Part shown: in pieces, positions 1 to 64,000 of the stretch
How positions within the stretch are numbered: the first letter of the stretch is position 1
Layout: every line of letters starts with the position of its first letter
From: an uncultured Methanosarcinales archaeon
Lineage (GTDB): Archaea > Nanobdellota > Nanobdellia > Woesearchaeales > UBA583
Length of the DNA stretch: 64,000 bases
NCBI GenBank assembly: GCA_964621065.1
Contig: CAZULG010000001.1
Location: 78,803-142,802 of the forward strand
Reading direction: 5' to 3'
Made by a program: the position numbers and the translations under genes
The notes under the pieces: generated by a model
What the model was told of the DNA's origin: nothing
Databases searched by the model: none
Seen by the model: only the letters and a program-made list of their open reading frames with translations

Positions 1-250
1 TTGGTTTAATTCCTTTAGATTCAACATTATTATCTAAAGGAGGAACTAGTAACTTTGACTCACACTTCATATTTTTTGACCAATATGGATAAAAACCAAC
101 ATTTGTAAATATTGTATTATACATATTCTCTAAGTCTCCTATAAATTCTCCAGATGGGGTAAAAGTTAATTGTTCAAATCCATATGTACTAGTACCTTGC
201 TTATTTAATACTTTATATGTAATATCTCCTGGTAAAATTATTTTTGTCAT
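1..250 (-). CDS. hypothetical protein, N-terminal part only (gene runs off left edge)
   Basis: Minus-strand frame open from ATG at 250-248 to the window edge (MTKIILPGDITYKVLNKQGTSTYGFEQ...). A TATA-like box lies 20 nt upstream (271-280). No family recognised. Confidence 0.4.
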   Translation of the reverse strand, partial: MTKIILPGDITYKVLNKQGTSTYGFEQLTFTPSGEFIGDLENMYNTIFTNVGFYPYWSKNMKCESKLLVPPLDNNVESKGIKP

Positions 251-270
251 AAGAATATTAAAAAATAAGA

Positions 271-280
271 TTTTATAAAT
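271..280 (-). promoter_or_regulatory. TATA box candidate for the partial ORF at 1-250
   Basis: ATTTATAAAA on the minus strand, 20 nt upstream of the ATG. Confidence 0.4.
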
Positions 281-313
281 GTTACTACTGAATTAAAAAA
301 ATTATTAGGAACT

Positions 314-3300
314 TTATTTCATCTCTACTTTAAATTCTCCTTCTTCAATAACAATGTTTTCAGTGTTTGTTACATTTCGCAAATCTTGCAAATTATTCTC
401 AATAAATGTTTGAAGTTGCTTATTTGCATAAATTTTCAACTCTTCTAGTGGTTCTTTCATTGAAATTTGTTGCTCTGCTTTGTATTTTCTCACGTCTTTT
501 AAAATTTGTGTGAAGAAAAAATATTGTTCCTCATCTGCTTTAGCGAGTAATTGTTCATTAACTTGCGGATATTGAATTGTGTGGGTTGATTCTTCTTGTT
601 CATATTCTTTGAAGAATCGTTGATAGACACTCTCTGTGATAAATGGCATAATTGGAGCAAGTCCTTTTACACTTTCAAATAAAACTAGATAGAGTGTTTT
701 TTGAGCTGCTTTGTAATTCTCTTGTTTTTGCCATAACCGTTGTTTTACAATTTCTAAATAATTATCTGCAACTTCTGACATAAAAAATGCATTCCATACA
801 GATTTTGCTTTTGCATAGTCATATTTCTCAAACGCTTCATTTGATTCTTTAATTGTGTGTTGCATAAGTGATATAACTGCTCTATCGACTCCTGTGAGTT
901 CCTCAAGATTTATCTTTTTATCATCATTTGAAAAATCATCAAGAAGCATACTTGCAAATTTCACAGAATTATACATTTTATTAGCAACTCCATATCCTGT
1001 TTTCACTTCTTTTTCTTGAAATGGTGAGTCATATCCTAATTTATTAGACGCAGCTGCAAAACGCAGCGCATCGTTTGAGAATTGAGATACAATATCTTGA
1101 GGATCAATTCCGTTCTCCTTACTCTTACTCATTTTAGAACCATCAGGAGCTAAAACCCATCCTGAAATTGCAACATTATCAAATGGGTTTTTCTCATAAA
1201 TCAAGTTATTCTTAGCCATTGAATAAAATAACCAGAAATTTATGATATCATGTCCTTGTGGTCTCAAATCCATAGGAAATAGGGGATTAGTATTTACAAT
1301 TTGTTTTTTTCGAACAAATATAATATCTTCATCAGTTCCTTTGGTTTTTCTTGCTTTATCAAACACATCCTTTGGAATTTTTAAATGAGCATTCTCAACA
1401 TTATCCATCACGTACACATTTTCTTCGTCAAACCCTGAAATAATAACATAGTGAAATGAATTTGTATCATCTCCTTTGATAGTTCCCCAATGAACATTTA
1501 AACATGCTACCACATCTTTATTAATCTTGTTTAAAATTTCATTCAATTCAATAGATTTCTCAAAACATTGAGAAGTTGAACTCTCATTAAGCTCTGAAAT
1601 TGCCTCCTCAACTTCTTTTTTATCAATGTCAAAATCAGCAGTATTATTTTTGAAAAATTCTAATTCTTTTAACGATTCATCTACACCTAAATGTGTTGTA
1701 TAAAAATTTACATATAATCCTTTACTGCTCAAATATTGAGCAAGAACTGGTGTCCAAATTCCATATCCTTCATAATTCAATTCTTTTAAGACTTCATCAT
1801 ACTCTTTATTAATTCCAAAATATTGTAAAACACTTTGAATTGAAGAAGCTCCACAATCATTTTTATCTTGTTGTTTATGAAGAGGAATATCAAGTTTTAG
1901 CTCATTTCGTTTAACTTGATCTTCTACTAAATTCAAAGCAAGCTGAGGTGATGATGCTGATGTGAACCATGTGTCAAACACATCTTCTTCTCCTTTGTAA
2001 TCTTTTGGACTAAATCCTTCTTCACATAACTCAGCTGGAATTGGAGTCGAAGTCGGGTCAAGTGGAAGCATATCAGGAGTTGGATAAATAGTTGCATTTG
2101 TTTTTGTGTTAATCCACGCTGGGATTGGAACTCCAAAGTGTCTTTGTCTTGAAAATCCCCAGTCCCAATTCAATCCTTTAATCCAATTCTCAAGTCGTGT
2201 TTTCATAAACTCAGGCGTCCATTTAAAGGCATTTGCAAATTCAAAAAACATCTCCTTTTTATCTAGATATTTTACAAACCACTGCTCACTTGCAATATAC
2301 TCAACTGGAACACCCGAGCGCTCCCCTACATTTACAATTTGAGTAATATTCTCTTGCCCAATTAATGCACCAATTTCTTTGAGTTTTCTCATTGCAGCAA
2401 ATCGCCCTTCTTCACTTGCAATCAACCCATTAAACTCCTCTCCGCACAATTCATTTAATGTTCCGTCTCTATTCATAATCTCATAAATTTTCATTCCCGG
2501 ATGTCGTTTAATATATTCAATATCTTCAAGTCCACCAAAAGAGCAAAAGTATGCACTTCCTGTTCCTAAATCTGCTTTAATTGATTGGTCATGAGTAATT
2601 TCAATTTCTCGATTGATAAGAGGGATAATAACTCGCTCACCAATTATATTTTCTCCTTTGAGTGTTTCGATGATTTCATACTGTTCAATTCCAAGTTTAG
2701 AGAGTTTTTCTTCATATGTTTGAGCACCAAATATCCAAAATTCTTCTTGTCCTTTCACATTTACCTTGAGTTTTACGTATTCTCCACTATCTTCTACACT
2801 AAATCCATGACACGCAAAAATCATCTCAGGCCTTGTAGTTGCGTAAATAATGTAAGTGTGGTCAGTTCCTACAACCTTTGCTTTAATGTAGTTCATCTTA
2901 GACTTTACTTCTTTATCTTCTAATTCAGCTTGTGCAATTGTTGTTTGAAACACCCTATCCCACGGGATTGGACCTTTTCTTCGCTCAATTAAACCTTTGT
3001 TTACTAATTGTAGAAAACTCTCTTGAGACACTCGCTGAGAATATGGTGAAATGGTTGAATATCCTAGATTATCAAAATCACATGAAATTCCTAAATTTTT
3101 CCAATCTTGAACAAATTGTGGGCGAGTTTTTTCAATATAGTCCATTGTGATTTTTACTGCCTCTTCACGAGTCATTTTCCTCAAATCAACATTTTTTTCT
3201 TTTTGAACTATTTTCTCAGTTGCGAGTCCATTATCATCTGTTCCAAATGGATAAAATACTTCATGCCCGCTCATTCGCTTATAACGTGCAATAAAATCAG

Positions 3301-3496
3301 TTTGAGCGTATGAAAATGCATGTCCAATGTGCATTCTCCCCGACATTGTAGGAGGAGGAGTATCAATTGAAAAGACGACTTTAGAACTTTGAGGATCAAA
3401 TTTGTAAATTTCTTGTGTATTCCAAAAATTCATGATTTCTTGCTCTTGTTCTTTAGCATTGTACTTTTTTTCAAAATTGTCTGATAGTTTTGTCAT
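314..3496 (-). CDS. valS: valyl-tRNA synthetase carrying an inserted C39-like domain
   Basis: Class Ia motifs are present: PPPTMSGRMHIGH (HIGH), KMSKS, the TTRPEM editing-domain block, DTWFTSASSP and DLRPQGHDIINFW. The overall pattern is archaeal ValRS. At 1060 aa it is about 200 aa longer than usual. Confidence 0.9.
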   Translation of the reverse strand: MTKLSDNFEKKYNAKEQEQEIMNFWNTQEIYKFDPQSSKVVFSIDTPPPTMSGRMHIGHAFSYAQTDFIARYKRMSGHEVFYPFGTDDNGLATEKIVQKEKNVDLRKMTREEAVKITMDYIEKTRPQFVQDWKNLGISCDFDNLGYSTISPYSQRVSQESFLQLVNKGLIERRKGPIPWDRVFQTTIAQAELEDKEVKSKMNYIKAKVVGTDHTYIIYATTRPEMIFACHGFSVEDSGEYVKLKVNVKGQEEFWIFGAQTYEEKLSKLGIEQYEIIETLKGENIIGERVIIPLINREIEITHDQSIKADLGTGSAYFCSFGGLEDIEYIKRHPGMKIYEIMNRDGTLNELCGEEFNGLIASEEGRFAAMRKLKEIGALIGQENITQIVNVGERSGVPVEYIASEQWFVKYLDKKEMFFEFANAFKWTPEFMKTRLENWIKGLNWDWGFSRQRHFGVPIPAWINTKTNATIYPTPDMLPLDPTSTPIPAELCEEGFSPKDYKGEEDVFDTWFTSASSPQLALNLVEDQVKRNELKLDIPLHKQQDKNDCGASSIQSVLQYFGINKEYDEVLKELNYEGYGIWTPVLAQYLSSKGLYVNFYTTHLGVDESLKELEFFKNNTADFDIDKKEVEEAISELNESSTSQCFEKSIELNEILNKINKDVVACLNVHWGTIKGDDTNSFHYVIISGFDEENVYVMDNVENAHLKIPKDVFDKARKTKGTDEDIIFVRKKQIVNTNPLFPMDLRPQGHDIINFWLFYSMAKNNLIYEKNPFDNVAISGWVLAPDGSKMSKSKENGIDPQDIVSQFSNDALRFAAASNKLGYDSPFQEKEVKTGYGVANKMYNSVKFASMLLDDFSNDDKKINLEELTGVDRAVISLMQHTIKESNEAFEKYDYAKAKSVWNAFFMSEVADNYLEIVKQRLWQKQENYKAAQKTLYLVLFESVKGLAPIMPFITESVYQRFFKEYEQEESTHTIQYPQVNEQLLAKADEEQYFFFTQILKDVRKYKAEQQISMKEPLEELKIYANKQLQTFIENNLQDLRNVTNTENIVIEEGEFKVEMK
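1283..1933 (-). other. in-frame inserted module resembling a C39/C39_2 papain-fold cysteine peptidase
   Basis: Codons ~522-738 contain HKQQDKNDCGASSIQSVLQYFG (Gln-x5-Cys-Gly) and SFHYVIISGFDEENVYVMDN (His, then Asp 16 residues later). The module sits between two ValRS core blocks that are normally adjacent. Confidence 0.6.
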
Positions 3497-3582
3497 TTTT
3501 TATCTTTTCAACTGATACTACAAGTGTATCTAAATAAAAATAAGGAAGAGAATTTATATAATTTATGGTTGATTAAAAAAGA

Positions 3583-4455
3583 CTATTTTTTAGTTATAAC
3601 TCTTCTCCCAATTCTATACACACCATATATAACAGCAATTGGAATAATAAATCCTGCAATTGATACTACAAATCGAATTCCAAGTTCTAATGAGTCTAAA
3701 AATAACTTTAATCCATCTCTGAGACCTAAAAAGTCTAATTCATCAATTAATGATTGTTTTTCTTGTATTGTGAAATATACATCTGAATAACTCACATCTT
3801 CTTGTTGTCTTTGAATTTGCTCTTGTAAATATGCAATTGATTGTTCAAGTGAATCAATTCTATCTTGAATATTAATTTCTTCTTCAATTTCTAGATTATT
3901 TCGAGTAAGTATTTCTTCATAACGTTGAATTTGACTCTCATATCTCTCTAATCTTTCTTGTAAATCAATAACAACTCCTGTAACATCATTTGAATAGACA
4001 TTAATTGATTGTACTTCTCCTAACTCTTTGAGTGAGTTTAAAAATGTGTCTAATTGAGACGATTCTATTTTAAAATTATATGTTGAGCGGTAATAATTAT
4101 CATTATATTTACTCTCCTGCTCAGACATTACAATTACAGAGTATGATTCGACTAACGTGTCAATTTCTCTAATTGATTTGTGATATTCACTTGATTCAAT
4201 ATTCAAATTAGCATTCTTTGCAATCATTCGCTCATCTTCTTCAGGAGCAGCATTTGAACCACCACCAGGATAATATGAACTTCTCGCCATATCTTGCTGA
4301 GCATATCCTGCTTCATTTCTTGAACTTAAATCAGCAGAGCTCAATGAGTTCATTGAATTAGATATCATTCCAAGTGCTGAAAAAGCAACTAATACTAACA
4401 AAAGTCCTATAACATAGTTTTTCCAATATGTTTGTATATGATTTGTAATAGTCAT
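3583..4455 (-). CDS. DUF4349-like membrane-anchored coiled-coil protein
   Basis: N-terminal TM/signal segment, a central coiled coil (DLQERLERYESQIQRYEEIL) and a C-terminal TM pair. This architecture is typical of DUF4349. Confidence 0.5.
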   Translation of the reverse strand: MTITNHIQTYWKNYVIGLLLVLVAFSALGMISNSMNSLSSADLSSRNEAGYAQQDMARSSYYPGGGSNAAPEEDERMIAKNANLNIESSEYHKSIREIDTLVESYSVIVMSEQESKYNDNYYRSTYNFKIESSQLDTFLNSLKELGEVQSINVYSNDVTGVVIDLQERLERYESQIQRYEEILTRNNLEIEEEINIQDRIDSLEQSIAYLQEQIQRQQEDVSYSDVYFTIQEKQSLIDELDFLGLRDGLKLFLDSLELGIRFVVSIAGFIIPIAVIYGVYRIGRRVITKK

Positions 4456-4494
4456 AGATTATATATACTTAATTGATTTAAAAAGATTTGTTGT

Positions 4495-4935
4495 CTATTT
4501 CTCTAAATTCAACTTCATTTTTAATAAGGAATCTCCATTTTCATAGAATTTTTTTGTTTCTTCAATAACTTTAAATCCTACTTTTTTATATAAATTAACT
4601 GCTGGATTCTCAGACCACACGTCAAGAAGAATTGTATTAATATTCTGACTTTTACAATATTGAATTGCATATTCAAGTAATTTAGTCCCAACTCCTCTTC
4701 GTTGATAGTTTTTGTGAACTGACATTCCAATTTCACAAACATTGTTTTCAATTCTCAAAGAAATATATCCAACTGTCTTATTTTCATAATTATATAAAAA
4801 AACTAATTCACTCTCCAATAATTTTTTAGCAAATTCTTGCTCTTTTTCAAAACTATATTTTGACCAAATATAGCCGCTATTATATTCAATGTGTGCAATA
4901 TCTTTAAATTGAACAGAAGTAGCTTTAATTATCAT
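4495..4935 (-). CDS. GNAT family N-acetyltransferase
   Basis: Acetyl-CoA binding motif A (QRRGVGTKLLEYAI) in a 146-aa protein of GNAT size. Confidence 0.8.
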   Translation of the reverse strand: MIIKATSVQFKDIAHIEYNSGYIWSKYSFEKEQEFAKKLLESELVFLYNYENKTVGYISLRIENNVCEIGMSVHKNYQRRGVGTKLLEYAIQYCKSQNINTILLDVWSENPAVNLYKKVGFKVIEETKKFYENGDSLLKMKLNLEK

Positions 4936-5001
4936 AATTGTTAACTATAAACTATTATTTAAAAATAAATTGACTATAAAAAATAATAATAAAAAAATGA
5001 A

Positions 5002-5811
5002 TTAATTTAATTCTTCAAACTCTAATTTATCTCCTTCAATAATATTTCTATTTTTGATTACTTCAGGTGTTAATCGTACTTTTTGTAACTCTTTTAGTGC
5101 TTCAAATGCTGCGCTCATTAAATTAATTTTATTACTTGTAGTTCCAAATGTTTTACTCCAAACATCTTTAATACCAGCAAGTTCACACATTTTAGCAACT
5201 TCTTTTTCTGCAACAAGTCCTGTTCCTTTAGGAGCTGGAATGAGTTTTACTTTTACTGAACCACACTTTCCTTCAACTGAGAATGGAATTGTTGTTGGAT
5301 CTGAACCAAATGAACCCCATGAACCTGATCCTCTTCGAATTAAAATTAAATTTTGTTTTGCTTTTTTAATTGCTTTTTCACGAGCAGGTACATTTTCACG
5401 TGCTTTTCCAAATCCAAGTCCAACAACTCCGTTTTTATCACCTGATAAACACACCATTGAAAAACTCATCACTGAACCTTCTTTTGTCACTTTTTGAGTC
5501 GCTTTTGGTGGTTTTCTTTTTCCACCTCCAAATTTACCTTTTGCTTGACCAGTGTTTACAAATTCAGTTGTTAAATCAGGAACAAGATGATCTGTAATTT
5601 CACTCTCTAAAATTTTATGTCCCGAGCGAATAACATCTTTAATATCTGTATATTTTCCAGCTAGAACATCTTTTCCAACTTGAGTTTTAGGAGTCCAAAC
5701 TTTTTCTACTACTTCTTGTTCACGTCTAGGTCTTCTCTCTTGTCTTCTATCATCTCCTCGTCTAGGTCTTCTATCTCCACCTCTACCTTGTTGTCTTTGT
5801 TGTTCAACCAT
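5002..5811 (-). CDS. rps5: 30S ribosomal protein uS5 with Arg/Gly-rich N-terminal extension
   Basis: The conserved uS5 core is present (VVGLGFGKARENVPAREKAIKKAK, GTGLVAEKEVAKMCELAGIKD). It sits in the r-protein cluster, with GGAGGT upstream. Confidence 0.95.
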   Translation of the reverse strand: MVEQQRQQGRGGDRRPRRGDDRRQERRPRREQEVVEKVWTPKTQVGKDVLAGKYTDIKDVIRSGHKILESEITDHLVPDLTTEFVNTGQAKGKFGGGKRKPPKATQKVTKEGSVMSFSMVCLSGDKNGVVGLGFGKARENVPAREKAIKKAKQNLILIRRGSGSWGSFGSDPTTIPFSVEGKCGSVKVKLIPAPKGTGLVAEKEVAKMCELAGIKDVWSKTFGTTSNKINLMSAAFEALKELQKVRLTPEVIKNRNIIEGDKLEFEELN

Positions 5812-5813
5812 TT

Positions 5814-6332
5814 TTATTTTTTACCTCCTTCAATTGCTTTTTTTGTTTTTTCAATTACTGATTTTGCATCTTTTGAAGATAAATGTTCTCCATTAATTCT
5901 CTCTTCAGCTGGAAATACTCCTTCTCCAACACGAACATGTAATCCACTATCAATTAATCCTTTTACACTTGCAAATAATCTATTTCCATATTGAATTTTT
6001 TGTAAACCAAAATCAATAATTACATCATCTTTAATTCCTGCTTTAATTGCACGTGTACCTGCAAGTAACCCTGTTAAGTATGCAGCAGAGATATTTCCTG
6101 TGTGAAGTGTGTATCCAAGCCCAATTAGATCTTGAGCTCTTGCTGCTGTTGTAATATGATCTCCTTTCAAATTGTAAGATGCAATTTGTACAAGCATTCC
6201 ATTATTTGACTTTCGAATAATACATCGAGGTATTTTTGATTTAATTAATTTTAATCGTTGATGATAATTAGTCTTACCTTGAACTCTTCTATTATATCTA
6301 TATATTCTATTTTTTGAATCATTTCGAACCAT
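5814..6332 (-). CDS. rpl18: 50S ribosomal protein uL18
   Basis: L18P/L5e pattern (RRVQGKTNYHQRLKL, IIRKSNNGMLVQI). Operon position is between L19e and S5. Confidence 0.95.
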   Translation of the reverse strand: MVRNDSKNRIYRYNRRVQGKTNYHQRLKLIKSKIPRCIIRKSNNGMLVQIASYNLKGDHITTAARAQDLIGLGYTLHTGNISAAYLTGLLAGTRAIKAGIKDDVIIDFGLQKIQYGNRLFASVKGLIDSGLHVRVGEGVFPAEERINGEHLSSKDAKSVIEKTKKAIEGGKK

Positions 6333-6334
6333 TT

Positions 6335-6820
6335 TTATTGTTCTCCTCCTCTGCTATCATTTTTTTTCAATGCTAGATTTTGTTGTCTAATGTAGAGTGA
6401 AATGTGCTTTTTATTACGAAAGAAATTTCCTTTAGCTTTTCTATACAAATCTCTATACACTTTTCCATCAATTTTTTGGTTATCTTTTAGATCTTTTAAT
6501 AATTTTCTCATTGCTCGAAGTTTTATAATCCATTTAGTCTTATCACTCATACGCGCATTTGCAGTTCCTTTTCTTGAACCATGACCTTTTCTTCTTCCTT
6601 TCTTTTTTTGCTCAGCAATATATTTTGCCCGAGTTTTTGAAATTCCTCTCACAGGACTTACTTTAATTTTTCCCTCTTGAATTAAATCTCGAACTGATTC
6701 TCTTGAGATAATTTCTGAGAATTCTTTTTTATCTTCTGCTGTTGTAATTGCAAATTTAATTCTCTTTTGTGATATACCTAATGTTCTTGATGCAAGTGAT
6801 TTTTGTGATTTTAATTTCAT
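6335..6820 (-). CDS. rpl19e: 50S ribosomal protein eL19
   Basis: The N-terminus MKLKSQKSLASRTLGISQKRIKF is typical of L19e. Its start overlaps the L32e stop (ATGA). Confidence 0.95.
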   Translation of the reverse strand: MKLKSQKSLASRTLGISQKRIKFAITTAEDKKEFSEIISRESVRDLIQEGKIKVSPVRGISKTRAKYIAEQKKKGRRKGHGSRKGTANARMSDKTKWIIKLRAMRKLLKDLKDNQKIDGKVYRDLYRKAKGNFFRNKKHISLYIRQQNLALKKNDSRGGEQ

Positions 6821-7659
6821 TTCTTATTCACCTCTGATGTTTTTTTAGTTGAACTTGCTTGAGACACTGAAGCACTCTTTGTTGTAGTCGTAGTAGTTGT
6901 TGTAATCGTTTTCTTTACGCTTTGAGTATTATCTTTTTTTAGTACTGCTTTTTTACTAACATCACTTGATTTCTTATCAAGACTACTTGAAGATTCTTTA
7001 TTTTTGCTCACTGTATCTGCTTTTTTACTCTTTGAAGCTTTGTTTGATTCATCGCTTTTTTTCTCAGTACTAGATGTTTTATCTGACGCTTTTGAATCAG
7101 CTTTTTTAGTACTTTGAGTTGTGTCTTTTTTAGACGCATCATCACTTGTTTTTGTATTTGCTGATGAATCTTTAGTTGAATCTTGTTTAGCACTCTTTTG
7201 AGGAGTTTTTTTTGAATCTTGTTTTAAATCTTTTTTAGCCTTAAAGTTTTCTTCAACTGTTTTAATATATGTAGCAATATCTTTTACATTACTAATTGTA
7301 ATATTTTTTTTTTGAGCAACTCTAAGTACATCTAAACGTTTCTTTTTACCTAGAGTGTGTGATAGAACACCAACTTGTGTTTTTGTATCAATTAATTCTA
7401 AATCTTTCATATTTGAAATAATAACTTCAAAATATCCATCTCGATTTGTTCCTTTAATTTCTCTTGGGGATCCATATCCAACTTTTAACATTCCAATATG
7501 TCCTCTTCTATTTCTCCTGCTTTTATTACCCATACCTTTTGGTCGTCTCCATGCATCAACTTTTTTAAGTTTTGCAAATTGGTGAGCTTGTCTTCGCAAA
7601 AATGTAGGCTTTCTTTTTTTAATAGCTCTTCTTGTTTGTAGTTTTTCTTCATTAACCAT
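6817..7659 (-). CDS. rpl32e: 50S ribosomal protein eL32 with long K/S/T-rich C-terminal tail
   Basis: The eL32 core is present (RKPTFLRRQAHQFAKLKKVDAWRRPKGMGNKSRRNRRGH). About 135 aa of low-complexity tail follow it. Confidence 0.9.
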   Translation of the reverse strand: MVNEEKLQTRRAIKKRKPTFLRRQAHQFAKLKKVDAWRRPKGMGNKSRRNRRGHIGMLKVGYGSPREIKGTNRDGYFEVIISNMKDLELIDTKTQVGVLSHTLGKKKRLDVLRVAQKKNITISNVKDIATYIKTVEENFKAKKDLKQDSKKTPQKSAKQDSTKDSSANTKTSDDASKKDTTQSTKKADSKASDKTSSTEKKSDESNKASKSKKADTVSKNKESSSSLDKKSSDVSKKAVLKKDNTQSVKKTITTTTTTTTKSASVSQASSTKKTSEVNKK

Positions 7660-7671
7660 TTTTAATTACCT

Positions 7672-8265
7672 CTAAGAATACACCCGGTGTGGTTTTTGTG
7701 TAATATATATTCCATCTTGAATCACTCTTCTATCCATATGTGTAATTCTAGTACTTTGCTCAATTAATGCAGCAGCTTTTCCACACACTTCTTTATCAAT
7801 TCCCGTAACTGTTATATCTTCTCCTTTCACATCAACTTGAGCACCTTTAGGAATTTTAACAATTCTTGGAACTTTTTCTCCAAGTAAATTTTTAACAAGT
7901 AAAGTATCTTCTTTTTTCTCAACTGTCATAGGGAATTTTGAGTATACAACTTTTAAATTATATTCAAATCCTTCACTTACTCCTTTTATCATGTTATTGA
8001 TATGAGCTCTGTATGTTCCCATAATTGTTTTTAAACTTTTTGAAAAATACTTTGTTGACATGAGTACTTGATTTTCTTGTGTGTGAATTGTAATTCGTGG
8101 ATAACGAAGTTGTCTTGTAATTTCACCTTTTTCTCCTTTAACTGTAACTATATTGTTTCCTACAACTTCAACACTAATTCCTTCAGGAATTTCAACAGTA
8201 TAGTCAATTTCTCTCCAAACTTTCTCAGGTCTGTCCCTTTTTTTTCTAATAATGTTTGATCCCAT
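7672..8265 (-). CDS. rpl6: 50S ribosomal protein uL6
   Basis: Two-repeat uL6 pattern (VEIPEGISVEVVGNNIVTVKGEKGE, VDVKGEDITVTGIDKE) and matching operon position. Confidence 0.95.
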   Translation of the reverse strand: MGSNIIRKKRDRPEKVWREIDYTVEIPEGISVEVVGNNIVTVKGEKGEITRQLRYPRITIHTQENQVLMSTKYFSKSLKTIMGTYRAHINNMIKGVSEGFEYNLKVVYSKFPMTVEKKEDTLLVKNLLGEKVPRIVKIPKGAQVDVKGEDITVTGIDKEVCGKAAALIEQSTRITHMDRRVIQDGIYITQKPHRVYS

Positions 8266-8293
8266 TTTTTATGTTAATTTATCACAATATTGT

Positions 8294-8683
8294 TTAATAA
8301 CAATATGCAACTAAACTACCTCCAACATTATGTTCTCTTGATTCACTTTGAGTGAGAATCCCTTTGTTTGTTGTGATGAGTAAAATCCCAAAATCTTTAG
8401 CAGGTAAATATTTTCTCTCATACACTTCCAAACTCTCAACAGAGATTGGGTATCTTGGTTTAATAACACCACATTTATTGATATTTCCAAGTAAATGAAC
8501 TCTGAGCATTCCTTGCTTATTATCTTGAATTTCTTCAATTTCTCCTACATAATTGTGTGCTTTTAATGAGTTCAATAGACTCACAAGTAATTTTGATTTT
8601 TTCAGTACAACTGATGAATTCAAACTTTTTACTGCATTATTAATTTTTGAAAATGCATCTGCTATTGGATCGTTTTGTGCCAT
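8294..8683 (-). CDS. rps8: 30S ribosomal protein uS8
   Basis: N-terminus MAQNDPIADAFSKINNA and C-terminus GGSLVAYCY are typical of S8. Confidence 0.95.
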   Translation of the reverse strand: MAQNDPIADAFSKINNAVKSLNSSVVLKKSKLLVSLLNSLKAHNYVGEIEEIQDNKQGMLRVHLLGNINKCGVIKPRYPISVESLEVYERKYLPAKDFGILLITTNKGILTQSESREHNVGGSLVAYCY

Positions 8684-8684
8684 T

Positions 8685-8915
8685 TTAATCTAATTTCTTG
8701 AACCCCACTTTTCTTGCATTTAATCGAAATGTTCTTCTACAAATACTCAATCCGTATTTTCTAATAACACCTCGAGATGTACCAGTAATTTCACATCTGG
8801 TAACACCTTTACCAAATTTTCTCTCTTTTGGTTTGTTATGCTTAACATATTTTGCCCATTTAGCAGGTTTATGTTGTAATTGTTTTTTAACCTTTGAAAA
8901 TTCTTTGCTTGTCAT
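8685..8915 (-). CDS. rps14: 30S ribosomal protein uS14
   Basis: The C-terminal block RCEITGTSRGVIRKYGLSICRRTFR is S14-like. It lies between L5 and S8. Confidence 0.85.
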   Translation of the reverse strand: MTSKEFSKVKKQLQHKPAKWAKYVKHNKPKERKFGKGVTRCEITGTSRGVIRKYGLSICRRTFRLNARKVGFKKLD

Positions 8916-8917
8916 TT

Positions 8918-9493
8918 TTATTCAAATTTCACCTCAAATTGTTGTTTCATAAATTCCATCACTTCCTCAGGAGTAATTTTATGCCTTTGTGGAACTCTTG
9001 ATTTTCCAATAAATCTACTCTTTACTCTAAATCCAGCTCTTTTAAACGTAGTCATTACTTCAAATCCAATAATTCCAATATCAGCGTCATATTTCATACC
9101 TGATAAATCTAAATACTCGTGAACACCTATTGAAAAGTTTCCGTATGTGTCTAGAGCTTTTTTGGACATAACATTTCCTTTTGATTTTAATACCCACTTT
9201 AAAAATGCATGAGCATCATTGTCTCTAAGTGTTACTTTATACCCAATTGGAAGACCTGGTCTAATTTGCCATGTATTTAACCTTTTCTTTGCGCTACACT
9301 TCACAGGAGTTTTCTCTGTGAGCTTTGTGAGTAGTTTTTCTGCTTTTATCATACCCAGTTTATCATTTCCAACACATACATTCACTGTAACTTTATCAAT
9401 TGATATTTTTTTCATCGGATTGATTGAAGTTTGTTTAGACTCTTTTGTATCAGTGTCTTTTTGTGTACTTGTTGTAGTATCTGCTTTTGCCAT
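8918..9493 (-). CDS. rpl5: 50S ribosomal protein uL5
   Basis: uL5 core (NPMKKISIDKVTVNVCVG, WQIRPGLPIGYKVTLR) with GGAGGG upstream. Confidence 0.95.
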   Translation of the reverse strand: MAKADTTTSTQKDTDTKESKQTSINPMKKISIDKVTVNVCVGNDKLGMIKAEKLLTKLTEKTPVKCSAKKRLNTWQIRPGLPIGYKVTLRDNDAHAFLKWVLKSKGNVMSKKALDTYGNFSIGVHEYLDLSGMKYDADIGIIGFEVMTTFKRAGFRVKSRFIGKSRVPQRHKITPEEVMEFMKQQFEVKFE

Positions 9494-9495
9494 TT

Positions 9496-10200
9496 TTAAT
9501 CAACCCTCCTTGATGAATCAATCACATAACAATATTCCTTTGCAGTAATATGTTCTACATCTCCAATTTGTAGTGTCACTAAATCAGGAGCAACTCCATT
9601 ATAGTGTGTGAATTCTTTAACAACTCCGTATTGTCCTCTGTATTTTCCATCCATTACATATACTTGCGATTTCACATCAAGTGGTAGAGTGGATTTGATT
9701 TTTTTAGACAAAATATCAACTACAATTGTTGCATTAGTTGTAATTTTTGCTGCTTCTTTTGAATTCACAATTACATTATACCCATTCATTGTATTTATCT
9801 GAGTACTTCCTCCTTTAACGAGTGTTTTCTTAGTAACTTTTGCGTATAATAAATTATCACTTACATCAATGAGTTTAATTCGTCCAAGTGTGTTAAACAC
9901 AAAAATGAATTTTTTATTCATCTTGGAAATTTCTACAACATCAAACATCCCAATTGGTGATTTTACTGTTTTTGCTGGAGTTCCATTAATTGTAATAAAT
10001 TTATTTTGAACAACATACTTTGCTTCTTTTGTTGTATACACAACTCCCATAACATCTCTTAATAATACAACAACTGGAACTACATACTTCATTTGCATAG
10101 ATCCTGGGTGTGGTTTTGTTACAAATGTGTGTGTTTTTCTATGAGTTGGCCATGAAGTTGGCATTGAGTGTCGTTTTAAATGTCTTCTATGTTGGGCCAT
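9496..10200 (-). CDS. rps4e: 30S ribosomal protein eS4
   Basis: The N-terminus MAQHRRHLKRHSMPTSWP is typical of S4e, and the KOW-like segment GKYRGQYGVV is present. Confidence 0.95.
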   Translation of the reverse strand: MAQHRRHLKRHSMPTSWPTHRKTHTFVTKPHPGSMQMKYVVPVVVLLRDVMGVVYTTKEAKYVVQNKFITINGTPAKTVKSPIGMFDVVEISKMNKKFIFVFNTLGRIKLIDVSDNLLYAKVTKKTLVKGGSTQINTMNGYNVIVNSKEAAKITTNATIVVDILSKKIKSTLPLDVKSQVYVMDGKYRGQYGVVKEFTHYNGVAPDLVTLQIGDVEHITAKEYCYVIDSSRRVD

Positions 10201-10201
10201 T

Positions 10202-10621
10202 TTATTGTTTTACCTCGTTTGCTTGCTTTATTTGTGCAACTCTCTCATCAAGTTTAGATTTTCTCAAATCATCACTTAAATCAAGTTTTGTAATTTCTAC
10301 ATTTGATGGGTCAATTGGATACATTACACTTGAACCATCTCTTTTTGTTTGTTGGACACCATCAATTTTAATTTTTAATTTTGCTAAATTGACTATTGCA
10401 ATTTTTCCGCTTTGTCCTTTAAATTGTCCTGCTTTTACAACAACTGTGTCTCCACTTCGAACACTCATGTTTCTCACACCATGTTGTTTTCTCAAATCAC
10501 TACTCAGAGGAGCTCTCATCATTTTATGACGAAGATGATTTGGAGCATTGTGTCTATATTTTCGTTGTTTTCGAGTCTGAGTTGAACTCTTCCAATGTTT
10601 TGAAAAATTATTTAGTGCCAT
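10202..10621 (-). CDS. rpl24: 50S ribosomal protein uL24
   Basis: KOW motif VRSGDTVVVKAGQFKGQSGKI and matching operon position. Confidence 0.9.
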   Translation of the reverse strand: MALNNFSKHWKSSTQTRKQRKYRHNAPNHLRHKMMRAPLSSDLRKQHGVRNMSVRSGDTVVVKAGQFKGQSGKIAIVNLAKLKIKIDGVQQTKRDGSSVMYPIDPSNVEITKLDLSDDLRKSKLDERVAQIKQANEVKQ

Positions 10622-10623
10622 TT

Positions 10624-11025
10624 TTATGCTATCACACTCGCAATTCTTGCTACTTGAGGAAATCGCTCTGCAACTTCTCTTCCAACAACTCCTTTAACAA
10701 CAGTTCCTTTTGGAGATCCTTTTTCATCTTTTAAAATAACAGCTGCATTACTCTCAAAACTCACAACCATCCCATCAAGTCGTCTGTATTGTTGTTTTTG
10801 ACGAACAATTACCGCTTTTACAACTGTGTGTTTCATATCAGGTCGTCCTTTTGTGACATGTGCTGTAATCATATCTCCTACTCCTGCTTCTTCGAGTTGA
10901 CGTTTTACTGTTTTGAATCCTTTTACACTAATGATTCTAATTTCTCGTGCTCCTGAGTTATCAATGACATTAATTCGTGCTCCTTTTGGAACTCCTCTTG
11001 ATTTATTTCTACGAATTGATTTCAT
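10624..11025 (-). CDS. rpl14: 50S ribosomal protein uL14
   Basis: INVIDNSGAREIRIISVKG and a conserved C-terminus. Confidence 0.95.
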   Translation of the reverse strand: MKSIRRNKSRGVPKGARINVIDNSGAREIRIISVKGFKTVKRQLEEAGVGDMITAHVTKGRPDMKHTVVKAVIVRQKQQYRRLDGMVVSFESNAAVILKDEKGSPKGTVVKGVVGREVAERFPQVARIASVIA

Positions 11026-11026
11026 T

Positions 11027-11374
11027 TTACTCTTCAGCCTCCTCTTTTGTTAATATTTTAAGTACAACAAAATGTTTTGTCTTTGAAAGAGGTCTTGTCT
11101 CTCCAATGAGTACCATGTCGTCTTTTTTTGCGTTAATCTCTTCTGGATTGTGCGCTGCAACTTTAGTTCGAGTTTTTAAGTATCGTCTATACTTTTGTGA
11201 CATTACTGTATTGTTCCACTCAACTTTGACTGTTTTATTCATTGCATCTGATACTATTTTTCCAACAAATGTTTTTCCTCTAATTGAGACATTTCCTGAG
11301 AAAGGTGATTTTTTATCAGTGTTTGAGACAGACTTTGGAAACTCTGTAATATTGTATCCGATTGATTGTTTCAT
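11027..11374 (-). CDS. rps17: 30S ribosomal protein uS17
   Basis: OB-fold S17 pattern (GKTFVGKIVSDAMNKTVKVEW, VLIGETRPLSKTKHFVV). It is the first gene of the cluster here. Confidence 0.9.
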   Translation of the reverse strand: MKQSIGYNITEFPKSVSNTDKKSPFSGNVSIRGKTFVGKIVSDAMNKTVKVEWNNTVMSQKYRRYLKTRTKVAAHNPEEINAKKDDMVLIGETRPLSKTKHFVVLKILTKEEAEE

Positions 11375-11581
11375 TTTTTATTCTACAAAACTACTGCCTG
11401 GAATCGATTCCAAACAACTCTTCATTTCTGTAATGAGTGTAGTGTAGTTTAAAAAAACAAATATTGCTTTATAAAAGTAATGGAGAATAAGGCAAAATTT
11501 GCATTTATGAGAGCATTTTTGGAGTAGTTGACAATAATTAAATATTTAAAGAGAATAGTGTTAAATTAAATATTACAAATT

Positions 11582-11662
11582 GTGGGAGTAGCAAAGTGGT
11601 CAAATGCGACCGACTCAAGATCGGTTCCTTACGGTTCGAGGGTTCGAATCCCTTCTCCCACA
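11582..11662 (+). tRNA. tRNA-Leu (anticodon CAA), class II with long variable arm, no encoded CCA
   Basis: Hand-folded. The acceptor is GTGGGAG/CTCCCAC. The anticodon stem is ACCGA/TCGGT with loop CTCAAGA. The variable arm is TCCTTACGGTTC and the T arm is GAGGG-TTCGAAT-CCCTT, with discriminator A. Confidence 0.85.
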
Positions 11663-11670
11663 TTTTTTTT
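11663..11670 (+). terminator. oligo-T tract directly after tRNA-Leu
   Basis: Eight consecutive T immediately follow the discriminator base. Archaeal termination typically uses oligo-T. Confidence 0.4.
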
Positions 11671-11749
11671 CTAAACTAAATCTCCTTATAGTAGGGATGA
11701 GAACGAAGTTCCTTTGGTGCTAAGAATTTTCAAAGAAAATTGTTTCGCA

Positions 11750-11765
11750 CGAATCCCTTCTCCCA
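11750..11765 (+). repeat. direct repeat of the tRNA-Leu 3' end (CGAATCCCTTCTCCCA)
   Basis: This 16-nt stretch is identical to 11645-11660 inside tRNA-Leu. The following flank (TTTTTCTAAA) is also similar. Confidence 0.8.
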
Positions 11766-11786
11766 TATTAATTTTTCTAAAATTAT

Positions 11787-12317
11787 CTACATTAAAAATA
11801 TTGAATAACTCAATATCCACAGTAAACTACCAAAAATTATTCCTCCTACAATATCTCTGAAGAAATGTCTTTTCTTTAAAATCCTGGAATAACAAACCAA
11901 TATTGAGACAACAAGACCCATGACTATAATATCTATATCGTAATTAAAAAAATGAATGAAAAATAAACTCAAAAATACAATTCTTGCTGCGTGAAATGAT
12001 GGAAATGATGAAAAATTAAAATACTCCATTTCTTTATGATGATATTGAGGAGTGTTTACGAAGACGTAGAAGTGCAAAACATAGCGAATTGGAAGGCCAA
12101 TTACGTATATTAAAATTAAACCAAATAAGAGTGCGTGAGCTTCATTAAAAAATGTAAATTTATAGTAAAATATGATGATTAGTAAAAATATTGGATATGA
12201 ACCTAGTGATGAAAAGTGAGTTATACTGTAATATAGTATCTGTTTTAGAGTATCTTTTGACAAGAATTGATGTATTAACTTATTTATTGTTTCCATTTTC
12301 AAATTTAAAAATTTCAA
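11787..12317 (-). CDS. PAP2 superfamily (polyprenyl/lipid) phosphatase, membrane protein
   Basis: PAP2 motifs PSFH (PSGH-like) and SRILKKRHFFRD (SR-x5-H-x3-D) within a polytopic membrane protein. Confidence 0.7.
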   Translation of the reverse strand: MKFLNLKMETINKLIHQFLSKDTLKQILYYSITHFSSLGSYPIFLLIIIFYYKFTFFNEAHALLFGLILIYVIGLPIRYVLHFYVFVNTPQYHHKEMEYFNFSSFPSFHAARIVFLSLFFIHFFNYDIDIIVMGLVVSILVCYSRILKKRHFFRDIVGGIIFGSLLWILSYSIFLM

Positions 12318-12329
12318 ATTATTATAATA

Positions 12330-12812
12330 TTACTCTATAACTTTCAAATTATAAATTTTTAATAAAATAGGTTTAATAGCTAATTTGTCAATTTGATGGG
12401 CTTCTCTAAATTTGTTCTTAAATTTTAAAATTAATTTTTCAAAAAATGAAATTGATTGAAACGATAGCTCTCCTCCAAGCGGATAAAAATAGATATTATC
12501 TCTAATGTGTTTTGGAATACTTTTCTCATAAATCCAGTTCATTTTTTCATCTTGTGGATGAGTTAGTCCGTCACAAAATAAAATAACTCGCTTATACTGT
12601 AAAATCTCCCAATATTTCTCAATATGACTTGCAATCATAATAGTGTCATCAAATATCCAACTTCCAAAAACAATAATATCAAAGTCTTTTAAATCATCTC
12701 TTAATAGATAATCTACATCAATGAGAGTAGATTCAACTTCTTCATGGATCCATTGAGCATATTGTTTTGTTGTATTATGTTTTGATTTATATACAATTAA
12801 CACATTTCTCAT
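12330..12812 (-). CDS. flavodoxin-like domain protein
   Basis: N-terminus MRNVLIVYKSKHNTTKQYAQWI and DIIVFGSW match a flavodoxin-fold nucleotide-binding pattern. Confidence 0.55.
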   Translation of the reverse strand: MRNVLIVYKSKHNTTKQYAQWIHEEVESTLIDVDYLLRDDLKDFDIIVFGSWIFDDTIMIASHIEKYWEILQYKRVILFCDGLTHPQDEKMNWIYEKSIPKHIRDNIYFYPLGGELSFQSISFFEKLILKFKNKFREAHQIDKLAIKPILLKIYNLKVIE

Positions 12813-12898
12813 ATACTTAATATACCAATCATATTTATAAAAATGTCTATTTTCACAGTGTTTATGTGAGTACTTAAAAGAGGTGAATTTTAGAAAAC

Positions 12899-12907
12899 TT
12901 TATAAAT
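12899..12907 (+). promoter_or_regulatory. TATA box candidate (leaderless-type spacing)
   Basis: TTTATAAAT preceded by purine-rich GAAAAC. It ends 24 nt before the ATG at 12932. Confidence 0.5.
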
Positions 12908-12931
12908 TCAGAGATTTTGTATTAATTAAAT

Positions 12932-13495
12932 ATGGTACAACAATTTGCACAATCAATTGATCGAGAAGCTTCAAAAGCGTTTAAGAAAGTTAAACGAGAC
13001 ATTGAAGATTTGAAAAGGACAGTTGAGAAAAAACAAGATAAACAAGAAAATGTCTTAACTGAGATGAATAAAATGAAATCAGAGTTGAGAATTGAGTTTA
13101 GAAATGAATTACTTGAACTTCAAAAAACACTCAATAATGAGCTTCACTCACTTAGAAAAGAAGTATTATACTACAGAGAACTCTGTGAACATAGAAGATT
13201 TAAAGATGAACCAATTAGAGATTCAAAAAATAGCTCACATACGAATATAGAAAATAGTTATACTAAAACATCTGTATTTGAAGGAGGAGAAGAAATAGAT
13301 GAAGTTGCTCAACAACATTCAAATTCTGAGTTTTCCTATCAATCAGTTCAAGAAAATAGAACAAATAATAATTATAAGCCTACTCCTGACTCAATTGATT
13401 TTGAACAAATACAAGAAGAAAAGAAAACGTATTTGAAATGGATTACTGTGGGAGACGCTGATTTAGATTCAATTGATGAGGTGCATATAAAATGA
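12932..13495 (+). CDS. hypothetical coiled-coil protein
   Basis: ORF with a TATA box 24 nt upstream. It has heptad-like charged repeats. The N-terminal motif KAFKKVKRDIEDL is shared with the ORF at 25611. Confidence 0.6.
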   Translation: MVQQFAQSIDREASKAFKKVKRDIEDLKRTVEKKQDKQENVLTEMNKMKSELRIEFRNELLELQKTLNNELHSLRKEVLYYRELCEHRRFKDEPIRDSKNSSHTNIENSYTKTSVFEGGEEIDEVAQQHSNSEFSYQSVQENRTNNNYKPTPDSIDFEQIQEEKKTYLKWITVGDADLDSIDEVHIK

Positions 13496-13911
13496 GTGGA
13501 GTAAAAGCAGTATTCTTCTACATATTTTTACTTGTAGCAATTGTCAATACAGTATTAATGTATGCTCAAACTTCTGTATTTACAATATTTTCTTTCTCAG
13601 CAATATTACTCACACTAATTGTTTTAGTATTGAGTGGTCTTTTGACAACAATTGCACTCTCAAATAAACGAAGAGTTGTGAAAAAAACAAGTTATCGAAT
13701 TGAATTATTTGCCCTGTTAATATTATTTTTAGTAAGTGTAGGAATGAGAATATATGAGATGATTGTTGGAAGCATTGATATAATGCTACTGTGGAGAAGT
13801 GGAGCAACAGTACTGTATTTCATTCTCTTCTTGTTTGCAGTTGGTTTATCAAGAGATGTATTTAAAACACTCCTTGAAATATACAATAACAAAATCAAAA
13901 TTATTAAATAA
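13492..13911 (+). CDS. hypothetical 4-TM membrane protein
   Basis: The start overlaps the upstream stop (ATGA). Four hydrophobic helices are present. Confidence 0.55.
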   Translation: MSGVKAVFFYIFLLVAIVNTVLMYAQTSVFTIFSFSAILLTLIVLVLSGLLTTIALSNKRRVVKKTSYRIELFALLILFLVSVGMRIYEMIVGSIDIMLLWRSGATVLYFILFLFAVGLSRDVFKTLLEIYNNKIKIIK

Positions 13912-14034
13912 ATTACTTATTTTAGCAATTTTTATATATTAAAAATCAAAAATTGTCATACTTAGTACTATTTATAATAATTAATATAAAATATAACATA
14001 ATTGGCCAATTTTTAAAATTAATAATATTATTCA

Positions 14035-15246
14035 TTAAAAATCATCATCAAAATCAATCTCTTCAATTTCTAAATCATCATCAAATGCAGCTTCTTGAGA
14101 TTTTTTCTTCTCTTCTGACTCTTGTGAATTATTTGATTTAGCTGCTTCTTTTTTCTCAGACTTTTCTTCAGTCCCTTTTGAATCTTTAGAACTTTGAGAA
14201 GATGTTGTTGCAGTTGAACTCTCTTTTACAATATCATCTGCTATTTCACTCTCACTCTTTTTTTCAACAAATACAACATCATTAATGATAATTTGCATCT
14301 CTCCTGTCATTTGATTCTCACTCACATTTCCAATTACTTCAATTTGTGATCCAACAAGCTCTTTTGAAATTTCTCTATATGCTTCTAAATCTTCTGCTAA
14401 GCTCACAATCTCTTCACTTTTCTTTGAAAATAACTCTTCGGCTCTATCTCGAAATGCAACTACTCCAATTGTTCCGCTTGAATCATTTACTACAATATTT
14501 GTAATTGGAATTCTTATAGGTTCAACTTCACCATGCTCTGGAGAGATATATTTTCCTTCATCTACAAATACTTTTTTGAATGTGTGAGGACAACCTAAGT
14601 AAAAGCGAGGAATATCAACATCAACAATTGTCGCTTTAATTGATACATTTTTATCTTCCAATTCAATTTCTTCAATTTGTTTAGGAGTACTTTGTGGTCG
14701 AATTTGCTTCACTTCTATATCTCCAATGCCCTCTGGATTCAATGTAAATTCACTATAATCTCCAAAGTGCACTTCCATTCTCCCATTTGTAACATTTTCT
14801 CGAACATATACATTTTTTATATCTAAAATAGAATCTCGCTCTACTTCTTCAAGTAAATCTGCTTTACTTCCCCAAAATGCTACTCGCACAATTCCTGTTT
14901 CATCTCCAACAAGAAGCGATCTGATTTGACCTTTTCCACCTGATTTCATATCAAACTCAATTAAATCATATTTTTTAAGAACTTTTACAACCATATTTAA
15001 AGAAACTCTTGGTTCAGTAATTTGTTCAATTTTCATATACGAATTGCTATCTTGACCTGCTCCAATACTTGCTGGTTTTAAATCTAATTTTACTCCTAAC
15101 TCATTTGCAACAATATAAATCGCCCCTTCTTCAGACACCAATCCAGATAGTTCTTTAACTTTATTTTGCACAATCTCTTGTAATTCGGATTTTTGTTTTG
15201 AAGTTTGAGAAGAAAGTGTATCATATAATTGTTCCATTAATTCCAT
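14035..15246 (-). CDS. replication protein A-like ssDNA-binding protein (OB folds) with acidic C-terminal tip
   Basis: The N-terminal segment VKELSGLVSEEGAIYIVANELGVKL is typical of euryarchaeal RPA-like proteins. OB-fold segments follow (GQIRSLLVGDETGIVRVAFWG; GTIGVVAFRDRA). The C-terminal tail ends DDDLEIEEIDFDDDF. Confidence 0.7.
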   Translation of the reverse strand: MELMEQLYDTLSSQTSKQKSELQEIVQNKVKELSGLVSEEGAIYIVANELGVKLDLKPASIGAGQDSNSYMKIEQITEPRVSLNMVVKVLKKYDLIEFDMKSGGKGQIRSLLVGDETGIVRVAFWGSKADLLEEVERDSILDIKNVYVRENVTNGRMEVHFGDYSEFTLNPEGIGDIEVKQIRPQSTPKQIEEIELEDKNVSIKATIVDVDIPRFYLGCPHTFKKVFVDEGKYISPEHGEVEPIRIPITNIVVNDSSGTIGVVAFRDRAEELFSKKSEEIVSLAEDLEAYREISKELVGSQIEVIGNVSENQMTGEMQIIINDVVFVEKKSESEIADDIVKESSTATTSSQSSKDSKGTEEKSEKKEAAKSNNSQESEEKKKSQEAAFDDDLEIEEIDFDDDF

Positions 15247-15366
15247 AGTAAATAATTCACCTTATAATTTTATAAAACTTTGTATTTAAATGAGTTGACT
15301 TTATGAGCATGCATCTATTTTGAACAACATAAATTATTTAAAGATAATAGTTGTAATAATAATTAT

Positions 15367-16062
15367 ATGTTTAACAGGAGGAGGAATTCGAATCAACGAG
15401 GAATATTTAACTCATCTCAAGGAAGATTTTCACAATATCGAAGAGAGAGTACTTCTCAATTTTATACAATTCTTCTCTGCATCACTCTATCACTATTTTT
15501 TATCTTACAGTTCACAGGAGTAGTTGATGCAAATCAATATCTACTCAATACCCAAGAAGTTGTAAATTTTAATCTTTTAACAACATTTACTTCGCTTTTT
15601 TTTCATGTTGGAGCGTTGCATTTTATATCTAACATCATTGCTCTGTACATATTTTCACGAAAAGTTGAACAAGAAGTAGGTGTTGGAACTCTTTTTTTAT
15701 TTATTATAGGAGGAATTATTGCAAATGGTATTGTCTCAATTCATGCAGGAATTATAGGAGAGCATTATTTAAGTGTTGGAGCAAGCGCAGGAATTGCACC
15801 ATTGATTTTCTTTGTCATCATTGCAAAACCAATCTCTTTGCTCACTCCACTTGCATGGTTTATTATTCTCTTTGATATATTAAATTTATCAAATCAAAAT
15901 ACGACTACTAATCACGCTGTACACGTTACAGGATATCTAGCAGCGTTTATTCTAATGAGTATTTTAAATTTTAAAAATAAACGCTACATTTACTACTCAA
16001 TTGGATTCAATCTTGTTGGGTTAATTCTGCTCTATATTGGACTTACAATGTATTATTTTTAG
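15367..16062 (+). CDS. rhomboid family intramembrane serine protease
   Basis: LFFHVGALHFISNIIALYIF, the catalytic GASAGI motif and a downstream His (HAVHVTGY) within a 6-TM protein. Confidence 0.8.
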   Translation: MFNRRRNSNQRGIFNSSQGRFSQYRRESTSQFYTILLCITLSLFFILQFTGVVDANQYLLNTQEVVNFNLLTTFTSLFFHVGALHFISNIIALYIFSRKVEQEVGVGTLFLFIIGGIIANGIVSIHAGIIGEHYLSVGASAGIAPLIFFVIIAKPISLLTPLAWFIILFDILNLSNQNTTTNHAVHVTGYLAAFILMSILNFKNKRYIYYSIGFNLVGLILLYIGLTMYYF

Positions 16063-16141
16063 TGAAAAATAAAGATTTTCTATAAATACTAAACTTTAAG
16101 AAATAAATTGTAAATTTGAATATATAAAATATGAATATGAA

Positions 16142-16648
16142 TTATTCTTTCATATTCTCAATAATTGATTGATGTTCTGCAATATTTCTCTTAAGCATCT
16201 CAATTTTACGAGTCTTATTCTCCTCATTCATTAATGAACCACATACAGGACACGTGAAATTTTTCTCAAGAGCTTGCTCAAATGGAGCACGAGTACAATA
16301 ATTAGGGCATAAATAATATGTAGTTTCTTCTTCTTTTTGCAATCGCTCTTTGAATAAATCTAAACTTTTTTTCTTCTCATTAATATACACTCTCTCAAAG
16401 TTTTCGCTAATAACTCTCCAATAATACAAATACCATCCCTTTTCTTTGTCTTTTCGTCTATCATAATCAATTAAATTTTTTGCTTTTAACTCATATAATA
16501 TACTTCGAACTTGACTCACTGGGAATCCTAAGTGCTCATTTACTTCAAATTCACTCACTCCTGGGTGTGAGTGTAAAAATTCAATTACTTGTGAAGCTTC
16601 TTCTCCAACTAATTCTAATGTCATTTCTACTAATTCGTCTACGTTCAT
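16142..16648 (-). CDS. tfe: transcription factor E (TFE alpha)
   Basis: Winged helix (VSQVRSILYELKAKNLIDY) followed by a zinc ribbon (CPNYC ... CPVCG). Confidence 0.8.
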   Translation of the reverse strand: MNVDELVEMTLELVGEEASQVIEFLHSHPGVSEFEVNEHLGFPVSQVRSILYELKAKNLIDYDRRKDKEKGWYLYYWRVISENFERVYINEKKKSLDLFKERLQKEEETTYYLCPNYCTRAPFEQALEKNFTCPVCGSLMNEENKTRKIEMLKRNIAEHQSIIENMKE

Positions 16649-16743
16649 TTTTAGTGCGTTTTTATTGTATGGACTCTATATTTATAAACCTTTTTACTTT
16701 TTTTTTTGTTAATTGATAAATTTGAAGAGTTACTTAACTTTAA

Positions 16744-17724
16744 TTAATCTAATCCAATAATCATTATATCTAATATATGCTTACTAGTATTACTTCTTGA
16801 CACTGGATACATAATCCGAGTTGAATCAGAACTATTTATTAAACTTCTCCACTGAAGCAAGTCACCACTATACATGCCCGAAATATTAGTAGAGTTTATT
16901 GTTGGAGGGGAGGAAGTTCCCGCTAAAAATCCCTCTGAGACTACATCATTCGTGCCAATTGTTTGAGTAAACGAGTTTATATTAGTTGTATTGATATCAA
17001 CTTCATATAATTGAGAACCTAGAGAATTCATTTTTTTTGAAACTTTTCTATGATACGGTATTAGTTTTGTAAATATTCGAGTGTTTGATTGTATAAGACT
17101 TGAGTTTGTAGAATTATCTAAGAGTTGAATTGAGTAATTATATGTTCCTACCTTTGAAATATTTTGAAAAAAACTATTCATTATTGCATTTGAACACAAT
17201 TTTGAGATATTAAAAATTTCATTTATATATAATTCACAAATATATTGTGAAGATGAACCATTAATTGTAAAATTGAACTCGGTTAATGGGGCTGAGAGAA
17301 TTTTTTCATTATTTATAGGTTGAAGCAAAGTTATTTCAGGCAAATCTTCTTCAGTTATTGTAATTGAAAATTCAACAGACTCCTGTGAGCTCACTTGAGA
17401 ATAGTTTGAAGCAGATTGTAAAAATACAGAATATGTCTCATTCACTTCCCCGCTAGCAAACACCTCATATTCTACAATACACCAATCTAATTCACCAATT
17501 GTGCAATTTTGGGGATTAATATTTGATGTCCACAAAGGAGTGTTATTAATTTGAGTTGAGATTAGACTTTCCTCTGTTTCTTTCACATTTACTTGAGGAT
17601 CATCTGCAACATATTCTCGCGCAAAAATCTCTCCTTCAAAATTGGTTACATCAACTAATTCAAATCCTGAACCCCTATCAATACACATTTGTGCGAGTTG
17701 ACCTCCAGTTCTCTCATTCATCAC
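16744..17724 (-). CDS. C-terminal fragment of a giant surface protein (continues the ORF at 17826-20450)
   Basis: The frame is open upstream to 17853 and encodes the second half of a PA14-like domain (YWYGGHANQAQ...GEGYWIDYVMNERTGGQLA). It shares the TPLW..NPQ.C..WC module with the upstream ORF and is sequon-rich. Confidence 0.6.
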   Translation of the reverse strand: MMNERTGGQLAQMCIDRGSGFELVDVTNFEGEIFAREYVADDPQVNVKETEESLISTQINNTPLWTSNINPQNCTIGELDWCIVEYEVFASGEVNETYSVFLQSASNYSQVSSQESVEFSITITEEDLPEITLLQPINNEKILSAPLTEFNFTINGSSSQYICELYINEIFNISKLCSNAIMNSFFQNISKVGTYNYSIQLLDNSTNSSLIQSNTRIFTKLIPYHRKVSKKMNSLGSQLYEVDINTTNINSFTQTIGTNDVVSEGFLAGTSSPPTINSTNISGMYSGDLLQWRSLINSSDSTRIMYPVSRSNTSKHILDIMIIGLD

Positions 17725-17825
17725 GTAATCAATCCAATATCCTTCACCACTTGTTAAGCTCTCAGACCCATCTGTTCCACCTGTATTACATTGTGCTTGA
17801 TTAGCGTGTCCTCCATACCAATACG

Positions 17826-20450
17826 CTAATCTCGTTTGAGTATTAAAACAATGCTAACAGGAGTTTTTAGTCCACTCCCATACCCATCAAGTCCCCATAT
17901 TCCAATTTCACTACCATCATCACTATTTGTCCTAAATGTATGCGTTGTAGTAGTTGATGGAATAAACAAGAATCGATATCGTGAAAAATAATAATCATCA
18001 GCACCGTATAAATTTGAACCTTGATTAATTTCATCTACATATCCTGAACCTTGAATACTCCAACCATTCTCTCCAATTATACTCTTCAAGTTATTCGCAT
18101 CCGAATTATCATTAATATGATCTGATGAAACAGGAGCACTATCATCCCACAATCCATTAACAATATGAATCTCATCACTCCTAAATGTGGATGATGCATT
18201 ACTATTAGTAGTTGCAATGTTATTATTATAATAGACACTTAAATTATATATCTCCCCTGTTGAAATTGAATCATCTATTTTTACCCATACATCTACAAAC
18301 TCAGAGGTTGTATTACACTCTTCTATCCAGTATGAGAGTTCTTGAGAATTATTCTTAATGAATCGTAAATCTTCACAAGAATTAGTCCATGAATAGTTAT
18401 TAAAATTTGAAGTATTTAGTTGAACTAATACTTGATAATTTGCGGGTGTGAGTATTGTATTGTTAATTGTAATAGATTGTCGATTTTCCCAACTTAAATT
18501 CCACCAATTCGCTTTACTTGACACAAGTGATGATTGAACTTCTCCACACTCTCCTGCACAACTCAAGTTATATCTAAGAGTTACAGATTCATTTTGAAGT
18601 AACGTAATTCCTGAGCTAGAAGGTTGTAATTGAGTAATTGAAATTGGACCAAATATTTTCTCAACAATGCAAGACACATCAATAAAATCATTTACAGAAC
18701 TCTCATCTGAACTAATTTGAAACTGAGCTGAATAACTTCCTGATATTTGATCATCACATGTAAATTCCACATTAGCACTTGAATCTTGCATCAAATTAAG
18801 AATAAGAGAAACACTTGGAGTAATTGTCGAGCAATCACCTGAAACACAGTTGATTTCAATATTAGAATTACCACCAAATCTAGAGCGAATAGAAATGTTC
18901 TCTCTCAAACTTCCATTAAACTGAGTTGTTGTTCCTAAATCTAACACAGATTGATTAAATTCAATAACTGTCCCCTCAACAGGTCGTAGTTGGATATTGT
19001 GAGATGTTGAATCTTCAATTTCACTCTCTGAGCTTTGCGTAAAAATAGTTGTATTATAGATTGTCCCAACTGTTCCTGTAACATTAATACTAAAATTTCT
19101 CACACACCACTCATTTGCATTTAATAAGCAAGTTTGTGGATTTGAGCTTGTACTCCATAAAGGAGTCAGAGAAGTTGTAGATAAATCAGACCCTAAATAT
19201 TGAGTTGATATATTAATTGTTCCACAACTATCCACACCATTATAGCTAAAACAACTAATATTTGCACTTATTTGAGTTGTAGTATTAACTTCGACACTTG
19301 TAATTGAAATTGTAGAAGGAGTTTCAATAGTAATTCGTAATTCATTTGGAAGAGTATTAGAAGTTGAATTTGTAGGAGAAATTGTATCAGTTGTAAATCT
19401 TTTAATAGTATAATTATCATATCTTACAGTTTCAAGCGTAGCTCCTGCATGAGATGTTAAAGAGAGACCAATATCTTGAGTTGAATTAGCAGATGTTTTT
19501 GTAATAGAATTCACAGAAGTCCAAGAATTAGGAGTAGTTGTAGAGTAAAATCCTTCAAACGTCTGTCCTAATTTTGTAAGTCTTAAATATGAAGGTAAAA
19601 CTCTAGAACTCACAGGTGTACTTGTATCTAAGTATCCATTATCATCTGAATCATGTTGAAATACATATCCATTTCCACTTGTTATAACTTGATATACATA
19701 CCCAGTTGACACCGTTGGTTCATCCAGATCATTTCTCATCATAATTCCTGCCTTATTCCAAGGATTCACATTTCCATGATCAATTACTGCTACTTGAATA
19801 TCAACATCTCCTTCAATATCTTCTAAATACACACTTCCATATTCATCATCACCTGTCCAAGTATCATCTCCTCCCGCAGTTATTGAGAGGGTGTTTGAGA
19901 CAATTGAAAAGTCTGTTCCACTCACTAAATCAAAATCACCTAATTCATATATTGAATCAATTGTTGAACTATTAAAAAAATCACAATGAATAAATGTGCC
20001 ACAATAATCTTCAGAGTTTGACTTTGTATCATCTCCAAAATATAATACTATTTCTGAGTCTTGAGAATTGCTCATATTAGGAACTTTAAATTGAATCTCT
20101 CCTGTCTGAGATCCAGCATTATATTGGTTAAAATAGTGTGGAATGGGAATTGAGGTATTTGTTGATCTATTATAGTAATACATTCTAATGGTGTCTCTAT
20201 GTATTGAAAAATTGTAATTTGGACCCATAAATGTTGAATTAATATCCATAATCATTGTATAATCCGTGTAGGTTGATGTTGCACCTGTGAGATTAAATTC
20301 AACTCGATATGGTTGAGAAAAATCTTCCCATGGAGGACTAAACGAAGAAAATGAAGCAGGAGCAGATAAATTGAATATAATAAACACTAAAAAAATGAAT
20401 CCTGTGAGTCTATAAATTGTAGCGAAATTTAATTCAGTTAGTTTTATCAT
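17826..20450 (-). CDS. giant secreted sequon-rich surface protein, N-terminal part (two DUF2341-like modules, start of a PA14-like domain)
   Basis: A signal/TM segment is present. DUF2341-like blocks are seen (WENRQSITINN...CEDLRFIKNNSQELSYWIEE...VWVKIDD...VYYNN). The C-terminus DDYYFSRYRFLFIPSTTTTHTFRTNSDDGSEIGIW is PA14-like and ends abruptly. Confidence 0.65.
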   Translation of the reverse strand: MIKLTELNFATIYRLTGFIFLVFIIFNLSAPASFSSFSPPWEDFSQPYRVEFNLTGATSTYTDYTMIMDINSTFMGPNYNFSIHRDTIRMYYYNRSTNTSIPIPHYFNQYNAGSQTGEIQFKVPNMSNSQDSEIVLYFGDDTKSNSEDYCGTFIHCDFFNSSTIDSIYELGDFDLVSGTDFSIVSNTLSITAGGDDTWTGDDEYGSVYLEDIEGDVDIQVAVIDHGNVNPWNKAGIMMRNDLDEPTVSTGYVYQVITSGNGYVFQHDSDDNGYLDTSTPVSSRVLPSYLRLTKLGQTFEGFYSTTTPNSWTSVNSITKTSANSTQDIGLSLTSHAGATLETVRYDNYTIKRFTTDTISPTNSTSNTLPNELRITIETPSTISITSVEVNTTTQISANISCFSYNGVDSCGTINISTQYLGSDLSTTSLTPLWSTSSNPQTCLLNANEWCVRNFSINVTGTVGTIYNTTIFTQSSESEIEDSTSHNIQLRPVEGTVIEFNQSVLDLGTTTQFNGSLRENISIRSRFGGNSNIEINCVSGDCSTITPSVSLILNLMQDSSANVEFTCDDQISGSYSAQFQISSDESSVNDFIDVSCIVEKIFGPISITQLQPSSSGITLLQNESVTLRYNLSCAGECGEVQSSLVSSKANWWNLSWENRQSITINNTILTPANYQVLVQLNTSNFNNYSWTNSCEDLRFIKNNSQELSYWIEECNTTSEFVDVWVKIDDSISTGEIYNLSVYYNNNIATTNSNASSTFRSDEIHIVNGLWDDSAPVSSDHINDNSDANNLKSIIGENGWSIQGSGYVDEINQGSNLYGADDYYFSRYRFLFIPSTTTTHTFRTNSDDGSEIGIWGLDGYGSGLKTPVSIVLILKRD

Positions 20451-20556
20451 TCCATTATTATACTATTTACTTACTAAAAAATCATCATATAAATATTTAG
20501 AATAGTTATGAAGTAGTATTCAAGTAATTAAAATATATGAGACAAGTAAAATCAAC

Positions 20557-21273
20557 TTAATTTGTATACCTTACCATCTTTTGAATTTCATACTCCATAT
20601 TTACAACTTTTACCTTATTAAATTCTTCCAACTCATCATGAAGCTGCACCAGATACGTCCCTGAAATTTTCATATTATAGTGCTTTTCAAGAATATATTT
20701 ATACATATTGAGTTGCAGAGCATATTTCCAGTAATTTGAGTTTGCAAGGTGTTCAAGTGGGTAGAGCGCATTATCAGGACTTGTCTCCTTAATCTCCTTT
20801 ACTCGTTTCCAATCAAATATATAGATTTCTCCACTGCTATTATCTTTTGCAATACAATCAACTGTTCCTGCAATATCAAGTTCTTCATCAAATATTCTCC
20901 ACTCAATTCCAAGAATTTGAATATTAGACTCTTTTTTAAACTCCAGATATTGTTCAAATTCTCTACTTTGACTCATTTTTCCTAACAATTCGTACTCCTC
21001 AATTGCTCTGTGAATTTGAGTTCCTCTATCTCTTGCATCATCTCCTGTTTTTTTCCAATATGTTGAGATTTCTTCTTTTGCCATTGCATAATACTTTGAA
21101 TTCTCATTGCTTTGCCAATATGAATACCATTTCTCAATAACTTCGTGTGTGTCAAACTCTTTAAAAAATTGAGATACAAATTGAGTAACTGATTGAGAAA
21201 CTTGCGATGAGTCAACATAATAGGTGTGTGAGTTCTCATCAAAACTAATTCTCTTATTTCTCAAATGATGCAT
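20557..21273 (-). CDS. PD-(D/E)XK (RecB/Cas4-like fold) nuclease family protein
   Basis: Motifs GTQIHRAIE, AGTVDCIA, IFDWKRVK (D-x-K) and YALQLNMYKYIL (QxxxY). No C-terminal Cys cluster is present. Confidence 0.6.
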   Translation of the reverse strand: MHHLRNKRISFDENSHTYYVDSSQVSQSVTQFVSQFFKEFDTHEVIEKWYSYWQSNENSKYYAMAKEEISTYWKKTGDDARDRGTQIHRAIEEYELLGKMSQSREFEQYLEFKKESNIQILGIEWRIFDEELDIAGTVDCIAKDNSSGEIYIFDWKRVKEIKETSPDNALYPLEHLANSNYWKYALQLNMYKYILEKHYNMKISGTYLVQLHDELEEFNKVKVVNMEYEIQKMVRYTN

Positions 21274-21351
21274 TTTGTTGTATATTTGTGGTTATTCTTG
21301 CTTATTTGAACAACTAATTAACTCGTTGCTAATAATGAGTGATAATTAACA

Positions 21352-22221
21352 TTACTTGTTATTTCTCTTTTTATTGTGTTTGACTGTATTACTGATGTGT
21401 TGTTTTTGTTGTTGTTTTCTAGACTCTTTTGTATTTGAGTTATGATGTTGTTCCCCTTCATGTAGTGTGAATCCTCTAACTCCATCTTTATATATTTGGT
21501 AGAGTAAATATCCTGTAATTATCATTATAATAATTGAAATCCATTGACCCAGTGGAAAATTGAAAACAAGTGTTGTTGGCTCACGAACAAAATCTAAAAA
21601 AAATCGTCCAATAGAATATAAAAATAAGATACTCAATGTCATCACTCCTGCCTTTAGTTGTTTAAATATATACACATACAACATGATTTGAAACACAACT
21701 AAATTTTTAAAACTTGCATATAATTGATACGGATGTCGCGCCACATCATCATATTGAGGGAAAACAATTCCAATTCCTGAGTTAGTTGGAGTTCCAACAA
21801 GTTCTTGATTCATGAAATTCCCAACTCTTCCAACACTCAAAGCAAGTATTGAGGGAAGTGCAAAAAAATCACTTATCGAATATACAGAAACATTATATTT
21901 TTTTCTCACAATCCAACAACCTAAAAAAAAACCAATAAATCCTCCATGAATACTCATTCCTCCTTCATATATTTTTAATACCTCAAGTGGATTTTGTAGG
22001 TAATACATAGGGAAGTAAAAAAAGCAAAAAGCAAGTCTTGCAACAATGAGTGAGAAAAATACAAGTATGAAAAAACTCGTATCTTTTTGATCTTCACTCA
22101 GTTGAGAGTGTTTAAAAAATTTTATATAGTATAAATAAGAGAACAAAAATCCAAGTGAATACACTAATCCATACCATAATACTTCAAATCCAAATACTGT
22201 GAATGCAACTGCTGTGCTCAT
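21352..22221 (-). CDS. lgt: prolipoprotein diacylglyceryl transferase-like (Lgt)
   Basis: Lgt signature blocks GGMSIHGGFIGFFLG, GRVGNFMNQELVGTPT, HPYQLYASFKN and GRFFLDFVREP in a polytopic membrane protein. Confidence 0.8.
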   Translation of the reverse strand: MSTAVAFTVFGFEVLWYGLVYSLGFLFSYLYYIKFFKHSQLSEDQKDTSFFILVFFSLIVARLAFCFFYFPMYYLQNPLEVLKIYEGGMSIHGGFIGFFLGCWIVRKKYNVSVYSISDFFALPSILALSVGRVGNFMNQELVGTPTNSGIGIVFPQYDDVARHPYQLYASFKNLVVFQIMLYVYIFKQLKAGVMTLSILFLYSIGRFFLDFVREPTTLVFNFPLGQWISIIIMIITGYLLYQIYKDGVRGFTLHEGEQHHNSNTKESRKQQQKQHISNTVKHNKKRNNK

Positions 22222-22287
22222 ATTTTATGAATATGAAGAAGTTATTTATTAAATTATGGATTAACTTGAATATGTAAGCATGTATGA

Positions 22288-22875
22288 CTAATATAATCCT
22301 TCGTATGATTGTTCTATGATTTGAAGTAGTGTATTATTTTCATCAATGTTATTCTCTTCTGTGCGTTGTTGATTATATTCAAATCCTTTTTTCTCTAATT
22401 GTTTTGCTGAGTGGTTGTGAACTAGCAAGAGATACTTAGAAATTGATGTATTCAAATTATTATCTACTATTTCAAAAAATCTCAGTAGTGTTGCATTAAG
22501 TAATTCTTCTTGCTGCACCTCATCAATACATCGAATTGAGTACACAGCAAGTGTATTTTTAATCATCTCCTTAATAACATATAATACCATCACCTCTGGA
22601 TGAATATCATATTCAATAATTAATGGAGTTGGGCAACATTGAAATAATTCTGCTCGAATTACATACACATCTTGCTCACGCTGGAGTTCTAATCCGATGA
22701 GTGAGTCAAGAAATTGTTTTTGTGTACTTACTTTATTGAGTAAATTTTCAAATCGTTCCCTATCTGTTAGAAGTGATGTATAATTGGATACTTGTTCGTG
22801 ATTAGAAAATTGAGAATTCAATGCTTCGTTGAGCTCATAGGGATAATAATAGTTAAATTTAATCTGTTGTGTCAT
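22288..22875 (-). CDS. hypothetical protein
   Basis: Long ORF with no overlapping competitor. No family recognised. Confidence 0.5.
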   Translation of the reverse strand: MTQQIKFNYYYPYELNEALNSQFSNHEQVSNYTSLLTDRERFENLLNKVSTQKQFLDSLIGLELQREQDVYVIRAELFQCCPTPLIIEYDIHPEVMVLYVIKEMIKNTLAVYSIRCIDEVQQEELLNATLLRFFEIVDNNLNTSISKYLLLVHNHSAKQLEKKGFEYNQQRTEENNIDENNTLLQIIEQSYEGLY

Positions 22876-23033
22876 ATTTAATTGAGTTGTTTTGATTTTA
22901 TAATAATTTTCTTTATTTAATATGTTCTATTAAATATTTATTGAGTTTTAATATGAAAACATGAAATTACTAAATAATAAGAGTTAATTAAAATGAATAA
23001 TTGAATAAAAAAATTAAATATGTTTTTAAAAAA

Positions 23034-25418
23034 TTAGAGAAGAAGGATGATTACTACAATAATTAATATAAGTAATATTCCTGCAATTGAGAGGAGAATA
23101 ATTGTAGTTGTATCAACTTCACTAAATAGTCCTTGAGAATCGTCTCCAGTAGAACCATTATCTCCATCTTGAGAATCATCATCTCCTCCGTTTCCTCCTC
23201 CACTTTGATTACCATCTCCTGGACTTGGTGAATCTCCTCCTCCGTTTTGCTCATCATCACACTCATCAATTGTAAATGTCACAAGTTGTGTTTCTTCATC
23301 ACCTTCTTGAGGATTCACACTATACTCAACATTATAATTTCCTGAATTCAATTGGCTAATATCAAATGTTCTTGTTACAGTTCGCTCTTCATTTTGAAGA
23401 AGTGTGTAACTTTGAGTTCGTGATGTTCCACTTACTCCTACAATTTGAGAAGTTACATCAAAATCTTCCTCATCAATTCCTGAATTTCTAAATGTCATTC
23501 GTGAATCAACTTGATCTACATCACAAGCAACTCTATTTGGAACCACAAATGCAGTTCTAATTTCAGCCCCACTCTCATCTCTATCAACCATTATCGCCAT
23601 TTCTTCAGTAAAGCTCACTCGCTCATCTCTGTTTTCAGGATCATCATATTCAAGCTCTAATTCAAGTAATAAATCATTAGACCTCACATCATCAGGAATG
23701 TCAAAACTGAGCCTCATTGTTTGAGAATCTCTTGATGAAATTAATGTTGTCTCAGAATCAGTTAAGTCTTGACCTCTTGAATTAACATTTCTCATCTCTC
23801 CTCTCAAATCAACTTCTTGAAGTGAGTTCTCATTATTCACAATAACATCAACAACAAGTCTCTCTCCAGGAACTGCGTCATTTCGTGGATTAACACTCTC
23901 AATTGTTACGCCATCAGTTATTTTAACTTCAATAGTTATTTCATCAACTTCTTCTCCTTTGTAGAGTAAAACTAATGTTCCCTCATACGTTCCAACATCA
24001 TCTCTATCATCTGCTCTAATATTGAGCTCTATATCTTCAACTCCTTCATCAACTCTAAAAGACTGTGAAACGTCAAATTCAAAATTTGAAGTTGATAATC
24101 TCTTAGACGAATCTCTAATTTGTCTAAATTCATCTCCAACTTGAATCTCCATATCTTCTACATCAAAATTTTCGTTATTATCAATTTCAATATCAATATC
24201 TTCATCACTACCTCTCTCAACATTAACTTCATAATCTAAATCTATAAATTCAACATCTACATCATCTTTATCTGCATCAATACTTATATCAAAGCACTCA
24301 TTAAATGTTCCACTCTCTCCTTGAATTTGATATTCTACACATAATGCTTGTGAGCCAAAGTGATTTCTAATTTCAATCTCATCTAATCTATCAAATTCAA
24401 GACTAAATAGATAACTGCCACCATTTGGACCTATTTCTCTATCTCTATTTTCCTCATCATCAACATCTAGTGTGTCATCTCGTGATTCTTCAAATTCAAT
24501 GTGTCTTTCAATTTCAAAATCCCCAATATCTCGCTCCAGTGTAAATACTAAATCAGAAATTGCACTATCAAACTCATTAATTAATGTTAATCGTTTTGTA
24601 TCATCTCTATCTTCTAAATCAATATCAAACTCAATTGTTCCATCCTCAAATCCCTCAAAGAACACTGAATCTTCTGGTAGTAAGAAAAATGAGTCACTTG
24701 CACTTACTTGTTTTGTATTATTAGCATAATCAACTTCAACATTCACAGTTGTTTGTTGTGATGTTGCACTTTGAGGAATTGAAACATCAAACTCAACTGT
24801 TTGTGAACTTCCAATATTAATTGAAGAAATTACTTCATCCATATTAATACTTAATGATGGAATTTCAAATGAAACATCAACATCTTCTAAATCAACACTT
24901 CCATTATTTGACACATCAACACTAAATGTTACATCATCTCCTTGAGATATAGAATCTGGAACATTTATTGTAGGATTAGATAAACTTCTTCCATCAACAA
25001 CATTGAGTGTAAAACTGCGAGTTTTGTTTAAACTTGAGTTTTGACTATCAACTACAATTAAATCTCCAGAATAACTCCCTAAAGTATCAAGCATAGAAGC
25101 ATTTGTAAATTCAATACTCACGGGATTTTGACTATCATTTAAATTTGTAATTGTTGTTTGATTTGGATTAAACATAATTGTATTAGATCCATCAACAAAT
25201 TGAATTTGATTAATCGTTAGATTTATTGGCTCATCTCCTGTGTTTTCAATATCTACTTCAAATTGAAGTGAATCATCAACTTGTACTTCAAAATTATTCT
25301 GTGCTGTTGTCAGAGTAAAATCTTTAATTGCAAATGAGAACGAACTCATCGCCATAATCAACGCTAGTACAATTAGTAGCTTCATATATTTTTTTCCTAT
25401 CATTTTTATAATTGACAC
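23034..25418 (-). CDS. acidic secreted CARDB/S-layer-domain-like repeat protein with G/D/S-rich stalk and C-terminal TM anchor
   Basis: A signal peptide is present. CARDB-like repeats are seen (ISQGDDVTFSVDVSNNGSVDLEDVDVSFEI). The protein is very acidic. A GGGDSPSPGDGNQSGGGNGGDDD stalk is followed by a terminal hydrophobic helix. Confidence 0.65.
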   Translation of the reverse strand: MSIIKMIGKKYMKLLIVLALIMAMSSFSFAIKDFTLTTAQNNFEVQVDDSLQFEVDIENTGDEPINLTINQIQFVDGSNTIMFNPNQTTITNLNDSQNPVSIEFTNASMLDTLGSYSGDLIVVDSQNSSLNKTRSFTLNVVDGRSLSNPTINVPDSISQGDDVTFSVDVSNNGSVDLEDVDVSFEIPSLSINMDEVISSINIGSSQTVEFDVSIPQSATSQQTTVNVEVDYANNTKQVSASDSFFLLPEDSVFFEGFEDGTIEFDIDLEDRDDTKRLTLINEFDSAISDLVFTLERDIGDFEIERHIEFEESRDDTLDVDDEENRDREIGPNGGSYLFSLEFDRLDEIEIRNHFGSQALCVEYQIQGESGTFNECFDISIDADKDDVDVEFIDLDYEVNVERGSDEDIDIEIDNNENFDVEDMEIQVGDEFRQIRDSSKRLSTSNFEFDVSQSFRVDEGVEDIELNIRADDRDDVGTYEGTLVLLYKGEEVDEITIEVKITDGVTIESVNPRNDAVPGERLVVDVIVNNENSLQEVDLRGEMRNVNSRGQDLTDSETTLISSRDSQTMRLSFDIPDDVRSNDLLLELELEYDDPENRDERVSFTEEMAIMVDRDESGAEIRTAFVVPNRVACDVDQVDSRMTFRNSGIDEEDFDVTSQIVGVSGTSRTQSYTLLQNEERTVTRTFDISQLNSGNYNVEYSVNPQEGDEETQLVTFTIDECDDEQNGGGDSPSPGDGNQSGGGNGGDDDSQDGDNGSTGDDSQGLFSEVDTTTIILLSIAGILLILIIVVIILLL

Positions 25419-25578
25419 TTGTTAGTTATAACACAATAAGACTGTGAAGTTTATAAATCTTATTATAAATCACTCACAATGAGTTAAAAATAGCAAAATA
25501 TTTCATTTAATGATTCTTCATTGAATACTCAATAGATTAATGTGAATACTACTTTTAAGTTACTAATTTAAACAAATA

Positions 25579-25587
25579 TTTATAAAT
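25579..25587 (+). promoter_or_regulatory. TATA box candidate
   Basis: TTTATAAAT ends 23 nt before the ATG at 25611. Confidence 0.5.
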
Positions 25588-25610
25588 AATGAATACATAG
25601 ACTATGTATA

Positions 25611-25883
25611 ATGAAACATAACAATTCAAATCCTGTAAAAGAAGCATTTAGAAAAGTGAAAGAAGATAATTTATTTCTTCTTCAAAAAATTGAAGTATTA
25701 GAAGAGAGATTAAAAGCTCAAGAGCGACAATCAAGAGAGATGTTTGAATTGTTAAGAGAACAAATTGAATTATATAAAGCAGAAGCAATGATGAGTAATT
25801 CTTCAAATATGAGTTATAATTATAGTACTTCATCTAAGAAAAAAACTCCGTCTAAAAAAACTAAGGATACATCTTCAGAATAA
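25611..25883 (+). CDS. small coiled-coil protein
   Basis: A TATA box lies 23 nt upstream. The motif EAFRKVKEDNLFL is shared with the ORF at 12932. Confidence 0.5.
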   Translation: MKHNNSNPVKEAFRKVKEDNLFLLQKIEVLEERLKAQERQSREMFELLREQIELYKAEAMMSNSSNMSYNYSTSSKKKTPSKKTKDTSSE

Positions 25884-26111
25884 TCTGATACAGATTTAGA
25901 GCAATTTAAAGAAATTTAAACCAACTCGACAATTAAATTAATGTTAATTCAAGTATTCATCATACTTTTTATTATAATTTTTTTATTATAATATTAGTAT
26001 CACAAAATATCAGTTTTGCCTGAGTAAGATTTTCTAGTTATTAAAAATATTATGAATCTTAACTTTAAAGTAACAAATATTTAAAAAGTGTTAAGATATT
26101 GTATTATTACA

Positions 26112-26438
26112 ATGAGAAAAATAATAACATCATTAATCCTTCTTGTATGCATCATTGCACTTGTAGGATTTGCAACGACTCTTCCAATTATAGAACAAAA
26201 AGAGGAGAATCAAAAAATAGAGATTTCAAATAATGAGAACAACTTAATTATTCTTGAATCAAGTCAAGAAGTTGAATCTACACATGAGGATCAAGAGGTT
26301 AGAGGACTTAGAAAAACAAGTAGTGGATATGTTGATATTCAAGATCAATCAACACGTTATACAAATGATGAAGTACAACAAATCTCAAATGATAGAGGAA
26401 TATTTGTAAGTTCTCGTGAAGAAGTTAGAATTTATTAA
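26112..26438 (+). CDS. hypothetical signal-anchored protein
   Basis: ATG at 26112 (MRKIITSLILLVCIIALVGF) is preferred over the upstream GTG at 26088. Confidence 0.45.
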   Translation: MRKIITSLILLVCIIALVGFATTLPIIEQKEENQKIEISNNENNLIILESSQEVESTHEDQEVRGLRKTSSGYVDIQDQSTRYTNDEVQQISNDRGIFVSSREEVRIY

Positions 26439-26510
26439 AAAAATAAATACATCTTCTGTAATTTTAAAGATTTAAAGAATATAAAAATAAGTTAATAAAT
26501 TAATTTTAAA

Positions 26511-26978
26511 TTATAGTGGCATCCAACTTGGGAAGAAGCTTGCAAATGGTTCTATAAAGTCGTAGAGGAGGAAGATGTAATATGGTGAAAATCCAACTGC
26601 AAGTGCAATTACTGCTTTGTGCCAGAACTTCTCCTTAAAACCAGTTGATTGAACTCCTTTAATAGCGTGTGAAGCGACCATTTTTGTCATCATAATAAGT
26701 GAGATAATAGCGCTTACAACTAATGATCTTCCAACTTCATCCATAAATAATATACTTTCAACAACAGGAGGAATTTGAAAATTTGCAAAAATCCACAATG
26801 TATTTGTTGCAATAATTGTTCCAGCTATTGCAAATAATAATCCGTGCCACATATCTCCTATGAAATCTTTTCCTGAAGTCATATTCTCGTCTTCATATAC
26901 AAAATATGCCTCAACTAATCCTATCAAAAATCCTACAACTAACGGTAAGATGATGTGTAATTCTCCTTCTAATGCCAT
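26511..26978 (-). CDS. hypothetical polytopic membrane protein
   Basis: 155-aa ORF with four to five hydrophobic helices. Confidence 0.5.
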   Translation of the reverse strand: MALEGELHIILPLVVGFLIGLVEAYFVYEDENMTSGKDFIGDMWHGLLFAIAGTIIATNTLWIFANFQIPPVVESILFMDEVGRSLVVSAIISLIMMTKMVASHAIKGVQSTGFKEKFWHKAVIALAVGFSPYYIFLLYDFIEPFASFFPSWMPL

Positions 26979-27020
26979 TTTTATGTATTTGTGTATTTCG
27001 TATTTTAATCATAATATTAG

Positions 27021-27872
27021 TTACTTGTCTAATTTATGTATCTCAATATCATTAAAATGAGTTTGCTGTTTTAAAATAACTTTTTCTTGATTATGAAGGT
27101 GTAACAATGGAATAAATGAGTGTAAAATGTCAATTTTATCTGATTTTTCTCGTTTAGGTAATACATCGTTATGAAATGTTAAGTGTGCTTTTTTCTCACT
27201 AAATTCATTATGTAATAAATCAAAGAGTTCTTGAATAATTGTTTTCAAATCTTTTCTTTTTTTATTATACTCAGGCCCTGTATATTCAACATCTGTATTT
27301 TTTAACACTAAATTTTTTCTTCTCTGATTACTCTGCTTAAATGTTTTCTCAAGTGTTGAGATTAAATCATGTAGTGTTACTTTTCGCTTTCTCGCAATAG
27401 GGTTTCTCACTTTCACTTTATACTCGCTTCTACTTGTACGCTTTGCTTTTGTATTCAAAAATTCATCTACTCCTTCTAACATATCAAATTCAGCGTTTAA
27501 GTCATCTTCTTGTATATCTTGGAGCGAGTCAATTGTTGAATCAATGCCTGAGATATCATGATCAACTAGATATTGTGCTTTTTTTTTAAGTAAAAATACT
27601 GCAACTGTGAGCAGTTTTCCTGAAATTGCAAAATCAAGATGTTCTAAATCTTGAATACTTTGCAAGTATGTTTTTGTCAATAGTGAAATATCAATATCAA
27701 ATGGGTCCATATGATTTTCCTCAATAATCTGCTCAAGCAATTTTTTCCAATCAAATGAGTGTTTATCCATTGCAACATTATAAATCTCATCTTGAGGTAG
27801 AACATATAATTGAGAGTTCTCATTATCATTTATGTGTTCTATTTTATCTTCACTCTCATTATTCATATACAT
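27021..27872 (-). CDS. scpA: segregation and condensation protein A (kleisin ScpA)-like
   Basis: DPFDIDISLLTKTYLQSIQDLEHLDFAISGKLLTVAVFLLKKKAQYL matches the ScpA N-terminal block. Confidence 0.65.
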   Translation of the reverse strand: MYMNNESEDKIEHINDNENSQLYVLPQDEIYNVAMDKHSFDWKKLLEQIIEENHMDPFDIDISLLTKTYLQSIQDLEHLDFAISGKLLTVAVFLLKKKAQYLVDHDISGIDSTIDSLQDIQEDDLNAEFDMLEGVDEFLNTKAKRTSRSEYKVKVRNPIARKRKVTLHDLISTLEKTFKQSNQRRKNLVLKNTDVEYTGPEYNKKRKDLKTIIQELFDLLHNEFSEKKAHLTFHNDVLPKREKSDKIDILHSFIPLLHLHNQEKVILKQQTHFNDIEIHKLDK

Positions 27873-27959
27873 ATTATTATAAATTTCTTATTTAAAACTT
27901 TTTATCACTCTATAATTTTACAATGATTACTTCAATGTTTTATGTCTTAAATATATATA

Positions 27960-29597
27960 ATGAAACAATCTACATCTTCAAGATCTAACAAAAACAACAA
28001 TAGTGGTAATAATGAACAATCTAAAAAAGTGATTCTCATTATCAGAGATGGTTATGGAAAACGAGATGAGCGTCAAGACAATGCTGTAAAAATAGCTAAT
28101 ACTCCATACACTGATTATTTAATGGATACCTACCCAACAACGCAACTGAGAACTTCTGGTAATGATGTTGGATTGCCTGAGGGGTATATGGGAGGGAGTG
28201 AAGTTGGTCATTTAACAATTGGAAATGGAAGAGTAGTGTGGCAAAATCTTGAGCTTATCAATCGAACTATTGAAGATAAGTCTTTTTTTTCTAATGAAGC
28301 GTTTGTTGATGCAATTACATATGCAAAAAAAAATGGAAAAGCAATTCAATTAATGGGATTATTGCAAAATAAAGGAGTGCACGCTCATCAAGATCATTTA
28401 TTTGCACTACTCAGATTATGTGCTGAGCATAATATGGAACCTGATAAAATTATTATTCATATTTTTAGTGATGGGCGTGATTCTCCTCCACAAAGTGTAA
28501 AAGACTATATCAGCACATTAGAAAGAGTCATTGATGAAACAGGTGTTGGAGTGATTGGAAGTATAATTGGTAGATATTACGCAATGGATAGAGATACGAG
28601 ATGGGAGAGAATTCAAAAGGCATATGATTTGCTCACTAGCGGAGTTGGAGAACATTTCAACACAGTTCATGAAGCAGTTGATTCAATGTATGAGAGAAAT
28701 ATTACTGATGAGTTTATTCCTGCGTGTTCAATTGGTAGTTTCACAAGAGTATATGATGGAGATGTTGTAATGATGTATAATTATAGAACTGATCGAGTTA
28801 GGCAGCTTACAAAAGCACTTGTAGAGAAGGAATTTGACTCAAATAATACATTTTTTAGAAGTGTGAAATTAAATCTGCATTTTGTAGCAATGACTTCATA
28901 TTATGATAACATTCCTGCTCATATTGCCTTTGGAACACAAATCCCAAAAAACGGACTAGGAGAAGTAATTTCAAAACATAAACTACAACAACTTCGAATT
29001 AGTGAGACTGAAAAATATCCCCATGTAACATTTTTCTTCAATGGTCAACGAAACATAGAATTTAAAGGAGAAAACAGAGTATTAATCCCATCTCCTAGAA
29101 ATGTTGCAACATATGATGAAAAACCTGAGATGAGTATTTATGAAATTAAAGATGCTTTACTTCATGAGATGAAAAAAGAATATAGTCTAATTGTAGTTAA
29201 TTATGTAAATGGAGATATGGTAGGGCATACTGGAGATTTAAACGCAGCAGTTCAAGCAGTAGATGCAGTTGAAAAATGTGTTGAAGAAACAGTAAAAGAA
29301 GGATTAAAAGAAGGTTATGATTTATTAATTTTTGCAGACCATGGAAATTGTGAAGAAATGGCAGGAGAGCATCAAACATCTCACACACTCAATGATGTAG
29401 ATTGTATATTAGTAAGTAATAGAGAAGAATTACAAAAAGATAAAATTAAACTTCAATACGGAGGACTTCAAGATATTGCTCCAACAACACTTCATTTGCT
29501 TGATATTGAGGTTCCAAAGGAGATGAGTGGGAATAATTTAATTATGAGGAAAAAAGAACTCCCTCAGCATATTATTAATATATTTAAGAGAAAATAA
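27960..29597 (+). CDS. gpmI: 2,3-bisphosphoglycerate-independent phosphoglycerate mutase (bacterial GpmI type)
   Basis: ILIIRDGYG, SEVGHLTIGNGRVVWQ, SDGRDSPP, GDMVGHTG and ADHGNCE blocks. Confidence 0.85.
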   Translation: MKQSTSSRSNKNNNSGNNEQSKKVILIIRDGYGKRDERQDNAVKIANTPYTDYLMDTYPTTQLRTSGNDVGLPEGYMGGSEVGHLTIGNGRVVWQNLELINRTIEDKSFFSNEAFVDAITYAKKNGKAIQLMGLLQNKGVHAHQDHLFALLRLCAEHNMEPDKIIIHIFSDGRDSPPQSVKDYISTLERVIDETGVGVIGSIIGRYYAMDRDTRWERIQKAYDLLTSGVGEHFNTVHEAVDSMYERNITDEFIPACSIGSFTRVYDGDVVMMYNYRTDRVRQLTKALVEKEFDSNNTFFRSVKLNLHFVAMTSYYDNIPAHIAFGTQIPKNGLGEVISKHKLQQLRISETEKYPHVTFFFNGQRNIEFKGENRVLIPSPRNVATYDEKPEMSIYEIKDALLHEMKKEYSLIVVNYVNGDMVGHTGDLNAAVQAVDAVEKCVEETVKEGLKEGYDLLIFADHGNCEEMAGEHQTSHTLNDVDCILVSNREELQKDKIKLQYGGLQDIAPTTLHLLDIEVPKEMSGNNLIMRKKELPQHIINIFKRK

Positions 29598-29606
29598 TAC
29601 CCAATT

Positions 29607-29852
29607 TTATCCATTATATCCTCCATTTTCATTTAAATTTTGTTGAGCTAAATTTCCAACAACTCCTTGAAATTTATCGATTGGAATTTTTAAATTCTTA
29701 GCAATTTCTACTAAGTCTTTTTCCATTACTGAACTTGCACCTTGAGATGAGTTAAAATATAATGCTTGAACAAGAGGATGATTTTGAGCTATTTGTCTTA
29801 AAAAAGTTAGTCTTTGGGAAACTGTATATCCTTGAATATCTTTTTGTTCCAT
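29607..29852 (-). CDS. hypothetical small protein
   Basis: 81-aa ORF in an otherwise unoccupied interval. Confidence 0.4.
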   Translation of the reverse strand: MEQKDIQGYTVSQRLTFLRQIAQNHPLVQALYFNSSQGASSVMEKDLVEIAKNLKIPIDKFQGVVGNLAQQNLNENGGYNG

Positions 29853-29903
29853 TATGTTAATTCAGAATTAGTTATATTTAAAAGTTTGTAAAGTAAATTG
29901 AAT

Positions 29904-30230
29904 TCAAATTAATTCAACTTTTTTTGCCCTATTATTTCCACCTGCATTCACAGACATTTTTGAACACTCTGAGCAAGTATATCTAAAATCAGTCTTTTTG
30001 GAGTGTTTTTTGTTATACCTCTTCCATGAATTCATTGCACCACGTGATCGAGCACCACTATTACCAGTACCAGATGTAAGCCATTGCCCTCTTAGAGCAA
30101 GTCTAATTGATGAGAACTGTGTCATAGGGTGAGTTTTGTTTTTTCCTCTATTTTTTTCTATCTTAACCTTATGTAGAGAATGTTTCTTACAAGAAGGACA
30201 GTATCTTTTCATTTCTTTTGGAACTTTCAT
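29904..30230 (-). CDS. rpl44e: 50S ribosomal protein eL42 (L44e)
   Basis: MKVPKEMKRYCPSCKKHSLHKV ... YTCSECSKM zinc-ribbon pattern of L44e. A TATA box lies 21 nt upstream. Confidence 0.85.
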   Translation of the reverse strand: MKVPKEMKRYCPSCKKHSLHKVKIEKNRGKNKTHPMTQFSSIRLALRGQWLTSGTGNSGARSRGAMNSWKRYNKKHSKKTDFRYTCSECSKMSVNAGGNNRAKKVELI

Positions 30231-30251
30231 ATCTATAAAAAACTAAAACGG

Positions 30252-30260
30252 CTTTATAAA
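30252..30260 (-). promoter_or_regulatory. TATA box candidate for rpl44e
   Basis: TTTATAAAG on the minus strand, 21 nt upstream of the start at 30230. Confidence 0.45.
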
Positions 30261-30285
30261 TATTGCCTATTATAAGAATTAATTG

Positions 30286-31320
30286 TTACAAAATCTTCTT
30301 CAAAAATCGGCCTGTATGAGATTTCTCACACTGGGCAACATCTTCAGGAGTCCCAGTTACAACAACTTCTCCTCCCAGGTCTCCTCCTTCTGGCCCCATA
30401 TCAATGAGCCAATCACAACACTTTATAACATCAAGATTGTGTTCAATTACAAACATTGAATTACCTTTATCAACTAAACGATTCATTACAAGCAGTAATT
30501 TTCGAATATCTTCAAAATGAAGCCCAGTTGTTGGTTCATCTAAAATATATACTGTGTGACCCATTTTGTATTTAGCAAGCTCTTTTGTGAGTTTAATTCT
30601 TTGAGACTCTCCTCCTGATAATTGAGTTGAAGGTTGTCCAAGTTTAATATATCCTAGTCCAACATCTTGAAGTGTTTGTAATTTTCGATGAATTGAAGGA
30701 TGATTCTCAAAAAACTCAACTGCGCGATTAACATCCATCTCCAAGACTTCTGCAATATTGTGTCCTCTGTATAACACTTCTAATGTATCTTGATTATATC
30801 TCTTCCCTCTACACGATTCACACTCAACAAACACATCAGGTAGAAAATTCATCTCTATTTTTATCACACCATCCCCTCGACAATCTTCGCAACGTCCACC
30901 TTTGACATTAAATGAAAATCGTCCAACATCATACCCTCTCACTTGCGCTTCTTTTGTCATTGCAAAAATTTTTCGAATATCATCAAACATTTTAATATAC
31001 GTTGCAGGGTTTGATCGAGGAGTTTTTCCAATTGGAGATTGATCTATCACAATTATCTCTTGAACTTCATCTGGAACTGTGAGCTCTTCATGTTCTCCTA
31101 TGTGACCATCTACTACGTATCCAATATGTTTTTGTAGTGCTTTTGTGAACGTTTGAGTTGTAAGTGTTGACTTTCCAGAACCACTCACACCTGTAATTCC
31201 ACACATAACATTGAGTGGAAATTTTACTGATACATTTTTTAAATTATTCTCATTTGCTCCAATGAGCTCAATATATTTATTTGAATTTTGTGGTTTTTTA
31301 GAAGAAGATTTCTTTCTCAT
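30286..31320 (-). CDS. stand-alone UvrA C-terminal half (second ABC ATPase module with zinc finger)
   Basis: Near-collinear with the UvrA C-terminal half: [62 protein letters not shown]...[20 protein letters not shown] and [13 protein letters not shown]. The ORF is only 344 aa. Confidence 0.8.
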
Positions 31321-31380
31321 TATATATAGATAAATGTGTTAATTTAAATAAGTTTTGAATTGAAAAGGCAAGAAAATTAT

Positions 31381-31602
31381 TTAAATTAATTCTCCAATTT
31401 CAACTTCTTCTTCATTCAATTCTTCTTCCTCAAAGATTTCATCAATCTCATCATCTTGAGAACTTGTTTCTTCTTCTTGTTCATCAACTCCTGAGTCTTG
31501 TGTTGAATTAGAAAGATCTACATCCTCATTAGCACTACAACCAGCAATAAATACTGCTAGTATCATAGCAACTATTATGAAAAGTTTATTTTGAGTATTC
31601 AT
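31381..31602 (-). CDS. small acidic lipoprotein (lipobox IAGC)
   Basis: MNTQNKLFIIVAMILAVFIAGC is a signal peptide ending in a lipobox. The mature part is D/E-rich. Confidence 0.6.
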   Translation of the reverse strand: MNTQNKLFIIVAMILAVFIAGCSANEDVDLSNSTQDSGVDEQEEETSSQDDEIDEIFEEEELNEEEVEIGELI

Positions 31603-31665
31603 TTTATATTATAAATAATTAATATACTTATTAAATGTTTTTATTTATTTAATAAGTGAATATAA

Positions 31666-33036
31666 TTATTCTGAACTCACCTCCGCATTTGATTCAATCT
31701 CAACTCTTGTACTTGTGTTGTTATCTTCGTCTGATATTTCACCTCTGTTTGATCGAACAGAGTTATAATCTTCATCCATTTCTAATTCAGAATTCTCGCA
31801 TTTTCCTTCATATTGAATTTGAGCTCCTCTACTCTTAGCCACACATTCATTAGGATAAGTCCTCATTCGCGGTGGTTGACACGCTCTACCTTCAGGACAA
31901 CCTTCAAAACTAGGTCTTGCACACACAGGGGCGTATTCACGAGTACATACTTGAGGTCTATCATTTCCTGAATTGATGACTCTATCTCTAGCTCTATCAA
32001 TTCTATTATTTAGTCTCTCTAATCGCTCATTTCTTACTTCTTCAAGTCTTTGTTGGGATTGTTCGTTATTATCTCTAACTTCTGAAGTTGATGCAGAGGC
32101 TACGTTCCTATTTTCGATTCTCTCTCTCACTCGATCTTGTCTCTCAACTAATCGTTTTTCTAATCGTTCATTTCTTGTTTGAGCTCTCTTTTGAACAACT
32201 TCTTGAATTTCCTGGGCTCGCTCTCTTGCTTCAATTCCCTCTCGAGTTGCAATTTCTCGAACTCGTTGAAGAGCTTCTTGTCTCTCTTCTTGATTTCTAT
32301 CTCTAATTACTTGAGCCAATCCTTGTCTTGCTTCTTGAATTGAAATATTTCCTGATTCTAAATCTTCAACGAATCCATATTCATCTCCTTCAATATCAAG
32401 TCTTACAACTAATTCTCTAAACTGATCAACTTGAAATTCTCTTTTTCGCTCATCAATTTGCTCTTTAAATTCTTCTCTTTTTTGTTCTCGAATTTCTTGA
32501 AGTTCTTCTCTTATTTCTTCTCTTTCTTCTTCACTCAACACCTCTCTTGCAAGAGTTCTAAATTCACTTGTTAATTCAACTGCGTCTTGCTTGTATGATA
32601 CAAAATCTCTTGCCATCTCATTTGAAGGATTTGAGTAATTAAATTCTTCTAATTCTATAACTACTACGTCTAATGAATCCACAATTTGTGACATTCTATC
32701 ATATTGAGTACAGTTACAAGGGGGGTATCTTAATTTTTCCAATATAACTTCTGCACCTTCAATATTTGCCTCAACATTTCTCATCAACTGCATCACTCGA
32801 ACTTGAGCTCCTCTTTGATTTGAAACTTCTCCCACTAATCTTGAACTAACTTCTGCATTAGTTGAAGAATTGACTCCTGTATTAGTTGAAACTGCCTCAA
32901 CTTCATCGGGAAGACCATCTCCATCACTATCTGAATCTCTGTTCTCAGTAGTTTCATTTGTATCAGCATACACTGAGAATACACTTATACTCATCAGCAT
33001 AAATAACACTAATATCATATTTGTAATTTTTTTCAT
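31666..33036 (-). CDS. secreted coiled-coil protein with TSP3-like acidic motif and C-terminal Kazal-like Cys-rich domain
   Basis: A signal peptide and the motif DSDSDGDGLPDE are present. A long R/E-rich helical region follows. The C-terminus is CTREYAPVCARPSFEGCPEGRACQPPRMRTYPNECVAKSRGAQIQYEGKC. Confidence 0.6.
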   Translation of the reverse strand: MKKITNMILVLFMLMSISVFSVYADTNETTENRDSDSDGDGLPDEVEAVSTNTGVNSSTNAEVSSRLVGEVSNQRGAQVRVMQLMRNVEANIEGAEVILEKLRYPPCNCTQYDRMSQIVDSLDVVVIELEEFNYSNPSNEMARDFVSYKQDAVELTSEFRTLAREVLSEEEREEIREELQEIREQKREEFKEQIDERKREFQVDQFRELVVRLDIEGDEYGFVEDLESGNISIQEARQGLAQVIRDRNQEERQEALQRVREIATREGIEARERAQEIQEVVQKRAQTRNERLEKRLVERQDRVRERIENRNVASASTSEVRDNNEQSQQRLEEVRNERLERLNNRIDRARDRVINSGNDRPQVCTREYAPVCARPSFEGCPEGRACQPPRMRTYPNECVAKSRGAQIQYEGKCENSELEMDEDYNSVRSNRGEISDEDNNTSTRVEIESNAEVSSE

Positions 33037-33136
33037 TTTGTTAAATCACCTTTTAGTACATATACTATGCTCGGAACACTATATAAACAATTGCTCGAAT
33101 TTGGCGGAACAATGAGGAATATGAGAAGAAAAATGA

Positions 33137-34021
33137 TTATTTTGGTTCTAAGTTTAATCTTTCAAGATTTAATTCTAATACATTAGTATTTCCACTCTCC
33201 TTTTTTACAATTATATGTTTATTCACTAATGATTGGATATTTCTTGAAACTGAAGATTTAGGAATGTTGAGTTTTTTCTCAAGCAGTCTTTGAGTGATTC
33301 GTTTTTCACTGCATAAAATTGAAATTATCTTTTGTTGACGAAGAGGAAGATGAGAAAACTGATTTTTTGTACTCCCATAATCAATTTGTTCATTGATATG
33401 AGAATGTGGGTTTAAATTTTGAGACCCATCTTCTTTTGTGTTGATATTCAACGTATTATTTTTTATTGAGTTATTTCTCATACGTATAAAATAAAAACTC
33501 ATAATTAATAATAAGAGTACAATTAAAACTATGAGTATTATCAGTTGTGTATTAGTAAAATAATTTTGAAAAGCACTCTCTTGTTCATTAGAACTATGAG
33601 AGTATTGTATAAGTAAATTAAATGTATTTTGCTCTCCCACTCCTACAACATTTAATCGAGAATCAACAGTTTCAAATCGAATATTAGGTGTCGTTTTTAT
33701 ATAATTTATACTACTGTGTTTTGGCAAAATAACTCTAAATAAGTATTTAGAAAATTCTTCATCAACTGATATGTTCAACAACCACATCTCTGCTTCTTTA
33801 GAAGTATATTGGTGTGTTTGAATATCTTTAAACCCTTCATAATTTGTAATACCATCAATATTGACAAGGCCCGTATCACTCACTTCAATTTCAATATCTG
33901 CGTAATATTCACCCAATTCACCCGATTCATCATAAGATGAAAAAATAAAAGAAGAGAAGAGGAGAGCTGTAATAATTACAACTAATAATCGTTTGCACAT
34001 AGAACTAAAAATCATTTTCAT
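33137..34021 (-). CDS. membrane-tethered winged-helix transcription regulator (extracellular domain, TM, cytoplasmic wHTH)
   Basis: N-terminal signal/TM, a second TM (LIILIVLIVLLLLIMSFYFI) and a C-terminal wHTH (ITQRLLEKKLNIPKSSVSRNIQSLVNKHII). Confidence 0.6.
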   Translation of the reverse strand: MKMIFSSMCKRLLVVIITALLFSSFIFSSYDESGELGEYYADIEIEVSDTGLVNIDGITNYEGFKDIQTHQYTSKEAEMWLLNISVDEEFSKYLFRVILPKHSSINYIKTTPNIRFETVDSRLNVVGVGEQNTFNLLIQYSHSSNEQESAFQNYFTNTQLIILIVLIVLLLLIMSFYFIRMRNNSIKNNTLNINTKEDGSQNLNPHSHINEQIDYGSTKNQFSHLPLRQQKIISILCSEKRITQRLLEKKLNIPKSSVSRNIQSLVNKHIIVKKESGNTNVLELNLERLNLEPK

Positions 34022-34096
34022 AATTATTTTTGTAAAATAAAGTATTTAATACTTTTTATTTTTAACTCCATTGATTTTTTTCAATTATTTAAGTAT

Positions 34097-36157
34097 TTAC
34101 TTCTTCTCTTTTAACACAATAATTCCATACGGAGCTACAACATCTAATTCAACTTCTCGTGTGAGTAATTCAAAATTGGTACTAGGATAATTTTTCAATA
34201 TATTTGGATAATTTGCAATTCCCATTCCACAATATTCAAACTTATCTGAGTTGAATATAACTTCAAAATCTCGTTGTGTAGTCAATCCAACTTTATAATT
34301 ATGATGCTTCCACGCGGAGAAATTGATTATTATAATGAATCTCTCTTCTTCTCCTTGCTCACTCTTGCCCAAACGCTCAACAACTAACATTTTAGCGCTA
34401 TCATCAACATTTAAGTACTTTCTCTTATCAACATTACACGGCCAAAACGCAGGATGTTTCATAATTGAGTTGACTTCTCGCTTAAAATTGACCATATTCT
34501 TATTAGCTTCATTAAATGTTAAGTGCCAATGAATTGAGCAGTCATGTTCAAATGTTCCTGCTTGAAGTAGAAATGTTTGGAGTAAATCGAGCGTTCTTCC
34601 CTCTCTGAAAAATGAAATAAATGCTTCCATAACTTTAATTTTTCCAACTGCATGTGGATGATTTGCAGGATTTTTCGCCATCATTGCATCATATGCATAT
34701 GAGCCTGTTGCTCTTTGCTCCATAAGTCCAGCTGCTGCGTCATGGTTATGAAAATCTGCAACAGTTGAGTTAGAACCTCCCCACTCCATCTCATCAGTGA
34801 TATGTTTAAACTTCCACATTGAGACTTCTTCAACTGATTTGAGCATATACTGAGTGTGAAAATAATAGGTAAGTCTTGAACTATTATACGCAGTTGCCCC
34901 CAAAGCGCGTGAGCTTGATTGAATTGGAGCTACTAACATTTTTGCATTATCTTCATAATAATAGTGCGCTTCGTAGTGAATAAGAGCTTGAGGATTATAT
35001 AAATAAATATGATAATTTAACTCTTTTAAAAATACACGCCCATACGCCCTCTCATCTCCTTCTCCATTATCCCCATAGCGAATAATTCCATCAACATTGT
35101 CAATTCTAAATCCATCAATTTTGTAGCGTTTCATAAAATGCAAACATGAGGAGTACAAAAATTCCCTTACTAAAGTGTTATGAGTGTCAGGTCGTCTTGA
35201 ACCCCAAGAAGTTTCATCTTTTAAATACAAGCACTCATTATCACTCTTCTTCCACAAATGAATTCCATTTACATCACAATCTTGTCCAAAAATTTTAAAG
35301 TCTCTATCTGGAAAGTGACCTATAACAAAATCTCCTATCACAGCAATATCGTATTTGTGGAACTCATCAACCATTTGTGCAAATTCATCAGGAGTTCCCC
35401 AATTTTTTTGAATTGCATATTGAAACGGAACTAAATATCTCAACTTCCAGTTATCACCATCAATACTTTGTGCAAATGGTAAAAATTGAATCGTGTTAAA
35501 TCCAAGCTCCTTAATTGCTTCAACTACTCCACTTTGCGCAATAAATTTGTAATATTCTTTTTGTTTCACATCTCGCCCACAAACTCCACTTTTATTTGCA
35601 TAGTGTGCAATCAAACCTGGCAGATCTGTTTGCATGACTCTCACGCTTCTATTACAATTATCGATTAATGAATATTGTTGTTTGTAAGCACTTGGATCTT
35701 CAAAATCCCAAAACACAGTATTTCCAAAATCTGTAAAATAATGTCCAGCAGGGTCTTGCATGAGCCACTCAAACCTTCCATTATATATTAAAAATTTATA
35801 TTCATCTTTATGTGTAATTACTCCTTCTAATTCTACACTATAAAATGCGTGATACTCATCAGGGAGTAGTTCGTATGCTTCGAGTTGTTCAATATCTCGC
35901 TCCCAATTATTAAAATTCCCAACTAAAAACACTCTCCAATATTTATTTAATACAAGTGTTGAAAATTTGACTTTCTTTGCAGTATTATCTGTGTTACGCG
36001 TCAACACTTGAGGACCAAATCGTGAATTCCAATTTGTTATATCTTGTTTATTACTAAGCTTTGAATTACAAAGTTCTTCCCATTGATATGTATTATGAGA
36101 CTCTTCCATTACTGAGAAATTATTTTTTTTCATTATATAAATCTGCGTAGCACACAC
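34097..36157 (-). CDS. GH13 alpha-amylase family enzyme, glucan branching enzyme-like
   Basis: VFLVGNFNNWE (CBM48-like), IGDFVIGHFP, IDGFRIDNVDG and FHNHD conserved regions. The start is uncertain: the track start is GTG, and ATGs at 36133 or 36109 are alternatives. Confidence 0.75.
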   Translation of the reverse strand: MCATQIYIMKKNNFSVMEESHNTYQWEELCNSKLSNKQDITNWNSRFGPQVLTRNTDNTAKKVKFSTLVLNKYWRVFLVGNFNNWERDIEQLEAYELLPDEYHAFYSVELEGVITHKDEYKFLIYNGRFEWLMQDPAGHYFTDFGNTVFWDFEDPSAYKQQYSLIDNCNRSVRVMQTDLPGLIAHYANKSGVCGRDVKQKEYYKFIAQSGVVEAIKELGFNTIQFLPFAQSIDGDNWKLRYLVPFQYAIQKNWGTPDEFAQMVDEFHKYDIAVIGDFVIGHFPDRDFKIFGQDCDVNGIHLWKKSDNECLYLKDETSWGSRRPDTHNTLVREFLYSSCLHFMKRYKIDGFRIDNVDGIIRYGDNGEGDERAYGRVFLKELNYHIYLYNPQALIHYEAHYYYEDNAKMLVAPIQSSSRALGATAYNSSRLTYYFHTQYMLKSVEEVSMWKFKHITDEMEWGGSNSTVADFHNHDAAAGLMEQRATGSYAYDAMMAKNPANHPHAVGKIKVMEAFISFFREGRTLDLLQTFLLQAGTFEHDCSIHWHLTFNEANKNMVNFKREVNSIMKHPAFWPCNVDKRKYLNVDDSAKMLVVERLGKSEQGEEERFIIIINFSAWKHHNYKVGLTTQRDFEVIFNSDKFEYCGMGIANYPNILKNYPSTNFELLTREVELDVVAPYGIIVLKEKK

Positions 36158-36205
36158 TAAGTAGAGAATTTATATGAGAGTAGTTAAAAAGTTGAGTGAA
36201 TAAGT

Positions 36206-36216
36206 TTTATATAAAT
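36206..36216 (+). promoter_or_regulatory. TATA box candidate for the SBDS gene
   Basis: TTTATATAAAT ends 20 nt before the ATG at 36237. Confidence 0.45.
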
Positions 36217-36236
36217 ACGTCAATTTATTAGTTATT

Positions 36237-36962
36237 ATGGCAAGCGCAGATAAATCATGCATAATTAGATATAAAAAAGCAGGAGTTGAAGTTGAAGCAT
36301 TAGTTGAATATAGAGAATTAGTTAATTATTTAGAGCAGAGTGAGAGTGAAAATTCCACTCAAGAACAAAACTCAATTTATGATGTGTTCGTAACACCCCA
36401 GTTATATTCAGACTCAAACAAAGGTCTTGAAGCTGATTATGATACAATTAAACAATTATTTGAAAAAATGAGTGAAGAAGAGATACTCATTGAAATTGCT
36501 CGCCATGGTGACGCTCAAATTCCAACAAGTTATATGAATGAGCTTCGAGAGAAAAAGAAAGAGCAAATTATTAATTATATTGCTTCTCAAACAATTAATC
36601 CACAAACAAAACAAAAATACTCACAATCATTAATTTCAAATGAAATAGAATCTCTAACATTTACAGTTCACCCCTACAAAGATCATATTAAACAAGCAGA
36701 AGATATATTTAAGGAGTTGAAGAAGAAAATTCCAATTAAATTTGATAATTCACTACTTATTATTCAAATTCCCTCTCAATACTCTGGAAAGTTAATAGGA
36801 ACAATACGAAAGTTTGGAACTATTGAAAAGCAATTTTATGATGAACTTGGAGTACTGCATCTTCATTTAAACATACCAACAAGTCGATTAGAAGAAGTTG
36901 AGACATTTGTTAAAAACGAAACCAACGGTAGTGGAAGTTATTATGTTCACAAAGATGAATAG
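36237..36962 (+). CDS. sdo1: ribosome maturation protein SBDS/Sdo1
   Basis: N-terminus IIRYKKAGVEVEALVEY and a three-domain length. A TATA box lies 20 nt upstream. Confidence 0.75.
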   Translation: MASADKSCIIRYKKAGVEVEALVEYRELVNYLEQSESENSTQEQNSIYDVFVTPQLYSDSNKGLEADYDTIKQLFEKMSEEEILIEIARHGDAQIPTSYMNELREKKKEQIINYIASQTINPQTKQKYSQSLISNEIESLTFTVHPYKDHIKQAEDIFKELKKKIPIKFDNSLLIIQIPSQYSGKLIGTIRKFGTIEKQFYDELGVLHLHLNIPTSRLEEVETFVKNETNGSGSYYVHKDE

Positions 36963-38656
36963 ATTATCTCAAGACCCCCTAGAAAGTGGAGATAATTAAA
37001 TTGAATTAATTCAATTCTACATTTTTTAGATAAATTTTCATAGTATTTCGGATAATCTCGTTTCATAATCTCAATACATGAATTAGAAAAATCTCCTTCT
37101 AAATACAGAGTTGTAATAATATTATCAAAATATATACAATCTTTTAAAAAATAATACAGCTCTTGCATAAAAAATGAAATTGTAGGTTTTAAATTATATA
37201 TTTCATATTCATTATTTAGAGCGTGAGTTATAATTTCTTGACTTGACATATATGTTGATGTGTCATAATAATATCTCTTCTCAAGTCCTGTGCTTGAGAT
37301 AATATCATCAAAAGAGATTTCTATCATTTGACAATTGTTTGTTTCTTCACGTTTTTCTTGTTTCAAAAACTCTAAATATTCATAATCATCAATTGATGCA
37401 ACTGTGTGTCCGCCTTCAGAATTATAGACGATATTTGAATTTGAAATATGTGCAATTCCAAGTCCTGTTCCTAAAATTACTAAAATTTCTAAAAATGAGT
37501 CTGAATTGAGATTTGAACTATTAATATGAGTTTGAATATTGTTTGCTCTTTGAGGGATTTTTTGGTTTTCAATATTATTGTAGTTCGTATTACTATCCTT
37601 CGTTTTTATATTTCGCTTTTGAGATTGAAGGCCGTATGCTGCGAGTTCAATGTCGTTGTAGAGTTTAACTTCTGCTCCGCTGTATTGCTCACAAATGTCA
37701 TGATAATTGAAATAGAGATTTTGATGAGTCATCTTAATACTATTATGATGATTCTCTCCTGCAATTGAGAGAATAATATATTGAAGAGGAATTGTTCCAA
37801 TAATTGATTTGAGTAATTGTTTTGAAGATGTGAAGGTTGACGTTTTGACTTTTGTAATATGTTGAGTTGAAAAATCTTCTATATCTCCTAAATAATATTT
37901 AGTATACGTGCCTCCAACATCACAAATTAAAATATTGAGCTTAGAATGTTTTGATTCATTAGTATTGTTATATTCATCGTGTTCTTTGATTTTTTCTTGT
38001 AGTTGAAGTACATTTCTCTCAATATTATCAGAGGCGTTGATGTATGAGCCAACATTAATTTGTGAAAATGGATATTTAATAATTGTTGAAATTGTCTTCT
38101 CACTCACTCCTCCATCAATACTTATATGTTTTATCCCAAATTTTTGCAAGATTGTTGCACTATTGAGTCTGTGTTCTAATAATTCTTGTCCTTGTTTTCC
38201 AGGATTCACTCCCATAATCATAATTTGGTGAAATAGTGATAATACTGGAAGTGTCGTTTCAATTTGTGTCGTTGGAGAAATTGCTAGTTGAAGTAATATT
38301 TGAGGATGATTGCTTTTAAACTCTTCTACAAAATGTTCTATTTCTTCACTTGATTCAAACGCTTCAAAGTGAATAATAATTGAGTGAATTTGAGAGTGAT
38401 ATGTGTGTAATACTTCTTCATAGTGAGTTGTTGAGCGTGACATAAAATGTATCTCGCAAGTGTGAGAGTTATTACTCAATTGACTTAGTAAAACATCTAA
38501 TTGGTGAACAGATATGTTGTTTTGTATGTGTTCAATAAAATCAGGTGTCATTATATCAATGTGAAAATACGAAAAATAGTTAGAGAGTTTATTGTATTGT
38601 TCATTCATCTCTTCAAAATGTTGTGAAAATAATGTTGGTACAATATTCATATACAA
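36947..38656 (-). CDS. fusion protein: ribulose-phosphate 3-epimerase-like barrel plus glucokinase (Glk family)
   Basis: The N-terminal half has HIDIMTPDF, IMIMGVNPGKQGQ and ISIDGGV (RPE-like). The C-terminal half has LICDVGGTYTK, LYNDIELAAYG, ILGTGLGIA and SEGGH (Glk-like). Confidence 0.65.
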   Translation of the reverse strand: MYMNIVPTLFSQHFEEMNEQYNKLSNYFSYFHIDIMTPDFIEHIQNNISVHQLDVLLSQLSNNSHTCEIHFMSRSTTHYEEVLHTYHSQIHSIIIHFEAFESSEEIEHFVEEFKSNHPQILLQLAISPTTQIETTLPVLSLFHQIMIMGVNPGKQGQELLEHRLNSATILQKFGIKHISIDGGVSEKTISTIIKYPFSQINVGSYINASDNIERNVLQLQEKIKEHDEYNNTNESKHSKLNILICDVGGTYTKYYLGDIEDFSTQHITKVKTSTFTSSKQLLKSIIGTIPLQYIILSIAGENHHNSIKMTHQNLYFNYHDICEQYSGAEVKLYNDIELAAYGLQSQKRNIKTKDSNTNYNNIENQKIPQRANNIQTHINSSNLNSDSFLEILVILGTGLGIAHISNSNIVYNSEGGHTVASIDDYEYLEFLKQEKREETNNCQMIEISFDDIISSTGLEKRYYYDTSTYMSSQEIITHALNNEYEIYNLKPTISFFMQELYYFLKDCIYFDNIITTLYLEGDFSNSCIEIMKRDYPKYYENLSKKCRIELIQFNYLHFLGGLEIIYSSL

Positions 38657-38744
38657 TTTTCATCTTAAAGTTTTAAAATCATTTGTGTAAACTATACAGT
38701 TTTATATAGTTGTCTTTAAAAAATATGTATTAAAAATAATAATT

Positions 38745-39758
38745 TTAGAAAAATGACTCTAATCCTTTTTGTTTAGGAATTGAATTTGAGATTTGTTTTT
38801 TAAGTGATTCTTCTTCAAAATCAAATGATTTCAAATAGCGAATTATTTCTTCTTGATTAAATTCTCCTCGCTCTTCACTCATCTCTGCTGTTTGCATTTT
38901 CTTAATTGTGTTAAATACTTCAATCCATGTAAATGAGAAATAATCATGCCATTTGAGTACTTTAAATAAATCTTCAGGCTTATTACGATATTCTTTAACA
39001 AGTTTAAGTGCTTTTTTTGGACCTATTCCTTTAATTCCTCCGGGATTAAAGTCAGTTCCACACAATATTGCAATATAAATTAACTCATCTTGAGAAATAT
39101 TAAGTGTCTCTAAATTTTCTTGAAGTGAGTAGAATTCAATTTGTGTATCTTTATACGTAGATGTTCCTGCTACTTTTCTCTTACTTGTGATAGAAAAATT
39201 TCGAATAAGATAAGGTGAGTTGAACAATAATGAGTCAAAATCTTGTGACGCTAAAGAATAAACTTTTTTTTCTCGAACAAGCCTTGCTCCTTGCGCCTCT
39301 GCTTCACTTGGAGCTTGCATTACTGAGAATCCAAAGAGTTTAATTAAATTTTGACTTTGCTCAATTATCTCACTTGTGAGCTCAGACGTTCCTTGAGCAT
39401 ATTTTCTTGAATCTTCTAAAAGTCCCAACTCCTTTGCTCGTTGATAATTCTCCTTTGATAAAGCTCTCTTATCTCTTCGAGCTTGTTGCTCTTTTTCCTT
39501 GAGTTTTGGAGCTTCTCCATCAAAAATGAATATTGGTGTAATATTGTGTTTTTTAAAATATAAACATCTTGAGAATAATCCTTTCAAATGTGATGTAACT
39601 CTTCCTTTTGAATCAACTAATGATTGCCCATCTGCTTGGCGAATTGATGAGAGAAATGAAAATATCATATTAAACGAGTCAATTGCAATTTTTTTATTTG
39701 CAAGTTGGTTTGGAAAAATTTCATGATACACTAAAATATCTTTTATTGCAACACCCAT
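38745..39758 (-). CDS. fen: flap endonuclease 1
   Basis: MGVAIKDIL..., IAIDSFNMIFSFLSSIR, FIFDGEAP, APSEAEAQ, GTDFNPGGIKGIGPKKA. Confidence 0.9.
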   Translation of the reverse strand: MGVAIKDILVYHEIFPNQLANKKIAIDSFNMIFSFLSSIRQADGQSLVDSKGRVTSHLKGLFSRCLYFKKHNITPIFIFDGEAPKLKEKEQQARRDKRALSKENYQRAKELGLLEDSRKYAQGTSELTSEIIEQSQNLIKLFGFSVMQAPSEAEAQGARLVREKKVYSLASQDFDSLLFNSPYLIRNFSITSKRKVAGTSTYKDTQIEFYSLQENLETLNISQDELIYIAILCGTDFNPGGIKGIGPKKALKLVKEYRNKPEDLFKVLKWHDYFSFTWIEVFNTIKKMQTAEMSEERGEFNQEEIIRYLKSFDFEEESLKKQISNSIPKQKGLESFF

Positions 39759-39890
39759 AAGTATTATATTTGAAAAAGATATATAAAAGTTTTGTGTATT
39801 TACAACATCTCGATTATATTTTAATTTTCAGATAATAACTTTTTTGATAGTAATTTATATTAAAATGTTAAAAGTGTGCTTTATAAGTCT

Positions 39891-41267
39891 TTAACCATTA
39901 AGTGTTTTTGAAATTTTACTTCCATCTTCTAAGAGCATTTCGACTCGATATCTATTTCTAGGTTTTAAATTACATGAGGTTAAATCAATTTGACTTGAAC
40001 CTGAGAGTTGATTTTTGATAGAATACCAATATAATTGTTTAATTTCTTCTTCTGATAAGGTTCTATTATAAATACGAATCTCATCAATTTCTCCCTTGAA
40101 AAAATTTTTAATAATTCCTCTAGAATTTCCTGCAGCTAATGTGAGAGGATATTCTAGTGAAGTGAAATTGAATGGAGATTCATTCTTTTCAATACTGGTT
40201 GTCATTTTTTTTCCTTGAAAGTAGATTCTTCCAGAATTATTAGTTGAATTGTCAGCAATAGTTATTAAATTAGAGTATTTATTTTCAATATTAAAATTTC
40301 CTGAAACTACAAAATTGCTGTTATTAAAATCTCTTAAGCTTAAAAGATGATTATCTCTACTCACAATACTTGGTCCATAAGATTTTCTAAACAGATCAAT
40401 TCCAAAAAATGTATCATCTGGTTTTTTATTTAATGATTTTAGTAAAACTTCATATCTATCTTCAAAAACATCTGATTTAAAATAGGATACAATAGAAAAT
40501 GTTTCTAGATTATTTGTAAAACTATTAAATGATGAATCTATTATCACATAATCATCTTTTCCATCAAATAGTAATGAATTACCAAGTCTACTTGATTTAG
40601 ATTTAGGCAAACTCCCACAAGTAATATTTCCTAATCCCAACTCTATGTTTAAACTATCATTAATAGTTATATTTCTTCCCTCTTCAAAACTTGTGTCATT
40701 CATAATTAAAAAATCGTTTGCATTTTGTGTTAACAAACAGTTTTCATAATCAATAAACCCATTTGAATTTTTATTAAATTCTAATTGTAATTCATTATCG
40801 GTTCTATTTGTAATATTTACAACATATCCTTGTTTTATTATTCCATCATATCCATTGCCCGTTTCATCAAGAAGAGTTAATGTTCCACTATCATTAATTA
40901 TTTCATCAAATGTCCACCACGCCACTAATCCTTCATCACTTATATTTACGTTTCCTTCAAATGAACACATTTCGTTGTTTTTTGAATCAAAGACTTTTAG
41001 ATAAGTTAAATTTAAATGTTGTTCACTTGTTATGTATAAATTATTTGTAGATAGTGCTTGAAGAGTGACATCTCCTATCACTGACTGGGAAGAGATTATA
41101 TTTTGATTGTCCTCAAGATAAGAAGTAGCAAAAAAAAAAAATCCAACGCCTACAATTATTGTTATAGCAATTATTAGTATTGTACTAATAATCTCAAAAA
41201 TACCTTTCTTGCTATATATCATAATAACTAACATCAATTGAATAATACTTATAAATTTATCCACCAA
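39891..41267 (-). CDS. archaeal pilin-like (class III signal) protein with LamG/concanavalin-like domains
   Basis: SKKG/IFEIISTILIIAITIIVGVG matches the archaeal type IV pilin N-terminus. LamG blocks are present (WWTFDE..DETGNGYDG; LLFDGKDDYVIID; GEIDEIRIYNRTLSEEEIKQLY). The start is probably an internal Met close to KKG. Confidence 0.7.
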   Translation of the reverse strand: MVDKFISIIQLMLVIMIYSKKGIFEIISTILIIAITIIVGVGFFFFATSYLEDNQNIISSQSVIGDVTLQALSTNNLYITSEQHLNLTYLKVFDSKNNEMCSFEGNVNISDEGLVAWWTFDEIINDSGTLTLLDETGNGYDGIIKQGYVVNITNRTDNELQLEFNKNSNGFIDYENCLLTQNANDFLIMNDTSFEEGRNITINDSLNIELGLGNITCGSLPKSKSSRLGNSLLFDGKDDYVIIDSSFNSFTNNLETFSIVSYFKSDVFEDRYEVLLKSLNKKPDDTFFGIDLFRKSYGPSIVSRDNHLLSLRDFNNSNFVVSGNFNIENKYSNLITIADNSTNNSGRIYFQGKKMTTSIEKNESPFNFTSLEYPLTLAAGNSRGIIKNFFKGEIDEIRIYNRTLSEEEIKQLYWYSIKNQLSGSSQIDLTSCNLKPRNRYRVEMLLEDGSKISKTLNG

Positions 41268-41371
41268 AACTATTTCTTCTATTAAAATTTAAAAATAAAT
41301 TTCAATCGTTATTTTTCATCAAGTAACATAATTTTAAAAATCAGAACTGTTCTAATGCATTAGAAATAAAA

Positions 41372-42463
41372 ATGCTTCTTACAAAAGATAACCTTCTACG
41401 ATTTGTTAAAGAGAGTAAATATACAACTCCGACTCAAGTTGCAAAAGAGTTTGAAACGACTACTACAATAGCCTCAGCTGCTCTTGGAGAGTTAACTTCT
41501 GATAGTTCTCTACTAAGCACACACTTAAAATATGGCTCATCTCCTTATTATTACGATCCTCAGCAACGAGAGTGTCTTATTAAAATTGCACAGAGTTATT
41601 TTTCAGGAAGTGAGTTAGAACTATTTGAAAAAATTAAAAAAGAGCAAATTGTCTCAATGAATGCACTCACAATTCCACAACGCTCAATCATTTCAAAACT
41701 TCAAGATATTTATTATACTATTGAAATCTCTAAACAAGATAAAGCTTACACATTCTATATTTGGTATTTACGAGATGAGAAAACAACACGCCAACAAATT
41801 CAAGACGCATTTTCTCCATCAAATCAATCTTCTAATGCTCCATCAACCACACTTCCTTCACAAAGTGAGAAAAAGTCAGGAAGTAACTCTAATAAAGCTG
41901 TGTCTGAACCCTCAAACCAACATAGAGCGATCAATTCTTCAAACAATAACTCAAATAACTCAACTTCTCAAAATCAAGTGAATCCATTTTCCAATTTATA
42001 TTCTAGACAATCTCAAGAATCTCATACTCCTAACAATGGGCACAACTCAAATATTAATGTAAGAAATCAAAATACTCAAGAAGCAAATAATAACAAGTTC
42101 AATTCTTCAACTAAGAGCAATTCTACTAATAGTTCTCACAATGAGTTGAAAACTCAATCTACTTCTACTCAATTTGGTGCAGACAGATACTTATATGAAA
42201 ACGCTCACACGATTATTGAAAAAGAGAAACATCAACTTGGAACTAAGTATAAAACATCAATTCAAATTCAATCATTAACACTCTATTTTGATTGTTTGTC
42301 AATTGAGCACAAAAAAGTTCAACCACACGAGATAATTTCTTTTTATACATCATCATTAAAGCCCAAAATTATCTTTTATACAAATTTGCCTAAAAAAATT
42401 GAACAACTCATTGAAGAATTAGAAAATTGTTTTTTAATAAAAACTCAATCAAACACTAATTAA
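41372..42463 (+). CDS. hypothetical protein with N-terminal wHTH-like region and N/S/Q-rich linker
   Basis: 363-aa ORF. The segment TTPTQVAKEFETTTTIASAALGEL is helix-turn-helix-like. The middle of the protein is low-complexity. Confidence 0.45.
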   Translation: MLLTKDNLLRFVKESKYTTPTQVAKEFETTTTIASAALGELTSDSSLLSTHLKYGSSPYYYDPQQRECLIKIAQSYFSGSELELFEKIKKEQIVSMNALTIPQRSIISKLQDIYYTIEISKQDKAYTFYIWYLRDEKTTRQQIQDAFSPSNQSSNAPSTTLPSQSEKKSGSNSNKAVSEPSNQHRAINSSNNNSNNSTSQNQVNPFSNLYSRQSQESHTPNNGHNSNINVRNQNTQEANNNKFNSSTKSNSTNSSHNELKTQSTSTQFGADRYLYENAHTIIEKEKHQLGTKYKTSIQIQSLTLYFDCLSIEHKKVQPHEIISFYTSSLKPKIIFYTNLPKKIEQLIEELENCFLIKTQSNTN

Positions 42464-42497
42464 CAAAGTAATAATGTAATAATGAATTAATATACAA

Positions 42498-43322
42498 ATG
42501 GATAATAACAAACACAATACTCTAAAATCTTCAAAACTCAAAGAATTACCTAACTTGTATTATTTCCCGATTGGATTATTAATGGGTATTGCAGATAGTC
42601 TTCCTGGGTTTTCAGGATCAACTGTCTTGCTTTTGTTTAAACAATACGAAACTATTATGAATACATTATCATCTTTGTTGAGAAAACAATTCTTCCTTGA
42701 TATTTTGTATTCAACTCAACACCTTAGTTTTAATAGATTAATTCAAAATTATAATCTATTTTTACTACTAAGTTTATTTACAGGAATTGGTATAGGTCTT
42801 TTTTCCTCATTTTTCACAATTGCTACATTCATTGAATTATACCCTGATATATCAAATCTTATCATTTTAATAATTACCATTCTCATTACTCTTTACTACA
42901 TCATCATTCATAGAGTTGAATTTAAGCATATGTTGAAGAGCAGAATTTCAATTCTATTTATGCTCATTCCACTCTCAGTTTTCTCAACTCTCTTTATAGC
43001 TTTGCAATCAATTCAGATTATATCTTCTTCTCCAATTTTATTCTTTGTGTCTGCATTTTTTGCAATTATGGTAATGCTACTCCCAGGGATTTCTGGCTCA
43101 TTGATGCTCGTTTTATTTGGAACATACACACAACTCAAAACAGCACTTCTTGAGATGAATTTTATATTAATTATTCCATTTATAGTTGGAATTATTCTAG
43201 GAGCTATACTCTCCATTAAATATATTTCACACGCGACAACTCAATATCCTCTCTATTCAAAGTATGTTATATTATCATTATTATTAAGCGCAATTATAAC
43301 TCTGAGTTTTTCTGTTATGTAA
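42498..43322 (+). CDS. DUF368 family membrane protein (candidate polyprenyl-phosphate translocase)
   Basis: Duplicated signature IADSLPGFSGSTVLLL and MLLPGISGSLMLVLFG. Confidence 0.75.
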   Translation: MDNNKHNTLKSSKLKELPNLYYFPIGLLMGIADSLPGFSGSTVLLLFKQYETIMNTLSSLLRKQFFLDILYSTQHLSFNRLIQNYNLFLLLSLFTGIGIGLFSSFFTIATFIELYPDISNLIILIITILITLYYIIIHRVEFKHMLKSRISILFMLIPLSVFSTLFIALQSIQIISSSPILFFVSAFFAIMVMLLPGISGSLMLVLFGTYTQLKTALLEMNFILIIPFIVGIILGAILSIKYISHATTQYPLYSKYVILSLLLSAIITLSFSVM

Positions 43323-43420
43323 ACTAATTATATTAAATAATTGAAATATATGACTAAAATTGCTTAAATAATATATCAAGTAGTATTGAGAGTGAGAGAG
43401 TGAGAAAATTTCCCTAAAGA

Positions 43421-43428
43421 TTTATAAA
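43421..43428 (+). promoter_or_regulatory. TATA box candidate for rps2
   Basis: TTTATAAA ends 22 nt before the ATG at 43451. Confidence 0.5.
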
Positions 43429-43450
43429 GCAATTTTAATTTTTATACACT

Positions 43451-44044
43451 ATGACGCAAGAATTATTAGTGCCACTTGAAGAATATTTAAGTGCAGGAAC
43501 ACACATAGGAACAAAGTATAAAAATGGATACTCTGATAGCTATGTTCTTAAATCAAGAGCTGATGGTCTAAAAGTTATTGACACAGAGCAAACAAATTTG
43601 AAATTACAAGCTCTCATTAATGTTATTTCACGATACGAACCACATGAAGTTGCAATTATGGGGAGAAGAGAAAATGCAAAAAAACCATTGCAAATTCTCA
43701 AAAAATTAATAGGATTTGATGTCTACACAGGGAGATATTTACCTGGAATGATGTCAAACGCTGAGTTAGACACATACAAAGAATATAAATTAGTTGTTGT
43801 ATGTGATCCATTAACAGATAAAAATATTTTAGAAGAAGCATTTAATCAAGGAGTATTTACAGCAGGATTTTGTGATACAAACAATAAATTCTCAAAATTA
43901 GACTTAGCTGTTCCTATTAATAATAAGGGGAAAAAATCACTTGGTTTAGCTCTTATGATTCTTGCAAAACATTATTTAATAAATCGCAAAATTATTAAAC
44001 AAAGTGAATTTAACTACACATTAGATGACTTTTCAGATGAGTAA
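43451..44044 (+). CDS. rps2: 30S ribosomal protein uS2
   Basis: LLVPLEEYLSAGTHIGTK... is an archaeal S2 pattern. A TATA box lies 22 nt upstream. Confidence 0.9.
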   Translation: MTQELLVPLEEYLSAGTHIGTKYKNGYSDSYVLKSRADGLKVIDTEQTNLKLQALINVISRYEPHEVAIMGRRENAKKPLQILKKLIGFDVYTGRYLPGMMSNAELDTYKEYKLVVVCDPLTDKNILEEAFNQGVFTAGFCDTNNKFSKLDLAVPINNKGKKSLGLALMILAKHYLINRKIIKQSEFNYTLDDFSDE

Positions 44045-44086
44045 TCAATTTTTCAAATAAAATAATATACATTTATATTTAATTAA

Positions 44087-44161
44087 GGGGTTGTAGTGTA
44101 GCATGGCCTATCATCGGGCGTTTGGGACGCTTGGACCGCGGTTCAAATCCGCGCAACCCCG
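44087..44161 (+). tRNA. tRNA-Pro (anticodon TGG)
   Basis: Hand-folded. The acceptor is GGGGTTG/CAACCCC. The anticodon stem is GGGCG/CGCTT with loop TTTGGGA. The T arm is CGCGG-TTCAAAT-CCGCG. Confidence 0.85.
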
Positions 44162-44311
44162 CTTACTCAATTTAAACATATTCTAATATATAATTATTAA
44201 ATGAATAAAGTCTTATTATATTATTAAAAAAATAGTAAAATATTAAATCAAAAATTTTATTTCTAATTATCCACATAATAGTAATAGTGTTAAACAAAGA
44301 ATATATTTTTA

Positions 44312-46126
44312 TTACTTCTTCTCCTTAACTTCTCTAACTTGGAGTCCTAATTCTTTGAGTTGTTCTTCTTTAAACGTTGCAGGAGATTTTGTAAGTGGAT
44401 CAAACCCGTGTTTATTTCTAGGAAATGCTATTACATCACGAATGCTTTGTTTTCCTTCTAAAATCATCATAATTCTATCAAGTCCAAGAGCAAATCCTCT
44501 ATGAGGTGGAGCACCATAATTATACGCTTTTACAAACCAACCAAAATTTTTCTCAATATCATCTTGTGACCAACCAGTTAACTCAAACACTTTTTGTTGA
44601 AGTTTAGGATTTGAAATTCTTTGAGCACCTGAAGAAATCTCAACTCCATTATATACTAAATCATAACAATCTGAAACAAGCGAGAGGAGCTTTTGTTTAT
44701 TCTCTAATAAATTCTCTTTTGTGCATGACATGATAAATTCAACATCTCTCTCATGAGGCATTGTAAAGGGATTATGTTCAAAATCAAGCATATTCAACTC
44801 AGCATTCCATTTAAATAGAGGAAAATCTGTAGTCCATGACAGATAATGTTTTTGTGTATTTATTAAATTAAACTCTTGCGCTAAATGTCGTCTTAAACTA
44901 TCTAGAATTTCATTTGTTTGTTCATAATTGTCTGATATGAAAAATAATAAATCTCCTTTTGTAGCTTTAAACATTGAAATAATCTCTTGTTGTTCTGTTT
45001 CATTAAAGAATTTTGCAATTGCACCATCAAGGGAGTTTTCTTCAACTCTCATCCATGCAAGACCTTTTGCACCAAACTCTTTTTGAGTAAATACGATGAG
45101 TTTATCAATTTCATTTCTTGTAAGTAATTCTTGACCATTTTCAAGTCTTAATCCTTTTACCAATCCCCCTGATTTTGCATTATTTGCAAACACCCCAAAT
45201 CCGCACGTTTTAGCAAGCTGAGTTATATCAACTAACTCATCCATTTGAATTCTCAAATCAGGTTTATCACATCCATACTTGTTCATTGCATCATGATATG
45301 AAATATGTTGAATGTCTCCTTCAATTTCTACTCCATAAACATCTCTAAATGAAGAAATTATCATATTTTCTACGTATTTAAATAATTCTTCTTGTGATAT
45401 AAATGATACTTCAGCATCAAGTTGTGTGAACTCATATTGTCTATCTTTTCTCAAATCTTCATCTCTAAAACATTTTGCGATTTGATAATACTTCTCAACT
45501 CCACTCACCATCAATAATTGTTTAAACATTTGAGGCGCTTGAGGAAGTGCAAATCCTCCACCATGGTGTTTTCTTGAAGGTACAATAAAATCACGTGCTC
45601 CTTCTGGAGAAGACGCAGTTAAAATAGGAGTTTCTATTTCTGTGAATTCATGTTGAGTCATATAATTTCTCAAATATTGAATAAATTTAGAACGATTAAT
45701 AAGTGATTTCATCATCTCTGGTCTTCTCAAATCCAAATATCTATATTCAAGACGCAACTCTTCATTTACTTCGTTGTAATGTTCTTCATCAATATCAAAT
45801 GGAAGTACTTCACAATTGTTAATAATTGAAAATGAATGCGAAATTACTTCAATCTCACCAGTTTTGTGTTTTGAGTTAATTGTCCCATCAGGTCTATTTC
45901 TTACAACTCCATTAATTTGAATAACGCTCTCTCTTCTAATTGTCTCAATTAGTTCAAATTCTTGAGTAACATCTGGATCAAATACGACTTGCGTAATTCC
46001 TTCTCTATCACGCAAATCTACAAATTTTTTACCTCCGTGATCTCTAATTCTCTGAGCCCATCCTATGAGTTGAACTTCGCTTGAAATATTCTTACTTGTT
46101 AATTCACTACAACTATGTGTTTTCAT
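44312..46126 (-). CDS. aspS: aspartyl-tRNA synthetase, bacterial type (with GAD-like insertion)
   Basis: MKTHSCSEL start as in bacterial AspRS. FVDLRDREGITQVVFDP, FRDEDLRKDRQYEFTQLD and GFALGLDRIMMIL (motif 3) are present. The length fits the bacterial type. ATG at 46126 is preferred to the upstream TTG at 46165. Confidence 0.9.
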   Translation of the reverse strand: MKTHSCSELTSKNISSEVQLIGWAQRIRDHGGKKFVDLRDREGITQVVFDPDVTQEFELIETIRRESVIQINGVVRNRPDGTINSKHKTGEIEVISHSFSIINNCEVLPFDIDEEHYNEVNEELRLEYRYLDLRRPEMMKSLINRSKFIQYLRNYMTQHEFTEIETPILTASSPEGARDFIVPSRKHHGGGFALPQAPQMFKQLLMVSGVEKYYQIAKCFRDEDLRKDRQYEFTQLDAEVSFISQEELFKYVENMIISSFRDVYGVEIEGDIQHISYHDAMNKYGCDKPDLRIQMDELVDITQLAKTCGFGVFANNAKSGGLVKGLRLENGQELLTRNEIDKLIVFTQKEFGAKGLAWMRVEENSLDGAIAKFFNETEQQEIISMFKATKGDLLFFISDNYEQTNEILDSLRRHLAQEFNLINTQKHYLSWTTDFPLFKWNAELNMLDFEHNPFTMPHERDVEFIMSCTKENLLENKQKLLSLVSDCYDLVYNGVEISSGAQRISNPKLQQKVFELTGWSQDDIEKNFGWFVKAYNYGAPPHRGFALGLDRIMMILEGKQSIRDVIAFPRNKHGFDPLTKSPATFKEEQLKELGLQVREVKEKK

Positions 46127-46225
46127 AGTAATATAAAAACATATTGAGTTTAAAAGATTTTTCAATTTTATTACTAAACATAAAAGTTTGAACTAAAATT
46201 TATTAATTTGAACTTTACAAAATTT

Positions 46226-46747
46226 TTACTTCTCCTTAAATTCTGCGTCTTTTGCATCTGTATCAAATTTTGAAGGCTTTATGTTTGAATGATGAGAAGA
46301 TTTTTTTTGATATGATGAGGATTTTTTATTTTTTGAATTATGTGTTCCAAATAGAGATGAAAAACTATTTTGTTTGTATTTTGAATATGCTCGTTTTATA
46401 TCAAAATCAGGAGAGAATCCAGAGTTTTTATTTGTATATACTCTAAATTGAGAATTCAGAGCGTTTGAATTTGAGAGAATTGATAATATGAATAATGAGA
46501 ATAATAAATAAATTACTGCAAAGACTAATCCAATGTAGGGGATATTAATTAAACCGATAAAACTGAGTTGAATAATTGCATATAAAAGAGCAAATAAGCC
46601 ACTAAACCTCAAAATACTATATATTTGAAAGCAAATGAGAATAATTAAGATAAATAATAAGTCGCTCTCTCGTGAAAATATGAAAAAAGTAAGGAGGACT
46701 GTGAAAAAGAGTTGTAAGTAGAAATGAAAGCGTATTGTGAATAACAT
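46226..46747 (-). CDS. hypothetical membrane protein with basic S/K-rich tail
   Basis: 173-aa ORF with four hydrophobic helices. Confidence 0.45.
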   Translation of the reverse strand: MLFTIRFHFYLQLFFTVLLTFFIFSRESDLLFILIILICFQIYSILRFSGLFALLYAIIQLSFIGLINIPYIGLVFAVIYLLFSLFILSILSNSNALNSQFRVYTNKNSGFSPDFDIKRAYSKYKQNSFSSLFGTHNSKNKKSSSYQKKSSHHSNIKPSKFDTDAKDAEFKEK

Positions 46748-46798
46748 ATTGTAATAAAATATAGATTCATTTAAATAGTTATTTTTCTACTCAAAAAT

Positions 46799-47353
46799 TT
46801 AATAATAAGAAATCACTTCAATCACCCCCATTTGAACTCGTTTAGTTTGCGGATCATACACACTTACAACTCCTCTGTGTGGTAATATTCTATCCCCTTG
46901 AAACTTAGAGTCTTCAAAAAAATTAGCAGTATTATTGTGAATGACAAGTTTTGTAACTTCAGGAACAAAACTAATATCTTGAGATAAGTCATTAAATGAT
47001 ATATTATATAACGATATTGTAATTGTTGATACTCCAAAGATTGAATTCTTGGTAATATTGTCTAATTGAGAAAATGATTCAATATTTAATTTATTTAATA
47101 CACGAGTTTGAGAATTTGAAGAACTATCTAAATATGGACCATACGTAATAACTCTCTCAATTCTCTCTAGTGCTTGAGTATCTTGCGTCTCACGCTGCGA
47201 TTCTTGAAATGAACTCTCTAAACTTGATATATAAAATTGAGCTCCAAAAATAAATGCAAAAAACACAATAATTAAAATTGCAAATGTTTCTCCAAATTTA
47301 ATTTGCCCTGTTAAAGAATTAAATAACACATGATGATTATTTTTAGCTCTCAT
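46799..47353 (-). CDS. hypothetical pilin-like (class III signal-like) protein
   Basis: SLTG/QIKFGETFAILIIVFFAFIF has a pilin-like N-terminus. The start is chosen at Met7 (47353), 21 nt from the shared TATA box. Confidence 0.45.
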   Translation of the reverse strand: MRAKNNHHVLFNSLTGQIKFGETFAILIIVFFAFIFGAQFYISSLESSFQESQRETQDTQALERIERVITYGPYLDSSSNSQTRVLNKLNIESFSQLDNITKNSIFGVSTITISLYNISFNDLSQDISFVPEVTKLVIHNNTANFFEDSKFQGDRILPHRGVVSVYDPQTKRVQMGVIEVISYY

Positions 47354-47374
47354 TACTCTATACAGACTCAATAT

Positions 47375-47383
47375 ATTTATAAA
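47375..47383. promoter_or_regulatory. single near-palindromic TATA box shared by divergent genes
   Basis: ATTTATAAA lies exactly 21 nt from the ATG at 47405 (plus strand) and 21 nt from the ATG at 47353 (minus strand). Confidence 0.45.
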
Positions 47384-47404
47384 GTTACTTTTTCAAGTCT
47401 TAGT

Positions 47405-48355
47405 ATGACATCAACTCTACTCTTCAAACTTGTACATATAATGAGTCTAGATAGTAAAATTACAACTAAACAACTTGGTAAAGAGCTCAACACATCTCAG
47501 CAAAATATTTCTCATATTCTTAAAAAAGCACTCGAAGAGGGGAAAATTTCAATGTATGAGACAGTTATTGATCCTTCACGCTTTGGATATGATTCATTTT
47601 TAGTTTTATTAAAAATTAGAAATTCATCAAAGAGAACGCTCAATAAATTTGGAAAATTATTTAAAGAACACACCGATATCACAGGATGTTACTCATTATT
47701 TGGAAATTATGAAATCTTACTTAAATTTACGTGTCTTAATGCTTCTGCATTCAATAAGTCCTTTAAAAAAATTCTACAAGAAATTCAAGAATATATTATC
47801 AATTTTACTATTTTAACACAAATTGTTGAATACTACGCAACTCCTTCATATATTAGTCCAAAGCGGTTGAGAAGCACAATTTTAATAGGAGCTGATAGAG
47901 AATCATCTCAAATATCTTCAAAAGAGAAGGAAATTCTATCTCAAATACAATACAATTCTCGACTGAGTTCTTCAAAAATAGCATTCTCACTTGATACAAC
48001 TGCAAAGACCATTATTGACACAATTAAAAAACTTGAACAAAAAGAAATTATTAAAGGATATACAATATCATATCATCCTGAACAAATTGGAATTGAACAA
48101 TATTTATTATTATTTAAAATTTCAAATAATGATGATGAGAATGATATTGTAAAACATTTGAAAGCTCACCAAAATGTCACTAAAATTATTAAAATATTTG
48201 GAGAGTGGGATATAATTATTCAATTTGAAACATTTTCGTTTAAACAATTACAAGAATCACTTGAAACCATCAAAGATGATTTTCAAATTTTTGATTATCA
48301 ATATATTTCTATTTCAAAACGATTATTTTGGAACTCAATGCCTGAGATTAAATAA
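47405..48355 (+). CDS. tandem Lrp/AsnC-type transcription regulator (two wHTH plus RAM-like modules)
   Basis: Two copies of an HTH (ITTKQLGKELNTSQQNISHILKK; SSSKIAFSLDTTAKTIIDTIKK), each followed by a ...YDSFLVLLKI / IEQYLLLFKI module. ATG at 47405 is 21 nt after the TATA box. Confidence 0.7.
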   Translation: MTSTLLFKLVHIMSLDSKITTKQLGKELNTSQQNISHILKKALEEGKISMYETVIDPSRFGYDSFLVLLKIRNSSKRTLNKFGKLFKEHTDITGCYSLFGNYEILLKFTCLNASAFNKSFKKILQEIQEYIINFTILTQIVEYYATPSYISPKRLRSTILIGADRESSQISSKEKEILSQIQYNSRLSSSKIAFSLDTTAKTIIDTIKKLEQKEIIKGYTISYHPEQIGIEQYLLLFKISNNDDENDIVKHLKAHQNVTKIIKIFGEWDIIIQFETFSFKQLQESLETIKDDFQIFDYQYISISKRLFWNSMPEIK

Positions 48356-48360
48356 TTTGT

Positions 48361-48792
48361 TTATTTGTAATTATTATCATTGTTTCTAGAATTTTTATTT
48401 TTAAATATATAATTTGTATTATTATTAAAAAGGAGTCTGTATATGTCTAATATTACTATAATTACTAAAACTGAAATGAATATAAATATGAGTGAATTAT
48501 AATTATATGAAGCCTCAAATTCTAATTCAAAGAAACTATTTAAAGCTCTTGTCATACCAGAGGAATAGAATTCAAAACCCAAGAATTCGTATAAGCCTAG
48601 TTTTGAGAATACTGAAAATAATGGAATGTATGATATTGGAAAAATTGTCAAAAATAAACTACAAAATACAATCATAATCAATCGTGAAGAAGGTTTTTCT
48701 AAGTTAATTATAGAAATTAGACTTTTAAAAATATATTTAATATAAATTCTTAAAAAGGATTTAGTCTTTTCGTAAATACTTTCCGTCTGCAT
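48361..48792 (-). CDS. small membrane protein, DUF2752-like (Cys-less)
   Basis: SSGMTRALNSFFELEFEASYNYN resembles the CGxTRA...A..NP core of DUF2752. It lies next to a TM2 gene. Confidence 0.35.
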   Translation of the reverse strand: MQTESIYEKTKSFLRIYIKYIFKSLISIINLEKPSSRLIMIVFCSLFLTIFPISYIPLFSVFSKLGLYEFLGFEFYSSGMTRALNSFFELEFEASYNYNSLIFIFISVLVIIVILDIYRLLFNNNTNYIFKNKNSRNNDNNYK

Positions 48793-48988
48793 CTTTCAAA
48801 TTATCTGTTACAATCAAAATTAAATCAATTAACCACCAAATTCCACATCCACCTAATGTAATTAATTTTAATATTCCTAAAAGGATGTATCCCATGTAGA
48901 ATCTATCAACTCCTAATGTACCAACTAATGCTGATAATAAAACTGCAGCAATAAAACTTCTCTCTCCAACAGGTGTTCTTTGTACCAT
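48761..48988 (-). CDS. TM2 domain protein
   Basis: GTLGVDRFYMGYILLGILKLITLGGCGIWWLIDLILI is the TM2 signature. A TATA box lies 20 nt upstream. Confidence 0.8.
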   Translation of the reverse strand: MVQRTPVGERSFIAAVLLSALVGTLGVDRFYMGYILLGILKLITLGGCGIWWLIDLILIVTDNLKDADGKYLRKD

Positions 48989-49008
48989 ATTAATAGTATA
49001 AAAATAGT

Positions 49009-49018
49009 ATTTATAAAT
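49009..49018 (-). promoter_or_regulatory. TATA box candidate for the TM2 gene
   Basis: ATTTATAAAT lies 20 nt upstream of the start at 48988. Confidence 0.45.
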
Positions 49019-49065
49019 TTTTTTAACTCATTATTTATCATTAATGTAAAAAGTTGAATTATTAA

Positions 49066-49491
49066 TTATAATAATCCTAAAATTCCAATTACAAGTAAAA
49101 TAATTCCTACAACTACTTGCGCAGGTCCTAAAAACTTAGCTAGTTTGGACATTCCTGGAATTGCTTCTAACACTCCTGCTGCTAAAATAATTCCTCCTAT
49201 GAGTAATGACCAAAATTCAAGTCCTAGCAAACTGATGTTTAATAAAGCTAAGACTATTGCAACAATTCCAAATACAGCTTGAAAACTTCCAAGCCATTTT
49301 GCAAACTTCTCTAAATGTTTACCAACTCCTGGTAATACACCTATTACTCCTGAAAGTAATATTAGTCCTGTTAATATGTTAAATATTTCTAAAAGTGCCA
49401 TTTTTATATAAAATACTCTATTGAGTATAGTACTAAATACTATGATTTCTAGATTTATAAATGTGTGTGAATAATTCTGGATAAAAATCAC
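49066..49491 (-). CDS. small membrane protein with internal two-fold repeat
   Basis: GVLPGVGKHLEKFAKWLGSFQAVFGIVAIVLAL is repeated as GVLEAIPGMSKLAKFLGPAQVVVGIILLVIGI. The start is uncertain, and Met31 at 49401 is possible. Confidence 0.45.
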   Translation of the reverse strand: MIFIQNYSHTFINLEIIVFSTILNRVFYIKMALLEIFNILTGLILLSGVIGVLPGVGKHLEKFAKWLGSFQAVFGIVAIVLALLNISLLGLEFWSLLIGGIILAAGVLEAIPGMSKLAKFLGPAQVVVGIILLVIGILGLL

Positions 49492-49506
49492 AATTAAAAA
49501 TTTATA

Positions 49507-51642
49507 TTAGTAATTGTTGGAATTAACAAGATTCTTTTGTTTTTTCCCATAACTTAAGCTCAAAATTGCTGGGACTAAAATAATTGTCACTAAAAACACA
49601 CTCAAAATTGAAAATGCAAGTGCGAGTCCTAAACGTTGAATCCCTAAAAGTGTTGCAAGAGTGAGGGCTATGAATCCAACAAATGTTGTAATTGTTGTTA
49701 AAACTAATGCTCCTCCTGAATAATTAAGTGTGTTTTCCAATGCTTCACCCAAATCTTCCCCTCTATTGAGATAATTCAACGTAGAGTTTACAAGGTGAAT
49801 TGAGAAATCAATACCTATTCCTAGAACAAGTGCAATAAGACCAGTTGAGAGCGTTGTAAATGGAACTCCTGTAAATCCCATCATTCCAACTCCCCAAATA
49901 ATTGAGATAATAATTGGTAAAATTGACATTACTCCAACTTTTAGGGAGAAATATGTTGCAGTTGCAATGATGAAGACAAGTATAAAACTAATTGCTGTCG
50001 TAATTCCTGTGTCTCTTCCTAAACTCTCTCCTAACTCTGAGAATCGAATTGCATCTCCATAAAGTGTGAGTTTTGTACCATATGGTTCATAGCGCTTTGT
50101 CATCTCTTCAATTTGTTCAACAACTGAGGAAGTTCCGCTCTCACTTACTCCAAAATCATATGCAACAACGCGAATTGTAGTGAGTGTGTAATCTGAGTTA
50201 AACTCATTTTGCAGTTGAGGAGAGTTCAACGCTTCAATAATTGATTGTGAGTTTAAATCAATATCTGAAAATGGACTTGTAACCTCACGAATGTTAGGAT
50301 TACTCTCAATAATTGACTCTAATTCTTGAAGAGCGCGAACAACATCAACATCGCGTAAATCTCCTCTGCTTGATTCAACTACAATTTCAATTGATGAAAA
50401 ATCATCTCCAAATGCGTATGAATTTTCTCGAAATGATTCTTGAATAGGATCATCTTCAGGAATCCAATTATCATTTTCTGTGTTAAATCCTACTTGACTT
50501 GCACCTACTGCCATAATAATTGTTACAGCAACAACAGCTAAAATTACTCCTTTTGGATGATATGTTTGAAACCGAGCTAGCTTGGAGAGTAATTGTTTTA
50601 TTTTAATAAATAATTTCACTTGAGAAGGTGTATAGTGAGATGCAAACATATTCAATAAACATGGTAAAAGTCCAAATGTCATAAAAAAGATTCCAATTAT
50701 TGCCATACTCAACACAATTCCTTGGGATTGAGAACTTGGAGAAACTCCAAACATGAGTGCTGCAAATCCTGCAAGTGTTGTAATAAACGACGCTATAATT
50801 GCAACATGCAAATTATCCATCGCCTCAATAATAGATTGTCTATGCGAAAATCCTTTGTTGAGATATTTTTCAAATCCCATTAATACGTGTATTGTAAAAC
50901 TCACACTAATTCCAAGTACTAATATTCCAACAGCTGCAAGAGTTATTGTAATTGAAATTCCAAATAGAGTCATCATTCCTGCAAGAACAATTAAACTTGA
51001 AGTTGGTATACTTAGAGCAATTAGTGTAACTTTTAAATCTCTAAAATACCACAATAAAATTAAAAATACTGCGATAAATGTAAATGCAAGTGTATTCAAA
51101 TTATCTGATATAAGAAGTGTATTAACACGATTTAAAAGAAGAGGAAATCCTGTAAATGTTGATTCAACTCCTGCAATTGTTCCTACTTGTTCAACATAAT
51201 ATTCTAAATCTTCTATCACTATTGAAAATCCATCTTCACGCCGAGGAGTATCAACTAGAACAATGAGTTGGGCAAAATCATTATCTTCATTAAAAATTGG
51301 ACCTCTGACACTCTCAACGTATTGGCTCTCTTCAAGTATGGGTTTTGCATCATTAATTCTTGATTGAACTCGCGAATCTGTTAAATCATCAATTCTATTC
51401 TCAACAAGCTGTGAGTTAGGATCAACTTTAAAAAATAAGATAAATGCATCATTTGAACCTTGTGAATTTGCTAAAATTCTATCATAGGTGTTAAATTGAG
51501 AATCAGAACTAACTAATGATGAAAAAGAAGGATCAATTGTGAGTTGAGTTGCAAAAAAACCAAAAAAACCAATAATGAGAAAGAATATTGCAATAATTGG
51601 AATTGAGTATTTAAGTTGTTTCTCAAGCAGTTTTCTAATCAT
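49507..51642 (-). CDS. MMPL/RND superfamily exporter
   Basis: 711 aa with a duplicated 6-TM-plus-loop architecture and SSD-like TM bundles. Confidence 0.75.
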   Translation of the reverse strand: MIRKLLEKQLKYSIPIIAIFFLIIGFFGFFATQLTIDPSFSSLVSSDSQFNTYDRILANSQGSNDAFILFFKVDPNSQLVENRIDDLTDSRVQSRINDAKPILEESQYVESVRGPIFNEDNDFAQLIVLVDTPRREDGFSIVIEDLEYYVEQVGTIAGVESTFTGFPLLLNRVNTLLISDNLNTLAFTFIAVFLILLWYFRDLKVTLIALSIPTSSLIVLAGMMTLFGISITITLAAVGILVLGISVSFTIHVLMGFEKYLNKGFSHRQSIIEAMDNLHVAIIASFITTLAGFAALMFGVSPSSQSQGIVLSMAIIGIFFMTFGLLPCLLNMFASHYTPSQVKLFIKIKQLLSKLARFQTYHPKGVILAVVAVTIIMAVGASQVGFNTENDNWIPEDDPIQESFRENSYAFGDDFSSIEIVVESSRGDLRDVDVVRALQELESIIESNPNIREVTSPFSDIDLNSQSIIEALNSPQLQNEFNSDYTLTTIRVVAYDFGVSESGTSSVVEQIEEMTKRYEPYGTKLTLYGDAIRFSELGESLGRDTGITTAISFILVFIIATATYFSLKVGVMSILPIIISIIWGVGMMGFTGVPFTTLSTGLIALVLGIGIDFSIHLVNSTLNYLNRGEDLGEALENTLNYSGGALVLTTITTFVGFIALTLATLLGIQRLGLALAFSILSVFLVTIILVPAILSLSYGKKQKNLVNSNNY

Positions 51643-51735
51643 TTTTATTATTGAGGTTGTATTATAGATGAATTATGGTTGTATGAAATTGAATAAATAA
51701 TATTTAACTAAATGTTTAATTAAAGTTTCTAACTA

Positions 51736-53040
51736 TTACTTTTCAGTTTCTGATTTTGATTTTTGTGCAGATTTTTTCTGAGAGGAGTTATAAAAATATC
51801 CAATGATAATTGAGCCTCCTATTGTGATAATAATTAAACTAATTAAATATATTCCCAAACCATCAGTTGCTTCACGCTCAACAGTAATTGGTATTGTCTC
51901 AGATTGTGTGAATCTATTTGAACCAACCAAACTCTCAAAATCTCCATTCACGTTATATGTTTGCACAAGAGCTGAGTCTAAAATATCTACTGGAACAATT
52001 ACAGTTGCAGTCTCATTCACTTTCAAGTTTGAACTAATAAACAAAGAAGTAACTTCAAAATCAAATGGTGCTGAAGGATCTGGAAATAAACGAAGTCGTG
52101 CATCTTTTGCATCTTCCTCTCCAATATTTTTAATTTCAACTTCTAATTCATTTCCACTATTTCCTGCTTGAAGGGTTTGTCTAGGAGTAATTGAGACTAT
52201 TTCAAATCGTGGAGATTCACTAAGTCGAATTTGAAAATCTAGAGCATCTTCTCTAATATCATATGAATTATCAACTGGGCGTTGTTCTCTATATTGAACG
52301 TCTAATAATGATTCAATATTTAAATTTGTAATATCTTGATTCATCTCTTCAATATTTAAATTTGTAATATCTTGATTCATCTCTTCAATATCAAAAGTGA
52401 ATTCTGCAACTCCTTCTCCTCCAGCAGGAATAGTTGCTATTGTATCACGCAAACTATAGAAGTATGATTCTTTAATTACATTATTTTGTGGATTAAGAGT
52501 TACTTGAACTTGCTCTGCATCTCGCTCTCCATAATTTTGAAGAGTAACCCTTAGAGTATTAGATTTTGTATCTTGCAGCAAATCTTGAGGAGTTGATTGA
52601 GCTTGAGCAATTGAGAGATCAACTCCTCTATTTGCTCGTTGAACAAAAATCTCATCTTCAAGTTCAATAGTTTGTAATCCTTCTTGTATTTGTAGAGTAA
52701 GAGGAATATTACCTGTTGGTAGGTTATCTGAGAAATACACTCGAAATGTTCTTGTAATTGTCTCACCTGTATTAATTGAAAAAATTGTAAATTCTTGCCC
52801 ATCTACAGGTTGAATCTGTTGAGTTTCTTTAAGCGAGAATTGTAATTTATTCAATTCTGTACTATCTCCTGCATTAAATGTATCTATTTTTACAGTAATA
52901 TCTGCATACTCTCCTGCTTCAATTGGAGATGGGTTTGTTGAGAGCACTTGAAAATCATATGCATGTGTAAATGCAACGCTTGAAATAATACAAACTACAA
53001 AGAGTAAATATTGTAATAAAATTGCTCGTTTTGTTTTCAT
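51736..53040 (-). CDS. secreted CARDB/S-layer-domain-like protein with C-terminal TM anchor
   Basis: A signal peptide is followed by repeated beta-sandwich-like modules (GEYADITVKIDTFNAG; RVTLQNYGERDAEQVQVTL; VEIKNIGEEDAKDARLRL) and a terminal TM. A TATA box lies 22 nt upstream. Confidence 0.6.
   Translation of the reverse strand: MKTKRAILLQYLLFVVCIISSVAFTHAYDFQVLSTNPSPIEAGEYADITVKIDTFNAGDSTELNKLQFSLKETQQIQPVDGQEFTIFSINTGETITRTFRVYFSDNLPTGNIPLTLQIQEGLQTIELEDEIFVQRANRGVDLSIAQAQSTPQDLLQDTKSNTLRVTLQNYGERDAEQVQVTLNPQNNVIKESYFYSLRDTIATIPAGGEGVAEFTFDIEEMNQDITNLNIEEMNQDITNLNIESLLDVQYREQRPVDNSYDIREDALDFQIRLSESPRFEIVSITPRQTLQAGNSGNELEVEIKNIGEEDAKDARLRLFPDPSAPFDFEVTSLFISSNLKVNETATVIVPVDILDSALVQTYNVNGDFESLVGSNRFTQSETIPITVEREATDGLGIYLISLIIITIGGSIIIGYFYNSSQKKSAQKSKSETEK
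52314..52392. repeat. perfect 36-bp tandem duplication (2.2 copies) inside the CDS
   Basis: CAATATTTAAATTTGTAATATCTTGATTCATCTCTT occurs at 52314-52349 and again at 52350-52385. It encodes the duplicated peptide EEMNQDITNLNI. Confidence 0.9.
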
Positions 53041-53062
53041 CTACTTTATATATTAGAATTGT

Positions 53063-53072
53063 ATTTATAAAT
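53063..53072 (-). promoter_or_regulatory. TATA box candidate for the CARDB-like/MMPL unit
   Basis: ATTTATAAAT lies 22 nt upstream of the start at 53040. Confidence 0.45.
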
Positions 53073-53259
53073 ATAATTAAGGACGTTAAAATAATTAAAA
53101 AAAATTCACATATATTATGGTGACTTATCTGAGTATTGATAGTATGATTTTTTAGTAAATATTCATAAATAAAATAAATACATAAATATCAGTTTTAGTT
53201 TATAATAATTATAAATTATGCATATTGATTAATGGTATTAAATGATTTTTATATAAAAA

Positions 53260-53640
53260 ATGAAAAAGAATGAAAACACATCAGACTTTATCCTTCTCTC
53301 TACTTCTTCACATAATGTTAAGAAAAGCACATTTGAATCCCAACTATTTCTAATTCAATCATTAGATGATGTTTCTCTAATTATTAATCAACTCAATAAA
53401 GAGCACCCTAAAGCTTCTCATATTTGTTATTGTGCTCGTTTTGATGATGAAGTAATTATTAAAAATGATAGAGAAGTTGGGGATCCTGCAAATATTGCGC
53501 GCAATATACTCTATTATAATAATCTTAACTCACATGTTCTCGTTACAATTAGATAATTTGGTGGTGTGAAATTAGGAGTAGGAGGAGTCATTCCAGCGTT
53601 TAAAACAAGTGCAGGAAATTGTGTGAGAAATTTAGAATAA
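53260..53640 (+). pseudogene. IMPACT/YigZ (UPF0029) family gene interrupted by an in-frame TAA
   Basis: ASHICYCARF...EVGDPA...HVLVTIR-TAA-FGGVKLGVGGVIPAFK. The stop at 53554-53556 sits where the family has the Tyr of RYFGG. The frame continues to 53640. Confidence 0.6.
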
Positions 53641-53858
53641 AATGATTCACATTTGCTCATCTATATTTTTTTGCTCAAATTTTTTGTTCCGCTCGCATTT
53701 AGCGTCAGTAAAACTGACTAACGGAAAAATCTTTGATTTTTGACCTTATCGCTACCACACATCCACGCATCCTATAGCATTACAGCCGCTCAATGTTCAT
53801 TGGTTCAAGGCTTCTTGTGAACCCTTTTCACACAGACATCCATAAATTTTTTCAAAAT

Positions 53859-55193
53859 TTACGGTGCATACGAGCAGCGAAAACCACGGAACGTGGAACC
53901 CGAAGACGCATTGCCTCCAAAACTCGCAGTAAAGACTCCTGCGTCGGCACCATTTATCCAGCGCCCACCCCGGAGCAAGGCACGCCCTGTTGAATCGTAT
54001 GAGAAAATTCGTCCTACTCCTTCATTTGCGTTATAATCTCCCAATGGACCCATTTCATACCTCGTATCAGTAGCATTATCTTTTGAATAGGGAGCTACAA
54101 AACTACACTCACTATCACCATCATTACCAAAGTAGCTATACCACCCATCTCCTCCTGAACACACATTTTCATTGAAACTTGAGCCATCTTCTAACATATC
54201 TGTCCATTCATGAGCATTTCCTCCTAAATCCCAGATAATTTCACCATTACTTAACTCTAATACTCTGCGCTCAGTACTTGGTGCTGAATTGCCAGTGCCA
54301 TCGTAATAATCGCCTGTATTACTCACTGATAAAGCATTGTTGGGATTATCATCACTATGTCCTCTATACATACTCCCACTGCCAACAGTGCTACTATCCC
54401 AATTTTCATCTTGTTGTTCTGCATCTCTTGCAATTGTCATCCACTCGCGATTGGTAATCATTTTAAATGTTCCATCTAAACTACTATGCTCAGAATTTAA
54501 ATCAGTGCAAGCACTACGTGCATCTGTGAAATTGATATTTACCCACGGTGTTGAAGAAGGTTGTGATGTGGCAACTCCTGATACATCTTTGGCTTCAAAT
54601 TGCATGACACAAAAATCACTGGTGCCAAAATAACTATTCCCAGGAACTTCTACCCAATCTCCAGGGATGGATGAGCAATCAACGCTTGAAGTGGAACTGC
54701 TTGTTACATTCCAATCAAAAGGAAAATCACTTAAATCAACTTTTTTCAAATCTTCGCTCGTGTTAGTTTCAAAATTAACTTCAAGCACCCCCTCAGGGTT
54801 TGTTCTTGAGAAAAAAGTTTGATTATAAAGAAATATATCAGGAATACTATAATAATATTTTTGGTCTGAATTTTCACCATCTAAGCGAATATCTTGAAGA
54901 ATAAAAAAAGACTGATTTTCTACAAAAGATAATGGGAATTTTTTCAAATCAACAGGCTTTATTTGAATTGTTCTATTTAATCTATGTGAACTAGATTCTG
55001 CTCTATCAAATTCATCAATGATGACTTGAGCAAATTCTTCTCGTTCTTGATTTAAATCTGCTGTATTAAAAGAAGATATAAAATATCCACTCACTCCTAA
55101 TAAAAGTCCTACAACCACAAGTAAAAATACAGTTAACACTAAAAATTCAAATCCAACTTGTGATTTATTATGTATCTTTTTAAAATAGCCCAT
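53859..55193 (-). CDS. pilin-like N-terminus fused to an FGE-sulfatase (SUMF1-like) domain protein
   Basis: N-terminus KSQVGFEFLVLTVFLLVVVGLLL. C-terminal blocks NREWMTIARDAE, GGNAHEWTD and RGGRWINGADAG...FRGFRCSYAP. Confidence 0.7.
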   Translation of the reverse strand: MGYFKKIHNKSQVGFEFLVLTVFLLVVVGLLLGVSGYFISSFNTADLNQEREEFAQVIIDEFDRAESSSHRLNRTIQIKPVDLKKFPLSFVENQSFFILQDIRLDGENSDQKYYYSIPDIFLYNQTFFSRTNPEGVLEVNFETNTSEDLKKVDLSDFPFDWNVTSSSTSSVDCSSIPGDWVEVPGNSYFGTSDFCVMQFEAKDVSGVATSQPSSTPWVNINFTDARSACTDLNSEHSSLDGTFKMITNREWMTIARDAEQQDENWDSSTVGSGSMYRGHSDDNPNNALSVSNTGDYYDGTGNSAPSTERRVLELSNGEIIWDLGGNAHEWTDMLEDGSSFNENVCSGGDGWYSYFGNDGDSECSFVAPYSKDNATDTRYEMGPLGDYNANEGVGRIFSYDSTGRALLRGGRWINGADAGVFTASFGGNASSGSTFRGFRCSYAP

Positions 55194-55195
55194 TT

Positions 55196-58045
55196 TTATT
55201 CATACCTACTCCTTAATTCACTATCTACTTCTTTTTGTGCTAGAAACCAACTTCTAGATTTTGACTTTTTCTTCAAATAAGAATCCCAATCAATATTCAG
55301 TCTTTGAGGAGTTTTTCTCTCAATTTCTTGTTGCTCTTGCTCAGTATTATCTTTACTATCAGTCATATTTTCCTGTTGAGTTTTTTTCTCTAAATTATTA
55401 GAGTTTCTTGAACACACACTATTTTTATGGCTACTAGTCTTAGTGTTATCATTCTCATCGTCTTGAGATGAATACTTATACGTTGTTTGAATTCCTCGTC
55501 CTCCAAAAATATCTCTTGAATTTGAATTGGATGAAGTGCGCTGCTTTGACTGCTCAGTATTGTCTTGTTTAATTGTATTTTCATTATTTTCTTTCTTACT
55601 TGATAAAAATGGAAATATGGAGCTGAGTGAGAAACCAGTGAAACCACTAGATGTATTAGACTTGTATTTTGTAGTATTATATTCTGGCTCTGGATTTTGT
55701 GTAAATTTCTTATGAGTTCTTTTAGACGCAGTTTTATTAGTTACATAAACAGGATTTTGTGAGAATATATCTCTTCGACTTTGTTGCCCAGATAAATCAT
55801 TGAGTTTATCTTGATCATATTGGCTTTTTTGTTTATATTGTTGTTCTAGTCTCTTTCTTTTTCTTTCTAATTCTTGTTCTTTTTTCTCCATATCTTTTTT
55901 ATGTTTATCTTCAATTCGCTTATGGATTTCTTTATCAAATGAGACTGTATTTTTTGATGTTGAGTAGGGGAATTTTAAAAAGGAGTTTCCTTTTCGTTTT
56001 TGAATGAGTTGATTATACGCTCTATTTTTATCATGCCAATTTTTCAACAAATCAATTTGAGAATACAAAAATAAAAATACTGCTAACAATGCAAGTATTA
56101 CAAAAATAATCCAAAACCATTGAAGTGGAGAATTTGAAGTACTAGTTGTTTCACTATTGTTCTCACCCAAAATTGAACTTGATAATGTCTCATTTGTTGA
56201 AGTCTCTTGAGCTTTAACTTCTTCACTAGATTGATTTTCGTTTTGATTTTGTAGAGAACGCTCTTCAACTGATGCTTGAGTGTTTTGATTTTGAGGAGAT
56301 GATTGAATTGTTATCTCTTCTCTTCTCGAGTTAGAGTAGTCATCTTCTAGAAATAAATTCATTGTAAATTGCTCTTCAAGTCTAGTTATGTCAAATTCAA
56401 TAACATCACTGTTTGTCTCAATGCTGTATGTTGAATCCTCTCTTTTAGTTATTTGGGCTCCTTGAACATTTGAAATTTCAACCATTGAATCATTGAATTC
56501 TACATCATTTTTAGACTCAAATTGTATTGAACCTCTCAAATTGTCTTCGCTTTGAATAATTATTCTCTCTTGAGTATCATCTTCACTCTCTTGTGTGTAA
56601 TAATCAAATGATATTGTAACTTTTCGTGGAGACAACTCAAATAGTTTACTTATTTGTCTATTCCCTGCTCTATCTATTGCCTCTAGCTCATATTCATATT
56701 CTTCTTGATATTCAACATCTTCATCAACATATGTTGAACCAGATTCATCTAGTCGAATTGTTTGAGAATTTTTCAACAAATTAAGTCTTGTAGTATCACT
56801 ATCTGCTTTATATAAAATTTTAATATGACCATTTTCATCCGCTTCAACATCAAAGCGAGTAATACTAGGAGGCGTTGTATCAACCACTACTTCAAATTCT
56901 TCTTGTGAAATTGAATTATTATTTAAACACTCTACTATAATCGTGTACGTATTATCACCAATATTGTTTGATGAAATATCTAAAACAAAATTATCTGAGT
57001 TGGTTCTCTCAAATTCTCTATTGTTTGTATTAAACCCACTTTTTAACATACAAGAAGTTGCTTGAGGAGAAGTTACAATTAGCTCATCAGATATATATTC
57101 TTCACTCTCAATTGTTGGCATCTCAAAGTTTGAAAAGTTATATTCCTGTGTGTTGTTGAATATATCTTCTACTTCAAATCGTATTTGATCAGGCATAGTA
57201 TTGAGTTGTTGAATAATTGTATCTTGTGTTTGATTATTTGTATATGTTTGAGCATGTTCAATATTACCAATAAACATCCTCCAACGCTTAATTCCGCTCA
57301 TATCTGTAATTGTAAAATTCGTAGAATATGTGTCTTGATAAGAACGTTTAATTGTAAAATTTTCAATTTGTGGCGCAAAAATATCTTCAACTCTAATATG
57401 TCTTGTAACTAGTTTCTCATTACCTGCTCTATCACGAGATAATACTTCAATTGTATAATTTCCTGTTTTTGAAAGTGGCAAACTAGCATTAAATGTTGAA
57501 GTGTTGTAAGTTTGGGAAAATTCAACATTTTGTGAAGAGTTTTGTGACTCATAAAGTACTTTTAACGAAGAAGAGTCAACATATAAATTATCCGTGCTAT
57601 TTACATCAATGAGTAATTGTTTTGATTTTGAATGAATTGAGTAATTGAGTTGGATTGATGGTGAAATGAAATCAATATAAATTGTTTGAATATCATTTGT
57701 ATCATTGTTTTGAGAAAAGTCAAAAGAAACTGCACTCATAAATGATGTATTTGTTGATTGAATATAATTATTTAATGTATCTTGAACACAGTATTGTGAC
57801 TCAATTTGAGTAATCGTGCAGTTTTGAGGCACAAATGATTGAGTAAATGTAGTGTTGTCAATTGTATAAGTGAGTGAAACATTGTTTGAATTATTCGTTG
57901 CAATGATATAATCTAAATTAGACAAAGAGAAATATTCTTGATTCTCAAAATCTTCATTAAATATTTGAAATGATGAAAATACACAAGGAATAAAAATGAA
58001 TAAAGATAGCGCAAATATAATATATCGAAGAGAGAAAGAGTTCAT
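55196..58045 (-). CDS. large type I membrane protein: sequon-rich extracellular Ig-like modules, one TM, long K/Q/S-rich cytoplasmic tail
   Basis: A signal peptide is followed by about 640 aa of beta-rich extracellular region, a TM (WFWIIFVILALLAVFLFLY) and about 290 aa of low-complexity basic tail. Its stop lies 2 nt from the downstream gene start. Confidence 0.6.
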   Translation of the reverse strand: MNSFSLRYIIFALSLFIFIPCVFSSFQIFNEDFENQEYFSLSNLDYIIATNNSNNVSLTYTIDNTTFTQSFVPQNCTITQIESQYCVQDTLNNYIQSTNTSFMSAVSFDFSQNNDTNDIQTIYIDFISPSIQLNYSIHSKSKQLLIDVNSTDNLYVDSSSLKVLYESQNSSQNVEFSQTYNTSTFNASLPLSKTGNYTIEVLSRDRAGNEKLVTRHIRVEDIFAPQIENFTIKRSYQDTYSTNFTITDMSGIKRWRMFIGNIEHAQTYTNNQTQDTIIQQLNTMPDQIRFEVEDIFNNTQEYNFSNFEMPTIESEEYISDELIVTSPQATSCMLKSGFNTNNREFERTNSDNFVLDISSNNIGDNTYTIIVECLNNNSISQEEFEVVVDTTPPSITRFDVEADENGHIKILYKADSDTTRLNLLKNSQTIRLDESGSTYVDEDVEYQEEYEYELEAIDRAGNRQISKLFELSPRKVTISFDYYTQESEDDTQERIIIQSEDNLRGSIQFESKNDVEFNDSMVEISNVQGAQITKREDSTYSIETNSDVIEFDITRLEEQFTMNLFLEDDYSNSRREEITIQSSPQNQNTQASVEERSLQNQNENQSSEEVKAQETSTNETLSSSILGENNSETTSTSNSPLQWFWIIFVILALLAVFLFLYSQIDLLKNWHDKNRAYNQLIQKRKGNSFLKFPYSTSKNTVSFDKEIHKRIEDKHKKDMEKKEQELERKRKRLEQQYKQKSQYDQDKLNDLSGQQSRRDIFSQNPVYVTNKTASKRTHKKFTQNPEPEYNTTKYKSNTSSGFTGFSLSSIFPFLSSKKENNENTIKQDNTEQSKQRTSSNSNSRDIFGGRGIQTTYKYSSQDDENDNTKTSSHKNSVCSRNSNNLEKKTQQENMTDSKDNTEQEQQEIERKTPQRLNIDWDSYLKKKSKSRSWFLAQKEVDSELRSRYE

Positions 58046-58158
58046 ATTAGTTTGTGAATATTTATGTTTAAAAAAATTTGCATACTATTTACAAAGTGAC
58101 AATTAAGAGAATAATATTTCACAAAGATTTAAAAACAAACATTTGATTATTAAAGTAT

Positions 58159-58233
58159 CCTCCGGTAGTGTAGTCCGGCCAATCATGCAGCCCTCTCACG
58201 GCTGTGACCCGGGTTCGAATCCCGGCCGGAGGG
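58159..58233 (+). tRNA. tRNA-Glu (anticodon CTC)
   Basis: Hand-folded. The acceptor is CCTCCGG/CCGGAGG. The anticodon stem is CAGCC/GGCTG with loop CTCTCAC. The T arm is CCGGG-TTCGAAT-CCCGG. Confidence 0.85.
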
Positions 58234-58297
58234 TTTAATTTAATTATTATATAGAATTTAATGTGTATAAATCAAATTTACTAAATTTGAAAGCAAG

Positions 58298-58306
58298 TTT
58301 ATAAAT
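58298..58306 (+). promoter_or_regulatory. TATA box candidate for the HNH gene
   Basis: TTTATAAAT ends 20 nt before the ATG at 58327. Confidence 0.45.
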
Positions 58307-58326
58307 AATAAAACTTGATTTTCTTT

Positions 58327-58746
58327 ATGTATAAAAAAATTCAATCTTATGAATATATAGATTCTAAAGGATATAAAAGATATAAATCCAACAAAAAACT
58401 AATTCATAGAAATGTAGCATTTAAGTATTGTGAAAAACATCCTTTTGAAAAATTTAAAAACTGTGAAGTTCATCATATTGATGGTAATAAGTTAAATAAT
58501 AGCTCTAAAAATTTATTTATAGTTACAAGAGATGAACATACACGTTTGCATAAAAACAATGCATCAATAGATGGAATTAAGAATAGTAGAAGTTTTAGAA
58601 TTGAAGCCAAACAAAATGAAAGAGATAATTTCAAATTACGAGAAAAAGAATTACAAATTAAAAGAAATAAGTTGGCATTAATTATTTTTATAATTTTAAT
58701 TTTAATACCATTAATTCTCATTATCATCTCAATATTGATAATCTGA
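58327..58746 (+). CDS. HNH endonuclease-like protein with C-terminal TM helix
   Basis: CEVHHIDGNKLNNSSKNLFIVTRDEHTRLH is an HNH motif. The hydrophobic tail is LALIIFIILILIPLILIIISILII. ATG at 58327 is 20 nt after the TATA box. Confidence 0.65.
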   Translation: MYKKIQSYEYIDSKGYKRYKSNKKLIHRNVAFKYCEKHPFEKFKNCEVHHIDGNKLNNSSKNLFIVTRDEHTRLHKNNASIDGIKNSRSFRIEAKQNERDNFKLREKELQIKRNKLALIIFIILILIPLILIIISILII

Positions 58747-58839
58747 TTTTGTAGTTACAAATTATCTGAATAAATTTTATACATTGTCCCTTATACTACA
58801 TAACTTTTAGAAAAAATTCTATTGAAAATAGGAGCCGCC

Positions 58840-59766
58840 CTACTCCTCTTTGTCTTCTTCTTTATCAATAAACTCCATCACTGAGAGTGATATATTCTTC
58901 TTAATTTGATGTTCAACTTTAAAATCATAATTCTTCACGGGAATTTCTGCACTCAAACTCGCTCCTTGATGATTAATTGTATTTACTTGAATGGCAAAAT
59001 TCTCACTCTCAATGTGACCTTCAAACTCTTTAATTAAATTTTTAACAATTACTCTCTCAACTTTTCGAACTTTTGTAAACAGTGATTTATCAATTTCAAA
59101 ATCATAAATAATTTTTTTAGCCTTTACTTTTGAAAAATTCACAACTTCTTTTTGCATTAATAATGTATTTGGAAAAAATACAACATCACCCTCATCAGTT
59201 ATAAGCTTAATATTTAAAAAGCGAATATCTTTAATTCTTCCTTTCACATTATCAATATGAATGTAATCTCCAATTTTAAAATCCTCTGAAAATATTATAA
59301 TAAGGCCATCTATAATATTTGCAATATAATCTTTAAAAATCCACGCAAATGCAACTGAAACAAGAGCAAATGTTGCAAAAAAATTAACAATTTCAACACC
59401 TGAATAATACAAAGTTCCAAAAAACATAATAATACTCAAAAGTAGCCAATATAAATTATCAATTCCAATAATTGTATTATCGTGTCTTCCAACAGATAGT
59501 TTATTTCGCTTTCGATATATAGTAATTAAAATTGCCTTACCCGTGCTCAAAAGTAAGGAAATACAAAAATAAAACAACAATAAATCAATTATTCGCTGTA
59601 TTATAGTTGAGAACTCATCATACGCCATCACTAGGCGAATATAAAATAGAGCAATAACTGCAATTATACTAATATACAAAGACAATTTACGTTTAAGTGA
59701 CACCTTTAAAAATGATAATTCAATAAAATTTGAAATAGCATTACTTTTCAAAAAACTTTTTTTCAT
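58840..59766 (-). CDS. small-conductance mechanosensitive channel (MscS family)
   Basis: TM helices are followed by FKIGDYIHIDNVKGRIKDIRFLNIKLITDEGDVVFFPN. Confidence 0.8.
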   Translation of the reverse strand: MKKSFLKSNAISNFIELSFLKVSLKRKLSLYISIIAVIALFYIRLVMAYDEFSTIIQRIIDLLLFYFCISLLLSTGKAILITIYRKRNKLSVGRHDNTIIGIDNLYWLLLSIIMFFGTLYYSGVEIVNFFATFALVSVAFAWIFKDYIANIIDGLIIIFSEDFKIGDYIHIDNVKGRIKDIRFLNIKLITDEGDVVFFPNTLLMQKEVVNFSKVKAKKIIYDFEIDKSLFTKVRKVERVIVKNLIKEFEGHIESENFAIQVNTINHQGASLSAEIPVKNYDFKVEHQIKKNISLSVMEFIDKEEDKEE

Positions 59767-59927
59767 CGCAAATGGAAAAGATAATTCAATTATTTAAAAC
59801 AATCTAACCTTACTACTTGTTAATTTTTACTTTTGAAATGATTATACTTTTATAATACATAAAAAGAATTTTGTCATTATCACATTATACATTAATTTAT
59901 AAAAATTGAAATACTATAATTATTACA

Positions 59928-60395
59928 ATGCAAGTACAAACAACTCAAATTAATAGAAGTAAAAAAGTAAGTGAAGAGTTAAACACACTTCTAGCAAGTG
60001 AATATACACTCTATACAAAGTTGAGAAATTTCCACTGGAATGTTGTTGGACCTCACTTTCAAGAATATCATAAATTCTTTGAAGAAACATATGAAGAAGT
60101 AGAAACTCACATTGATGACACTGCAGAGAAAGTAAGAACACTTGGATTTAGACCTCTCTCAAGTATGGAGGAGTTTTTAAAACACACATTTTTAAAAGAG
60201 AGTACAACTCAGAATATGAGTGCTCAAGAAATGCTTAGTGAACTTGCTCAAGATTACAAAGCTATGATTACTCAATTAAACGCTAAAATTAAAGTATGTC
60301 AAGATGAAAAAGATGTAGGAGTAGAAGATTTTTTGACAGGAATTTTACAAGAATATGAGAAAAAATTATGGATGATTGAGAGTATGAATTCATAA
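59928..60395 (+). CDS. dps: Dps family ferritin-like DNA-protection protein
   Basis: LYTKLRNFHWNVVGPHFQEYHKFFEETYEEVETHIDDTAEKVRTLG. Confidence 0.85.
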   Translation: MQVQTTQINRSKKVSEELNTLLASEYTLYTKLRNFHWNVVGPHFQEYHKFFEETYEEVETHIDDTAEKVRTLGFRPLSSMEEFLKHTFLKESTTQNMSAQEMLSELAQDYKAMITQLNAKIKVCQDEKDVGVEDFLTGILQEYEKKLWMIESMNS

Positions 60396-60436
60396 ATTTT
60401 TTATAATATCATTTTATTAGACAAAATATTCTAGCT

Positions 60437-60874
60437 TTAAGAATATAATTGTAATTTCTCTATAATATTATGCAACGCATTTGATCTATTGGGTGATAAA
60501 AATTGCTCCAAACCAATTTGATTAGAAAATTCTTTGAATTGAATAATATTTTCCTCCAACTCTTCTTTAAAAGAATTATCTAAAGATTGCTTTAAAATTG
60601 CTAAAAATCCTTGAATAATAAGAGCGTCTGCATAATAATCAATAGTAACTATCTCCTTATTATTTAATTCTTGAATTGAAGTAAGAGCAATATATGCATC
60701 ACTCACACATCCTTGAATTTTAAATTCCTCTTTTTTTGCAAACTCACTATTTTCAAATTCTTTTGCCATATCAAGAATGTATTGGATTTTCTCCATAGGA
60801 GATTCTAAATACTCAATATCTTCACCAATTTCATCAAATACTTCTTTTACTGCAACTTTACTTTTACTCTTCAT
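60437..60874 (-). CDS. sufE: SufE-like sulfur acceptor protein
   Basis: EKIQYILDMAKEF...KIQGCVSDAYIAL contains the conserved Cys context. The start is chosen at MKSKSK (60874) to minimise overlap with grpE. Confidence 0.65.
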   Translation of the reverse strand: MKSKSKVAVKEVFDEIGEDIEYLESPMEKIQYILDMAKEFENSEFAKKEEFKIQGCVSDAYIALTSIQELNNKEIVTIDYYADALIIQGFLAILKQSLDNSFKEELEENIIQFKEFSNQIGLEQFLSPNRSNALHNIIEKLQLYS

Positions 60875-61562
60875 CTTCTTCTTTATCCTTATCAGCCATG
60901 TCATCACTATCTTCTTCTTGAGCGTCACTTTGTTCAACAGCGTCATCTCTAAATTTGACGACTTGAACTCTTGCAGGGCGAATAATAGAATCTTTCATTT
61001 TATACCCTTTTGTAAGCACATTTGTAATTGTTCCAGGAGGATGTTCTTCATGTTCAACTAAAATTGGTTCATGCTCTTTAACATTAAATTCTTGACCAAT
61101 TTGCGGTTCATATACTGAAATTGAATGATTTTGCAGCACATTTAACAAATTTTGATGAATCATCTCAACTCCTTTAATAAACATTGTTGTATCATTAGTC
61201 ATCTTCAAACTCATCTCAAAATTATCAATATTTGGAAGTAAATCTTCAACAAAATTTGAAATCGCTCTCTCACGTGCTTTTTGCATATCCTCTTGCATTC
61301 GCTTCCTATAATTTTCAAAATCAGCTTTAAGTCTCAAATAATCATCTTTTAATTGTCTCACTTCTTGTTCTAATTCTTCTTCTCTTGACATCTCTTCTAC
61401 GTTCTCCTCTGTATTCTCTGATGCATCTACTTCTACATACTCATCTTCTTTTGAATTTGCGTCTTGAGTTTTCATACTCTCATCCATTTTCATATCTTTA
61501 TCAAATGTATTTGAATTTTGTTTTTTTTCATTCGTATTTTTTTCCATATCTAGTAAAATCAC
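60864..61562 (-). CDS. grpE: nucleotide exchange factor GrpE with acidic N- and C-terminal extensions
   Basis: LKDDYLRLKADFENYRKRMQEDMQKARERAISNFVEDLLPNIDNFEMSL. Confidence 0.85.
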   Translation of the reverse strand: MILLDMEKNTNEKKQNSNTFDKDMKMDESMKTQDANSKEDEYVEVDASENTEENVEEMSREEELEQEVRQLKDDYLRLKADFENYRKRMQEDMQKARERAISNFVEDLLPNIDNFEMSLKMTNDTTMFIKGVEMIHQNLLNVLQNHSISVYEPQIGQEFNVKEHEPILVEHEEHPPGTITNVLTKGYKMKDSIIRPARVQVVKFRDDAVEQSDAQEEDSDDMADKDKEEDEE

Positions 61563-61631
61563 CCTATATTTAAATGTTTTGTGAAAAAAATAACACTCTC
61601 ATTTACTATTCTGCTACACTTGGACCATGTG

Positions 61632-62438
61632 CTATTTTGATTTTTTAAACGGATTAAGATATGAATTACTCTCATCAATTGTGACGTATTTTTTTTTGGA
61701 GAATTCATCAACAGACACACCACTCTCCCTCTGTTTGTTATTTTGTAATTTTGAAATATTTTTACGCTTATTATTATCAGTGCTCTTATTATTTTTTCTA
61801 TCAAACACAACAACTTCAGGTGGAGATCTTGAATTTTTTCTTGAAATATGCGCTTGAACTTGAGAAACATTCATATTTGAGAGAGATCGTTTTGAAATCA
61901 AAAATGCAACTCCTATTCCTGAAGCCATACCAATAATATGAGCTGTATTTGCAACATTATTCATCCCCAATGCTCCAACAAAATCAAATATGAAATAAAT
62001 AAATGCAAGTGTTCGAAGTTGAATTGGCATAACTGCTAGTAAATAAAATGTAACTTTTGGAAATAAAAAAGCACTCGCTCCCACAAGAGCCATAACACCT
62101 GCACTTGCTCCCAAAGCAGCATCATAAATGAAATTACCAACCAGTCCTGCTATTAAACCTGAACCAAAATAGAGTAAATAATACTCGTATTGCTTCAAAC
62201 GTGTTTCAAGTAATTGCCCAAATATCAACACACCAAACATATTGAAGAGAAGATGTGAAAAATCAGCGTGTAGAAACATATGTGTAAGTAGAGTATATGG
62301 AGCAGTAAATATGTCCCCCTTACTCATTACAAAATTACTACTCACTTCTGGATAGAGCATTTGAATAATAAATGCAATAATTGTTACAATTATAATTACT
62401 ACAGTTGGACCGTTTTTATTTAAATTAAAAATTATCAT
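61632..62438 (-). CDS. rhomboid family intramembrane serine protease (second copy) with basic C-terminal tail
   Basis: HMFLHADFSHLLFNMFGVLIFG, GASAGVMALVGA, AHIIGMASGI. Confidence 0.8.
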   Translation of the reverse strand: MIIFNLNKNGPTVVIIIVTIIAFIIQMLYPEVSSNFVMSKGDIFTAPYTLLTHMFLHADFSHLLFNMFGVLIFGQLLETRLKQYEYYLLYFGSGLIAGLVGNFIYDAALGASAGVMALVGASAFLFPKVTFYLLAVMPIQLRTLAFIYFIFDFVGALGMNNVANTAHIIGMASGIGVAFLISKRSLSNMNVSQVQAHISRKNSRSPPEVVVFDRKNNKSTDNNKRKNISKLQNNKQRESGVSVDEFSKKKYVTIDESNSYLNPFKKSK

Positions 62439-62485
62439 TTTATATGTTATTGTATATTTAATAAGATAATAGTGTATTTATTAAA

Positions 62486-62932
62486 CTATTTAATTTCAAT
62501 ATAGGATGAATCATCATCAGTATTGTTTTTTGAAAACATTTTCTTTTTAGCTGAGTGATAAAATGAAGTAATTGGTGTTTTTTTAAATACATCTTTTTTT
62601 TTTGTTGAATTCATAACATAATATTTTGTATTTTTTGTATTTTTTTTATTAAAGCGAATTCTATCAAATATATCAATACTTTTTGTAATAAGAGAATATG
62701 AATATTTATCAATACATATATATAAAATAATTGCTAAGAGCAGAACTACTAGCGATGAGATAATAATATTGTTAATTATTGCAAATAAAATTGCACAGAT
62801 TAATATAAAAAATATTAGTATAGAAAAACTAACAAAAAAGTAATATTTTTTGAATTGTAACTCTTTAGATTTTGAGTGGAAAAAAGATGAAATATCTCTT
62901 TTAACACCCTTTGAATCTGTAATTTTCATCAA
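62486..62932 (-). CDS. hypothetical membrane protein
   Basis: 148-aa ORF with two hydrophobic helices and basic termini. Confidence 0.4.
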   Translation of the reverse strand: MMKITDSKGVKRDISSFFHSKSKELQFKKYYFFVSFSILIFFILICAILFAIINNIIISSLVVLLLAIILYICIDKYSYSLITKSIDIFDRIRFNKKNTKNTKYYVMNSTKKKDVFKKTPITSFYHSAKKKMFSKNNTDDDSSYIEIK

Positions 62933-63008
62933 TGAATAAGAATAATCTGTTCTTTTTAAAGCTATTGTTTATTGATAATAGAAAAAAATGAACAATATTT
63001 TTTAATCT

Positions 63009-64000
63009 TTAATTCACAACAATTTCTAAGAGCGCTGTTAAAATTCTTGAAAATCTCAAGCTCAATGAGTTTGAAGACTGATCATTGTCATCTTGCACAT
63101 AAACTTCCCATTCTTGACCAACACTATCTGAATTCAAATAATCATCTTCTTCTAAAGTTAATTCTCTTAAAGACGAATCATCTGTGATTGAAAATGTGGA
63201 AATAAGTTCACCATTTAAAAATAATCTATGCTCACCATCAATATTTGGAGTGAAATCAAATGTCAAATCTCCAGATGTAAATGTGAAACCTTCACTTGTT
63301 AAAATAACATTATTATTTTTATTTAAATCTAATTCTAACAAAGACGTAGGTGTCTGGTTAGTGTTTGTAATTGGAACTGTATCACCATTTGAATTAAGAT
63401 CACTATAATCAATCACTACAACATTTCCATCTTCATCAATAGTAATAATAGGATTTCCATTATTATCAGTAATAAGAGGATCGCCATTTGGATCAACAAT
63501 TATAGTATTTCCATCTTCATCAGTAGAAAGAGACGGATTACTAGGACCAGTTGGATTTCCATCATCATCAATTGTTACAGGGTTACCATTATCATCAATA
63601 ATAACTGTATCTTGATTATCATCAATAATAATACGAGAATCTCCATCTTCATCAGTTACAACAGGATCTCCATTTTCATCTGTAATTATCGTATTTCCAT
63701 CCCCATCATCACTTTGTTGCGGATTATTAGATCCAGTTGGATTTCCATCTTCATCAATTACAACAACAGGTGTTCCATCATCAACAGTAGTATCACCTCC
63801 AACATCTACTGAATCTCCATTCTCATCATAAAAATTAATGTTTACAAGATTATTAAAATCAGTTAATTCAATATCTTGACATACAAAAAATCGCTCTTCT
63901 ACTCTACAATTTTTCCCATCTGCACTCACTTGAGATATTTCTTGATTTCCTAATATTCTTCCCTGAATTGTTCCAGTGTTTGAGTCTGTATATTTTCTCA
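63009..64000 (-). CDS. secreted repeat protein with D/N/G-rich short repeats (C-terminal part; gene runs off right edge)
   Basis: The frame stays open upstream of the listed GTG to the window edge (..RKYTDSNTGTIQGRILGNQEISQVSADG..). It contains many repeats of the type I(I/T)DE(D/N)G(N/D)P(V/I). Confidence 0.55.
   Translation of the reverse strand, partial: RKYTDSNTGTIQGRILGNQEISQVSADGKNCRVEERFFVCQDIELTDFNNLVNINFYDENGDSVDVGGDTTVDDGTPVVVIDEDGNPTGSNNPQQSDDGDGNTIITDENGDPVVTDEDGDSRIIIDDNQDTVIIDDNGNPVTIDDDGNPTGPSNPSLSTDEDGNTIIVDPNGDPLITDNNGNPIITIDEDGNVVVIDYSDLNSNGDTVPITNTNQTPTSLLELDLNKNNNVILTSEGFTFTSGDLTFDFTPNIDGEHRLFLNGELISTFSITDDSSLRELTLEEDDYLNSDSVGQEWEVYVQDDNDQSSNSLSLRFSRILTALLEIVVN

Follow-up and report, generated by a model that had tools for sequence, protein, structure and literature searches.

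Inspection of a 64-kb window, by which we mean the whole 64,000-nucleotide (nt) stretch of archaeal DNA analysed here, revealed a valyl-tRNA synthetase (ValRS) gene whose product carries an entire predicted papain-fold domain of the cysteine hydrolase type in a loop of its catalytic core. The explanation we favor, with a probability of about 60%, is that a gene was captured in a permissive loop, yielding a ValRS with a tethered thiol hydrolase and not one with a new editing site. This combination of a ValRS and a papain-fold hydrolase appears to be undescribed and is so far known from one genome. As an earlier note on this DNA had supposed, the literature on ValRS, aminoacyl-tRNA synthetases (aaRSs), C39 peptidases, DPANN archaea, and insertion yielded no description of a papain-fold or C39 insert in ValRS, and the AARS Online table of domains common to at least two aaRS families, which is non-exhaustive, lists no peptidase domain for this enzyme.

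The valS open reading frame (ORF) is complete, runs from position 314 to 3496 on the reverse strand, and encodes 1060 amino acids followed by a stop codon. Its product contains tRNA-synt_1 in two stretches and Anticodon_1 (Pfam; residues 871 to 1018), and it scored 784.7 bits against the NCBIfam valine--tRNA ligase equivalog NF009687 (cut-off, 738 bits), in an alignment that was split into three stretches because the insert interrupts the profile. The N-terminal part of the synthetase (residues 1 to 526; positions 1919 to 3496, reverse strand) comprises the first Rossmann half, the CP1 editing domain, CP2/3, and the DTWFTS helix, with the HIGH-type motif MHIGH at residues 55 to 59 (3320 to 3334, reverse strand). 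The C-terminal part (residues 740 to 1060; 314 to 1279, reverse strand) leads from strand FPMDLRPQ to GHD and further through the KMSKS loop (residues 788 to 792; 1121 to 1135, reverse strand) to the anticodon-binding domain. Both motifs, read from the translation, are invariant across the orthologue alignment. The host enzyme has every residue that 55 orthologues share without exception, including TTRPE (220 to 224) and GTG (311 to 313), and by the same check the CP1 editing domain is still present.

Comparison of the whole host ValRS with its nearest orthologue gave a dN of 0.098 and a dS of 0.896 (dN/dS, 0.11). When the two parts were compared separately with the orthologue at locus L001, dN and dS were 0.074 and 0.834 for the N-terminal part and 0.129 and 1.01 for the C-terminal part. 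A full-length AF2 model reached a TM-score (normalised to target) of 0.82 against 1GAX, and the flanks of the insert are predicted with a pLDDT of about 90 (at least about 90 as far as residue ~520, and about 90 from residue ~740 onward); within the insert this model had no alignment depth and is uninformative on domain packing. From the dN/dS of 0.11 and the intact predicted fold, we infer that the enzyme aminoacylates and remains the working valine-tRNA ligase of the cell.

The earlier note had judged the ORF to be about 200 amino acids too long and had placed an extra module at positions 1283 to 1933, between conserved blocks at residues 505 and 740. These observations held up, since the closest ValRS orthologues, which are 88% identical and have no insert, are 850 to 860 amino acids long, DVFDTWFTSAS begins at residue 505, and FPMDLRPQGH begins at residue 740. 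The extent needed only a slight adjustment, to positions 1280 to 1918 (reverse strand; residues 527 to 739), where 213 amino acids form a full-length PF09778/C39-like papain-fold domain with short linkers of about 7 residues on the N side and about 10 on the C side. Codon by codon, the nearest orthologue lacking the insert, P0003 (L001, positions 3719 to 6271), reads LNLVED-GMKKH-FPMDL where the present gene has LNLVED-[213 aa]-FPMDL. The 5-residue linker GMKKH of the orthologues is replaced by the insert, after which the ValRS sequence resumes exactly, and both junctions are in frame, in agreement with the continuous reading frame reported before.

The loop that has received the insert runs from the helix after DTWFTS to the beta-strand leading to the active-site GHD; it is short, length-constrained, and on the surface. 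Across 113 related ValRS sequences, the DTWFTS-to-RPQGHD distance is 31 residues at the median and never less than 28, and it falls between 28 and about 33 residues in 112 of them, the sole other expanded segment being that of P0029 (229 residues). The extra length is therefore a genuine and rare feature. The expansion in P0029 consists of a HAD domain in the same DTWFTS-to-RPQGHD loop.

A fusion seen in one genome only could reflect a chimeric assembly or other artefact, or a non-protein element such as an intein, a transposon-like element, or an archaeal BHB intron. We regard this as extremely improbable, given that the junctions are in frame and ValRS resumes with the loss of only 5 residues. 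Furthermore, the identical 1060-amino-acid protein is recorded in assemblies of both NCBI and Logan, where it lies on 2 contigs, of which the longest measures 301,785 nt. An assembly chimera was rejected on the exact in-frame junctions together with the identical NCBI and Logan protein; a 40-mer spanning the junction was absent from GTDB representative genomes. With inteins in essential archaeal genes the insert shares an in-frame insertion of about 200 amino acids in a conserved region of an essential enzyme, but it is homologous to a cellular hydrolase family and shows no Hint fold or intein match in Pfam. In addition, the candidate N-junction window LNLVEDQVKRNELK holds no Cys, Ser, or Thr, and the insert starts at Gln527 and ends with NTNPL before Phe740, lacking the His-Asn plus Cys/Ser/Thr expected at the C-junction. 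An intein was thus rejected, and the absence of splice motifs asserted in the earlier note was borne out. A BHB intron was rejected as well, since co-folding of the junctions gave −15.1 kcal/mol and did not surpass shuffled sequences (−16.4 ± 3.1 kcal/mol), and a transposon or other mobile element was dismissed because neither nt 1280 nor nt 1918 is marked by target-site duplications or terminal inverted repeats. An 11-nt direct repeat, GATGTGTTTGA, is found at 1359 to 1369 and 1974 to 1984, encoding DVFD in ValRS and in the family motif of the insert; it lies 56 to 79 nt from the junctions and is therefore not a target-site duplication. A defence-system or phage origin was also set aside, as no relatives of the insert were found in PADLOC, PHROG, or viral contigs.

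When the insert alone was searched against Pfam, it scored 74.6 bits against PF09778 (cut-off, 28.1), with insert residues 17 to 207 covering profile positions 2 to 212 of 212, 43.5 bits against PF13529 (C39_2; cut-off, 24), and 41.3 bits against PF03412 (C39; cut-off, 22). These matches are far above chance. By sequence profile, the best family is PF09778 (Guanylate_cyc_2/GUCD1-like), whose members are cytoplasmic and about 200 amino acids long, and not the bacteriocin-processing C39 of ABC transporters; the two are related papain-like families. The earlier note had called the insert a C39-like module of the bacteriocin-processing type. Its papain fold was upheld, PF13529 and PF03412 both exceeding their cut-offs; the bacteriocin-processing assignment gave way to PF09778. 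Linkage to an ABC exporter and double-glycine leader cleavage, which mark C39 peptidases, were not found for this domain, which sits inside ValRS, and its only match to an NCBIfam peptidase-ABC transporter model was 14 bits against a cut-off of 500. The GUCD1-like PF09778 family is biochemically uncharacterised (PMC10318531).

Structure prediction, which the earlier note had proposed along with the profile search, pointed the same way. The AF2 model of the insert is confident (pLDDT, 91.0; pTM, 0.86), and Foldseek returned a probability of 1.0 for PeiR, 3erv, PCAT1, ComA, LahT, and phytochelatin synthase. With the C39 domains of ABC exporters (ComA, PCAT1, and LahT; PF03412), the modelled insert shares the papain-like core, aligned Gln-x5-Cys and His-x15-Asp, and, besides the Foldseek probability of 1.0, TM-scores of 0.67 to 0.78 (normalised to target). 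It differs from them in having an extra helical sub-domain of about 50 residues, predicted to follow the Cys helix and precede the His strand, an identity of only 12 to 16%, and a cytoplasmic, archaeal setting with no ABC transporter, membrane context, or double-glycine substrate.

The four residues named in the earlier note, Gln542, Cys548, His682, and Asp698, were read directly from the codons, aligned to the catalytic positions of ComA and LahT, and located on the expected secondary-structure elements. Gln542 (1871 to 1873, reverse strand), the predicted oxyanion-hole residue of Q-x5-C, is Gln in 97 of 99 family members and aligns to the Gln of 'pQvdqmDCG' in ComA and 'mQmealeCG' in LahT. 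Cys548 (1853 to 1855, reverse strand), the predicted nucleophile, is conserved in 99/99 members and is placed at the N-terminus of helix 33-44 (model residue 33). The predicted general base His682 (1451 to 1453, reverse strand; 99/99) stands at the start of strand 166-174 (model residue 167), and the strand that follows has at its end Asp698 (His+16; 1403 to 1405, reverse strand; model residue 183), the predicted third member of the triad, which aligns to the Asp of 'yinDP' in LahT. Among the 99 family members, 83 have Asn, 7 Asp, and 6 Gln at the position of Asp698. The family signature F712-x2-ARK-x2-GTDED724 (1325 to 1363, reverse strand), in the helix and loop before the last strand, is fully retained. 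Taken together, the profiles, the fold model, the alignment of the four residues, and the orthologue comparison support the reading of the earlier note that a permanently embedded, catalytically plausible papain-fold module resides in an intact ValRS.

A competing view is that a gene-in-gene insertion occurred by accident and was tolerated only because the loop is permissive, the hydrolase being inactive or decaying and of no benefit. We consider this unlikely, albeit deserving of real weight. Across all collections searched, a single genome has the fusion, which the closest orthologues lack, and the composition of the insert has not been ameliorated to that of the host gene. The earlier note had held that the two compositions match; instead, the insert (GC, 0.283; GC3, 0.155) lies below all equal-sized windows of the host gene in GC3 (0.197 to 0.286) and is typical of the other genes in the 64-kb window (0.19 ± 0.037). 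In sequence, no family member is more than 38% identical to the insert, whose median identity is the lowest among 100 family sequences, and many core-conserved positions around His and Asp deviate: it kept 30 of 56 core-conserved columns, a set that was gathered with the GHF..P pattern, and has FH for GH and MD for HN. Initially the insert was taken for a degenerate outlier, with a family HMM score of 150 bits versus 230 to 333 and 26 of the 56 columns changed, and that claim was withdrawn, the comparison set having been GHF..P-selected. In an unbiased representative set, the insert scored within the family range, and the free-standing P0128 also has the FFHYVVISG motif; the unusual His motif is therefore a trait of a subclade, not decay. 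Also against a functionless passenger, the frame stays open through 213 codons at a GC content of about 28%, the Q/C/H/D set and all nine signature residues are kept, the sequence is predicted to fold confidently, and a dS of about 0.9 between the host and the nearest insert-less lineage permits a long residence time.

In the capture scenario that we prefer, a whole stand-alone gene for a papain-fold cysteine hydrolase of about 200 amino acids, typical of Nanoarchaeota-type DPANN archaea, was taken up in frame by valS. The insert aligns end to end with the free-standing P0001 and P0002, in which Met1 corresponds to Leu533, so the captured gene has lost its start codon (Met to Leu533) as well as its stop codon. 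With these lost and linkers of about 7 and 10 residues in place, both units are now on one polypeptide. ValRS would keep working as a valine-tRNA ligase, the loop probably being on the edge opposite the adenylate site, and the embedded domain probably folds independently and retains its Gln/Cys/His/Asp site. A domain that retains this site probably still performs the thiol-dependent hydrolase or transferase reaction of its family, as a tethered, co-expressed passenger.

The embedded domain is probably not part of aminoacylation or proofreading. In the full-length model, ValRS is interrupted at the N-terminus of Rossmann beta-strand 742-747 and therefore on the sheet edge opposite the adenylate site. 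An editing role is unlikely from this predicted anatomy and from the CP1 editing domain that ValRS has kept. The same two points weigh against the idea that the thiol domain is coupled to ValRS chemistry, acting on Val-AMP, Val-tRNA, or mis-acylated tRNA in proofreading or as an aminoacyl-thioester transferase. This idea is also at odds with orthologues of 88% identity that manage without the insert and with a domain family that is otherwise always free-standing and has no consistent aaRS linkage. In its favor, the catalytic domain has an intact predicted nucleophile set covalently attached to it, the structural neighbors include papain-fold acyl-transferases and transpeptidases (phytochelatin synthase and CtaG), and the repeated capture of small-molecule hydrolases (a HAD subfamily twice, NUDIX, and histidine phosphatase) could hint at by-product clearing. 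On balance, we judge such coupling very unlikely. A broader version, in which Cys548 takes valine as a thioester from Val-AMP or Val-tRNA (aminoacyl transferase or extra proofreading) or processes a protein substrate at the translation machinery, and in which the repeated hydrolase captures reflect selection for modules that clear by-products or errors, is a conjecture to which we give little credence.

It is also conceivable, although highly improbable, that the domain cuts its own linkers and thereby either converts ValRS into a two-chain split enzyme or frees itself. A peptidase-like papain-fold domain with flexible linkers would suit such self-processing, and split class I aaRSs occur in other organisms, e.g., the Aquifex LeuRS. 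However, neither Gly-Gly nor any other recognisable C39 cleavage motif is present at the junctions QVKRNELK and KKQIVNTNPL, and the data hold no sign of cleavage.

Gene capture in a permissive loop fits a wider tendency of ValRS in this clade to acquire enzyme domains in loops, one being the HAD domain in the very same loop of P0029. Other examples are P0006, which has a HAD insert in CP1, P0012, which has a NUDIX insert in CP1, and P0074, which has a histidine-phosphatase (His_Phos_1) insert; the two HAD captures by related ValRSs involve the same HAD subfamily at two sites. All four resemble the present case as whole enzyme domains in ValRS loops of the Nanoarchaeota/Woesearchaeota clade, and they differ in the domains captured (HAD, NUDIX, and His_Phos_1, with no papain fold) and in two sites that lie elsewhere (CP1 and the CP2/3 zone). 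ValRS genes of the clade took up HAD, NUDIX, and histidine-phosphatase domains in loops independently.

A parallel is known from cyanobacteria, in which the CAAD domain of ValRS is a captured stand-alone Curt1 protein that leaves the catalytic parameters unchanged; CAAD occurs in class I aaRSs, including ValRS, IleRS, LeuRS, GluRS, and others, and its captures are recurrent and independent, at sites on the surface that point away from the tRNA, and with aminoacylation preserved (PMC4893482). In both systems, a stand-alone family has become an internal ValRS domain, and here too the insert has homologues that form a free-standing family in its own lineage, it occupies a loop at the surface, and the motifs of the host are undamaged. 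The present case differs in its enzyme-like papain-fold domain, in the location of that domain within the Rossmann fold proper, in its archaeal host, and in being seen in one genome. Recurrence across species, as for CAAD, was not seen: no second ValRS with a papain-fold insert was found in any collection searched, including GTDB, metagenome loci, and representative proteins. Selection for the fusion is unproven because it has been seen in one genome only.

Insertions into the catalytic core of essential aaRSs are rare, and this one is a clean natural case with an apparently intact host. Along with the HAD, NUDIX, and histidine-phosphatase inserts, it singles out ValRS in the DPANN archaea of Nanoarchaeota type as an enzyme that has repeatedly accepted stand-alone hydrolase genes, and it pinpoints at least three permissive ValRS loops, one of them used twice. 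Both points have value for engineering aaRSs and for studying how genes fuse in streamlined genomes. A GUCD1-like (PF09778) member physically tied to the translation apparatus also offers a tractable construct for the chemistry of the family. If the coupling to ValRS were true, it would offer a first way into the function of the uncharacterised GUCD1/PF09778 family; if the fusion were merely a tolerated accident in one lineage, its significance would be modest.

In 40/40 GTDB loci and 80/80 metagenome loci, almost all from Nanoarchaeota-type metagenome-assembled genomes, family members are free-standing ORFs of about 200 amino acids, one type carrying an N-terminal extension; word-indexed searches likewise returned short proteins only, and the best 150 of 2548 representative matches are 72 to 473 amino acids long. 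Archaeal PF09778 members share with the insert Q/C/H/(N/D), FxxARKxxGTDED, length, and the predicted fold with its helical sub-domain, and differ from this embedded copy, at most 38% identical to them, in being free-standing and in having GH/HN instead of FH/MD. Around these relatives lie housekeeping genes in no consistent arrangement; none of the recurrent neighbor clusters is an ABC transporter, and linkage to an aaRS is not consistent either (a HisRS-like neighbor in 3/41 loci and Sua5 in one). A HAD gene adjoining the free-standing P0001 (L002) was considered as a link and discarded, being only distant kin of the HAD inserts of ValRS. In only 7 of 105 non-identical loci is the gene for proteasome alpha the next one downstream and in the same orientation; at least 800 nt of downstream flank is present in 74 of the 105. 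The synteny Mre11-Rad50-[C39-like]-PsmA-aCPSF1 is weak and lineage-restricted, each partner being immediately adjacent in only 7/105 loci.

The valS gene is the first large open reading frame (ORF) of the window (314..3496, minus strand). It encodes 1060 aa with the MHIGH and KMSKS motifs, and its product scored 784.7 bits against NF009687, the NCBI valine--tRNA ligase equivalog (cut-off, 738). The NF009687 match was broken into three stretches because an extra segment interrupts the protein. Pfam placed tRNA-synt_1 in two stretches together with Anticodon_1, and three related papain-like families were recognized at residues ~535-728. Codon-level alignment with the nearest insert-less orthologue (locus L001, 3719-6271) set LNLVED-GMKKH-FPMDL in the latter against LNLVED-[213 aa]-FPMDL in the window ValRS; thus, the insert spans residues 527-739 (nt 1280-1918, minus strand), in place of the 5-residue linker GMKKH. 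The ORF, the Pfam scan and the orthologue alignment all bear out the extra module described in the earlier note, and Gln542, Cys548, His682 and Asp698 lie where that note had put them. The nearest ValRS proteins in a collection of 5.8 billion are 850-860 aa long, share 88-89% identity with the window protein in the best local alignment, and derive from Nanoarchaeota/Woesearchaeota MAGs; none has the insert. Among 113 relatives having both motifs, the DTWFTS-to-RPQGHD spacing is 31 at the median and 28 at its shortest, and the lone exception is the ValRS P0029, with 229. The insert can be aligned end to end with free-standing proteins of 200-210 aa, with Leu533 at the position of the family's Met1 and the family C-terminus at about residue 735. 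The insert is thus an entire gene, devoid of its start and stop codons, that is joined to ValRS on both sides via short linkers.

Searched alone, the insert matched PF09778 Guanylate_cyc_2 over profile positions 2-212 of 212 (74.6 bits; cut-off, 28.1), and it also passed the cut-offs of the two profiles proposed in the earlier note, PF13529 Peptidase_C39_2 (43.5 bits; cut-off, 24) and PF03412 Peptidase_C39 (41.3 bits; cut-off, 22). The proposed structural check likewise gave a confident papain-like model with C39-like neighbors. The AlphaFold2 model of the insert, built with 25 homologues, had a pLDDT of 91.0 and a pTM of 0.86; Cys548 is predicted at a helix N-terminus, His682 where a strand starts and Asp698 where the following strand ends, and this placement is the papain-like arrangement as modeled. 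Foldseek matches in the PDB at a probability of 1.0 included the pseudomurein endoisopeptidase PeiR, the C39-like peptidase 3erv, phytochelatin synthase and the C39 domains of PCAT1, ComA and LahT. In sequence and profile alignments, the Q..C of ComA and LahT aligns with Gln542/Cys548 and their H...D with His682/Asp698, the +16 spacing being common to both. The structural reading as a C39-like papain-fold module therefore stands, whereas the family is refined to the GUCD1-like PF09778, related to C39. In a classification of papain-like enzymes, the closest families to PF09778 (human GUCD1, Arabidopsis GC1) are DUF3335 and the C39 families, and a protease function for PF09778 is not established (PMC10318531). 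Self-cleavage of the fusion to produce a split ValRS is, in our estimate, very improbable.

The ValRS parts keep all residues invariant in 55 orthologues, including the TTRPE and GTG blocks of the editing domain. Compared with the L001 orthologue, dN is 0.098 and dS is 0.896 (ratio, ~0.11), and the 60 codons flanking the insert on each side show similar values. A full-length AlphaFold2 model, built on a ValRS-only alignment in which the insert had no depth, reached a pLDDT of ~90 on both sides of the insert (as far as residue ~520, then from ~740 on); the low values across the insert are due solely to this missing depth. The model superimposed on the Thermus thermophilus ValRS 1GAX with a target-normalised TM-score of 0.82, and the insertion site corresponds by alignment to the GWPEETEDLKAFYP loop of 1GAX. 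In the model, helices 509-521 precede the insert and strand 742-747 follows it; this strand bears the conserved G748-H749-D750 at its C-terminal end. Since substrates of Rossmann folds bind along the C-terminal edge of their parallel sheet and the insert loop runs from helix to strand, we infer from the model that this loop lies on the edge opposite the substrate side. The site is thus distal and the CP1 editing domain is intact, both of which argue against a coupling of the insert to ValRS chemistry, be it extra proofreading or aminoacyl transfer; we consider such a role improbable.

The identical 1060-aa protein and its neighbors occur in both NCBI and Logan records (2 contigs, the longest of 301,785 nt), so two assemblies agree on it, the same reads possibly lying behind both. 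The absence of intein splice motifs claimed in the earlier note was upheld: neither the Pfam scan nor the junction sequence has intein features, and an intein is ruled out. No repeats were found at the insert junctions, junction pairing across the insert was not above that of shuffled sequences, and no relatives of the insert were found among defence systems, phage families or viral contigs. An artefact or a mobile element is the least probable account that we weighed. As for the claim that the composition matches the host gene, the GC3 of the insert (0.155) is typical of genes in this genome (0.19 ± 0.037) but lower than that of every equal-sized host-gene window (0.197-0.286). This composition fits an ordinary gene from a similarly AT-rich genome as the source.

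Whether the embedded copy is decayed was then considered. Compared with a core set of free-standing members, which scored 230-333 bits, the insert looks divergent: it scored 150 bits and keeps 30 of the 56 conserved columns, with FH replacing GH and MD replacing HN. It shares no more than 38% identity with any family member, and ranks last in median identity among 100 sequences. The core set, however, had been collected with a GHF..P search pattern and is biased by it. In an unbiased representative set, free-standing members span 90-309 bits, and the free-standing P0128 has a nearly identical His motif (FFHYVVISGYD versus SFHYVIISGFD). A degenerate outlier was thus rejected, and the insert reads as a putative descendant of a divergent subclade in which decay is not demonstrable. 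It retains Q, C, H and D together with all nine signature residues, its reading frame is open across 213 codons at ~28% GC, and a fold is predicted; for these reasons, a domain that may still be functional is favoured. A functionless passenger that is merely tolerated is a less likely explanation, yet the most credible of the alternatives. We prefer, with a probability of about 0.6, a scenario in which a stand-alone papain-fold gene would have been captured in a permissive loop, ValRS would work on, and the papain-fold unit, tethered and co-expressed as a putative thiol hydrolase, would perform the usual reaction of its family.

When 1.84 billion representatives were searched by profile, 2548 relatives of the insert were recovered at E ≤1e-3, 68 of which reached ≤1e-30, and the best 150 of the 2548 were all 72-473 aa long. 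Word-indexed searches returned short proteins only, one of which is titled 'peptidase C39 family protein [archaeon]'. At all 40 loci from GTDB (one genome per species) and 80 from JGI metagenomes, the family ORF is free-standing and ~200 aa long, and none lies within a ValRS; the GTDB records are nearly all Nanoarchaeota/Woesearchaeota/Pacearchaeota MAGs. Conserved motifs of the family are KQ..CG, GH(F/Y), VYVH(N/D) and a C-terminal FxKARKxxGTDED. A variant carries an N-terminal extension of ~150 aa before the PF09778 domain, in which no Pfam match was found (L040 3554-4606, encoding the 350-aa P0275; also L052). Neighbors of the free-standing genes are mainly housekeeping genes and inconsistent between loci. 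Immediate neighbors in the same orientation were counted at 105 non-identical loci, 74-77 of which have 800 nt or more of flank: Rad50 lies directly upstream of the family gene in 7, and the proteasome alpha gene (PsmA) directly downstream of it in 7; some genomes (L005, L024, L038, L116 and others) show the order Mre11 - Rad50 - [C39-like] - proteasome alpha - aCPSF1. At one locus (L004), a Sua5/YrdC gene overlaps the family gene by 4 nt. DUF3335, the nearest family to PF09778, is often joined to GNAT domains (PMC10318531), and a 146-aa GNAT acetyltransferase ORF (4495-4935, minus strand) lies two genes away from valS, probably by coincidence.

Four other ValRS proteins among the best 120 matches have loops occupied by whole domains. 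In P0029, a HAD domain (residues 512-686) lies in the same loop as the window insert, and P0006, 76% identical to the window ValRS over the best local alignment (71% when the whole alignment is counted), bears a HAD-like domain within CP1 (residues ~280-450). A NUDIX domain occupies that same CP1 site in P0012, and P0074 combines a histidine-phosphatase (His_Phos_1) domain, inserted in the CP2/3 zone, with a prephenate dehydratase (PDT) at its C-terminus, the latter also being fused C-terminally to P0014 and P0024. The 120 matches thus include four proteins with internal inserts and three with C-terminal fusions, and ValRS of this clade have captured domains repeatedly. The insert- or fusion-bearing relatives of the Nanoarchaeota/Woesearchaeota clade include the ValRS locus L003 (2522-5689). 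The HAD inserts of P0006 and P0029, at different sites and in different lineages, are 33% identical (E 1e-22) and have the motifs KIxxIVFDVDGVLIxS, NxSLPxK and LF(V/I)DDxIxHI in common, which suggests that ValRS acquired one HAD subfamily on two occasions, or that this subfamily changed site. The closest described analogue of the insert is the cyanobacterial CAAD, a stand-alone membrane protein repeatedly captured within ValRS and other class I aaRS, where it sits on the surface away from tRNA and leaves catalysis unchanged (PMC4893482). The window ValRS hence belongs with aaRS carrying a captured internal domain, an already known kind. No description of a peptidase-like domain in ValRS was found in the literature, nor is one given for ValRS in the AARS Online table of domains common to at least two aaRS families. 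The papain-fold insert is apparently limited to one genome; this single occurrence lowers the weight of the finding, and the clade-wide capture of hydrolases adds to it.

Elsewhere in the window, a 569-aa ORF (36947-38656, minus strand) joins a ribulose-phosphate 3-epimerase (residues 5-206) to a glucokinase domain (residues 243-533), a further case of enzymes fused end to end in this genome. The 949-aa ORF at 55196-58045 (minus strand) had no Pfam match at E ≤1e-5. An ORF at 5002-5811 (minus strand), which by eye we take to be a candidate ribosomal protein uS5, has an N-terminal extension of ~40 residues rich in Arg, Gln, Gly and Asp (MVEQQRQQGRGGDRRPRRGDDRRQERRPRREQE...), reminiscent of the N-terminal extension of eukaryotic uS5. 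Both ARAGORN and Rfam found tRNA-Leu-CAA (11581-11663) and tRNA-Glu-CTC (58158-58234); tRNA-Pro(TGG) at 44087-44162 (plus strand) was called by ARAGORN, but Rfam gave no tRNA match at or above the gathering score there.
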